A stretch of DNA of 63,768 nucleotides, counting the filler, from Choristocarpus tenellus KU-1152 (Eukaryota; Protista; Phaeophyceae): assembly GCA_964200185.2 (NCBI GenBank). It is 11 parts of 11 records of this genome, joined end to end, with 100 filler letters (N's around TTAATTAATTAA, not from the genome) between each part and the next. Parts side by side here need not be neighbours in the genome. Positions count along the whole stretch, not along the records: positions 1 to 5,919 come from CAXNAD020009415.1; 10 more parts are not named here. One strand, written 5' to 3'. Below are positions 1 to 63,768 of the stretch, in pieces. Made by a program: the position numbers and the translations under genes. The notes beneath the pieces were generated by a model. That model searched no databases. It was given only the letters and a program-made list of their open reading frames with translations, and had not been told where the DNA came from. How positions within the stretch are numbered: position 1 is the stretch's first letter; each line of letters starts with the position of its first letter.

Positions 1-40
1 CCCCTCACAAACTACCCCCCCACCCCAGATACTTTGACCC
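1..40. mobile_element. Terminal fragment of MITE family C
   Basis: CCCC...CAGATACTTTGACCC is the reverse complement of the start of the 9409-9594 copy; cut by the window edge. Confidence 0.75.
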
Positions 41-1358
41 AAGGCTCAAACTATTATCACCAATACTGCAATTGTTTGCTGGGTCCCCCCTGAAAACCCA
101 ATTTTGAGATATCCCACTATCACAGTGAAATCAATTTTGCTTGTTGAAAGCTAGTTTTTTCTACAATTACTCATAATTCCGACGTCATGGGGTATGGGCA
201 CTTCTCGAATATGCTTCATCCTCACCCTTAAGCAACTTCCAACCCGTCTCAGCGTCCCAACCATTCATCATTCAGAATCCCCAACAGCCTGCATACCTTG
301 TAGAAAGGGCTGTCCTTCGGCTCTTTGCCCAGGAAGCCACCTATCCCATCATCGCCAGAATATGTTGTGAACATTAGGTATCTGCAGAATTAGTGTTGGC
401 GAGCGAAGGGAGGATGGAATCATAGGCATACAGCACTGATTGCATGGATCATGATGTAGGTTGCATTTGGACACAATAAAATAGTGGGGGCTATCACAGC
501 AGTAAACAGAATTTCAAGTGCCTCAAGAGAATTCTTGCTCTTTGTCGCCACAACGCGGATGTATTTACATGGTCGACATGTGCTTCCCCGAGTCTGCATC
601 TCCTATAGGTCTGTGGGCTTCGTTTGGGACATGTGTGGTAGACTGTTTCTCACGCCAGATCCGACGTCGACCACTCCTCGAATCTCACCCAGCCGCACCA
701 GCCACGATGAGGCATCCTAAAAAGTAAACAGCAGTTCCACCTTCGAGGGTGACGGCCAGGGAGAGGTTTGTAACAGTGGTACCAATATCGTCGTATGTGT
801 TGGCAAGGAGTGTGGGAGGTGGTCCAGCGAGCAGTTGGTCCGTGCCAAGGTTGAGGCATACAGAACCTAGCAACGAGGGAAGGAGAGAAAATGGTGCAAA
901 GGTTATGTTTATCTTCTGTAAAGTGCTGAATTTCGCGAAGGAGACCAGGAGGATTCTAAATTTTGGAGCTTATTGAAATTAACCCTCACCTCCACGCTGT
1001 ATCCGATGAGAACGAATAATCGCTCGAGACAAGGCTTCAGGTCTTGGCGCAATGAAAGAATGCACTCCACGAGCCAGCAATAGCAGTGCAACATACAAGC
1101 CAGAGAGGCGAGTCATCTTCAAGCGAAGACGAAGTACAAGTATCTGAAGGAAGTGAGGAACTAAGGGATGACTTCAACCAATACGGTTGCAAACGATACG
1201 GCAACTACATGACTATCCCAACATCTATTTCAAGATGAATAGATCATTAGAGAGAATAATATTAATATATTATGATAGATACAGAAAGAGGTAAATGTGC
1301 AACATCAATGTTGTGTTGACCGCAAGAGTCTAGGTTGCTTGTTTGGCGCATCACTGGA

Positions 1359-4300
1359 ATGTCCAAAGGGGGATATAAGATGGTTGCCCTGGTGGGTTCT
1401 AGTGGAGGTGGGGCTGCAACAATGGGGTGAGGCCAGGAGTCGTGTTGTGATTTTGCCGAGTTTGATCATATAGTTCGTACTATGTTTTGTCAAAAAGTAC
1501 TTCGCTCTACTCTAGGTTCTGGACAACATATCTATCCTTCCTTCTGATCACCAAGTTATAGCTCAGTGCAAGAGTGAGCTTAGGTGAATAGAAAATTTGT
1601 GCCCCTTCATCTATATATTGCAGGCAATTCGATGCTCTTGCCCTGTTGGGCCTGGTGAGGAGCGAGCTCGATGCTGCTGGGATAAAACTAGCTGCAGTTC
1701 AGTTCGTATCAGCGGCGCTGCCCCTCGATACGGCCTCGGCGGAGATGATGGCATCACTCTGGGAGATGGATGTCAATGGCGACTTCATACGCACTGCCCA
1801 GGGTAAGTCAGTGGGATGGTTGGAAACTGCATGTGTGGAATGTGGACTTCACTGATGAGATATCTTGAGTTTTGACGTGGAAAATATGACAGAAGAATCC
1901 CTCGGGAAAACGTACAGATGTAATTCTTAAAAAACCTACTTTGTGAACGTTTATTGGGACTATGCACTGCATCTTCCCTTTAATTGTATGTTCAAGGTCA
2001 ACGATCCCGTAGAGGTGATTGGCCTCCTTTACGAGTCGTTGCAGTAACGAGAAGCCTGGTGCGCAAAAACAAAGTCTCACGCATTTCATTTCCTTCCAAT
2101 ATGGCTTTCACAATGCTGCTAACTCACTGTTTACCCCGAGCATAATTGGGTGAGAGAGTAACATTTGACCCAAACCATATTTTTGTGGGTTCCAACAATG
2201 ATATCCATCTAGTGATGCTCTTTCCGCCGATTTCATCGGCGTCCTTATAGTCCATGAGTAAATCTCCGGCATTAAAAAAAACAGGTTCTGTTCACAAGCG
2301 GTCATTAGGAATCCTCATTTGTGGTCGTCACTTACGGTCAATCTACAGCAACATGCTCTGCCCCAACCTCAGCTGCGTTGGCACGAGGTGACAAAATGAC
2401 CCTCGCCACGCTTACCCTCGGCAGGCAAGTTGGAGGACGTAAACAAAATTGCCTTACGAAAGGATGAGAAAATAGAAGCACTTCTACGTTCAACTACTGG
2501 GGATGTCTCCCCACTGCCGACACACCCGCTTGATGATTGTGGTGATTCTGTCGAACCCCTCCCGCGACTGGATGGGCTGGTGGCGATCTCTTTTGACGTT
2601 CATGGAGTTAACAGGTGGGTCTAGTGCTGTAAATTTGATTTATAGGCCATTCAGACTATAGCAAAGATCAGACTAGTTGCAGACAATCTAGGATTGTATT
2701 TTTGACTCCCTAGCTTTACGCTCTATGGTTCCAACTCAACCTGTTGTTTATAGCAGTTGAATAAGAGAAAAAAGTATGTAGTTGTGTACCACCACTCCTC
2801 CCTGATGCAAAGAAAAACTGCATATGTCTGTATATGCCCCTACCTATGATTTTGGACGAATTAGGAGAAGGGGTCTCAGGCACGCAAGTGGTTAAATTAT
2901 TTGCGTATAGAGTCACCTTATTCCATCCACATTTTTGTGATACCGTTTTTAACCATACTAACTTCCCATCCTTTCACGCTTTTCCTGTGACAAAGACGTG
3001 CAGTGGAAGCAGCAAGGGACATGGGCTTACCTGTGGTAGGTACGGGAGGAAGCTCCCTTGGTGAAGCCATAGCAATGGGATGCAATGTGGTCGGCTCAAG
3101 CGGGGGCTCAGTGGCCACAACCAACAAGTCAAAGGTGAACTGTGTAGGGAGAAGGGGGAAGGGGGAGAGGCAGACAGCACCAATTTCAGTTTGGAGATAT
3201 TATTGATGTGTGGTGGGTCAGGAAGGGGAGGAAGGGGGAATGGTTGTTGCAAGGAGTGTTGGGTATTCATATCTGTTGACCTTGTAGGGGTGGTACCTGG
3301 CTGGTAGGTTTTTGGATAGATTTCGTGTTTTTGTGCCATATCTCACAGTTTGTGATGTGTTGGATGTCTGGAATGCAGCAAAAATTGATGCATTGCAAGG
3401 TGCCGTTAGTGTTTGGGGTAAGTTCAGTCATCCTTGAACTCATTTTCTTGGAGCAGGCACAGCAACCCTCAAGAAAATATGCTGACGCTTTTTTTCTTCC
3501 ATGCCTTGATTGTGCACCTCCACTATTAATTTTAGGTATTTACAAAATATTAAGTAATAACAAACCCTTTTTACTGTTTTCAGCGTTGGAATCTCCCACC
3601 GCAGACGCATACATGTAAGTCCTGAACAGTATACCAATAAGAGCAGTTGCTTTGTAAGAAATAAAATTTATTGAAGAGGCATGCAAAGAGTCACACCGGG
3701 AAGACTCAAGGCGCCATTGGCCTTACATGTACAACTTTATGTCATTGAGGAAGGTTCGTTCTTGCAGAATGAGATTCAATTTAAATATTGTAGTCATATG
3801 GTAGTGGTGAACCACCTGAAAGCAACTGTACCCACCTGAAAAAAGGAAAATAATAGTGGAGGGTATGTGTCCTGTGGTTGCTCCTTCACTAGGTGACAGA
3901 GGTGCTCCCCATGGTGAGTATGAGTATTATATCCCAGTTGGTGATTAGAGGGCTATGACTGATTCCAATATTACCCAGCGATTAAATGAAAAACCCTCTT
4001 GGAAATTGCACCGTAAGAAAAAATAAATAAATATATATGTATGTTCCTTTTCCACATGGCCCTGAAGAAAAATCTGAAGAGTGATCCAAAATTTGTCACG
4101 ATGCTGCACTTGACTCTGCACTTTGAGCAACTGGAAAACAACAATAAAAAATCTAGTGTTCCTGTAGGTCGAGAAATAGTTTTTTTTGAAAATTACTGGT
4201 TTTGAGATTTATTTATTTTTTAGTTGAGGTGTCGTGGTCCCGATTTCTGATCACACTTCTGAGTTGTTGAGATCCAGACGAACATTGAACACCAAGGCTT

Positions 4301-5201
4301 GCTTGCAAATGCTCTGTGGCGCTCTGTAGTAGTACAATGAGTTGGTGAAATTTGTTGGACTGATCGATCCCTCATTGTGCTGTTTGGCATGTTTAGCCCC
4401 TCCGAATATTTCATTACGTTGACGTAATAGAGTATATATAATGAACCCTGGAGTATTTGAGGCGTTGGCTGTTGCAATATTTTTAACATCACGTCAAGAT
4501 GCTAATGAGGAGAGTTGACAAAAAAAAAAAGCGTTTGTGCCCACAGCCTTTACCTGCACATGTTTTGTGTTTGAAACAAGTCACATCTGTACTGTTACTT
4601 GAAGTTCAACAATAGCTTCATAACACTTCTCGAAGTAGGAAATCTGAAGCATGACTCCAGAGTAATCCCCCCACCCCCCTTTTCCAAGAACATGACAAAC
4701 CCTCCCTCTTGAACTTTCGTGGGAAAAATAAAAAATAAAAGGCTGTTTCGTACGCCACCGGCCTCTGCGGCTACTGGGGCCTTGCCTACTGCCCAGGAAC
4801 GGCCCTCACAGGTGTCCTTCTTGCTCCCACATCTTTCTTTGGGGCGTGCCTGCCAGCTTTTCTCACTGTCATGGTGACCACCAGGGTTGCGGCTCTACTG
4901 TCTTCATTGGCCATAGCAGCTTCAACAGCCCTGCAGGGTCAACCAACTGCAGGCTCCAGTGGTTTAGTACAGGGACGTGGAGATGACTGGGAGGTGGACT
5001 CTTGGTGGGGGACACTAGTAGGATTGACAGTTAAGGGGCTTCTCTTTGTGCTGGATGGCATGGTGGAGGGGCTTGGGGAGGAGGAGGGGCTGGCAGATGG
5101 AGAGTGGTGGGGGAAGAGACTGACTGAGGTGATGCCAGTGGTGATGGGGGCGGTGTCAGCACGGCAAATGAGTGCGCTTGGTGATATGGCTGCAGTGGCG
5201 G
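1359..5201 (+). CDS. Intron-containing gene (3'-incomplete) encoding a homolog of bacterial 'PTS sugar transporter'/PTS EIIC-like membrane protein; exons 1359-1426, 1624-1802, 2425-2614, 2996-3134, 4742-5201
   Basis: All four introns are GT-AG with matching phases (2,1,2,0) and the joined frame is open: MSKGGYKMVALVGSSGGGAATMGQFDALALLGLVRSELDAAGIKLAAVQFVSAALPLDTA...QGKLEDVNKIALRKDEKI...LDGLVAISFDVHGVNRRAVEAARDMGLPVVGTGGSSLGEAIAMGCNVVGSSGGSVATTNKSKAVSYATGLCGYWGLAY...GACLPAFLTV...VMPVVMGAVSARQMSALGDMAAVAG. An in-frame TGA at 1317-1319 precedes the ATG. Motif order matches my recollection of Firmicute proteins annotated 'PTS sugar transporter' (no search run). The gene structure is more certain than the functional call. 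Confidence 0.75.
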
Positions 5202-5919
5202 GTGAGTTGAGTAGAGGATGTGCTTTGGAACGGTCAGTTGTGGAGCATGTATGATATAATCATTAGACGGGAATTGATGGTGGGGGAGGATGGGGAGGTG
5301 GGACTGTGGATGAATGAGAAGATCGGGAGTTGATTGCAGTGACTGTGTGCAGGGCAAGGGCCGCACGTGTACATACATGCATACATAAATATAGACAAAT
5401 ACATAGCCCTTTCTTTTTTGTATAGTACATAGTTACATTGTGCTTAATGCTTCTTGCAGGTGTAGAATATTGTTCTCTCTTGTGCATACTCTGATTGTTG
5501 CTTCTGAGGAGCATTCATTCTGGTGCGCGTGCGTCAATATATAGATAATCCTCCTGCTCTACACCAACACATACAAAGTGTGAATTAGAAAGTTGTACCA
5601 GATGAAGACGGAGGGTAAGAAAGAAAGAAAAAAAGGTAGCGGGTATGGGTTCATTGGCCCGTCAACTGTGTGACAATCATTTCTTTTTTTGCTTCAGGGG
5701 CCTTCTCTCCCTCGGCCTGGGTTCCCCCCCCCCCGTCTATCTTGGGTACAATGAATCTGTGGGGGCTGGGGTAAGTGTTAGGGGTGACGAGCATGTTGTC
5801 AGAACTACTTGTGGTGGTCACTGAAGCAGGGAGACTACTGCTTCTTTCGAATGGGGGGGGGTGGGGGGGGATGTTGGGCTTGGAGTAAGCCAGGTATATT
5901 TATGCAAGTGTTTGTTTGT

Positions 5920-6019
5920 NNNNNNNNNNNNNNNNNNNNNNNNNNNNNNNNNNNNNNNNNNNNTTAATTAATTAANNNNNNNNNNNNNNNNNNNNNNNNN
6001 NNNNNNNNNNNNNNNNNNN
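5920..6019. other. Artificial contig spacer N44-TTAATTAATTAA-N44 (also 9612-9711, 13206-13305, 19793-19892, 28319-28418, 35504-35603, 38322-38421, 49039-49138, 55442-55541, 61013-61112)
   Basis: The same 100-bp block occurs ten times; its core has stop codons in all six frames; genes are cut at these points. Confidence 0.97.
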
Positions 6020-6246
6020 ACCAAGCAATCTCGCCAGGTTTATCACCTTTATCCTCTTTGATGATTTTGGGGATACTTTAACAGCATGTAGTACATGTGC
6101 TACCTATTCCTGCAGCAAGAGATGGATACATGGCCGACGTTGATACTGGAAAGAAAACAATAACTTGGAGTTTTGCGTAAGTTTACCGATTGGTAGATGG
6201 TTGCAAGTGTGCACAGTGTCGACGTGAAGGGAAGGCACAGATGTGA

Positions 6247-6402
6247 GGGTCAAAGTGTCTGGGGGGGGTGTCGGCGTCCGTTTTTCGCCCTTTTTTCGAT
6301 TTCACTTTTTTGGTGTGATTTGGTCTTACTTATCGGATTTGAAATGTCAGCAAAAAATAGTTCTTTGACCGAAACGGACACCCCCTCGCAAATCACCCCC
6401 CC
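6247..6402. mobile_element. MITE family C, one end truncated
   Basis: Starts GGGTCAAAGTGTCTGGGGGGGG; the body is a diverged reverse complement of 9409-9594. Confidence 0.8.
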
Positions 6403-6897
6403 GTGAAGGGAGTCACGGATGTGACATAAATTTGAACGGTATATTTTGCGTGTTTAGTGCATAGGTGGGCAAGGGGCGTCCGTGTTGGGGTTGTCGCCAG
6501 TGGCAAACAGAGGCCGAACTTTGTGAGTGGGGGGGGTCGTCATGTGGAGTGTGCCTACCTTTGTGACAATTGTCTGTCCGGGAGGAACCTTATGACCTTT
6601 GCAGTAGCGCCACTCTTCCTCTGGTGTCGGATCCCTCAAGGTGTACTGAGTTTTGGTTGCCTTGATTCTATCCACTAGGGATGAGGTTCCTGCCTGCGTA
6701 CCTCATGTAGTTCCAGTCTCCTGGAAGCAGACTTCACCACAGCCCCGACTCATCTGACAAGGACTTGCCGTGACAGGAGGGAAAGAAGTTGTGTACTACG
6801 GAAATTCCCATCCGCGCTACGATGCCCCTGTATTTCCCTGAGTGGGATTCAAATGAGGTTACGATATGAGTTGGTGGGTTTCTTACCATTTGACATT

Positions 6898-7156
6898 GAG
6901 TGAAAGTATCTTAGAGGGTACGAGTTTTGCCCTGTTTGTCCATTTGGGGCTTGGTTCCCCATGTTTTTTTTTATGACATTTTCCTACTCCAAAGTGTTTC
7001 AGAGTAGGTAAAATGTGTATGTTATGAAAAGGTGTGTCCGAAACAAGGATATTGACACTTTCTAACAAACACGATAGTCAATTTTTCATCAAAATCGCAA
7101 CAATGGATTTTGGCCTCCAAATGGACGCTGTCCTACCCTCTAAGATACTTTGACTC
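6898..7156 (+). mobile_element. MITE family A (~255 bp)
   Basis: TIRs GAGTGAAAGTATCTTAGAGGGTA...TACCCTCTAAGATACTTTGACTC; about 9 full or partial copies in the window. Confidence 0.9.
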
Positions 7157-9408
7157 GGTTCAGTCTTTTACGTGTCTCCCATTGTTTTACTCATCCAGAG
7201 CACGCTCTTGGTTATCTACAAGGGGTCACATGATTCGTGCACTATGCTAGGCATATTTTGGCTGGGATGGTGGCAGAATATGAATGGTGGGGGGTAAACT
7301 TCCAATGATGTTCAAGGCCCTCCAGGCGTGATAGTTCAAATTACTGTGTGACAGAGAGTCAGTAGTTTGCCTCGGAGTGAGGTCCTGTAAATATTGGGCA
7401 CTATTTAGTGCGCTCTCTACTGGGAAAGGCAGTGCTTGAGTTATTCTTGGGAGTGGAGCTTGTCTTTACAATTGCTTGAAGCCTGCTGCGCTACAGTGAA
7501 CAGGTGGCACTATAGTGAGTGTACAGTGTATTTTGTCTACCCTTGGTGTTGAGGGGCTGTATTTCACAGCGATGTGGGCAGTTGGATGGGACTGGTGAGT
7601 TGGGCAGTGTCCTTTGGTGTTTCTCTTGGGTGGATTGCTAAGCGTTGGTGTGGACACTCTTCCATGTACTAGTGATACTGCGTTCAAAATTGGATATACA
7701 CAGAGAATAATACTCATGCCTCCATTATTGCAAATGTTAGAGGCGATCTATTCAATAAATCTTTCGTTGTGGAGAGTATGGACATCTGTTAGGAGACTGG
7801 GGAGAAGATATTGAAGGAAAATCAACAGGAGTAGCCGCTATCGAATTCACACACCCACACCAAGCTACATCCATTGCAAAGAATGAAAATTTCCTGTTGC
7901 CCTTACGTTCATTGCACCAGTCATCTCAATACTTAACAGTATGTTCCATCCAGGTCACCAATCTGCTGGACTGTATACCGCTTCTTTCCTAGGGGAGATC
8001 CATTCCACACTGTGAGCCAACACTGCCCTAACTATGAAGGTTAGATCGTGACATCTACTTGTAATAGGTTGCACTTTGCACGAGTACCACTGATAGAGAC
8101 AAGAAAGAACAGAAATGTGCTTCACCCCACAAGAACCAGATTAATATACTTTTGTATACTGGGCAGCACTTGACCCAGCTGTTATTTGTGAAGGTTCAAG
8201 GCCTCTTTTCTGTTGAGCTCTGTTACGGAGATGTCCTGACTGTCAAAAGGGGTCCTGAATTGTATTGCCATCATTTCCAGACCATCACATGAAAAGGGAG
8301 GGCAGGACAGGGAAAACACCATCATATGAAGGGGTTCCTCCGTAGTTTCCCAATATTTTGAGACTCACCCTTTCATGTGTTAGGAAGGGATTGGGTCCAA
8401 TGCACTATGTTGTTTATCTGGTTTCACGCCTCGTCGTGTTTATATAAAGGTGAACCTTGCAACACACCTCTCCTGTGATCGATAATGTCGGCAAGGACAG
8501 GACAAGTTGAGGAAAGGTCAATACTTGAAAGTCCTCCAATCCGCACAACACATATCCCTAAGCTATCATACTATTGGGAGATACAGGCATCTCAGAGATT
8601 GAACACTTGATGTGTGAAGGATTTCAGATATATTATAGGGTATATATTATTGGGTGCATATTATTGGGTATTCTGTAGTGCTTGAAACTTGGTAGAATTT
8701 TGAACTTTGATATCTGTCCAAACATCCACTCACCTCTTCGTGAAGCAAATAATTGACTGGACCTGTGCAGAAAATAGTGCGGATAAAGTGTGGCTAAGAA
8801 CGATGCCTGATCAAGGCCAAGCATACACACACAACAGCAGGCACGGGGTAGATATTTGGTTATGATGTTGCGGATGGAGGATACCATGGGTCACTATGTA
8901 ATGGAAGGGAGTGAGTTGAACAAGTTGAAGGTGTGGCAATGGAAGGATTCATACAAACAAGAGATTTTGCTAACCGGGTGGTTGCCATTACTACTAGAGC
9001 AGGAATGGGCAGCATTCACTACTTGTAAGGCAGGAATAGGGAGAGCAAGAAAATATATATTGCTCACTTTCTGTGCTCTCCAGTGTGCAGGATAGACGTG
9101 CAAGCATGTATTGTAGTGTCAATTTGTACTATTTTCTTATCAAACATTTCAACTACAGACATTAGGGACCAATGCACAGGGGAAGGTGAGGTCACGTGGG
9201 AAGAGAGAGGACCACAAATTCGGACAGATCCTACGACTCACCAATCCATGCTTCAGACAATTATTTTATACTTGCCTGGTCTACGCAAATGCACTAGGCA
9301 TTGCCCAGGACACAGAGAAGCTGTAATAGTCCGTGGAGAGGGGTTTCAAGCCCAAGCTTATGCTTTCACCTGCCGACACATTTGACAGGGACAAGGGTTA
9401 TGCCCTCA

Positions 9409-9594
9409 GCGTCAAAGTATCTGGGGTGGGGTGGGGGGTTTATGAGAGGGCGTCCGTTTCGGTCAAACAACTCTTCTTTTTTTTTATGATATTTCAAATC
9501 CGACATGTGCGACCAAGTTACACCAAAAACGTGAAAATCGAAAAAAGGGTGAAAAACGGACGCCGACACCCCCCCCCCCCAGTTAATTTGACCC
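9409..9594. mobile_element. MITE family C, full length, 4-bp TSD CTCA
   Basis: GCGTCAAAGTATCTGGGG...CCCCAGTTAATTTGACCC, flanked by CTCA at 9405-9408 and 9595-9598. Confidence 0.85.
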
Positions 9595-9872
9595 CTCACT
9601 CTTGCTTTACGNNNNNNNNNNNNNNNNNNNNNNNNNNNNNNNNNNNNNNNNNNNNTTAATTAATTAANNNNNNNNNNNNNNNNNNNNNNNNNNNNNNNNN
9701 NNNNNNNNNNNATCTCTTGCTTGGCACAGAGGTTTACCTCAGGGGTGAGGGGTGGTGCATGGGGCTAACAGTCAAGAGGAACAAGGCAAAGGCAATAGAA
9801 ATTAGCATCTAGCAAAAAAAGTTGAGTGTTTTTGTGTCTATCGCAGTGAAAGCTCGCGGGAGAGACCAGTGG

Positions 9873-10703
9873 CTACCTAGGTGGAACTCCACCCCCTCCT
9901 CCCATCATCCCTTGCGCGTTCTGCGAAGCTTGAGCCTGTGCTTGCATGTTTTCCTCTGCACGTTTAAGAATACCGCCCACCTGAGCCAAAATATAACAAC
10001 AGAAGGATAGGGAGAAGATATATCAGGACGAACAAAATAGTATAGTGTAGTAGTTGAGCCACTGGGGGGTTAGGTGAATTTCCTCAAAGTCACCGCGGCA
10101 CATGATTCTTACCAAAGTGAACCAAAATGGACACAGGCAAAGGATGTTTCGTAACAGGATGCACATGCCTCACAAATGTATCCCGTATCACCTCTGTTCC
10201 ACAAACTTGCTGCCACTACCTCCTTCGCTCATCACCTGGGCATGACCAAATCATACATGGCCGAGAGTCGCCAGCAAAGTGTATTACACCCTTCTTTAGA
10301 GAATGTGTACACCATCTACTTCGAAATTTGTTTTCACCTGTTCTTGCGCCTCCATGTACTTGCCCACGCAACGGTCCACGCAGCTCATCTCACCCACGCT
10401 TAAGTCTGACTCCCCGGTCATCTTCAGTACACACTTCTTGAAACACACGTTGCTCATCCTTTCAAGCGAGAACCAAAAAATTGACACACAGCATGCGATG
10501 ATGTTGAATTGGATATGGAGATCCTAGAGCGTGAGATTGAGGGGTGGGGAATGCATGGAGGACAACGAGAAAAAACATGGTGGGATGCAATTTCTGACTC
10601 ACTTCGCGAACAGGTCAGAATACATTTCCATTTCCTGCTTAGCCATATCCATCGGAGTCGGTCCGCTTGGAACCTCTGGCTCCTTGCTCCCGAAGAAACT
10701 CAT
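9873..10703 (-). CDS. TIM10: Mitochondrial intermembrane-space small Tim chaperone Tim10, complete, 109 aa; exons 10703-10603, 10458-10338, 9980-9873
   Basis: Spliced product MSFFGSKEPEVPSGPTPMDMAKQEMEMYSDLFAKMSNVCFKKCVLKMTGESDLSVGEMSCVDRCVGKYMEAQEQVGGILKRAEENMQAQ...PPR*; twin CX3C motif, EMEMYxDLF and GExxCxDRCVxKY are typical of Tim10; GT-AG introns in phase. Confidence 0.93.
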
Positions 10704-11339
10704 CTTGACACTTAACTCTCTCTTCCAAACTAAATCCTCGTGTGGATCAAATCTTGGGTGCTTGAGGCGTTTGTATTACCTAAGAGGCAGGTCTGGAAGT
10801 GTGATACCATTTCCTCAATTATTATCAGCACACTATGAAGACAAGGTAATAACAGGAGGGTGGTATGCAAGTGAGATAGCCCAAGCAAATTAATGGTAGG
10901 CATGGGAGAACCGGGAACGAGAATGGAAGCAACATCGGGGGGGAACTCAATATGCCTTATTCAAAAAAGCGTTCAAACGAGCTGGTAGACAACTCAAAGG
11001 GTAGTGGTACCATCTGACGTATAGGAGTCCCTTGACTCACACTCCAGGAGGATGGAAGCTCGCAGTCGCCATAGAGACCAAACTGGGTTCTATGTTCACC
11101 CGCAAGGGTTTAATATGTAGAGGACAGACATGTCCAGATAGATTAAAATACATCCGTGACGAATCTGATAAGTTCCTGAAAGATAAGGACCTAACGCTTG
11201 AGCGGCTGAGGGATTGTAATGAGACCCTCCCCCATTCAATACCAGCTTTGACTACCTCGAGCTCAAGACTGCCGAACCTATTCAACAGCACCCCATCAGC
11301 GTGTCACTCGCTGACACACCAATATTTATGGAAGTGGCG

Positions 11340-12400
11340 GAAACTATAGATGTTACGGTGAAGGACAACAGAACCAAATGACCTTTCTTCAGAACTCCCT
11401 AAACTTAACCTCAAGGAGAATGGGAGTAGCCTAGAATGTTTCCTTAAGATTGTGGGGACTTTGTGGGAACAGGAGATTGTGCCTCAACCTTGGAAATATG
11501 TGGTCATTAAGGTACCCAACCTTGGAAACATGTGTCTATTGAGGTGTCTCATTGGTGGCACATGCTGGCAACGTTCCTCCTTGAAAGTTGTCATAAGATG
11601 AATCAGTGCTTACCTAGAAAAGGAGGATGTTCCACATAAGGAAGTATGTGGTTTCTGACTGCAACGCTCTACAGTGGATATGATATAAACCCTGCATTCC
11701 CTAAAAATAATGGGCTAAACATGTACCCTTGATAATACAGTTTGTTGATCTTGAGAAGGCCTATGACTCTGTTGACTGTGATCTTCAGTGGACTGTGCTT
11801 GCCAAATTAGGAGTATCCGTGGAGCTGATTTCAGTCATCCGTCAGTTTTATGATGGAATGAGGGTATATGTCTGCATGGATGATGGTGAACACATCAACT
11901 GGTTCCCCGTCAACCAAGAGATTCATCAGAGGTATGTCCTTGCTCCTATTCTTTTTAACATTTTCTTCACTGCAGTTTAAGTTTAGCAGTGAGGGACTTC
12001 AACTCTGGCTAAGTGGTCTTAAGAGACCCAATCTTTGGGAGATGAGAGGAAACTCAAGGTGAAAAGAGGAGGGACTGCAGGAATTGGAGCAATACTTGAG
12101 TACCGTCTGTGGGGTACTGTGGGGTATGCTCTATGCAGATAGTGCAAACATTGCTTCTAAGACCGAATTAGGACCGGCCAGGAAGATGGCAGTAATTGTG
12201 AAGGTGAGGACGGCGTTTGGATCGACCGTGTCTGAGCTAAAGATAGAGTATGTGCCCCCAACCCCCTGATTAGGCTGCAGTTACAGTGCAGATCCATGCC
12301 TTGGATCAGACCTACAAGCAGGATAACAAGTTTTTGTTTATCTTGGGGGAATCATAAGTGATGATACAGATGTCATTGCTGAGATATATATGAGTTCAAA
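11340..12400 (+). mobile_element. Degraded RTE-clade non-LTR retrotransposon (reverse transcriptase relic)
   Basis: Motif remnants CGFxLQRSTVDMI, FVDLEKAYDSVD, LAPILFNIFFTAV, WGMLYADSA and YLGG, broken by stops and frameshifts. Confidence 0.85.
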
Positions 12401-13134
12401 ATACCTGTTGTTGCTTCTGAAAGTCCAGGCAAGTCCTCTGCTTAAGTACTATTTACGGAAGGAACTGCTAATCAACATTTTTTCTCGCTTTCTAGGTACT
12501 TTTTTAATTTTAGTTTTTTGCGAATTTTTTGTCCGTAGGTCAGATCTAATTGCAATTTTCTCGTTCTATGTATTATGTGTACTTGTGATGATGGAATGGA
12601 GCGAAAGCATGCGATTTCAGTTTCAAGTTGGTGTGTCACTTGACGCCTACCTGTAAATATTAAGCTATTGGTGTCTGCATTAATATCAGGGGGCCTTGAT
12701 GAATGTCCCGATAGGTCTCGAATTTTTCTAGATTGAACAAGTAGAGTACAGAAGATCATAGTGTTGAGGGAGAACAGGAGTAAACGGACAATTTCGTGTT
12801 TTTAAAAAAAATATTCAAGTCAATTTCAAGTTATTGACGCCCCAAGGAAGAGATCCCAGGATGGCAAATAGCAATAGTGAGAGGTCGAGACCGCCGGCCT
12901 GAGAGGCACAGGCAGATGTAGGGATGCGTTATACTGTGAGCTGGAGGCCGAGGAAAGACCAGGCAAGGCCCGGACAGATGCAACATTGAAGAAATGGGTG
13001 GAGGACCCTTCCACACACAATGGTCAAGAGGTTAGGGAAGCTGATACCAGAGAGCAAATGGAGAAACTCGAGTTGGTCAGCAGTAGATACCTTCTGAGGA
13101 GCACGCACGTGTACTGCTGATCTTGTACTACCAG

Positions 13135-13205
13135 GGCTCAAAGTATCTGGGGGGGGGGGCGGCGGCTGTCCATTTGGGGTCAATTATTTCATGTCGCGTT
13201 TTTTG
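13135..13205. mobile_element. MITE family B fragment at contig end
   Basis: GGCTCAAAGTATCTGGGGG...TGTCCATTTGGGGTC matches the reverse complement of 32341-32519. Confidence 0.85.
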
Positions 13206-13305
13206 NNNNNNNNNNNNNNNNNNNNNNNNNNNNNNNNNNNNNNNNNNNNTTAATTAATTAANNNNNNNNNNNNNNNNNNNNNNNNNNNNNNNNNNNNNNN
13301 NNNNN

Positions 13306-13368
13306 TTTGGTCCAAATGGACACTCTGGTGTCGGCCCCCCCCCCCCCCCCCCCCAGATACTTTGGATC
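13306..13368. mobile_element. MITE family B fragment at contig start
   Basis: CCAAATGGACAC...CCCCAGATACTTTGGATC. Confidence 0.8.
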
Positions 13369-14399
13369 TCTGCTTCGAGTGTCCTGACCTCACTCATCTC
13401 AGAAAGAATCACACAGATATATACCCTCTAATATATTATTTTTGATTTATTGTACTGCCATCAACCTATCGCCCCTCATCACACACATGCTGTGAGTGGT
13501 TAAGTGCGGAGTCGATATTCTGTAGTGATAGACTTCACTTGGTTGGGTGACATTCCTAATCACACAACTACAAATTACTAGTAACTAAAAAGACCACAAG
13601 GACCTCATACCTACTGGCTAGATCAACAAGCGGGGGGAAGGTGGTAAATAGCTGCTGGCTGTCAAGCAACCCCAAGAAAACAAGAGGGTGTCACGATATG
13701 ATCTCGAACAGGCACACATGACCCAATCATCATCGACGTAAATTGAGAAGGGGAGGGGTTCTTACGCTCTTCTTGGTCATGGAATATTCATGACATGAAG
13801 TTCTAATTTTCCCTTTCCTCCGACCTCGTTGCTCTGCTCTTTTTACCACCTTTACTATGCATACCCTCAAACATCTGGAACACTTCATAATATCAACCTA
13901 AGAATATAGTATTTCCGAAAATACTCTAGAATATATTCAAAACTACATCTATAAGTACGGCTCATTGGATTGATTATTTGCAGTACTCCTTCTTAACACC
14001 ACATACTGCGTCAACCCATATTGTCACTTGGATTACGTCGACCACTATCATTTTGACCTCTGGCTAATAATGTTACAAGATAAATGAATAAAAGAAAAAT
14101 AATTATCACTCCCCATCCCATTAGATAGTCACATAATTCTCTATCGTGATCCGTTGCAATCTCATCTCTTACTTCCATGGTTGTGTATTCACCCCTTGAA
14201 GAGCACGCACAATGTCAAGAACTGCTCTCTAACACAACGACAAATTACGAGCTAAACACAAATCAGATTAAGACGGTATTGTGCCTCCAGGTAACCACAA
14301 CCAGCCCACGCCACCTCCACTCCACTGGCCTATTCAGCTTCCTCTCCCACCCTGTCGAACATCTGAGACCCTGCAATTTGCCTTATTTAATCCATGTTT

Positions 14400-17000
14400 G
14401 AGTCAGTAGCGGGGAACAGTGAAGAAATTAGTGACAAAGTATCCTACAGTGTGATATGTTTTACTCTATTTGTATCAGTGATTTTTTTATCCTCGTGTCT
14501 GACTCCCCACTTCTACGCAGAAGACTCGTGTATAATCTGTTTGATTTCTCCTGTGGCTGTGGCAGATGAGACCCTTTGTATAGAGGTATTATCACGGGTT
14601 TGAGAGTGGAGGGATGTACAAACGATTAAAATGACCGAGAGGCTCTCCCATGTATCCCTACGCACCAGATATTACTGTACGGCAAAAGTGGCGATGTTCC
14701 TCTGGTTTGACTGTAGCCACCAGAGTTATCAGCCGATATATATGCCCGATTTAGATTACTTTCTCAATTTTTTCATCCATCGTCGAGATAAGTTGGGAAT
14801 CACAGTCTGAATTGATCACATACCTCCCCGCATTTCCATTTTTTATGTAGAAATCAAATACTCCTTAATCGGACCTGCTGCTACTAAATTGTCGTATGTA
14901 ACAGAATTGAAATAATAGTATAACATATTAATATATTGAGATTTGTTACTGGGATATATCCTAGACGCCTAAGGTAATTAGTTGGGCACATTTTATTCCA
15001 TTGATGATGAGATGATGATATCCAGAGTAGTACTAAAGAATTGAACACTTGACCTCATGGACGCTAAAATTCAAATGACCAACCTATCCCTGTCAAACTA
15101 GCAGTGGATAGCTCGCTGCATGTACCTTCAAAACTACTCTGAAGGTAGCTATATTACCTCAAATATGCAATAAGAAAAATTGTCGTTAGAGCAAATGAAT
15201 ACTGGGCTACAAAAAAACGAGATATGAAGTATTGTGAATCAATTTCATTGAGGAGTATATAGCAGTAGCTTCACCTGTCCTCCTATAGAGCTCTAGTAAT
15301 CGAACTTCTGATACCATAGAGGAATTATCCAATGCAAATTCCCTCTCCAAATCATAGTGCGCTTTTCCTAACTGGATACTTAAAGGAGTAGCAGCAACAA
15401 CAAACATTTCGGCTAATTATATAGAACAGGAGAAAAGGGTGTTTCTGTGCATCACATTTTCCTTTCATTTCCTGAGCTCCAACACCTTTCACTCTCACAT
15501 TGAAGTCTGTCGAACAAGGTTATCAACGAGAGGGGGAAAGACTCAAGTGGGTGACAGCGACATGTTCTTGATTGCGTTGTGAGCTGGTGGGAGATTTTTC
15601 AGACAATCCAAGGGCTCAGTTATCACAATCTGTATTCCTCACAGAACCAGAAGGACGCTGGATCACCAAACACGTTCTTCACCATTGCTCATTCATACGT
15701 CACACATGCCTCATATTGCAAGGAGGCAATGCACTTTCACCTCTTCATCATCGCTGGGATCTGTCATGGAGCTTGCTCCTGTACTACTTGTAGAATATGT
15801 CGAGTCAGATAAATTTGTGTCGGACCTGTTGGATAGCAAGGTCCCAGCACAACATAAATCAGGTTGGTCTACCTTTTACTCATACATAGGCAAAGATTGA
15901 TCTGGAATTAGCAACATTAGCTGGGGAAGCTGAATCCACATTCTCTAGGGTTGTTGTACCGTTGGAATGAAGTATCAAGGGTTGTGGGTTGTGAGACTGT
16001 GACACACTTGTGTTATTAAGTTGGAGAGTGGGATTTGGTAGGTTGAAGAACCCAATAATTACAGAGAAAACAAAAGTACTTGCAGAAGAAGGGCTGTGTT
16101 GAGAGGGGGAAGCCTCATGTATTTCTTAGCCAACCAACCTACGAAATATTGTGGATCAAGTGTGATACTAGTAATGCTCTGCTCACTCGTCATCTCTGTT
16201 GCGTGGTGCCTTGTTACCCCTATTTGGTGCTGGGTCGTCACTGTTATCATCATCTCTCTTCCTCTTCATCACCTGTTCCTCCTATAATTGAACAAGGAAA
16301 CGGTGTGAAGAAACACCATTATATTGTTGTTGTGACAAGTGACTGAAGTTGAACACGAGATGATTGCTCTCTTTACTCTTGCTATGGAAAAGAGTAAAGG
16401 GCTGAGCTAACTGTTCTCCTGTACAACAGATAGAAGCACACGTGCACACAAGGCTGCGATGTCCTTTGACGATTAGTGGTCCAGTTGTAGCATGGCAACT
16501 AAATACTTCTCACAAGTCATAAGGTGTAGGCAGTAGGGCGGGGGTAAGAGGACCTATATCATGGGTGTGTTGTGGATCTTCAAGTCAGCAATCAAGCTTG
16601 TGTAGAGGGTTGAGAGGACGAGGTTGGAAAGGTTCGATTATCGTGGCTGGTGGGGTGGCACCTTTGCCCAGTGATTTGAGCTCTTTATCTGCTACAGTAC
16701 TTCAAGCTACTATATTTACAAAGGTCATACTTCATAATCATGAATGGATGATCGAATGGGAGGGAGTAAAAATCAAACTCGGGTATGGGGGATAATACAG
16801 TCAACGCATGTCTGGGAATTGCATCAAGGGATCTGATGCAATAGAGAGTCAAAGCAAACGAGAGGTACCCACACATGTATTTTAAGGGTGTCTGTAAATA
16901 TGTGGAAGATTCATACATTAATTCAAATACGTGTAGGATATTTTCTGAATTGTGTTGAAACCTCTCAAACAGTAAAGAAATCGACCCTCTCAAGTCAAAA
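14400..17000 (-). mobile_element. Heavily decayed Ty1/copia LTR retrotransposon pol relic
   Basis: Minus-strand remnants in copia order: integrase-like RHALTVLSPIPE...HWAK (~16820-16660), RAIIS (~16370), RNase H-like AYISADNSGG...TRGTS (~14740-14690), NRVKHI (~14460). No intact ORF or LTRs found; limits are approximate. Confidence 0.5.
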
Positions 17001-20000
17001 TTACCACTTCACCCAATAGAAATATGGATGAACAACAAAAGACTGAAATACTAACTTATAATGCGAAAGCCCCCAAAACTGGGTACCTCTCGTTTGCTTT
17101 GCCTCAGAATGAGTTTGAATGCAGGGAACTTCAAACTCTCCCTGAGCACACATGAGTAACAGAGCACTCACACCGCTCTGGCGAACACTGACAATTTTTC
17201 ACCGTGAGGGTTCCTCGTCATTCTCCTCCTACTTACTTGACCTCAACCTTTCAAATAAATATTCTTCATGCCATTTGTCTTTTAGATTGCTACTTCAAAG
17301 TACACAGTACTACTTTTGCCGTTTTTGACAGGATGATATTGTGTCGTGATTTTTGCTCAGAAACCGAAAAGAGTAACCAGTATGTCAAGGCAAACTGAAA
17401 GTACAGATATGTAGGGTTTGAGGAAGTAAAAATGTATCTTACAAGAGACGAGTATCTGATGTGGCAACCAATAGGAAAGCACAAACGACTCATCTCTCCG
17501 ACTAGCTATGTTTATCTCCTCTCTCCTGTAGCTCCTCGGACACAACCTTTTTGCCACACCCCACAAATGTACCTCGTATCAGCAGTCCGACATCCTCACT
17601 TTAGTTACTCCCACACGAGCTCTAGGTTGTGTTATGCGTAAACCTTCAAGGTTTTCACCCCAACCACTATTTGAATTGTGAGTGTTTGCATACTGTGGCA
17701 ACACTTAAGCAACCTTACCGTGTTAAGCCCTGCAACCTCCCTGGATTGACGTGCTTGCTTGAGCTGTCGTGTTGACCACCTGTTCCCAAATCTCCTTTCC
17801 GTTGTAACTCTGTCCCGGTGTTAGGTATTAGGTACAAGTAGGCACCATTAAGTAGAAATTCGGCAGACATCATTTGGGTGCCAAAGATCGCAGGACAAGG
17901 GTGAAGTGGGGTTAATGTACTTGTATTGCTTACATGATATGTCATAATAAAGGCATGGGTTGAAAAAACAGGGGGAGAGAGTGAAAACAATGGCAGTCAT
18001 GATTTCCTGTCTGAGTGTATTTACAGGTATATCCAATAGCTCCAAGTATCGATATATAGTTACTACCACTGGTCATTTTGTGATCTTGATACCCTTCTTG
18101 GCTCTAGCTTGTAGTTCACACAGTAACTATATGTCCACATTGACTCGCTTCTAGGGTTAAATGTCATCCCATACCCCTGACCTGCGTTGCTTCTGGGTGG
18201 ATGGGGTGACATTTGTGTCCGTTATGGAGGATGCTACCTCCTCTTCATGTGCTTCAACCACCGTGTGTTGGACCTGTTTCAGAATGAGTCACAGAGATAA
18301 AATAACTTCGAAGTGTACATGATCCGGATCTACTCAAGTATTTAGAGAAGAAACTCGGTAATTAATACTATAAATACCTGCCGCATGCTACGGTGACTTT
18401 GCACAGGAAATGAGTTTGAATTTATTCACTCGAAAAGGGAGAGTTTGTATGTTCTCATGGATTGTGTTCCGGAGGAGTACATTCGCAACAACATAAGAAG
18501 AACACTTCCACATGTATTTCCAGTTCGAGATAATATGCACCTGATCGCGCAATTCCTTGATTGACACTGGAGAATTGGTGCCCTAGTGTTCTAACGTTGT
18601 GGGAGGCGCTGTGTGTACCCTTTGTCAAGCTGGACTGGACCCTTGTGTCAATGGATGCACTCTATCATTGCCTATTCTGTTTTAATGTAGCTGACGTTAT
18701 CGTGACTTGAAATCCACGTCACCACCTTCAATTTTTGAACACAATTCTTAAAACATATCTCCTATCCATCTACCTAGTGTAGACTATAACCTTTGCACCT
18801 TATTTTCTGTGCTATAAACGATCAGGTGTTGTTTGAAGAATGTCTATTTGAAGATAAAGACAACCACGAAACACAAGAAACAAATACAATAGGTACCTTC
18901 ATGTGTCGAGTGGAGCTGTGGGTGCCTATCATACAAGGAAAATCACAACAAGCTTCCACAACCACCTGCACAAGCTGGGTCATACTCACCTCAGGACTTG
19001 TGCCCTGGCATTCCGAGAGTCTGAGGAAGCTTGGCAGAATGTTTCCCCTCATGAGTTCCTGGAGATTTGGTCGTAAGTATTTTTGGGAGATTGGACGTGC
19101 AAAAACTCAGTAGGAAGTGGGATCAAAGTAGAGAGATAGCACGTACTTGATCTACTTTATTCTTGCCTATAATTTTACCAGATCTGGTTGGCGGAGATAT
19201 TTGACCTGCTGTCCTCAGCAGTCGTGCCTATTTCATTATTATGATTCTATCTTGGTATGAACTAGAATTAGTACTTTGGACTGTAAAAGTCATTTTTTAC
19301 ATGTATGTACTATGAACCATGTTTTTGATCACCTCCAAATGAATACAATACCGAACAATTAAAATATATGCATCTATATATTTATCTCTATATTTTTCGA
19401 GTTTTGAACCTCTGCAAAGTTGGGTGATCTTTTTTTAGACTGCAAACATAATTTCAAAATACAACTTTTATCATCTAAAGTTATCTGAGTATATGTATCG
19501 TATTTGGACAAGTAGTGTAGTTGCCTTTTCAATATATTCTATGTAAGCTTAGTTTTTTTTGTTAAAATTAGTCGAGTGGTCACAAAATTCGGTTTGATCA
19601 CCTCAACTCTCTTGTTTAGAGCTTCCCGATACCACAGAGTTAACTGCGATTTTCGAGTGGTAAGAAGGAACGCAAGAACACTTGATCAGAAACCACAGCC
19701 CATCTTCTCAGCCCTCACCTCCCTCAAACAGTGGATCGAGATAATGGCGGATGGATTATTTCATGGAGGATGGATTTTTCCCAAAATGGTGCNNNNNNNN
19801 NNNNNNNNNNNNNNNNNNNNNNNNNNNNNNNNNNNNTTAATTAATTAANNNNNNNNNNNNNNNNNNNNNNNNNNNNNNNNNNNNNNNNNNNNCACCCCCT
19901 CCCAGATACTTTGAGCCAATATGTGTACCAATTTTTGAAATACCTGATGAAGACCTCGGAATGAGTGCTGTGCCATCTGTATGGCATGAAAGAAAAGGGT

Positions 20001-20156
20001 AGCATCACGTAAGATCCAATACCTTCAAAAGTCACCATACATAGTTTATAATTCCAGTCGAAGTGCAGGCCATGGTGGCTTTCTAGATGACACACACAGA
20101 TAGTGGTTCCACAGCAAAGAAATCAATGTGCTATCATGATCAAGTGAGCCTCTCAC

Positions 20157-23100
20157 CTTGTCAATGATGAAGTTTGTTGCGAAGCTAAAGGCAGCGAACA
20201 GATACAATATGGGAATACCTCCTGAGTAGAGCAAGGAGACGAAAACAACCTGCAGAAGTGCTTTTGATTGGTTTCTTCAAGAGGTATCAGCTACGGTGTA
20301 TTGGTGCACACACGGCATTACTCTGGGTGTAATCTTTTTAGGGTATTGTGAAGACAGTCCTTGGCAATATATTATGACCCTAAGGTTAGAACAGGAAAAT
20401 GGATTTGAACTGCACATGATTTACTGCATTTGATTATGTCCTATATAATCGCTATATCAGCATACTTCAATTCTCCTGCATCATGAACTTCAATCTAGCT
20501 CTACATCCCTTCAAGATTTTCTTGTTGAAAGGGTGGACAAGAGGGAACCATAGTTTGCATTACTTACATCGAAGTTATACGCTCAAGAACCATGAGAATC
20601 AGACCAACATCTATATCTATACATATCCCCAAGAAAGTTTCGAGAGACCCTTGGTACCTGTAACAAGAAGGCGTATCTAGTCTCCATGTCAAAGCGTGGA
20701 GGTCGGTAGAGCCTATTGAGCTCTGCCTGGGTGGCAGCTGACCCACGCTTGAACAGACGAATAGTGGGGTTTATCACCACTTCACTGGAGGGGGGGAAAT
20801 TTTAAGGTATTTGTGTTTATACACCTCTTCGAAGACAGACAAAACTGGATTGTAGGACTGGGAGCTAGGTTGAAAATTGAAGGAGATCTGTTGGTAGATT
20901 GTAGAATCAGATCTATAGGAACGAAAAAACCAGGTGGTTGACGGTTGGGAATATCAAGGCTTCTGTCAACTTGAGGGGGAAGCTAGGACTGCAACACACA
21001 GGACGACTGCAACAAACAGGATGATCAGGGAGGCATCCACAGGTGCCATACGTCAGCAATGTGCAACCTCAGCAGAAACTTACTTACGGGTTTTTTCCTG
21101 ACACACTAGATTATACTATACTGATGAGTGAAAGTATCTTAGAGGGTACGAATTTTTCCCTGTTTGTCAATTTGGGGCTTGGCTTCCCACAGGTTTTTTA
21201 TGACATTTTTCTACTCCGAAATGTTTCGAAGTAGGTAAAATGTGTATGTTATGAAAGGGTGTGTTCAGAACAAGGATATTGACACTCCCTTACAAACACA
21301 ATAGCCAAAAATATATCAAAATCGAAAAATTGGATTTTGACCTCCAAACGGACGCGGCTCTACCCTCTAAGATATTTTGACTCTGACAAACTTTGTCGTG
21401 AAAGAACTACATCCTATCAACTCAGCTGATTCAATAGAACAATCAAATTTAACTTATTACGGCAGCAAGATGAGACAAGATGTTTTTCGAGTCAAAAATT
21501 AAGTACAACCAACTGATGACATATGGGTATGGTTCATATTCTTACAGGTTCCTCTCTCAGGTTTTTCAATAGGAAAGTAACCTCAACAATAATGAGTCCT
21601 AGCACGGTCAGCTGCTAATGTGCCCACAGCAATCTTGTTGTTGGGAGAAGGTTTCCCAGTAGTTTCTTACCTGAAGAGGGGACCTACATGAGGAACCACA
21701 ACGTTAATCAGCATCGTCATTGAGACAGCTACCCCAACTGTAGAGTACCACCCCTTGTCGAAGTCGCTATAACTTCCATTCAGTAGACCAATGTCCTGTC
21801 TTAGGCATGAAAATTTATTGTAGGAAGCACAACAATTTGATTTGAGAGTGTTGTTAAGTGAAAAACCTGAAACACTTAGAAGCACAACGTAGGGAATATC
21901 TACACTAGAAGCATTGCAGTAATTCTAGTGCATACTAGTAGCAGCAGCTAAACCTGGTTTTGGATTGCTTCCTCTCTCGGCACCCAATGATTTCATTACG
22001 CACTGGGAAAACTGATCAAGCGTGAGAGAGAACCTCAGTCCATCTACCCACAACAGTTTTATTATCGATAATATTGTAGTGTTGAATCCTCTACAGCTCC
22101 AGAGCTCAAAATCGTCACACACGGTCTATGGGAGAATACTTGCATGATGTAATCCTAACCCTAACCCTAACCCTAACCCTAACCCTATTAGTTTATGTTA
22201 TTTGAGTTTCCAACAAGAGTACTACTGGTTATGTTCACTGAAGAAGGTAATTCAAATATGATTAAACTAGGATTTCTGGTGAAATGGTTGGACGACCATG
22301 GAAAATGGTGACAACTATTTCCCCTAGCCTCAGTCATTCACCCTTGTTTTGTACTCTGAATTTAAGGGAATTGTTTAGCAAATCTCTTACGACTGCAAGT
22401 TTGGACTTGGCAAGGAGAGACGTTCAAGCTAATGGAAAGATCTGAGTGAAAGTATCTTAGAGGGTACGAGTTTTGCCCTATTTGTTCATTTGGGGCTTGG
22501 CTTCCCATGTTTTTTTCATGACATTTTCTTACTCCGAAATGTTTCAGAGTAGGTAAAATGTATATGGTATCAAAAAGTTAGGATATTAGCACTCCTAACA
22601 AACATGATAGCCAAGGTTTCACCAAAAGGGCAATATTGGATTTTGGCCCCCAAATGGACGTGACTCTACCCTCTAAGATACTTTGAATCATCTTAGCATG
22701 GAGGAACTCAAGTGTAGAGCTTCAGCTGAAAGTGAATCATACTACATTTCATAAACTGAATGTATGCTAGAGGAATTTATCTATGGTGTCTATTCTTAGC
22801 ATGACCCACTCACCTTCAGAAAGTCAAGTCCTTCTCCCAAGTACCCAGCATTCACAATAAGAACAATAAGGGCTGTGTTGAGAAACTGAGCCAGAGCCAA
22901 CTTCCCAGTGATGGTAGATGTGTAGTCTGACAAAGAGACATGTCTCTCAAACTTAGCAAGAAGGCCCATGATAGATGTCAATGCGCTGTTCACAATGACC
23001 ACTGCAAGTATCTGATGGAGCACAAATTATGGGGGAAACATAGTGAACCTTTCAGGGCTATCTTTCAAGGTGAGGGCAACAGGCCCAGGGAACAAATGTA

Positions 23101-26100
23101 CAGGAATGAAAGCACTATAATGACCATTTGGGAAGTGCACATTCATCATATTGACGTAAAGCAAGCTATCACTCTCCATATACACACCGCAATGACTTCA
23201 ATAGCTCTAGCCTTCATGTAGTTGAGGATGAATGGAGCACATAAGTCGCCCTGCTCTGTTATCACCTCCTCCGCCCCATTCACAAGCCCTAGGGACTCAA
23301 TCCCCGAAATAAGGGCATTGAAACAAAAACAGCCCACCACAGTCGAGGCAGGATATGCCATGCATGAGTAGCCTTCGTCCACCCAACCACTCTTGATGAT
23401 TTAGGAGCAACAGTTGAAGTAAGTAGTAAGTGACTGGGGATGAGGCAAGACTTGACATTGAATTTGTTTCTCGGTCTTCATCAGGATACCACTGGTAGTA
23501 GGGGATAATGCATGATGAACAAGTTAGAGGATTATGCTCGAATATAAATCGTAGTACAATATAGCAGGGAGCATCAGATCCTCTTATTATTACACTATTA
23601 CTTCAGGTAAAGAGAAATTATGAAGACAAGACAGTTTGCAAGCAATATATGTATTCAGGGTGAATTGCACCTCGAAGCATGACATTGTATCGCATTGACC
23701 ACCACCAGAGGCTGGGTGGCAGAATGAATCACAAAGAGTTCCAGAGATGTTATGTCTCGAGCTGTTTGTTCCATCAGGGGAAATCACAGGTGGAAGGTCG
23801 GAGTAGTTGAGGACGCTTCCAGGATCAGAGGAGTTTGATGTGTAAAGAATGGCGTAGTAGTCCTTGCCATCGTTCTCCTGACAGAATATATCTAATGAAG
23901 AATTGTGCTGCAGGTGAAAGAAAATGAAAGTCGTGGTGCAGAGAGACAAGAAGACAGTGATGTGAACCCTAGCTGCATAACTTGTCCTTAGAATTTATCA
24001 TACGCTAGTTTTATTGAGCTCCCTCATACACTAGAGCTCAGAACTCCTTAGATCCATGGAAGCCATCCAATCTAAAGGGCTTTCTGTCTCTGTCTCAACG
24101 CTATATGTTGATCTAGAGGTATATGGAGTGTGCAATTTTTCAACATTGCTGCAAGTTTACGTGTTGCGGTAGCTGCTCCTATTGATTTGACCTTTTCTTC
24201 ACTAGAAATAGAAAATGGGGCTGAAGTATGAAATAACATTACAACTACGGAGTCTCCAAAGTCCAAGATTGCTCCAAATAAGAGCACCTGTAGCTCCGCC
24301 TCAACAGGGATGTTGTAAGTTCCGAAGAATATCGCTGGAATGTCCTCCTCGCAAATGGCAAGGTTGGGAATTTGTGCCTGAACAGCAGTCTGGGCAAAGA
24401 AACACAAGATGATGTTGCTTCTTGAAAAGCATGTCAAGATATGGGTTAGGAGCCATATCAATCCTAGTCCAATTGAGCAAAATGTCAACATTCTAAGCTA
24501 GAGGATACAGCACCAAGAATATGAGCACTATGGACTTTGAGGGTGCTCATGCTTCGATATGAATGTAATAGTGAATGGTAGGCACACAGTGAAACAAATT
24601 CAACAATAGCACAAACTATAAATACACTAATCTAGTTGCAGTGTTGCTTCAATTTGACAATGGTGAAAGTTGTGTAGTTGTGTGGCATCGAAATATTCGA
24701 GGATGGAAAATACCCGTCTCTGTACAACTGCTAAGTAGATACTGTCAAACCTGTTGAATGTGAGCCAAGTAGATGATGACAAAAGAAACAACCAGGAGCA
24801 CCAAACATACAAGCCAGGTAATCACTCGACGAAGGATCCTCTCCCAGTTGGGAACATCCATGTTTTCCCATTTCAAATCACTGGGTTCTGGAGCAGGAAA
24901 TATCTTCAGGTGATGTTTGGTTCCATTGTGGTGCTGAAAGAGGAGCTCTGTTGGCTGAAAATGTCTGCACTCATTACAATGACAACGAGAGGAAACGTTA
25001 GGCAGAGGGGAAATAATGTATTTTTTAGAGTCATGAGGTATTTTTTGTGTCAATGGTGCAATAAGCAAGACAAGTTGTATGTCATGTAACTATAAGAGAG
25101 GAGCATGTATTTGGGGTTGAAAATTTGTACTAGCATGCCCTATGAAGATGCCGAATATCATTGTTCAAGTGGTGAATTTCTGTGTGCCGAGCAGCATGTT
25201 ACCAAAGATGTACAGGGAGTGTTGTCTAGCCAGCTCAATATTATTTTGCATGAGGTCATTCAGAGTAATAGCATTCAAAGAAAAGCACTTCATTTTCATA
25301 TACAACTGTTGTGTTGGAATGATGCTTGGTGCTCTGAGCTAACGCATAATTCGTAGGACTTTGATGTGAAAGGCTCAGAACATTATCAACCTGATATTTG
25401 ATCAGATCTTCCTTCATTCTGCTGTAAGTCCTGCTTCACAAGAAAAAAAGTTACTCGTTCCCATTCCAAATTACCTTGCACAACTAAAATCTTCCATCGT
25501 CATCCTTTCTAGTATGAATATCACAGAAACATGTTGGTTTGGAAAGAAATGCGGAAAATAGCAATTAGTGGATACGGCATTGCAGAAGAAAACTGACATA
25601 AATTTAACATGTGTAGACATATGAATTCTATGTCTAGAATGTTTAATGCTGCAGGATAGATACAACCAATAGTTAGCCTCCATAGCACAGTAGATCATCC
25701 GCCATATGATAGAAGCAATGGGCTATTCCTTGGTGATGCTCACTCCCAACTGGTATTTAAGTGAGTTGTGGGCTACAGATACATGTTTCCCTCACCTGAA
25801 GATTGCCTGATTACTTGAGCGATAGTCATCAAGACAGCGGCTCTGGCTCTCTTGATGTTCGAAGGTGACAAACGCTACTGAGACGCTGCTAGTCAAATCT
25901 GGCTTTATCCTAGCTTTGACAGCATCATGAAAAACGTTCTGTCGAATTCATTGCACAAGAAAGATTGCTGACATAGGTATTATGGATGATGTGTAACGAA
26001 AGTGAGTTGGGGGGAGGAGTGACTACAGACCAACAGGAAGGTACCTCAATTTGCTAGCTCGATTGAACGATACTAGTTAACAAATATTCCAACTACGGAT

Positions 26101-28250
26101 TCAACTGCATCTATATTCTCAAGACTGTAGGCTAATTTACCTAAATGGGCATTGGTGAAAAAGAAAGCTGTGAACATACATTTCACTTTGTTCGTTTTGC
26201 TAGGAATATCATCAATAACAGAGATTGATGGAGTCATCCTCAGATGGTCAGGGGAATGCACTTGCAATTTGAGTAGTATGCATCCTACCTCTTTCTGTTG
26301 AAGTTTTTCTAGGATACGCTCGGCTTTTGCTTGCTTTCTACGTTGACAAAGAGTCCTTGCTTGTCGCACTTTCGCCCGTGCTCTCGATATCTTGTTGATG
26401 GTAGCCTGCAGTCAGGGAGTAGTTAAATATCTATGAAGGTAGACGGATACCCATTAGCACAAAATATCTGCCTTCCAAGGATTACGTGGAAGCACATGTA
26501 CATGATGAAAAAAAAAGGTTCTTGCTTACCCACAGAACAACATTAAGAGAGGACAGAATACAAGCCTTTGCATATGTAAACTTTCCTCCTAGGAAGGAAT
26601 CACCGTCTAGCCAGGAGGAGATTTCTTGATGGACCAAACTGATTTGATTTCCAAGGAAGCGCATGGCTTGACACAGTTGCCAACAACAGATCACATATCT
26701 TAGCTCAGGAAGGAGATTCATGATGGCAGCATCATCATCACCAGTTAATGATTTACTGTGGTATATAAATGGTAGATTTTTATAATGCATTTAGATAGCT
26801 GAGTATGGTTTGTGTTTGAAGTGTCCCAGTGAAATGCCTTGGTCATCAGAGTACATAGACCAACCACAAGAAATATATTTCATGAACTTGCAACTAGTTT
26901 CGACCCCGTGCAATTGAATAATTAATGATTCTTTCAGAAAGGTTAAAAAACTACATATTGTACTTGCAGAGGGATGGGAACAATGTTTGGTGGGATTGAA
27001 GACTTGCAGCTTCGTGTGTGGGAGGGAGGAACAGGCTTGCCTGTATGTGTGACCTGGTGGCACCCAAAATCAATGGCACATTGATCAATTGATAGCCTTT
27101 CAATGTAATATGCATTGTTCATCGGTCCAACAATAGATGATGCAGGGCTGTGCACCTGCCCCGATTTTATTCAGTTATTGAGACACTCAGGCCATGTAGC
27201 AAACGCCCTTGATAGGTTCTAACATCGCACCATTGTTCCATGCAAGCAACATGCACAAATATCAACTCTGGTGTTTATGTTATGTCACATCCAATTTATT
27301 CCAATCTAAAGCCTTCATGAGACCATATCAAGACCACCAGAAACTGCTAATTTGAGTTGCTTGTACTTTCCTATAGGTATTTATACAAATAATATATCCC
27401 ACCCTTCCAGTGCTGGTACACTTGCTCACATTTTGCTCCATGAAACTTCGCAACACCTCTCCCACTGGATGACCCAATTCAACTTGACATACCCAGCTGC
27501 CGAGGTAGCTTCTTTCTCTGGAGTTGAGGTAGTTCTGACAGGGCTTCATATCAGGTGCAGGTCTCTGGCCGAATCTTCTTAGAGAATACTCAGTTCAGCA
27601 TCAACACAAACAGGGAGCATTGGGAAGAATAGATTAGTGAAGAAGGAACTGGTGGACATTGAGTAGGGAGGTAGAGCAAAGATTTGACACGTATGTTTGA
27701 CAACTCGGGATTGGTATGGGGAAGGATTCCCTCCTTCCAAGATAGACCTTGAACGTCCCCAAGGTCGGTGTGACTAGACTATTGTATATGAAGAACTCCA
27801 GGACTCTGGCTCATCTAGAATAACAGAGAGCGGAACAGTCCACACCCATTCTATGCCATCGAGCTAAAGAAGCTGGTGTTGTGTGCAACCCAGCAATTCA
27901 TTCTATGCTCATATTTTCATCATAGTCAGTTGTTGGGCAATGCCTTTTGTGATATAAGTTGCTCTCGCTGATCTGTGTTCAGGGGAGGATGTAAATCAAT
28001 CTGTTGTGTAAACTCTCCTCTGCTCTGCTGCAGAATCAAACTGTAGTTACATAGACCAGAGCAGTAGCCAACAGATCTTGGCTTACCTATCGATATCTTC
28101 CTGTGTCCCGTCCTCCACATCATTTTCATTAGCGATCACTTTGCCACTCTTGACCCTCCAGGCATGCTCAGCACGACGTATCTCTCTTAGGATAATTGAA
28201 TTAGAAAGTGAGTCGACCTTTTGCAGGAAAAAATCGATGTTTATTGATGC
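20157..28250 (-). CDS. OSCA/TMEM63/CSC1-like ion channel or scramblase-superfamily membrane protein, incomplete at both ends
   Basis: In-phase GT-AG exons include 25909-25796 (SVAFVTFEHQES), 24964-24751 (APEPSDLKWENMDVP plus TM helix), 24389-24288, 23877-23671, 23391-23188, 23011-22814 (AQFLNTALIVL), 21795-21671 (GSYSDFDKGWYSTVG), 20784-20658 (TQAELNRLYRPPRFDMETRYA) and 20249-20157 (YSGGIPILY...IIDK). Probable upstream exons lie near 26290-26406, 26530-26670, 27400-27490 and 28087-28250. Confidence 0.85.
21126..21383 (+). mobile_element. MITE family A in an intron of the OSCA-like gene
   Basis: Both TIRs present; flanks TGAT / TGAC (near-perfect 4-bp TSD). Confidence 0.9.
22154..22187 (+). 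repeat. Interstitial telomere-type (CCCTAA)n tract, about 5 units
   Basis: cctaaccctaaccctaaccctaaccctaacccta. Confidence 0.9.
22444..22689 (+). mobile_element. MITE family A, 4-bp TSD ATCT
   Basis: Both TIRs present; ATCT at 22440-22443 and 22690-22693. Confidence 0.9.
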
Positions 28251-28268
28251 TGATCGAAAGGTAATGCA

Positions 28269-28318
28269 GAGCCAAAGTATCTTAGAGGGTAGAGCCGCGT
28301 CCATTTGGGGGTCAAAAT
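28269..28318 (-). mobile_element. MITE family A fragment at contig end
   Basis: GAGCCAAAGTATCTTAGAGGGTAGAGCCGCGTCCATTTGGGGG. Confidence 0.85.
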
Positions 28319-29286
28319 NNNNNNNNNNNNNNNNNNNNNNNNNNNNNNNNNNNNNNNNNNNNTTAATTAATTAANNNNNNNNNNNNNNNNNNNNNNNNNN
28401 NNNNNNNNNNNNNNNNNNCCCCCCAGATACTTTGAACCACCTCCTACCGGAGTTCACTTGAGCAACCAACCCCCTCTAAGCCTCACAGGTGCAAAAGATC
28501 TCCTTTTTATTATGTCAAGTTTTCACAAAGCAGAACACCTTGTTGTGTCCCGCTCCCTCTACCAGGTGGACAGCCTCCATCATCTCTGTTTGACTCGTTT
28601 GGTTGTAGATAACAAACTGGTAGTTCAGCATCAGAAACACACTTTCCTGATTCTTGTAAATCACCTCTCTGTTGACCATCTTGAGTTTATCCATTGGGAT
28701 AGGTTCCCTAACCTCTTGAGCATCATGTCTGGTGGTGTCCTTTACCCATTTCTTCCTCGCTGCAGCCGTCTGGAATCTTGTCTGGTCTTTCCTCGGCCTC
28801 CCCCTCTTGTTTTGTGGTGTCCCCATGTCTACTGATGCCTCTGAGGCAAGTCCCATCGACATATTTTTTTTTGTTATTCGCCATCCTGGGACCCATCCCT
28901 TGGGACTTTGATAGCTCGAAATTTGCTTCGAGTTGCGAAAATAAATGTCTCAAAAGTTGTTCGTCTACTCCCATTCTCCCTGACCATCAAATATGGCCTT
29001 CTGTGGTGTCCTTCTGTGATACAGATCTATCAGGACTTCAAATACACCCCCCCATATTTGGGCAGACGCCAATAGCTGAATATTCAAAGATAGGCATCAA
29101 GGGTTTTTTCCATTTTGAAGTTGAAGTTTTAGTCTTTCACCTCATTACATAATCAATAGTAAAACACAGTATGTAGAATGAGATAATGGCAAATAGAACT
29201 GAACTATTGAACGAAATTTAGTACGAAGTGAAATTTCAGAAAGTGCCCAGAAAAGAAAAATCTTGATTTGTACTTCCCTCCATTGC

Positions 29287-29288
<2 letters not shown>

Positions 29289-29317
<29 letters not shown>

Positions 29318-29332
29318 TAAATATAAATATAT
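29289..29332. repeat. (TA)n / AT-rich microsatellite
   Basis: Direct reading. Confidence 0.9.
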
Positions 29333-29699
29333 TTGAGGTTGTACATGCGGACAACTTGTCTACACTAGTGAAGAAAAAATAGGGAGCTTTTCCTATTACT
29401 TGTGATGGCTTGATTTACACCGCCATACGCATTTTCCTGCTGTTGTAGGAAGAAATTTGTTCCGAGGTGAAGAAAATAGAGGCAGACTCAGGCAAAAGTA
29501 TCTAAGTCTCGGGAAATGTATAGCTTTTGACCGCAAGAATGGATATGCCATTGCTATTGGGTTGTGAAATGGATGAGTCAAATGAGTAATTGATGCACCG
29601 AATATTGAACATCATGATTCTTGGCCGGAAACAAGTAGTTTCATGTATTTTTTTTTATCACCTCCCTTGTTCACATTCACTGCTCTTCTGGTTAGTCAA

Positions 29700-30900
29700 T
29701 GATGAGAATTTCGAACAAGCACAGGATTGGTGCATACCGGAGAGGTATAGGATGGATCCAGACTTTCGCAGCATTTATCTTGTTATCCAGGTGGGTTCAT
29801 TTAGTCATAAATCTCCATTACTTCCCAGCGCTTCGAGTCATCAGTGACCAAATTTATTTTCTCAGTGGTATATTGTGATGGTAATGTGCCACCTGTGCAA
29901 CATCTCGGAATATTGCAATCACTGAGGCAGCATGAGGTTTTGGTATGCTTAGGCACACACACCTAAGTGCTTCATAACTACATACAAAATGAACATGCAA
30001 GCGTTGCTGCTCCAATCTTGAAAAAGGAAAACTTGTGGAGACCCATTACAAAGGACATAGTCTTCAGCGGTGGTCGTTATGTAACTGTCACCTACGAGGT
30101 TCCAGCTGGAAAGAATGAGCGAGTTGAGTTATCAAGGAACGTGACACCAGAGGTAAGCACAGGATCTGAGCCATACCCTTTTACAGGGAGTGATGGGTAT
30201 CTATTGGGGATCATTGTTCAATGTTACGATTTTGATGTCACCAATCCGGAACAGAGCAAAAGGAAAAATGGGCTTCAAAATGGACAATTCTGGCACATTT
30301 GCCAAATCAAATCTGGAACTAAGTACAATGAATAGTAGGCTTTAAGAAGTCGTGTTTTGCTCATGTTTCAAGCCCCACACGGACAGACAGGGGTCAAACA
30401 TTTACCCTCATAAATGGAATTAGCTCTCAAGTGTGTCATCACCTCTCATATTAATCTTATTCGAATATACCCTCCATGTGGCAAAGCTCATCAAACCCCG
30501 ACCACATTGTACTTCTATTGTGGACATCCAATCATCCAGCTGTGTGAAAAATAATGTGTTTAAGTGCTTTGGAGGTATCTGAAATTGTTGAATAGAAATG
30601 GTCTCGTGGGTATAACTGTATTGCGATGGAAACGATATTTCTTCACTAATGCTCATTCTCGCTATGGTTGAATACCAACTGATCCAAAAGAAACTATGGC
30701 CAAACTCCCTTCTATTATAAACATATCTGAGTAAGTTGAGTATTCAGCAAGAATGTGGTTGGATCCCCTTTGGAGGTATACTCCATGTGTTTGTCATTTT
30801 TAGTGATGATGATAAAAGTACAAACCCTTTGTAAAAACGTCATCATAATTATAATTTTTAAGATTTTCTCAGTAGCATGCTATTGCTGATGATAATTTGG
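29700..30900 (+). pseudogene. Degraded CACTA/EnSpm-like transposase relic
   Basis: GIIVQCYDFDVTNPEQSKRK resembles the [L/Y]xDDFExxNPLGSxxxK motif of EnSpm-like transposases, followed by a GFKKS-like remnant; frameshifted; limits are approximate. Confidence 0.45.
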
Positions 30901-31091
30901 GGACGAGGGCTTTGTACCTGATCTTCATCTTGCAAAAAAAAGTTGCAGAAAAGTATGTAAGCGGAGCTCAAGAGCTCCACGTCAAAAGAGGAACGTCTTG
31001 ACATGAAAATCACAGATTCCAACATCTTTGTTTGTTGAGCAAGCCTTGCGGCAGATCTGAACTATGCCCAAATTTATAACGTCCAATACAG

Positions 31092-34000
31092 GAGGTGAAG
31101 AAGAAGGAATTCCAGATCAGGGAAGGCGAGGTGCCTCACCAGATTGACGTCCTTGCACAGGTGTGTCAACCTCTCTTGTCATCTGCTTCACTGTAACTAT
31201 TTTGAGAAGGCTTGGAAAAATCTCATTTTGGTATTATATATTGAAGATTTAGAGCTTCGTTTGTATTCCCACTTAGGCCAAACACTTGCTTTTCACCTTC
31301 CATGTACACCTCAATGACCTATGGAGAACAGGCAATGCTAAGTCTCATCGCCTACTACCCCTCAAGCAATCACATCTCCAACAACAATGTACATCATTCC
31401 AATTAAAAGGATAGGGCTGTATGGTCTCCTTGTACTACCCAACTCAATAGTATTGCTAAACCATTTTTTCTTGCATGTGGCAAGTCCTGGACCCACAGTA
31501 TCCTCCTCATCTCTGTAATTCAACCTCCCAAAAGGTATCAAGGTGCTTAAGTCCACTAGCTTTGCATACATCAGTGCTGAGACTCTTTGCTCCTGCTGGG
31601 GTGTTCGGCCCTTTTCTTCAGCTGAGCCTTCAGGGACTCATCTCAAGAACCCATTGCCTTTCAGCCCTCTTATCAACACCTATCATAGCGTACAGGTGAT
31701 ATGTCGGATGGGCCTATCTTGAGAAGAGGGAGTAGGCACTTGATGAGATAGAGAAAATAACTACTAATGTAACCTTTCTAGATCATCTCTCACAAAAGAC
31801 GGGCACTGAGCAGTGGTGGTTATTTTTCAACTTGATATTATTTTCCATTTGTAATCTACTCTATGAAATACAACCTGCTATTGATGAAGAGTACAATAAA
31901 ATAACGTTTTGTACTAGGTGCAATCTATTGCTAGTATGAAGAAATGAACCCCGGAAAAAATCCCCTTGAATGCTCACCACGGAGAGGAATTTTTTTCTGA
32001 TCTTATATACACAGCCAAGACAGGGAAGTAATGGAGGACTTGTGGACACTGCTTACCATGGTGGTTCTGCAAGACACGAGTCATTCCACCCTCATGAGTG
32101 ACTCAGAACATCCCGGTGAACAAGAAGGCGACAATCAAAATGTCAACATGGGTGAGAACAACGCATAGAGAAGAGAGGTCAAGGAAAAACAAGAATAATA
32201 GAAGGCCGTTTCAGAAATACTGAGTGCCTAGAAAAACCTTGTGGTACTACGTCCCATTATATTTCTTGCTGCCTCTATTCCGTCACAGGTTTGCGAGTGA
32301 CAAGGAAATACTACATATCTTGTAAGAACACAGCAGTTCAGACCCAAAGTATCTGGAAGGTGGGGGGGGGTCCGCATCAGGGTGTCCATTTGGGTCATAA
32401 ACAGGAAAATTGCACTTATTTTATCCATCCGACGTATGCAACCAAATCACACAAAAATCGCGACATAAGAATATTGGCTCCAAATGACAACTGCCACCCC
32501 CCTCCGGATGCTTTGAGCCTTCATAGTCAAGTAGTTTGGATTTGATAGAGTATTGCACTGATTATAGGTCGCCCCTGAGTTTCTGTTACGTGAAGTATGC
32601 AGGGCATGAAGGATTCATTCGACACTTTCACTTGTAGGGGTTACTCAAAATATCTGGTTGCTCCTGCAGAGTATGTTCCGTTTCAGGTGATGCAAGTCCC
32701 ATGTCACAGGACATTCCTCAAGCACGAAATTCATGAAGCATAGCTCTAGTGCAAATTCTACTTAGAAAAAGAATTAGGTGAACATTTTTCAAGTTCAAGA
32801 AATGTTTTAGCATTTCTATTATCCATCTGGCGCATGCAACCAAATCATCCAAAAACCGTGACATTGAAAAATCGGCCCCAAATAGACTGTCGCCACCCCC
32901 CCCCCAGATACTTTGAGCTTATAATACAATCATGACTATATAGTGTGGTGAGGAAGAAGTGGGATCTAAGGATCCACCCAACATAAATACGTAATGTTGT
33001 GTCAAAGTTATTGCACCTTTTCTCCGAAAAAATGTTTTGGACAAACAATTTTCTGAAGATTTACTTATTCTGCATTATTTATGTATTTGTGCACAAGCAA
33101 TACGTATCATGAGTGGTGATTTCCCTCCTCTGAGCCGGAAGAGAATCACAGATGCATGTATAATATGTTTAGAACAATTTGCAAGTTCAAGTTTGATCTT
33201 TTTCTTGAGATTGTATGTCCATCAATAGTCCGTGGTAAGTGTAAATCAACCCACGTATGCCTTCAGCATCAGCCTCATTGTAAGGGCTGGAATACAGGTA
33301 TGTATTTACTATTTCACCAAGACCTTGTGCTGGATTTGATGTTGCAATATCTGATATTGTTCTGGAGCAGATAAGTGTCACAACACTCAGCATATGTCAT
33401 GTTTGCAACTATCCTAAACACTTCAAAGAACACTACAATGTGTGTGTCTTCACCTCTTTAACAGTGTCAAGATGTTTTCTGTTCTGATGTAATCATCCTT
33501 CTACAGTACTTTCTAGCGTGAGTCTATTTAATGCCTGATTAATGCCAAAATCTATACATACAAAGATAGATATCGATGCTGTTTTTGATGTGAGAAGGCA
33601 ATATATTCCACTTGAGACGACTTGAAGTACAATGTGCAGTGTGGCCTAGGTTTCTTTCTACCCAAGTAATACACCGTTTTTTTTCTTTTTTTTCTTTCAC
33701 CCTAACCCTACCATGCACCGTGCATGAACTCTTATATTTTCTTATATTTTGGTTGCTCAACTGGGTCCTTCACACCAGAGTCAGTTTTTTTTTCACCAGG
33801 CGGGCGTTCAGAAGTGGTTCGTGACTGCGATATGGATATTTTGTTTAGCCGTCGCCTTTTGGAGGTGAGTTCAACCTCAACGGTCTTACAGGATTCTGTT
33901 CTTTTCGTCATGTGTTCTTTAAGAGTGAAAGTATCTTAGAGGGTACGAGTTTTGCCCTGTTTGTCCATTTGATGGCAGAACTTGTAGACATGAGTGAAAG

Positions 34001-34506
34001 TATCTTAGATGGTACGAATTTTTCCCTATTTGTCCATTTGCGGCTTGGCTTCCCATGTTAAAAAAAAAAAATGTTTTGAACACTTTCCTACTCCAAAATG
34101 TTTCGGAGTAGGTAAAATGTATATGCTACAAAAAGGTGTGTCCAGAACAATGATACTGACACTTTCTAACAAACACGATAGCCAAAACCGACAAAATTAC
34201 ATCAAAACCACAGCAATGGATTTTGACCCCCAAATAGACGCGATCCTACCCTCCAAGATACCTAAACTCTTATCCTACACATATACGACACGATAATTAT
34301 TCCCTCGTCCTTCCATCCTTGCACTGTACCGATCATCCAACCATTTTACCCTCATCCCACACACCCGTATACCCTGTAAGGTGAAGCAAGATCAGGCGCT
34401 ATCAGTGCGAATACTGGATCGACTCATTTCAAGCGCGGACGAGGATATTGGAGAGGATTCCTTGGCCCAGTTCAGTGGACTGTCACAACCAGGGCAGGAA
34501 ATTGAG
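31092..34506 (+). CDS. Probable multi-exon gene of unknown function (candidate exons 31092-31160, ~31534-31694, ~32024-32151, 33800-33864, 34381-34506)
   Basis: Open, coding-like segments bounded by AG and GT (e.g. tttttttcaccag|...TTGGAG|gtgagt); 33800-33864 joins 34381 in phase (…DILFSRRLLE|VKQDQALSVRILDRLISS…). No family recognised and the full exon chain is not resolved. Confidence 0.4.
32341..32519. mobile_element. MITE family B, full length, 4-bp TSD TTCA
   Basis: GACCCAAAGTATCTGG...CCGGATGCTTTGAGCC, flanked by TTCA at 32337-32340 and 32520-32523. Confidence 0.88.
32812..32919. mobile_element. MITE family B, partial
   Basis: Matches the distal half of 32341-32519 and ends CCCCAGATACTTTGAGCT. 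Confidence 0.75.
33923..34269 (+). mobile_element. MITE family A: 49-bp left-end fragment (33923-33971) followed by a full copy (33992-34269)
   Basis: Two successive GAGTGAAAGTATCTTAGA starts; degenerate right TIR. Confidence 0.85.
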
Positions 34507-35329
34507 GTTGGTGGGAACATTGATGTAGACATGGGGGAGAAGCGGGTAGGGGTGGGTACAAGGTGGGGACAAGGTGGGTGTACGTAGAGTAGCAAGAGTT
34601 AGAGCAGAAAAAAAAAAGAAGTTAGAATTGACTAAGATGGTTTTGGGAGCAGGCCTGGAAGAAACGTGAAGGAGTAAACAAAAGACAGAAAAAGGTATAT
34701 TGACGACATACATCCTCGATAGCCATCATAATAATTGTTTCGTAGATATGTTTCGTGTGCTGACGGCGAGCAGTAGCAATACTGGTCATGGGGGGCAATT
34801 CGATATCAAGCAAGCACAATGGACCTGAATGCGTTTAGCTCACGGCATGATGGAGAGTAGTTAGTTCCCTGCTATGGTAGTACGCAAACTTCCATACCTT
34901 TTTGACACCTTTTTTTTTTTTTACCTTTTTGACTTGATGTGAATTCGTATTGGACAATCTTGGCTTCTTTTTTTTTTTTTACTTTTTTTACTTTAAGGGC
35001 GCGATTTGGCCAAGTTATTTGTTGCTTACACCACATTTTTATTCCATGGATGAGGAGTAGGACTTGAATTGTTTGGTAGTCGGTGCGATGTTTTTCCCAG
35101 TCCATTGAAATGACAATTCTTGAATGAGACTATTTCAGCTGTGGGGAGTAGTCCAAAAAGAGTGAATTGTCATTTCAATATATATCATGATCATCATTGG
35201 CAATTCTTTATACAGATTCATGATATTAATGGGCTGTTGGGCAACAACATTGGGAGACCTCCCAATAATTAGAATATACCTGTAGTCTGAACCTGACTCA
35301 CCACAGAGCAACGGAACCCAGGGAGTAGA

Positions 35330-35503
35330 GACCCAAGGTATCTGGAGGGAGGAGGGGGTCTACACGAAGGTGTCCATTTGGACCATGACCAGGAAAGGTG
35401 CACTTACATTTTCCATCCGACGTATGCAACCAAGTCACACAAAAATCACGACATGAAAAATTGACCCCAAATGGACAGCCGCCAACCCCCCCCCCCCCCC
35501 CCC
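35330..35503. mobile_element. MITE family B, cut at its poly-C by the contig end
   Basis: GACCCAAGGTATCTGG...CCAAATGGACAGCCGCCAACCCCC. Confidence 0.85.
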
Positions 35504-35739
35504 NNNNNNNNNNNNNNNNNNNNNNNNNNNNNNNNNNNNNNNNNNNNTTAATTAATTAANNNNNNNNNNNNNNNNNNNNNNNNNNNNNNNNNNNNNNNNN
35601 NNNCCCCCAAACCCCCATAAGCACAGAATAAGCGTTACATCACGAAGTAAATGTTTCTTGCGGGTGTGGCCCCCCCTAGGGAGCACTCCAATGGAGTGCG
35701 GTTCGATGGGAAAATTGGGATCTGATCAATCATGGACAT

Positions 35740-36055
35740 AAAGGTCGCTCAGTGCTTCAACAAACACCTCCTCAATGGCACCAAGGTGCTAGTGCCAGCC
35801 ACAGTGGGGGGGGAGAGGTATGAAAAGATCACGATGAAGGATGTCATCCTGGTAATCAAGATCAGTGTGCTTAGGTCGGAAGGACACACCATCTCTTCAT
35901 GCAGCAAGATGTGGCAAAACCACACACCAAGGGCGGGATCATGGAGGCAATTAAGGAGGTGGCGGGGGACGACATTGTCATAGAGACAAAGTCAGTCAAC
36001 TCACCTGACCTCAATGTCAACAACCTGGGATTCTTTCATTCCGTCCAGCAACAAA
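35740..36055 (+). pseudogene. Tc1/mariner (DD39D-like) transposase relic
   Basis: GTKVLVPATVGGERYEK...(frameshift) QQDVAKPHT...NSPDLNVNNLGFFHSVQQ, matching the QQDNAxPH and SPDLNxxDLGFF motifs. Confidence 0.8.
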
Positions 36056-37294
36056 ATACGGCGTAGCAAGGAACACCCAGAGAGAAAGAACTAGTATCTT
36101 TCACCACATGTTCATCGAGGAATAGACATCAACACAGCAACAGAGACGGAGAAAAGACGTCACCCCCACTCTGGTCCCTCTGGTTAGGTTGATTTCAGCA
36201 TATATCCCGCAGCTTCCATTACCAAAACGTTTTGCATACATGCGAAGATAAAGTGAAAGTAAAGTCCGTACCCTTATGCCACAATATATCGACTTTGAAT
36301 GACAGCATCATGCTGTCCATTTCGAGTGGCAGAAGGTAGATTGCAAGAGTAGTTTCATAGGGACGATTGCCTACAAATCCCACTTTCTTTCGCCTCAAGA
36401 GGGGTTTCGTTGGATTAGGAACAAATAGTACGAACAGAGGGGCAAGCATTTCCAGACTGCTAACGAAATCTGGTCACCACGAGTACTGCGTGGAAGCCAA
36501 ATCAAAGATTCGTAAGGGATACTCCACTGCCCCTGGCGTGGCACTGGGAGAGCAATAAAAATAGGAGTAAATATTGCTAGGCATGAAGTGGTCGATACTA
36601 GTGTAACTACCCTCATACTCCGCCTCCTTCCCTTCCCCCTGTGCCCCAAAAGTTCCTATTCGATCGATTAGTGGGTGCTACTGGCTCAGAATGTGATCTG
36701 TTTTTATGTGGCCAGGCAGGAACCTGGCCTGTGATGCCTCAATGTAAGTTAGTTAGGAATTCCTCACCCGATTTGAAGGTGAGAATAATGCACAGATCCC
36801 AAAGCTACACATTTTTTTTGGTCTCTGACGTCTTCGTCAATATTACTAGTCCAGAATCCTGTCCCTTTGAAGGTCAATGTTATGTGCAGACCCCACACTT
36901 GCACTTACACACATTTAGCTCGATCATTAAAATTATGTATAGGCCAGCACAGACCCCCCCTCACACAGACCTCCTCTTCTACTCATGCGCCCCACATCAT
37001 TTAAATGTTAAAAGAATTCTCGTATTATAAATGAAAATACCATCTTCACTTTATTCAGGGGATCCTAACCTCAAGTCAGAGGCACCACACACTGTGCTCC
37101 TTCTTGTACTGTTGCTGCCTTGGTTTTACCCTGCTATCCCATCTTGCCCACAAAAGATCGATGGTCTCTCGTTATGCTTGTTGGAGGTGAGACATAGAAG
37201 TATTCGATCATATTCATCACTCATTAACATCATATCGCAACATATTCGTTTGAGTACGCTCATCTCTCTGTACGATTATAATTCTGTTCATAAA

Positions 37295-37552
37295 GAGTGA
37301 AAGTGTCTTAGGGGGTACGAGTTTTGCCCTGTTTGTCCATTTGGGGCTTGGCTTCCCATGGGTTTTTTTATGGCATTTTCCTACTCCAAAATGTTTCGGA
37401 GTAGGTAAAAGTGTGTACGTTATGAAAAGGTGTGTCCAGAACATGGATATTGACACTTAACATACACGATGGGCAAAATTACATCAAAATCGTAATATTG
37501 GATTTTGGCCCCCAAAATGGACACGGCTCTACCCTCTAAGATACTTTGACTC
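37295..37552 (+). mobile_element. MITE family A
   Basis: Both TIRs present; flanks TAAA / AAAG. Confidence 0.9.
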
Positions 37553-38515
37553 AAAGTGAGAATAAATTGTTCCAATATGATGTGTATCAATCACACAATA
37601 AAATGTTGGAAGGGATGTGCATGAGAGAGGAAGAGTTTCTTTCTCACTTTTGTTCATCTAAACAAGAAATGGCACATACACAGCAACATCAGTAGGAATA
37701 TATATGAAGCCAATATCGCACTACCACAATATAACATGAAAGAAAGTTCGTGTATGGAAAGACAAAGTTGGACGTACCATACGCTTATACATACCCGTTC
37801 CAAGGTGTCAATTCCCCCTTTTATATTCTTCACTGGTACATTCATACAAAGTCATCAGGTTTAGAGCGTGCTCGTGGAAAACTCCTGCTATTCGCGTGTG
37901 TGGGCATGTTTTTTGCTTCCAAGGCAAAAGTGAAAGTTTATCAAGTAATCTGAGTTTTGTGGGCGGAATAATTCTGGTTGGCGGGGGGCACAGGACAATG
38001 GATTGGAGTAGAAAGAAAAAGAAGAAAGCAGGAAGAAAACAAATGGTTAAGGAATGACTAAGAGAAAGGGGAAAAGTTGTAAAGAAATGAGTGGTAGGAA
38101 GAAGAAAGGGCAAGAAGTGTTCAGTATTGAAGAGGGCTGAGAACCAGGGGTACAGGACGAGGAGGGTGAGACCAAGACAACCTCCGAGCAAGCTCTCCCG
38201 CCCACCCACCCTGTCACTTGCTCACGACCAACGGGAACGCTGGGTAAGGGGGGGAGGTTAAGTTCCGGCGGGGTAGATGTCTTCTAGCTCAAAGGCACGG
38301 TTTGAAGTGGATCATGAAGGGNNNNNNNNNNNNNNNNNNNNNNNNNNNNNNNNNNNNNNNNNNNNTTAATTAATTAANNNNNNNNNNNNNNNNNNNNNNN
38401 NNNNNNNNNNNNNNNNNNNNNCTGTTGTTGGTGTTCTGCAGGGTGTGAGGGGAAAGATCCGGTTTACGCACTTTTTTTTGTTGTTGGGGGGGGGGGGGGG
38501 TTACCACCTTTGCAG

Positions 38516-41500
38516 GCAAGTGGTATTCCTGAGCATCTTGGCACCTACTTACAGGCCTGCACTGTGGAGGGCGAGAATCACATGCTGACGCAGCAGGTCA
38601 GTCAGGCCTGACCTCGCTACTCCATAGATACTATCTCCTTGGCATATCTGTTGATTTTTTTTCTTCTTTTCCTGCTGGACAGTGCATCGCCTTCCCGTTG
38701 AAGGTGGAGGGAATGTTTAAGGCGAGAAGAGAAGTTTCCTCTTTTTTGGAACTGTGGTAACAGGAGAGTCAAAACAGTTACTTTGAATTGTGCGTGGAAC
38801 CAACTTGAGGGAGATGATCCGTTGTTCAGTAGCGACAAGGAATAAGATGATAACAGTCTGATAACAGTCTGATAACAGTCTCAAGAGAAGAGGGGATCTC
38901 GAGTAGATCACCAGTGAGTGAGGGGTAAGATCATCACTGCGTCGTCATTAGCATCGGCAATTGTCATTAACATCAACAGCCAGTTTTGTGCCGCTAACGC
39001 ATCTAACCTCATGGACTCATGAACAGTGCATGAGTAGTCCATTCCATTCTGTGATTCGAAAGTCTGCTGTTGCTCTCTTGGACTCTCTTGGACTGTCCAC
39101 AAATGTTCGCAAGCAGGTGACGCGGGTTCTCCTTCAAGAGCTATCGGCAGCCATGAAGGGGCAAAGTGTTGGGGAGGACTGCTTGTACGTCTCCCGTCTG
39201 ATGGGAGTAGAGAGGTTTGTCCGCTGGCAGCCCCGCCTCACCTGATGAGAAGGCCTGTAAGACAGCGCACTATTAAATCAGTACTATGCACTGAGAGACG
39301 TATCCCTTTCACCGAGCTTGAAGATGGTTGTAAGCCTGCTTGCAGACCAGACCGCCTTTTTGTACGCGTGTCGCTGTGCCTGCTAAATGCTGTGCACCAA
39401 GTAAAGCGGTGCATGCATCTATCTTTCTGTGTTCAGAGATGGCCCCTGTGCTTACACAGTGCATCTGGCGTGCGTTTTCCCTTCTACTGTGCTTTGGTTG
39501 TGTGGAGCGTCTTGGTGTTGAGAACGTGCACTGATGACGTTCTCGGTAAGATCGTTGTAATGTTTTTCACCTTGGAGGGCGCAACGCCCCAAATTCTCTT
39601 TTGTACTGTATTACTGTATTACCCTTTTTTTGAATGTTCGGCTGTATTTGACCCAGAACACCTGTTTTCCACAACGTTGTTGGGAGCGATATGCTCTGTA
39701 GCTTTCTGTTGTCCGCCTATAATTCCCGAGTTTTTCTTTGCTCAGTTATTGTTCTTATTGTTCTTGCCAAGCGACTCTTGTAAGAGTTTTTTTTATGTGG
39801 TTCTATTTCGCACATTTTTTAAAATTTGTTTGTAATTGAGGTACGAGAAGCTGAAGGAAATCGACTCGAGGAAGGAACAGTAGGGGAAGAAAGGAAAATG
39901 GCGATCTGTTGTGTTGTACTCACTTTGTACTCACTTTGTACTCAGTTTGTACTCACTTTGTACTCACTCATTATTTCTGAGGTCCAAATGATGCTCAAGC
40001 CCATTTACTCCGTGATGTCCTTTGTTTTGTCAAATGATTGAGCATTCCAATTTGGTCTGTCATGTCCTTCGTCCAGGACAAAGGGTTGTGACTGGTTGTG
40101 TGGTGAGGTTTAATTCGCCTGATGTTGGTTTTATTGTGTACAACTAATATGTTGAGTTGTGTTAGGTGAGTGTTATATTTTGTGACTGGTGAAGTGCTTA
40201 CTTCAATGCCCACTGGGAATTGCTACAACTCTCAAGTCCCCTATAGTTATAGAACAAAAAGGCACCCCTGCCTGTTTGCCTACCTACCAAACCTACCTAT
40301 CACTTTTCTCCTGCTGCTAGCTCTCTCCTAGTCTTTTTCATTGAGGGGTGTGCCTCCCTGCAGCCGTGTTTTCTATTTTCACCTGTCTTGAGTCTAACTT
40401 CTCCCCCGTTTATTTTTGTGATACTCTGTTGTTAGTTCTTGTTGCCCTGCTACATCCTCGGTCTCAATGAGAGATGCAGGGGTGCTTGAGGGTTTGCTAG
40501 AGCACCGGGCGTTTCGTCTCCTGCTGAGGGTACAGAGTCGTTTGTCAGAGGAGATTGCAGGTGGGCGAACACCAGATGAGGCATGGAACCGTGTCCTGAT
40601 TGAGGTGAGCAATGCTGTGATACTTTAGTTGGTGAGGTTGTATTGACATTGTACAAACAGAGAGCTTCACTATTGTATATAAAACGCAGTATATAATGCT
40701 ATTACTACTACTGCTATTGACAGTATTTGGAAATACTTCAAAGTAGTACCTCTGGTTCCAAATATTTTTTCAATTTAGGCATCTTCAATTTAGACATTTT
40801 ATGGCATAAGTTGACGTCATTTTATCATTTTTTGTTTTTTAATGGAGATGGTTGCATCGGATCAGCCTTGATTAGACCTATGAGATGATACATACATGGT
40901 TAGGATATTCTTGGAAATCAGAAAAGTTTATTGTAAGAGTTTATTGTAGAGGTCGAAGCGGGGCAAGTAGAAGACATCGTTTTGAACACACTGGTGAGAG
41001 ACCTGGCCTCACCTCACTCAATAGACCATGCTGGCGGAGGAAATAGTTCCCTAGAGAGTGGAAAGAGAGGATCTGATCATTCCTGAGAGGTGGGCTGTTG
41101 TTGCTGAGCTGTTTCAAGGCAGCAATGAACATGGTGTTCTCATAAACTAAGACATCAAGGTTGTTGGCAGCAGGTTTTGCCTCAGTCCAAATCCAAAGAC
41201 CTTAGGCTATGTTTGTACAACTCTTCTGCATCTTGATGATTGTCTTGGCGTAACCGCCGAACATGCTACCAACATGCCTGAAGTGGCCATTGATGCCCCC
41301 CCCTATCCCAAGGAAGCTTCTGTGCTCCACAGCAGTGTGGGATTCTGACGAGGGTTTGAGTACTATGTTTGTCGATGCCTATTTGGTTTGAGTACTATGC
41401 GTTGTGAATACGTTATTTTTATTCTTGAGAAGGGTTAAGCCTGTCACTGGTGATCAAACTATCTGCTCCTCGCAAGTCAAGTGGCACCACTACCCACTGG

Positions 41501-44500
41501 AATATATGGCAGCATGTGGGGAGAGCTTGATCTTCAACAAGCATGAGCCCCTATGACATGGGGGGTAACAGCAAATTGGACTTATATTTGGGGCAATCCA
41601 AATCGGCCTTAATTGTTTGGGACAATCAAACTTAGCCTTAGGTTTGGTCCCAGAGCTAGCAGTATTTCATGGTAAGCTGAGTACTGTCCATGGTGTGACG
41701 TACGGCTTATAGTGTTGTTACAACGAGTTCAATTTTTCTTAAGGGATGGGCTATAGGCATGGGCACTGCACCCTTCTCTGAGATGCTGCCTACATTGTAA
41801 ACGTGATTTAACAGATACCTTATTGAGGTGATGGCCTCTCCTTGCCCCCTGCAGCCGCATGTATTTGTTCCAACAACATAGCCCCCTTCTTTGGGGCGCT
41901 TGCTGCTTGCACCTGTTTGCAGTTGGAACGTGAATGTGGACCCCCTCAAGCGTATTCGAGCAAATGTGCCGAGGGTCTTCTAGGAACAGCGACACTATCC
42001 CCACAAATGTGCACAACTTGTGTGGTGCCTTCCATTGTACATGACCCTTCCCACAGTTCCCTGCATACCCCTGGTGCGCCTATACACAGTGACTCTGAAT
42101 CATACCCATGTCTGGATATCACATGCACTTTTATTGGCAGATACACAGAGCCAGTCATGCCCACAGCTACTTGATGGTGTTTAAGACCTTTAAGAAGACA
42201 GTGGATGCTTGTCATGCTCACTGTGGTTCTCGTGAGAGCGGAGGCTCTGAGAGGAAACACTCCAAGGGTAGTAGTGTGCGTAGTTGCCCCGAGTGGGTGA
42301 GGGGGTTATTGATGGATGGACCAACATTGGTTGCCCTGGGTCTGATGCTGTCACTGTTTGGTCTCTACTGGGTGGAGAGAGATATGGGGGACTTTGTCGA
42401 AGACGGTGAGCTAGTTGGTAAATGGTTTTGGAAGTTAACGAAGCGATTTGGAGATGATGTGTTTGGTTGTATGCAGTTTTCTGCAGCTATGCATGGTTTG
42501 ATATTGATGATCATCTAGGGGTTCATGTCTAATGGGATTGTTTTTTTTGTGGCCTTTTTTTCTTTGACGGTCCTATTTGGAACCCCTCCACATAGTACGG
42601 AAGAGTTGTTCCACTTTGGGCGGCTACTGTCACGGTTGCAGGGGACTAGGAGCCTCGAGGATGCTTTGGTTAGTTGGTAAACTCCATACAGCACACGTCA
42701 CCACTGTACAGCAATTGGGTGTGTTTTATGTTCAGTGCACAACTTGACCCCACTGTGGCATCTAACTTGCTCTTGCTTTTGCGCTTATTATTATTATTTT
42801 TGTTGTGGATGCTCTTTTCGGTATGTGTATTTTTGTTGTTGTCCCATATTCAGAGTACCAAACCCTTGTGTCCACCCACCCCCCTTCTTTGAATTTTCCT
42901 TGTGACAATATCCCAGGGTTCTTGAGTCCTTGCCAGGCAGGATGGGTGCGGAATGAAGTGGTTGAGTTGCTTCATCTGCTACGGCCCATGGCTGTTCCTC
43001 TTGTGGATGCATGGTCAGTGAATGTCACAGCGACACCAAGCTGAACCAAAACACTAGTGATACCAAGATTTGGTGTAGATTTTCCCCATCCCTGCAAGTT
43101 TTGCTTGTGTTTGAGGGGGGGGGTCATTTTGTGTATTGTTTTGTCTTTGGCCAGTTCCCAACTAACTAAATTCACAGTGTGCTTTTTGCTAGAGTTGTTG
43201 TGCACTGAGAGGATGTACGAATTCTGATTGTAATTTGTTTGTCTCTCGATGGTTAATACTGATCAATCCTCTGACTCATGGCATACATTCTGCAGCTGGT
43301 GAGTGCCGTAACCACGAGAAAATAGGCCTCCCAAGTGGTGAGGGGCCCTGCCAGAGGCAAAAGGTTTAAGAGGCTAACATCTCACACGTATATGCAAGTG
43401 TCATCACGCGCAATACAAACAGGAACATTCGGAGGCGTGTACAGATGTCGATGGTGTCGTGTGTAACTGAGTAATTGGTCTGAAATAAATCGTTTTTCAG
43501 TTAATTTGCGATTCCGTTGGATGAGGAGGTCGATATAATATGCATTTGGCGCCGGTTTGCAAATTTATGCTAGGAATCATGTGTTTCATCCCCCCGGCGA
43601 TCGCCATGTTGTTTTCATCATTTTATATTTTGGCAACATTTCACTTTTTTTTTTTTAATAAGCTGAATATGTCAAGGAGAACGCTTCAAAAAGGATACGG
43701 GGAGTGGGAGTACTTGCCACTGTTTTGACACAGGCTCCTATGAGAAGCTCATCTTTCCCATGCGTTTTTTTTTAAAATTTATTTTCTGGACACAGTGTAA
43801 AAAACGAAAAAAAATGGAAATTGGAAAAATGGAGATTGTTTTTTCTGGAATATGCAGAATAATTGTTGGAACTGGAAGAATGTGTTGTTAGGAACAGGCC
43901 TTAAGTCTCAGCTTCACTATGATTGTGTAATTGTTTTCTTATCCAAGAACAAAGATGTAACCTGTTGTGACCTCCTCAAGCCTTGATAGTCATCTCCCTG
44001 AGGTTTGGAATTGACTAGACTCTTTCAGTAACAAGGAGCAGTGAGTTCCAACTTGAATGCAGTCTTGGAGGTATGCACGCTTGAACACTGTATTTGATCC
44101 CTTGCTTGATTGTAACAATACTGTCCCTGACCCATTTGATAGCTTGTATTGCCATGGTCTGCACTTGCGTTGTTAATTGTTGTGGCTGGATCATATTAAG
44201 AGTTCAATTTTGTCATGCCAATGCAAATCACATACCCCCTAAGAAGATTAAGAGGATGACTAGAGTATATGACCAGCTCATGTTACATCAACTGCCATCT
44301 GTGACTCTGCTCTTGTGACTCTGCTCTGGTGATCCAGGGACATGTCCGACTTTCAGCTCAACAGCGCTCTGGGGAGGTATGATGGTCTTGTGTACGAGGC
44401 CCTAATGGAGAGTACGAGGGTGAGCATACTGTTTTTGAGGATGATATGTTCAGATTGATCCCTAGTTTAGATAGAGAGTGTGGTGTCTTGGTTCATTGAA

Positions 44501-44968
44501 CCATTCCTGGAGTATATAGGTAACAGGGTTTGCAAATATGATACTTGAAAAAGAGTGGTGTTACATAATTTGAAACACAGTATGCATTTGCTTGTGAACT
44601 TCTATCCCTGATCAGCAACAAGTTGCAGCTAGAATAATGGGCATTGTACTGCGATATTTAATAATACTGACGAATGAATTGATGTGATTCATGGTCACTA
44701 ACTAGCCTAAACTTCTAAGGTACACTAGGTCACACAGTAGTGCATTCCACCCCACACACGCACATATCATTTTCTCAATTCACCCCTTCCCCTTCAAATC
44801 CCTATCCCTACATGGGTATGTCAGCGCAACCCTTTGAACCTTAGGGATCCAGTGGAAGGCTACGAAGAGCACCTACAGCCCATGATCATGGAGGCGAGGG
44901 AGCAGCGGCTGTTGCGTGAGGGTAATAATGGTGTAGTCTCAGGAACAAGGAGGCGTTCAAAGCTTTAA
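38516..44968 (+). CDS. ACOX: Peroxisomal acyl-CoA oxidase, 3' part; exons 38516-38596, 39117-39214, 40436-40604, 42141-42405, 42917-43013, 44338-44419, 44825-44968
   Basis: In-phase GT-AG splicing gives ASGIPEHLGTYLQACTVEGENHMLTQQ (catalytic EGEN), EAWNRVLIEIHRASHAH, LRPMAVPLVDAW, LNSALGRYDGLVYE, and a C-terminus RRRSKL* (PTS1 signal). Confidence 0.93.
38848..38881. repeat. 11-bp tandem repeat (TGATAACAGTC) x3
   Basis: Direct reading; intronic. Confidence 0.85.
39914..39968. repeat. 11-bp tandem repeat (TTGTACTCACT) x5
   Basis: Direct reading; intronic. Confidence 0.9.
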
Positions 44969-46067
44969 AACAACCTGCATTTCACCATTTCACTGAGTGA
45001 ACGGGATGTGGGAAGAGTAGGGTATCCCTTGTTCCCGAACCTTTCCTATGTGTATTTGCAGATATATTTTCCTCATGATGGTGGTGCTGTAGTGTGCAAA
45101 ATTGCATAGTAATATTTCAAGCACATAAGCCTCTTCACAGAGGGGGTATCTTTTTTTGGTAGAATGGTTTACCTGTCCCCACTTTTTAATTAAAATGATC
45201 CCTCTGTACACAAGTTTTTGTTATCCTTCATCCCTTCCACACAGAATATATATATATATATATTATATATATATGGCTCTTCTACTCTTCCTGAAATCTT
45301 GGCTACGACTTGCTTATTTCAAATCTCACTTGAGTAGTTTTTTTAGTAGCATTCATACGCGAATGCTCTCATCGCTTGAATGTCTATGCCCCAGTTCAAA
45401 CCCCACCAATACCAGAGACCTTTCCCCACTATCCCTTTCCCTCTGTTTAGGGAGAGATTTTACTACCTGTAGATATAGCTGCGTTCACCACCATTTTTCA
45501 TCCCATCGAGGTATAAAAATATACTGACTGCATGGAAGTGGTTTAGATGTGGGATAATGGCTGTAGGAAACCATAAAACCTTGTCATTTGGTTTATATCT
45601 ATGTTTCCAAAAACTGGGAACAGGTTTTTCTACATTGGGTGATAAAAATGTGCAACTCAGACGCACTTTCTGAGTGTCGGACTGGTTCCAGATTGGTTAG
45701 AGATCTCGAAGGGTGACACTTATGTCACACCATCTCTGTAAAGAAGGGAGATAAAAAAACAGCAATGTGGAGAGGGAGGGAACAAAAGGCTACACACTTT
45801 CTGCTGTTACTCATAGACAGGACATTCAATAACCAAAGGAAAATCCCAAGTCACTCAGGCTTCTTCCAATGCTGTGAAATTATAGAGGACCTCACACACT
45901 TGACCTTCCCCTGCATGGTGAGAGAAACCCTCAAACTTCAACTGCTAAAATCTGTATCAACTCTTTAAAAAAAGGAAGCCTGCTATCTTGATCTACATGT
46001 TGTAATGGAGTAAATACCATCTCCTGGTGTGCATCTTGTTTGAAAGCTATTACCTCTATGTTACTAG

Positions 46068-48523
46068 TCACTCTGGTGGGTGGTAGTCCCATTCTGGCTC
46101 CTCTTCTCCCTCTGCCAATCTCCTTTCCATGTCCTGTTCGTGCTCTTCCACCAAACGGTTCACAAGTGCATTGTCCATGGCATGACCTGCAGCTGTCATG
46201 ATTTCTGCCACCTCTAATGCCTCCCCAGCTGTACCTCCAGCTTGCAGGCATGCCATCATAACAGCATTACAGGAACCTGCTGAAGGCTCCAGCCCTTTCT
46301 CCTCCATCTCTAAGAGTAGACTAAATGCCCTCTCCCATTCTATGCGATCACCTTGTGCATCAAATCCATCCCTAGCACTATCATTCCCCAACCTATCCCT
46401 AGAGGGGTGCCAATCTTCCCAGTTTCGCTTTATGTTGGCTACATAGCCATCCTTGGGTCCTTTGGATGAGACACCACATGAAGCCCGAATTACTAGATCG
46501 AAATGGGAAGCTTTAGCATCAATACCATCCAGCTTCATCCACCTGAAGACATCTCGAGCAAGCAAACCATTGCCTGAAATTGTGCAAGCCTTCAGCCAAG
46601 GGTGGGAGAAAGAACAAGGGAGGCTATTATCAGCATTTTATTGGGTGCTGTGTGGAAGAGGAGAGCATAGTATTGTTTGTGCTAACCCACAGGGTACATG
46701 TGTATGAGACTGTAGACAATGGTTGAACTGTACTTGAAAAAATGAATTAATTGCTTCCCAGAACAAGTGGGGTAGCAATCAATGAACACTCTTGAGTACT
46801 ATTGTGGGGCCTTGTCATAAATTACATGGTGCCTCCACCTCAACTGGCAGACTTGAGGTGCGGTTTTCTCACAAAAAATAGGTCCAAACTTGCCTCTTCT
46901 GTGGCTCTTCCACAATGTTACTGCCAAGAACTGTTGAAATTGTGACAGGTTATTCCGTGTAACCACAAATTGATTAGATTTCGTTGCATGAGTTGCACTT
47001 GAGTGTAAAAATGTGACAATTGCCATCCCATTCGCAGCACTCAACTAAATAAAGATAAAAAAAATGGGGGCATCACGGAACTCATTCACCTTTAGGGCAG
47101 CTGTGTAGAGAGCTTCTTTGCCCTCAATGGAATTAACCAGCAGGTCTTGTTTCTCCCTGGTATCGCCTTCAGCTTTGAAATTTCCACTACTTGAGGCCTG
47201 CCGCCCTTCAATGAAGAGCTGCATTGCTGAGGCGCTGTCCCCTTCCTCAGCACACACCATTATTGCAGCACTAAAAAAAACGAGGACCGCGGAGGCCAGG
47301 AAATACCATAGTTAGACCATAATGATATAACATAGTAAAAATCTGTGCCACATTGCACATAAATAAAATCTGTACTCTTACTATATTCCGGAATGCGACT
47401 CAACATCATTCTGTTCCAAACAAGATGTTGGTTAGATACATTGGGTTGATAAGTTGATAAGTTGATAACCAAAATGTACCGCGTGTCCAGGTAGGTGATC
47501 ATCAAACACTCCGTGGACAGCGGGTTGGGAAGCAACTTCCAATGGCTACACTACAATCTGCCAAAAGAGGCTTCATTGCAGCACCAAACCGGATGATCAT
47601 GTATACAGTCCCCAGCACATCCCCACCAACCAAAGAGCTGCCCCAGTATACAAATCGCACACACATGTTCTATGCTCCCTATACCGGTGTAGGCAGACTA
47701 CTACCCACATTTAAAAAAAATCAAAACTCTTGCTATACATATTTGTTTCATCATGTCTATTACAATGCCCCCTAAAAGCGGGACCGATGGGGCAGTTACA
47801 ACCACAAAAAAAAAATGTCAAGAGAATTAAATTCGCTTGATTTTGGACAGCTGCTGTCAGGTACGGACTCTTGTAAAATGACGCACCACTCCTTGAGGCA
47901 AGTGTTGTTCTGAACACTGCTGGAAAAATATAATCTGTTTTGAAGTAATCGACCATGGCAAACAACTGCCCCACCTTAACAGTGAGTGAGTGGACTTCCC
48001 AGAGAGACTCAAAGCGCACCTGTACAAGAATAGGTCAGCACCAATACCATCTTCTTCATATTTCGTCATGAGCCACTGAGCCACCTTCACTGCTGATTCC
48101 TCCCCCTTCACCCCCCTCTCCCCCTCCAACCCAAGCTGCAACCTTGCACCCTTCAAAGCCATGATGGCTTCCATGTAAACAGCTTCGTCTGCAGGAACAC
48201 CCACCCATCGCATACGCCCAAGTATGCTCATCACAGGCTCGGTGTTACCTCCTTGCCGGCAAGCCCGTATTGCAGCTGCATATGACACTGCTGCTCCAGT
48301 CCCATTGCTCTCCTCTCTATGCTGTTCGTCTCCAGGCAAGGTATAGTGCAGGTTTGACACTGGAGAGGGTGTTGCCTCATTAGGTTGATCATTCAGACCT
48401 TCATTTATGTCTGTTTCAGCCATCATTTCCTCCAGCTGGTCAAGGAGGACCAGCGACCAGGCCCACTCACCACAATTTGCCAAAGCATCGGCCACAAGAG
48501 CATATGTAGTCTGAGAGCGACAG

Positions 48524-48620
<97 letters not shown>

Positions 48621-49038
48621 CGCGGAGTTTGACTTTTAACGTAGATCTGAGGAAGACAGGTTGATGTGTTTCACAGGGTACACAATGAGAGATAATCTGT
48701 TCCCCAAATTTCAGAAGTTATATTCAACAGGTTAAAAATTATGCCAATTCACAGGTATGGAGTGTTCTGAAGCCTAGCACATAACCACCTTCTTAGTCTC
48801 ACCACCCATGTCACACCCTCCAATGTACGCGAGTGCTATGGACCACTATTCTGTGGGTCAATTCAACTTGCTCAAGCTAACATTCCCTGGTATGTATTTT
48901 CCATGTCAGGTGAGAAGACACCTGATGAAAGAAGGGCACAGCAACAAACTCGCTCTCACCAACGTGGCTCTGGGTATCACCCCCGCAGCAGAAGCCCTCA
49001 AATGGACTTCCTCCACTGCTGCTGCCCCCTCCTCATCC
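46068..49038 (-). CDS. Pentatricopeptide-repeat (PPR) protein, 3' part; exons at approximately 49038-48952, 48510-48020, 47268-47090, 46573-46068
   Basis: PPR-like 35-aa helical units: SYAAAIRACRQGGNTEPVMSILGRMRWVGVPADEAVY, WERAFSLLLEMEEKGLEPSAGSCNAVMMACLQAG, ARDVFRWMKLDGIDAKASHFDLVIRA; stop at 46068. Confidence 0.85.
48527..48618. repeat. Compound (GA)n(GT)n microsatellite in a PPR intron
   Basis: Direct reading. Confidence 0.95.
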
Positions 49039-51587
49039 NNNNNNNNNNNNNNNNNNNNNNNNNNNNNNNNNNNNNNNNNNNNTTAATTAATTAANNNNNN
49101 NNNNNNNNNNNNNNNNNNNNNNNNNNNNNNNNNNNNNNTCCATAAATAATTTACCGTAACTGTCCGATAGAGTTGGAAGAGTCTAATCGAACATGTCCTG
49201 CTAGTGCCTCTGACATATTGTGCATGTTTGGTACTCTACTGGCCATGATAGCTGTCAAGAATGTGGATGACAGACAGACGTGTTATTGGGAAACAGAGGA
49301 AAACCCGGAATTTATGTTGGGTCCTGGCTTCAGTCGTTTCATGTCCTTCTCTCCCTTCAGGGAGCTTGTGTCCGCATTTGTCTTGACTATTGACACGTGG
49401 GAGGATGTGGAGGGAGACCTGAGGGGCCAAGATAGGTAGGCTGAAGGGAAGGGCTTCATTGGAGCGTGGAATCGCAATCAGGCTACTCTGTTTCAGCCAT
49501 CATGAGAGCTGGTTGTCGATAAGCCAGATTCATCTTGGAATGGTTTGGATTGGAATTGGGAGGGTTTGACATGAGACTATCACACAAGGATTTCACCAGA
49601 CATGGTGCATATTACTTGCTCATGTGGCAGGACAATGGTGGGACCGAGAGCACCTGTGGCAGCGGCAGAGAGAGCCCAAACTGTAGACCCCATGGCCCCC
49701 ACTTTGCAGCTTTTGTGTTACCATCCTAAGGATCAGGGTATATTGCATCTAAGGGTAATTTCAGTAGGGGTGGGAACCAAAAGCAGGGACTGGTGAAGGG
49801 CTCTGAGTGTGGGAGGAAGACTAAAATCATATTTACTGTCCACCTTGCTTGATGGGGGTGGAAACTGTCATGGTCCGTGGTGTACACTCTAAGAGGCAGT
49901 GCATGTCGATGCACTATGCAGTCTGATAGCTGTAAGATGTCTTATGGTGTCTGTTTGAGTGTCTCAAAAGAGCATAGCTTGAGGATGTCTGGGCACTGAT
50001 TTCGGCTTAGTTTTCTTGCCCAACCTGGTGTGGTATTTTCGGGGTGATTTGCGTCTGACTATACATTTCCTGGTGCAATAAGTGGAATTGTACAGCAAAC
50101 CAAAGAGATAAAAAAAATTCACGGATGCCTTTTGGTTCTTGAGGGGTTGTCTCAGCCAGAATAGGAGGAAGAGCACACCATGAAGTTCGGTTTCTAGCCT
50201 GTTAATAGTGTGGTATTTTAACTAGGCATCGTGACATCGTAGTAGGGTGTGGACCAAGCAGTGAAGCGTGATGTATACTCCTGAGTCCTATGCCAATATC
50301 CATCCTAGTATCCGCCCTAGGGGATGGAAGATGTCCTTTGAGGTGCATTTAGTGTCTGTTAAAAGGGCATGAACTGGGAGGCTTGGGCATGGATTTCTGG
50401 GCCTCCCAAATTCCGCGTTTTCGAGTAACGCATATTACTCCGGACTGCGGAAATAAAGGATAAGTCGAGGACTGTACGATACAGTTTTGTACTATGTACC
50501 CTGAACAGAACGAGTTCTGTTGTAGCCATTTAGCTTAATCTGGATTTGATAATCCACTACGCATGATACATCTACCTATACGTTACAGTGCTTCTTTAAT
50601 ACCTACGAATTTGCTCGCTGATATGTTGTAGGGATTGTCATGTAGGAAAAAAAACAACATAAAGAGAAGTTAACAAAACACAATGATATTTGGTATGACA
50701 ATAGTCGGGAGAGGAGGAAATACCATGTAAAGTATACACTAAACACAACAACGGAGAGGAATAGCATTATGAGAAGCATCAACTTGTGCGAAAAACAAAG
50801 TCCAAGAAAGCAACGAAACAACTCCTAAGTGGATTCTATGAAGGCAGGTGAAAGTGAAGGAAGAATCCCATGAATCCATCAAGTCTCTCCTAGTCCATTG
50901 ATCTGGAGTCTCTAATTTGAAACATTAAACTCTGCTTGAGATTGTCAGTTGATGCGAAGGGTGTGCCATCCTCCAAGTTGCAGGGAATTTATATTTCCGT
51001 ACAGGTGCTGTGCTCAGTGGTCAGACCATCGGTGGGTCTTGCCATACTTGGTCACCAGGTCAGGAGCACATGTGAGCATGACCAGTGTCCATCCCTTTAC
51101 TCCTACATCCCTTGTCTGGGCATGCGATGGAGAGTGCCTACTCCACCCCTAAAGAACGGTTCACCGTGAGGTAAAATTCAAGGGAGGGCTATCCGTCTGG
51201 TGCCTGAATGAAGCCATTGTAGAAGACTACCGTCCACTTCTGGGGTCTGTGAGGAGGTTTACTACCTGATATAGTGTTGCCATAACTTTTCATCAACAAC
51301 ATTTTTTTTCATAAAATTTCGTTTGTTGTAATCGAATCAGCATGCTTAACCTTATTTGATGGGTCTCGGTTGGCCAACTTACAGTTATCGTGGGAAATAC
51401 AGGACCATACTTTAATCAAGTAGTCCGTGCGCACGGTTCGCACGGGGGGGTGCCACGTGGCGCGCGCGAACCACGCATTTAAGGACTGAAGAGGTCATCT
51501 TCACTCGGAGAACATGGACTTTGTTTTCTCTTCATTTTCTTTCCATTATTTCCCGTTTATATGATGTTGTTACCTGCTGACTAAGGC

Positions 51588-51962
51588 TCACTCATGGGGG
51601 CCCAGGCCTCGTAACCAGACAATCCATGCTAAGTCAAATGAAGTATTCTGAAGGTGCGGCCTCCTGTGAAACTTAAATGTCTTGTACACCCTGTCCAATT
51701 TGGTGCGCTCCATGCTTTTCTCGTTGGAATATATCAGGTGGTAAGCATTGCTCAATCTGAAGAACCTCTCCACAATTACACTGGACAGTCCCCCTTCTTC
51801 CTCCTTAAGACTGACAGGAATGTTGGCTCTCATTCCTGGCAATGTGTAGTCACAGTGGCCTCGTACATAGTGCTTCGCCCGCCCCCAGACCATCTCTATC
51901 GGGTTCAATTCACAGTGGCACTTTAGAAGCATCAAGCAGTGTCCTCCAAGACACTCAACCAA
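51588..51962 (-). mobile_element. C-terminal fragment of an IS630/Tc1-related DDE transposase
   Basis: GHCLMLLKCHCELNPIEMVWGRAKHYVRGHCDYT matches the LPxxHCELNPIExxW motif; N-terminal part is absent. Confidence 0.8.
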
Positions 51963-52033
51963 AATAGTGTTCTGTGAGTGGTTTAAACAGTATTAAGCCG
52001 AGGTTAGCATACGTACCGTTTTGGCGGGTTCCA

Positions 52034-52340
52034 ATCTTGATTTTTTTTGAAAAGGTTGGCCAACGAGTTAATCGACGATCAGCATATCAAATGAAAGCTC
52101 TATATCTAGGTTACTGACTGATCCAAAGGAATTCTTTCGGAATTTTTGTTGTTGGTCGTGATAATTCATTACGGAGCATTTCCAAGGCTGTTCTGAAAAC
52201 ATTCGGTTAAAATTTAACCCTAAAAATTCTTTTTCCGAAAAAATCCCTTTGCATCAGTCGATACCTTAGATCTGGAGCTTTCATTTGATGTGCTCATCGT
52301 CGTTTAACTCGTTGGATAACCTTTTCAAAAAAATCAAGAT
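52034..52340. mobile_element. Foldback/MITE-like element with ~110-bp imperfect inverted arms
   Basis: ATCTTGATTTTTTTTGAAAAGGTT...CAACGAGTTAA...ATCAAATGAAAGCTC pairs with GAGCTTTCATTTGAT...TTAACTCGTTG...AACCTTTTCAAAAAAATCAAGAT. Confidence 0.85.
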
Positions 52341-53424
52341 CCTATAGGCGACTGCCAACTATATACCTTCACAGAGCAAAAAAGGCGGGAAAATTGCATG
52401 AAGGTGGAAGCCTTCGTTGTGCACAAGGTTCGAGGGAGGAAAATAGTTGTAAGTGAAGTGTTGTCGAGAGGTGGTGGGATGGCTGAACCCAATTTATGAG
52501 AAAGAAGGCATGAAGAGATTTTAATGGTAGACACCACCAGCGGTTGAACAATCACGACATAGCACTGGAGAAATGTTGTATCAGTCTCTGGTTATTATTG
52601 TATAGTGTTTCAGAAGGGGGGCGTAGTCTCTGATTTTGTGATCCCATCCATACAGATAAACCTACAACTGTGTTCGATATGTTGGGCAAACCATTTCTAG
52701 CGTTGTTTTTCATTTTGAACAAGGAATAAACTGGAGTAAAATTGTTTGTGCTAGTTCATTATAAAATAGTAGTTTTAGCAAGTTAAATACTTCGAAGTAG
52801 TTACTACATAACATAACCAAAATAATGAGAAGTAAATCAATGTCGACGTTGATCAAGGTAGCGGAGAAAATGATACCATATTAAGTGAAAAGGGATGCAA
52901 ACAAGTTGTAACTGAATCTATAACGGAGCCGCGCGCTCGCGTCGCGGTTCATGTTTCAGGTCATGCTTTGAGTTCATGAATTAATCACTTGACAACCGCC
53001 AGCATACCTTGCGTTTCTATTCCTTCAGATGCGCAACGCTAGAGGATTCTCGACCTCTCTTTCTTTGAGGTCCTGTTAAAGTGCAGTGCACTACAAGGTA
53101 ATCTGCATGTGCAGAGACTGAATCATCGGTAGACAGGAGCTTGTCTTCTTTACGGAGTGACTGTGGGGCACAGTCGGGCCGTGAAACGACAGGCTCTGAA
53201 GGACGGACGTCATGACTGAACTCAACATGGTGAATGAGCTTGCAACTTTGACCGTACTCTGCATTTGAGTGGAAGATAGTAATACAAGTAGGAATAGGGA
53301 CTAACATTAACACTGAGCGAGTATATCGACTGCATGACGCTGGACATTTTTGGGTGAAGACACTCTTGTTGACAACGATTGATTGCGCTTGACGGTCCCT
53401 GTCGCTGCCCAGGCGAGTTCCTCG

Positions 53425-54659
53425 ATGGAAACAGGACCTTCTGTGCCTTTCCTGGCATGGGTCGAGAGAACAGTAAAAGAAAGGGCTGAAGGTGACACGT
53501 TTGGGGAGTGGTTTGATGACAAGGGAGACGTGGTCGAGTCTCGAACCTTCGCCGGTCTGTGGGCAGAGGCCGGTCGCATTGCTCACGAGCTTCGTTTTTC
53601 AAGGGGTCTGGAAAAGGGAGACCGTGTTGTGCTGTGCTATGGCTTTGGACTGAGCTTTTTTGCAGCCTTCCTTGGGTGCCTTCGCGCAGGGGTTGTCGCA
53701 GTTCCCATATGTGAGTAGACATGATGCCCTTTATGTTTAGTAGAGTATGTACTGAACAGTCGTCTGGCAGTAAGCCTGCTTTAGAGCATAAGGAAGGACC
53801 AGCGTGTATCAGTAGTACTACTGCACTTATTGTCTGAAGTTCCTCATAACTTAGTGCCTTCAGTTTCCCCTCCCCTCGTTACCCTTCTTCAATCTTCCCC
53901 CAGACCCCCCGAGCCCGACCACACTCTCCAAGTCCTTGCACAAGATGCAGATGACTGTGGACTCGTGCAAGCCTAGGTTGATCCTCTTATCATCAGATGT
54001 CAATGCTCTACGCCTTGCATCTCGTCTCAATGTGCTTTCCGAGGCACGTAAATTATGGCCGCTTGTGCCGTATCACTGCCTCGCATCTGCCGACGTTCCT
54101 TCGACTGGGGCGAGAGGTGGCCTACTCTTTTCGGCAGCAAAGATGGTTCTTGGAGAAAACGATCCCTCTACTAGCACTGCTGTCGCCACCAACACGTACG
54201 ATGAGCAGACGCTTGTTGCTGAAGACATAGCTTTCTTACAGTTCACATCTGGAAGGTAAGTGATCATATTCGTTCATCAGCAGTACAATCGACGACCTAG
54301 CTGAGCTTCATGTCCCCAATGCCATGCTGTCGATACTTACACACACACACACACACACACATACATATTGATGGGGTTACTCCTTCTTGCCTCACATCCT
54401 CCTTGTTCCATGAAACCTTTCTCGTCTCATTAGCACCTATCTCTCCCTCATCGACCCGTTTGAACTCTTTTTTATTGTGTGCTTGCAGTACTGCTGACCC
54501 GAAGGGGGTCATGATCACCTTTGGCAATCTCATGCACAATGTGCACCTTGTGCTTACGGGGAATACCAAGACCATGGAGGCATTCTGCAAGGGTCGAACG
54601 GAGGACCTGCCACAACGCTTCGTTGGATTTTCCTGGCTCCCACAGTACCATGACCTAGG
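53425..54659 (+). CDS. Fatty acyl-AMP ligase (FAAL)-like adenylation protein, 5' part; exons 53425-53710, 53904-54255, 54489-54659
   Basis: In-phase splicing gives GDRVVLCYGFGLSFFAAFLGCLRAGVVAVPIYPP, AFLQFTSGSTADPKGVMITFGNL and FSWLPQYHDLG, the characteristic FAAL motifs. The start could lie further upstream (acceptor at 53412). Confidence 0.88.
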
Positions 54660-56135
54660 GTAAGGGTTTCTATGGTCTTTGCAAGGAGTGGATCCTTGGT
54701 AACGCCTCCCCTTCTCCCCTCCCTCTCTCACTTCCTCCTTGTCCTTGCCTCTAGTCCACAATCATCAGGACAATTCTCACCGTCATTTGCTTCCCAAGGG
54801 TTCTGGGTTCTAATAACCAGTAGGATATAATTGTGTAAGAGCGACTCAAATACCATGTAGTACGCACACCGGACTCTGCGTCCACTGATTCCGCCCTCAC
54901 GGCATTGCGAAAGATGCAAGAATGTAGCCGATGTCACCTACTGAAGAGCGCAAGCTATCTCAGAACATGGCATAGAAGAGGACTCGTTCGCCTTGAAGTG
55001 GGGCTGAGTGTTCGTTCATGCCTGAATTTTTGTACCCTGCACGTCGTTGCACCCAGGTGGTAGTTTGTGTCGAAGAGAAGTCCCCCCTCCTGTACATACA
55101 GCCTTGCTCCCATTTTTTTGTAACTCTTCATTGTTGATTTTTTAGTTGGTATCTTTGACCTGTCAAACTGCTGCTGCAGTCAGTCGCCTGCGGATTGCTA
55201 GCTTGTAAGGCTGTGACCTGAACAAAAAAAATAGATACATTGATTGGCATGCGCCTGCTAATTCTGTATACCGTCCCTTCAGATGAGAGGGTGCGACAGC
55301 TTGCACTCTGAGTTCAAATATATATATATTTTTTTCCTATCAAAGTTACAATAGGGCAGGATACACGGTTCTTTTATGTTGTTGTTGCGCGTGTGTGTGT
55401 GTGTGTTTTTTTTTTTTTTGTCCCCAGTACATCATAGGTTCNNNNNNNNNNNNNNNNNNNNNNNNNNNNNNNNNNNNNNNNNNNNTTAATTAATTAANNN
55501 NNNNNNNNNNNNNNNNNNNNNNNNNNNNNNNNNNNNNNNNNCCACCTCACACACAGCTAACACTCCCCCCCCGCCCCCCTTCCTCAGATCCAACCCCTGC
55601 CTGGTCTCAGCTCCTGTTCCGACCCAACCTTCAGCAGGTTTAGTCTGTGAAAGGTACCACTGGAGTCGTCTGGAAGGCTTGTTCCTATTTTGACCTAGTC
55701 TACCATGCAAAACAATCACTTGAACAGGGGACAGAATGCAACCAAGAAACTAATTCCTTTCCGAGATGAGGGTCAATGAACAAAACATGTAAACCAAGTT
55801 GCCACACTAGTTATTGAACTGAACATGAATAAAAAAACAAAACAAAACAAAACAGTGGCAGTGCGTGACAGGAGAGACAGTGCAAGGGATGGGGGGAGAG
55901 AGGGGGATCATGATCAGATCTTTACATCAGGAAGAAAAAATCCTTTGCAGTGCTCACATTGTAGCAAATTAGGGTGGAATGGAATGGACAAAAGTTTCTT
56001 TAACTTTGAAATAACATCTATGGTAAAATTCCGCTGAAAACCCACTAGATACCAAGATAAAATCCCAAAATCTATACACGGGAGAGAACAAAAGGGGGTA
56101 TGCAACAGCAAATATATGGGGGAGATTATCTTCAC

Positions 56136-59100
56136 CTTGAAGTATATGACATCAGCATCCTGCACGATATATTTTTTCCCCTGCTGACGGAGCTTGCCGG
56201 CCTTCTTCACCGACTCTTCATCCCCTAGCTCTTTCAGATCTTCAAATGTCATCACCTACCACAAACATCATAAAAAAATTAAAAAAATGAAATCGGATGG
56301 TGGAATCACACCAAAAGGTTAATGTGTGCAAGGGCACAAAAACAAAAGGGGATGCCTGTCCTGCAGTGCCAAAGGATAGAGTATTGGTTTATTCAAAGCA
56401 AATGCCTGGTATAAATAGAAAAAATAAATATAAAGTACAAAAACGGCTTGCAAAAAAAGAAGAGGCGTAGGCACAAAACCTCTCCGATACGCACAGTGCC
56501 ACAACATTCTCTTTTCACCCTTGGTTTGTGTGGGGTAGCTTCATTTTGCCATGATGGAAGCAATGTGTTTCGAAAATGAAGGGGTAAGCAGGGAGTTGCA
56601 TGCTGGACATCAACAGAACTGGATGTATAGTGCGCAAACGGAGGAAAAAAGCCCAAGGGCGTATCACATCCTGTTGCCCTGTTCTTACTATTGAGATGAT
56701 TTCTACCACCACACTCCACCGTTGTGCTCCCTCCCTCAAACACCCCTAGGTGAGGGCATGATCTATACACCTCAAGATAAGTGACCAACTGCCTATCCTG
56801 TTCCTCGCAAAGGAACAGCATTACACACTGTTGGCATCCTTTTCTCTTTCCACACCTACGAACAATAACACGCCATACATACATCATCCAACCCTCGAAC
56901 CCGCCACCGAAAATGTTTCAAGTATAGTGAACAAACCAAACCAAACCACACCTCAAGGAATGAGCATCAGCAAGGCCGCTGAGGCACTCAACAAGAATTT
57001 GCTTCAGGTCTAGAGCACCAAAGTAGAATCGGCCACACAATAACTAGGAGAAGATGGCTCCACACTTCGCAACAAGTACACCTTACTATCCCTGGCCCAG
57101 GCAGAGCAGGACATCCCCCAAGCTCAAAAGATACTGCAGTCAAGTGTCACACTACTCACCTCTGCGCAGATGAAGCCCTTCTCGAAGTCACTATGGATGA
57201 CCCCTGCAAACGGGAACACACATTGGGAGGCGTGTATGCGTGGAAAAACACACAAAAAAAAATCATCCCACAGATCAGAGGTGTTCCAGGATCGTCCAAT
57301 TCGCAATGGAAATGGAGTGGGGGAGCCAGCTGGAACATCCAGTTTCCACCCCATGCTTCACCAATTCACAATACCATGGAAGGAGCACGCACGCACGCAC
57401 ACACACGCACACACACGCACACACACACCACAAAACTCCAACTCAAAGCTACTCACTCACTCCCCATTTGCCCTCTAGTATTATATTCACCAGCAACAAC
57501 CGCACACAACAGTGCACAATATTCTCTCTAACAACTCCCTCACTTACCTGCTGCCTGCGGAGCAAGGGACCCATCCTTGACAGTCCAACCTCGCACCTCA
57601 TCTGATCCACACGTGAAGTAGTGGATAAGGCGGAGGGCAGAGTAACCTGTCTTGAGTATGCGGGTCATGCATGACTTATGTGTGGGGTTGGCCTTCTTGT
57701 ACTCCTCCAGGGTGCCGCCGATCTCCAAGTCCAGCCACTAAAGTTTTGTTTTTTTGTTTGTCATTTTTAAAAACTCAGCACAATCGTAGACGACAAAATG
57801 TGCACGCACGTTCCTTCTTTAAAAACAAAACAAAATACCTCCACTCATTTCCTAGAATTTTCTCATCGCAAAAGAGCCTTCTACAAACATTAAAAAAAGG
57901 GTTTCTTGTACCCTGTTCTACACACCCGTACTTTGTATCTCACACCAAAGCCCCATCCATATATGCAAAACCACACACACACATAAATGATCCCCCCACT
58001 CCCCACTCTCCTCCCACACACACCCCTCAGCCCTAACCCTCATTCCGAATTAACCCTAACCCTAAAACTCCAAACACTACACACTCCGTTCTTAAAGAAA
58101 TCAATCAGGCTCCCGAACGATCTCTCTCTCCCCCACACCCAACTGTTGACAAAGATCAGCTCCCAATTCTGCCCAATTACATCACCCGAGCCATTGTCTC
58201 TCACCTCTTGCTCAAACTCCACGCTGAAAGGGATCATTGATGCACCCCCCATCTCCTCCAGCCTAGCCTGCAGCTTGGGCAGCCACTTGTTGGCTTTCCG
58301 CAGGTAGTCCCTCTTGGAGAGGTTGACCAGATACACAACCTCCTTTGCCGTCAGCAGCTGGAACTTGTTCAGAACCTTTTATTATTATTATTTTTTAAAC
58401 AGCAGTACCAGAGCACCGAATCAAGTTATTGTATTTCGTTATTGGTGTTAACTTGAATAAAAACTACCACAAAAAAATATATGGAAGAACCATTTCGTAA
58501 CGCTTAGTACATACCTACAGAAAACATCATGGTAACAATAAGGAAAGAGTGACTCGCAGTACAGGCTGGATGGAGTGTCATCAGTCCACGCTCTTGCATG
58601 CTCCTTACAATTTTTCTGGAGGAACGTATTTGCTCTCCGTAAATACTACAAAGAATGTTTTTTTTTTTAAACAGGTGAAAACAAAAAAAAAGAAATAGAA
58701 AAAGAAAAAATCAGTTACAAAAAGTTCGAGCACCTCATATCCCTTCCACTGTACTGTACTGTACAGCAGCAACCTTGAGAGCTCGAACAAGTGGACCTCT
58801 ATTTGGAGTCTCTCCAGGGTCAATGACTATTATACAGAACATAGGAAAAAAAGTCTACACACACGTGCTTCTAATCTCCGAGAGGTTCACAGTATGCCTA
58901 AGATAAAAAATGTTATTGCAGAACAGTCTTTTTTCAACATTTTGCACTGGAAGACACTAGAATAGAAAAAAAATAATACTGCTTTTGAGTATTTGGCTTT
59001 GGGTAGTATTATTGCAGAGGCAGAAGAGGAGCTACAACAGTCCCAATGCCAATACAAACTACTGAACATTCTAGAATCACAGATTGCTGATGAGACAGCA

Positions 59101-60929
59101 ACGCTTGCACAAACCATGTCAAAATAAAGGTGTACCTCTGAAGCTCTTGACACATCCAACGAATTTGGATGCAGCACCAGGTAAAACCAATCAGAGATCA
59201 AGTTTAAAAGGTCACCATTAACTCAGCAAGTGCTGAGAGTTCCTTCACGACCCCAACGGAAGTCACAAAACGAGAAACCCTGAGTTAGTCAGTTCAACCG
59301 CAGGTGGTCAACAAGTAACACACCCATCAGTACTTCACTTTCAAGTAACACACCCACCCATCAGCACTTCACTCTCAATTAAATCTCACCCAAGGTTGTA
59401 ATAAGATAAGAGCATAACAATGTGAGTTACGTTGACCAGGAGGGAGGCAATCAATAACAAGCACACAGGAAATTCAACAACCAAAAATAAAAAAGAAGCG
59501 TACTAGATGGGCGGTCGGTCCTAAAGTCTTATCCAGTAAGACAAAAAAAAATAGTTAAGAGACGCACGTCCTGTTAGAAAACTTGACAAGATACCATCGT
59601 TTTGAACTATTTAACAATTGAACTGAACCACAGGCAACTGAGACAGAACTCGGTATGAAGAAGTACCACACTTGTACCTCTTACTATCACCAGCAGAGGT
59701 GCTACTCACTACCCAGGAATAGTAGCACACCCGTCATGCCTATTATCGCCTGAACGAGCAGCACCAAGTACCATCTTGGCAGTACCATCTTGGACTGCTA
59801 TGGTACTGAAAGGACTTGCGGAATGCAGAGTTCCAAGAACAGTACACATGCAGGAGTACAGTACAGCGCCAATGGGGATGTCCACATTACTTTCAGCATA
59901 CACACCATTTGCAAACAAATTTCTTAGATTCAATCTTAGAGGCACAAGACACCCCTCTCCCCAGTTTCTGCTTCCCCCTTTGATACTAAAAGTACTACTA
60001 CATAGTACTACAAAAAACACCAACAGGGGGGGTCACAAAAGATGTAATCCATTCAGCCAAGTCAATACTCAGTACAACAAACTCCAATATCATTGTGATG
60101 GTCCATTACCAGAGACACACGACTACGGCACAACTATAGATCCTAGTCCTCCTCCCTCCTTCCCACAGCTTCTTCCAACACACCATTGTGCCCTTTGCAC
60201 ACTGCACCAATACACCAAGATCACCAAGGACTGCCATCAAGGGATTAGGACAGGATACAGCACTACAACAGTTTATGCCCAACGGTGGTGATAGTGAAAG
60301 TCAAAGCAAGACATCCAGGGGCAAGCACACTCTCGCCACCAGGCACAGTTCCCATATACTCCTCACAAATATACACAAGGGCAGTAATGATCTTCCTCAC
60401 TAGTGAGTCAGAGTATCTCAGAGGGTAGAGCCGCATCCGTTTTGGGGGGGTCAAAATCCAATGTTGCAAGCAATTTTGATGTAATTTTGACTGTCGTGTT
60501 TGTGAGGAAGTTAAGTCTCAATACCCTTGTTCCAGACACACCTTTTCATAACGTATACATACGCTTCACCTACTCCAAAACATTTCTGAGTAGATAAAAT
60601 GTCATAAAAAAAGAAAACGTGGGAAGCCCAAACGGACAAACAGGGCAAAACTCGTACCCTAACCCTAACATACTTTCACTCAGTGGCAACAATAACTCTT
60701 GCCAATAGCCCCAACAAGTGAACCACGCAGCAACTTCATGCCCCCCCTATCTCCTCACCTCAACCTCGGCGGCGGTCCAGGTGCCAAACCTCACAGGCTT
60801 CCTCTCCTCTTCCAAGAACTGGAGCACCTTGACGTGCGTCTCCCACTCTGCTTTCTTCTCCCTTCCCCCCAAGCCACGCTCCACATTCTTTCGCTCCCTC
60901 TCCACTGCATTCTTCAGCATATCAACATC
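56136..60929 (-). CDS. OLA1: Obg-like ATPase OLA1/YchF, partial; exons 60929-60759, 58375-58205, 57737-57548, 57203-57160, 56255-56136
   Basis: [75 protein letters not shown]; all introns GT-AG and in phase. Confidence 0.95.
60405..60681 (-). mobile_element. MITE family A (inverted) in an OLA1 intron
   Basis: GAGTCAGAGTATCTCAGAGGGTAG...TACTTTCACTC; flanks TAGT / AGTG. Confidence 0.88.
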
Positions 60930-61112
60930 CTTTTCATTACACAAGAGTTTTTTTTTTTTTTTTTTTTTTTTGGATTTTGGTAGAGGGTTGTGTTGGGGAA
61001 GAGGGTTGTTTTNNNNNNNNNNNNNNNNNNNNNNNNNNNNNNNNNNNNNNNNNNNNTTAATTAATTAANNNNNNNNNNNNNNNNNNNNNNNNNNNNNNNN
61101 NNNNNNNNNNNN

Positions 61113-61155
61113 GCCCGGGTGGTGCCCCCCCCCCCCCCCCCAGATACTTTGGGTC
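61113..61155. mobile_element. MITE family B terminal fragment (similar fragments at 19893-19917 and 28419-28438)
   Basis: Poly-C followed by CAGATACTTTGGGTC at a contig start. Confidence 0.75.
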
Positions 61156-61949
61156 TTTCCTTAAGACACATGGGGGATGATACTGTAAGCAGACGTACGA
61201 GACTGAAGATGAGGTGGGTTCCTACAAGCCATGTTGTATGCATTGTATAGAACTGGTTAGAGGTCGACAGATTGTGTTGGAGGCGCATGTGTTTGACTCA
61301 AGCAAACACACTGTAAAGAAGGTCGGTGACCACGATGTCAACACATGAGGTACAAGAGGTGGCAAGGAGACACGTGACGCGGATGAGAATTTCTGTTATT
61401 GGCAACTTGCTGTACACACATTGTTTCACAGGAACAAAAATGTCATGCGTGATGCCATACTTCTTGAGGCTCTCTTGTAGGCTCACCCACCACCAGTTAT
61501 TCTCCTTTCCAAGTTTCTTAACGCTTTCCATTTGCACATTTTCCACTGTTCCAGGTGTTGCTTAGCCCCCGTAAGCAGAATTGACCCTGCAAACAGGTGT
61601 TCTCCGTTTTCGCACGGTTGACTGGATACGGTATTATATCACCATCCTTCAAAAGGGCATATTTGTAAAGACAGGTGTGTTCCTGTTTGCAGAATCCAAT
61701 ACAAGGTAAGAAGAATTTTTGATGATAATACAGCGAAATTCATATAGTGGACATGGCATGGTGTCTTTGTCATACAACCATACAACAGACAGAAAGAAAT
61801 GAGAGGTACACAGGGTTGCAATTTAAGGGTACTGAGAACTAGGCAAAACACGGCTTTACGTATATTCCGTTTTTTTCTTATTCTGAAGAAATTTCGTGAA
61901 CAGGACTTCAAGCACTTCAGACTTTATGCAAATCTTAAGTAGAGTGACA

Positions 61950-63470
61950 TTTCTGCAGTTTTATCATCGAGCATTTTGACCACTTGTGGAAATATCACCA
62001 GACTTTTGGATCCATCACTTGATCTTGGCAATAGTGTTTTAGCTTCATCGCGGATGGATTATGCGTTTAAGGTAAACAAACTTATCAGTCTGCTTGAAGC
62101 TCTTGCCCAAAGTCCAACCATCAAATGTCTGTCGTCATGTTGGGAGATCAAGGCATATGGTCTTGTGTTCAACTCAGATATGGTCAGTCAAAATGTTCCA
62201 GCCACCTTCAACATCATTGTCATCAGTCTTAGACATGATGCCTGCACTATCAGCAAAGAGCATACCCCACATTCGCTATTCAAGTGTTATGCTATACTTT
62301 GTTGCTTTTCCTCCCTTGAATTGGTTGTTTCTCTCAGATTCCTTGATGAAAAAAGGACCTTGAAGATCACAGAGTAAGCAATGAGCTTGTTAAATTATTT
62401 TCTTGTCACACTTTTGTGAAGGCCTTGACCGACCTCACACCAATACATACACCCGCCACCATCCATGCATATGCATAACCACAATTCAACAGGAAATGGT
62501 GGATGCTGACTGAGATAATCTTTTCAGTCACTTTAAACTTGGTAAGCACTGTCCACAGGTAATCGCAATCAACAGATTCATATGCTTTGCGTAGGCCAAT
62601 CAAATACATATACAAAGGTACATGCTTTTGCTGTCCAAGCTCTGGGAGAGTAGAGCCGCATCCATACGGGGACCCAAATCCAATGTTGTACTTTTAATGT
62701 AATTTTGTCTATCGTGTTTATTAGGAGATGTCAATATCCTTGTCCCAGACACACCTTTTCATAACGTATGCATTTTACCTACTCCGAAACATTTTGGAGT
62801 AGGTAAAATGTCATTAAAAAACCGTTGGGAAGCCAACCCCCAAATGGACAAACAAGGAAAAACTCGTACCCTCTAAGATACTTTCATTCTCATGTCCACT
62901 GTGGAGGATCGGGACCAAAATAAAAGAACCACATTGTTCCTCATGAAGTATATTCTCATGTTTGAGGTAAGCTCCAGGTCTTCTTGCAACAACCTTCAGA
63001 AGCACTTTGCTAGTGGGCATCTCTCAGTGACCTGTCAAATTCGTTGTGGATGATTTGTCAAGAGGCAGACTGTCTAGTCCTCTCTGCATTGAACCCTTTC
63101 AGATATTGGAAGAATCCAGATTACTGCCCCCACAGCAAAAGCAACCATCTTCCTAGCGTAGGTCTCAACCAACTCCTGCAAGATGGACACCCTCACATAT
63201 TTGGGTCAGTTGACGCTTACTTCCAATGCCTAGTTGAAGGTGGTGTTCTTGGGGTCTCGATCATATTGTGACCTCGTTGGTTCCTCCTCTTCTTTGACCT
63301 CAAAGAGGCTTGCTAGGACTTGGTCATTTGCACACCACCCTCCTGGTAATACCTTCTGCGTAAGGGGTGGAAGTAAGTCCGAACCATCTTCTAACAAATG
63401 AGCTGTGTATGGGACTGCTATTTTGTCCACATATTCCATTTCACCTGTTCTATCCTTGGTCATCACTGCA
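61950..63470 (-). mobile_element. Degraded RTE-clade LINE, interrupted by a family A MITE
   Basis: KVLLKVVARR...ILHEEQCG, LRKAYESVD..LWTVL.KF, WGMLFADSAGI and FKQTDKFVYL; same family as 11340-12400. Confidence 0.85.
62645..62889 (-). mobile_element. MITE family A (inverted, one TIR truncated) nested in the LINE
   Basis: Ends TACCCTCTAAGATACTTTCATTC; the other end lacks about 16 terminal bases. Confidence 0.85.
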
Positions 63471-63698
63471 TATCTATTGTATACAGGATATTTTGGTCTG
63501 ATTTTCTATTCACAGTCACACTCACAAATTCAGCCCTGAAGAAACCAGCTAAACATCAGAGCTGATTCGCTTGTCAAAATACGTTTGTTTCCACCAGTGC
63601 GCCTGTTCTGATATGGAGCAAATCAACCAGGGGGCAGACCGATGCCGATATAATACAGTGATCTGATTATGTTGTCAAGACCAAGTGCATCCTCAAGT

Positions 63699-63768
63699 GG
63701 CTCTAAGTATCTGGGAGGGGGTGGCGGCTGTCCATTTGGGGTCAATTTTTTCATGTCGCGATTTTTGG
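63699..63768. mobile_element. MITE family B fragment at window end
   Basis: GGCTCTAAGTATCTGGGAGGGGG...TGTCCATTTGGGGTC. Confidence 0.85.

Follow-up and report, generated by a model that had tools for sequence, protein, structure and literature searches.

The brown alga Choristocarpus tenellus carries a spliced gene for a protein that joins a soluble alpha/beta N-terminal domain (N-domain) to a C-terminal domain (C-domain) predicted to have the glucose-superfamily EIIC elevator membrane fold of the PEP:sugar phosphotransferase system (PTS). In the reading to which we give slightly better than even chances, this protein is an elevator carrier that transports a small polyhydroxy solute independently of the PTS. 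It would then be a naturally occurring EIIC that functions with no EIIB, of interest for how PTS permeases compare with plain carriers, and a candidate small-carbohydrate transporter for algae, a group in which carriers of sugars and polyols are poorly known. The PTS was stated to be absent from eukaryotes in 2005 (PMC1188273) and again in 2026 (PMC13106763). This appears to hold for the relay; the EIIC membrane fold nonetheless appears to be present in eukaryotes, with carriers among brown algae, chrysophytes, diatoms (an Atlas cluster), a haptophyte, a chlorarachniophyte, a diplonemid and a choanoflagellate. In the literature that we searched, with subscription papers mostly outside its scope, we found no description of the family in eukaryotes, and neither PTS nor EIIC is mentioned in the preprint on brown-algal genomes or in 43 of its supplements; the orthogroup may stand unremarked in automatic annotations or HGT catalogues.

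Gene model and splicing

The window that we analyzed is a stretch of 63,768 nucleotides in 11 joined parts from the C. tenellus assembly (164 Mb), and the gene begins in a part that is a complete 5919-nt contig. A preliminary description of this DNA had proposed five exons joined through GT-AG introns into about 345 codons. The exons (1359-1426, 1624-1802, 2425-2614, 2996-3134 and 4742-5201, all on the + strand) have open frames with GT-AG sites at their borders and fit together in phase (phases 2, 1, 2, 0 and 1, respectively); together they span 1036 nt, i.e., 345 codons plus one nucleotide, and a stop codon stands in frame at 1317, 5' of the ATG. Joints 1426|1624, 1802|2425 and 2614|2996 were seen exactly in a contig of sequencing run X3 at a depth of 314, and joint 3134|4742 was seen exactly in contigs of the same run at a depth of 72, which places all four introns where they had been proposed. 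The library type of run X3 is unrecorded and the run is not on record as RNA, but we read it as a transcriptome because its contigs cover the exons, omit the introns and join exactly. One of them extends beyond the donor at 5201 and off the 5919-nt contig, so that 5202-5919 is the start of intron 5 and the gene runs on past the contig end. These results demonstrate the structure and splicing of the gene.

Exon 1 holds the start codon, the first beta-strand and the GSSGG loop of the N-domain, and ends at an intron positioned as in Ectocarpus. From the spliced contig and the alignment, exon 2 encodes an N-domain helix, the VQF strand and an invariant Asp (LD), and exon 3 an invariant Asn, a loop insertion of brown algae and the DGL..S.D strand. 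Exon 4, with the GTGG and SGGS..TT loops, is the most conserved by database matches and alignment. Searched exon by exon against databases, the window yielded for exon 4 24 matches at E≤0.001 among 1.84 billion representatives, and 27 of 46 residues of this exon are identical in the bacterial protein P0013. Single exons matched nothing in Pfam or NCBIfam, and exon 4 or the eukaryote alignment matched nothing by plasmid tblastn, PDB phmmer, Atlas features or pattern scans of genome contigs; we attribute these null searches to limits of sensitivity because relatives were found by other searches.

In exon 5 the N-domain ends and the EIIC-like membrane helices begin; this exon also contains an insertion of 55 codons at 4938-5102. 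Exon 4 also recovered an identical C. tenellus protein of 307 aa (NCBI CAM9702862.1). In its model, 4938-5102 is spliced out, the 5201 donor is read through and the protein ends early. The spliced contig rules this model out: it keeps 4795-5203 without a gap and continues past 5201, and exon 5 as first proposed is thus the better model. Intron 4 (3135-4741; 1607 nt by the spliced contig) has a purine-rich acceptor that lies two codons later than in Ectocarpus, and the canonical acceptor lacks a pyrimidine tract (window 4700-4877). Spliced contigs also revealed an alternative acceptor AG at 4795-4796. Its joint, 4796|4797, has a depth of 50 (versus 72 for 3134|4742) and gives a frameshifted isoform (4795-4877) with a stop at 4875; by contig depth, a rough guide only, this acceptor accounts for ~40% of intron-4 joints.

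The 3' exons were recovered with the Ectocarpus C-terminal half and the family profile as queries. Exon 7 lies on contig C19350 and exons 8-10 on contig C1612, two contigs that share 41 nt next to a poly-G run. Exons 7-10 are in phase, and the last closes with a short tail and a stop, which rules out the C-terminal kinase or EIIB that had been suggested as a possible fusion. Exon 6 is 66 nt by homology and was seen only as a 30-letter loose end; neither a protein search nor the three contigs examined contained it. The whole gene comprises 10 exons and ~631 aa, and is single copy by the same two queries, which found no second copy in the assembly. Eight of its nine introns lie at Ectocarpus positions (two of the eight depend on the inferred exon 6), the exception being intron 4. 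The protein shows neither a signal peptide nor a plastid presequence. Ectocarpales orthologues (P0029, P0032 and P0046, from Ectocarpus and Cladosiphon) carry an N-terminal Tudor/MBT-like extension with a weak Pfam match that is absent in Choristocarpus and is either a real fusion or a shared gene-model error.

As the preliminary description had argued from the introns, bacterial contamination is excluded, since the gene is spliced and shares introns with Ectocarpus. More broadly, the idea that the gene is a contaminant, a pseudogene or a chance chain of exons could draw on the frequent frameshifting joint and the fragmented assembly, but it is refuted by the spliced contigs, the intron positions held in common with Ectocarpus, a frame that stays open to the stop, and the clustering of the protein with those of brown algae and Phaeothamnion in the tree; we assign it a negligible probability.

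A neighboring gene, outside the main finding, lies head to head on the - strand at 297-1116 (exons 1116-991, 866-689 and 381-297), as seen from reading frames and CT..AC joints in the same spliced contig. The two start codons are 242 bp apart, and a single continuous contig spans both genes. The product of the neighbor has no Pfam match, but its signal peptide, the ASAFAP-like motif after it and a single hydrophobic helix suggest a small plastid membrane protein. Short repeated elements at 1-45 and ~4015-4045 of the window attract hundreds of contigs in the read layout.

The EIIC-like C-domain and the N-domain

The C-terminal EIIC-like domain proposed in the preliminary description was borne out by structure and profile comparisons. 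Using a model of the full-length Phaeothamnion orthologue (P0009; pLDDT 79), we matched PtsG IIC at E 4e-6 with Foldseek and at Z 18.8 with VIA (323 aligned residues, rmsd 4.3). The top four VIA rows were all EIICs (Z 15.9-18.8; MalT 17.2, ChbC 15.9), and the next rows stood at Z 10. An alignment of the family profile with a BglF EIIC (E 2.4e-6) also pairs GxYH with GLHW; in it, G[TD]FVE coincides with GITEP or lies one residue away, and the invariant Glu is one residue off the GITEP Glu. The sugar ligands common to PtsG, MalT and ChbC are His and Glu (PMC11393339). A His and a Glu are invariant in 185 full-length sequences of the family (120 bacterial and 65 eukaryote-type, the latter including near-duplicates), and the alga's sugar-site His (GxYH) is present in exon 9. 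Two further acidic positions are kept in the 185 sequences, one a strictly invariant Asp and the other Glu or Asp.

The family is thus like the GFL-superfamily EIICs of the PTS (E. coli PtsG IIC, 8QSR; B. cereus MalT and ChbC; IIBC of the sucrose/beta-glucoside type, e.g., BglF) in its predicted membrane fold (Z 16-19), in the His at the GLHW position, perhaps in the Glu beside the GITEP position, and in having a soluble domain N-terminal to IIC. It is unlike them in its low identity (~14%), its lack of EIIB and phospho-Cys, its extra conserved acidic residues and its occurrence in eukaryotes. The suggested comparison with Pfam PTS_EIIC (PF02378) gave a weak match in 2 of 29 members and in no eukaryotic one; neither PF02378 nor TIGR01995/6 produced an above-cut-off family match, with weak matches in some bacterial members and TIGR scores far below the cut-off. 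This weak Pfam match and the offset of the Glu count against the carrier reading. In the Atlas, a stand-alone 185-aa cluster resembles the N-domain and, in Bacillota, a 405-aa cluster resembles the C-domain; both may be split genes or fragments.

The N-domain fold, modeled from the database protein P0001 (pLDDT 88), is a single alpha/beta lobe of ~180 aa. Its best matches were binding-protein, LacI and flavodoxin-like folds, all tied at Z 9-10, and 4 of 29 members gave a weak Pfam Peripla_BP_4 match (best E 6e-6), located near the DG(L/I) strand. The N-domain is in these respects like class I periplasmic sugar-binding proteins and LacI effector domains, with scores no higher than for other Rossmann-like folds, but it has one lobe without the two-lobe hinge cleft, an added beta-hairpin and Gly-rich loops, and it is predicted to be cytosolic. 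The likeness to sugar-binding and effector lobes would suit a sensor or transceptor, i.e., a protein whose EIIC-like domain binds the solute but passes little of it across, the signal being relayed by the cytosolic N-domain, as would the single copy and the Tudor/MBT-like module of the Ectocarpales. However, the matched folds belong to a widespread alpha/beta type, the complete transport domain is conserved, and the bacterial genes adjoin enzymes and their own DeoR/GntR regulators, the layout of an uptake operon. We consider a sensor unlikely.

Three invariant Gly/Ser/Thr loops sit at strand ends of the N-domain, and an Asp, an Asn and a Ser are also invariant. The loops suggest a pocket for a small ligand or phosphate. 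A reading of GSSGGG as a Walker A motif, from a match to ABCB1, was rejected as a low-complexity match, and likenesses of the Gly loops to FtsZ, PFK and GT-B were not accepted because fold scores were weak. EIIB was absent from the structure-match lists of the N-domain, profile comparison with both EIIB types gave no match, and no Cys, His or Lys is conserved in this domain across the 185 sequences.

The invariant loops and residues, the retained His/Glu site of the C-domain and the location of the N-domain in the EIIB position raise the possibility of a self-contained group translocator, in which the N-domain would accept phosphoryl from some donor, such as ATP or PEP, hand it on to the solute and so replace EI-HPr-EIIA-EIIB; a bacterial partner weakly like phosphate-binding TIM barrels, from operons in which no kinase recurs, points the same way. 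Against this, the N-domain has no structural match to a kinase or EIIB, lacks a conserved Lys, Cys or His, and looks like a single lobe, and we judge such a translocator improbable. Also doubtful, to a like degree, is the wider proposal that, in this EIIC-fold family of bacteria and no fewer than five eukaryotic lineages, the fused Gly-rich N-domain takes the place of the PTS relay and either phosphorylates the imported solute or actively gates it. If true in its strongest form, replacement of the relay by the N-domain would mean group translocation in eukaryotes.

For the PTS-independent carrier that we favor, we infer transport, substrate class, gating, ion coupling and membrane location as follows. 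The ancestor would be a bacterial family that joined a glucose-superfamily EIIC membrane domain to a non-EIIB alpha/beta domain. With its His/Glu site, the EIIC-like domain would bind the solute (a sugar acid, a sugar or a polyol); it would then move this solute unphosphorylated by an elevator motion, as a facilitator or a cation symporter, with possible cation coupling via the extra acidic residues. The cytosolic N-domain, at the place of EIIB in IIBC permeases, would use its Gly/Ser/Thr loops to bind a small ligand, and would gate release. Phospho-IIB accelerates canonical EIIC 100- to 1000-fold (PMC13543919), and an EIIC that does not phosphorylate could therefore be slow.

PTS partners and bacterial gene neighborhoods

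The motif series that had been proposed as colinear with bacterial proteins named 'PTS sugar transporter' is present, in order, in our alignments. The algal protein and this bacterial family are colinear over their full length and share the two-domain layout and the invariant motif set (Atlas TM 0.89 over 509 residues); the algal gene differs in its spliceosomal introns, loop insertions and eukaryote-type signatures, and in that the TIM-barrel partner described below was not found in the alga.

The preliminary description had proposed that a domesticated protein acts without EI, HPr, EIIA and EIIB. Searches of the algal genome, a fragmented and intron-rich assembly, found neither EI-N (PF05524), HPr (PF00381) nor either EIIB family, with positive controls. 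Unlike in a PTS enzyme II complex, an EIIB with a phosphorylated Cys is neither fused nor adjacent, and EI/HPr was not found in the host. For EI, HPr and EIIB the proposal was supported, but uncoupling from the PTS seems to hold for the bacterial members already: no EIIA or EIIB neighbor recurs across 28 bacterial loci and, while EI and HPr are present in 15 of 17 bacterial carrier genomes, both are absent in two, which are of uncertain assembly completeness. The 'PTS' label is probably an automatic, fold-derived name rather than the trace of a lost partnership, and we flag the bacterial family as probably misnamed.

Another reading is that bacteria use the protein as a true PTS permease, with a promiscuous EIIA/EIIB acting in trans, and that only eukaryotes repurposed it; this would agree with the database names, with one Saccharopolyspora copy ~3.4 kb from a complete fructose PTS operon, and with the 15 genomes that have EI and HPr, a count that also weighs against the carrier reading. 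We hold this reading to be quite improbable: EIIA/EIIB recur in none of the 28 loci, EI and HPr are missing from two carriers, and bacteria and eukaryotes alike have kept the N-domain, a point in favor of a single mechanism common to both.

Inspection of the operon context, proposed earlier, revealed a TIM-barrel gene, regulators and sugar-acid enzymes nearby, but no recurring PTS partner. The closest bacterial partner is the TIM-barrel gene, directly downstream in 8 of 28 loci plus one more, with a DeoR or GntR regulator; such neighbor counts are inflated by related genomes, and many loci are orphans. Its family has a solved structure, PDB 4ML9, titled only 'uncharacterized protein', and is weakly similar to phosphate-binding TIM barrels. 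The partner protein (L009:9612-10445 and relatives) is highly conserved, has many invariant His residues and matches 4ML9. The substrate of this enzyme would probably name that of the transporter. One query did not find the partner in the alga, and the eukaryotic substrate may therefore differ. No kinase recurs in the TIM-barrel operons. Both genomes without EI and HPr carry a TIM-barrel operon, and in them a HisB-like dehydratase follows the transporter, TIM-barrel and GntR genes on the same strand (L024:4086-4823, L025:5443-6093).

Other recurring neighbors encode 2-hydroxyacid dehydrogenases (a common enzyme type), glucarate dehydratase with GntP, and a DapA-family aldolase; there are also a four-carbon sugar-acid kinase family gene and one glycerate kinase, the latter separated from the transporter gene by a terminator-like hairpin. 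Judged by gene content, the bacterial neighbors lean toward sugar-acid metabolism, and nothing points specifically to mannitol or other polyols; a role in algal polyol or sugar transport had been put forward as a hypothesis.

Distribution and phylogeny

A survey of stramenopiles had been proposed; homologues occur in other ochrophytes, and also in four lineages beyond them. Named eukaryotic homologues come from Ectocarpus, Cladosiphon, Phaeothamnion, Dinobryon and Chromulina, and further ones from the haptophyte Diacronema, the chlorarachniophyte Amorphochlora, the diplonemid Namystynia and the choanoflagellate Helgoeca; one Atlas cluster of homologues is led by diatoms. The bacterial P0013, which lies in an operon, recovered 398 proteins, of which those that carry a name are called 'PTS sugar transporter'; the best 120 of the 398 are 39-47% identical to it. 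The bacterial family occurs in Bacillota, Actinomycetota and Spirochaetota, and Atlas clusters are led by Pseudomonadota. Carriers are sparse: with the query genome counted in each, they number 3 of 401 Bacillota, 13 of 301 genomes in the class of Sporomusa, 12 of 201 in the family of the Bacillus strain and 1 of 401 in the class of Actinomyces.

In a C-domain tree (quick search, rooted with two beta-glucoside/sucrose-type EIICs), 20 eukaryote-type sequences formed one clade (SH-aLRT 98), with the bacterial P0013 as its sister (94). Twelve of the 20 are environmental, and two of their contigs that were checked look eukaryotic or uninformative. Bacterial monophyly is compatible with the C-domain data (p-AU 0.43). 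In a full-length tree (also a quick search), Amorphochlora adjoined the bacteria, while brown algae and Phaeothamnion grouped together (96); neither tree included proteobacterial members.

The algal gene belongs to a patchy, eukaryote-wide clade across at least five major lineages and is probably an old acquisition. The horizontal origin proposed for the gene therefore fits, but as an old bacterial transfer and not as a novelty of brown algae. The sequence data would be explained by one old transfer, vertical descent in ochrophytes, and either spread between eukaryotes or many losses; we place its direction from bacteria to eukaryotes because EIIC is otherwise prokaryotic. Eukaryote-type sequences carry the signatures GSSGGG, SGGSVATT and GDFVE where bacterial ones have GSSGGN, SGTTGTT and GTFVE, and among the 120 aligned bacterial sequences P0013 is the only one with the eukaryote-type signatures.
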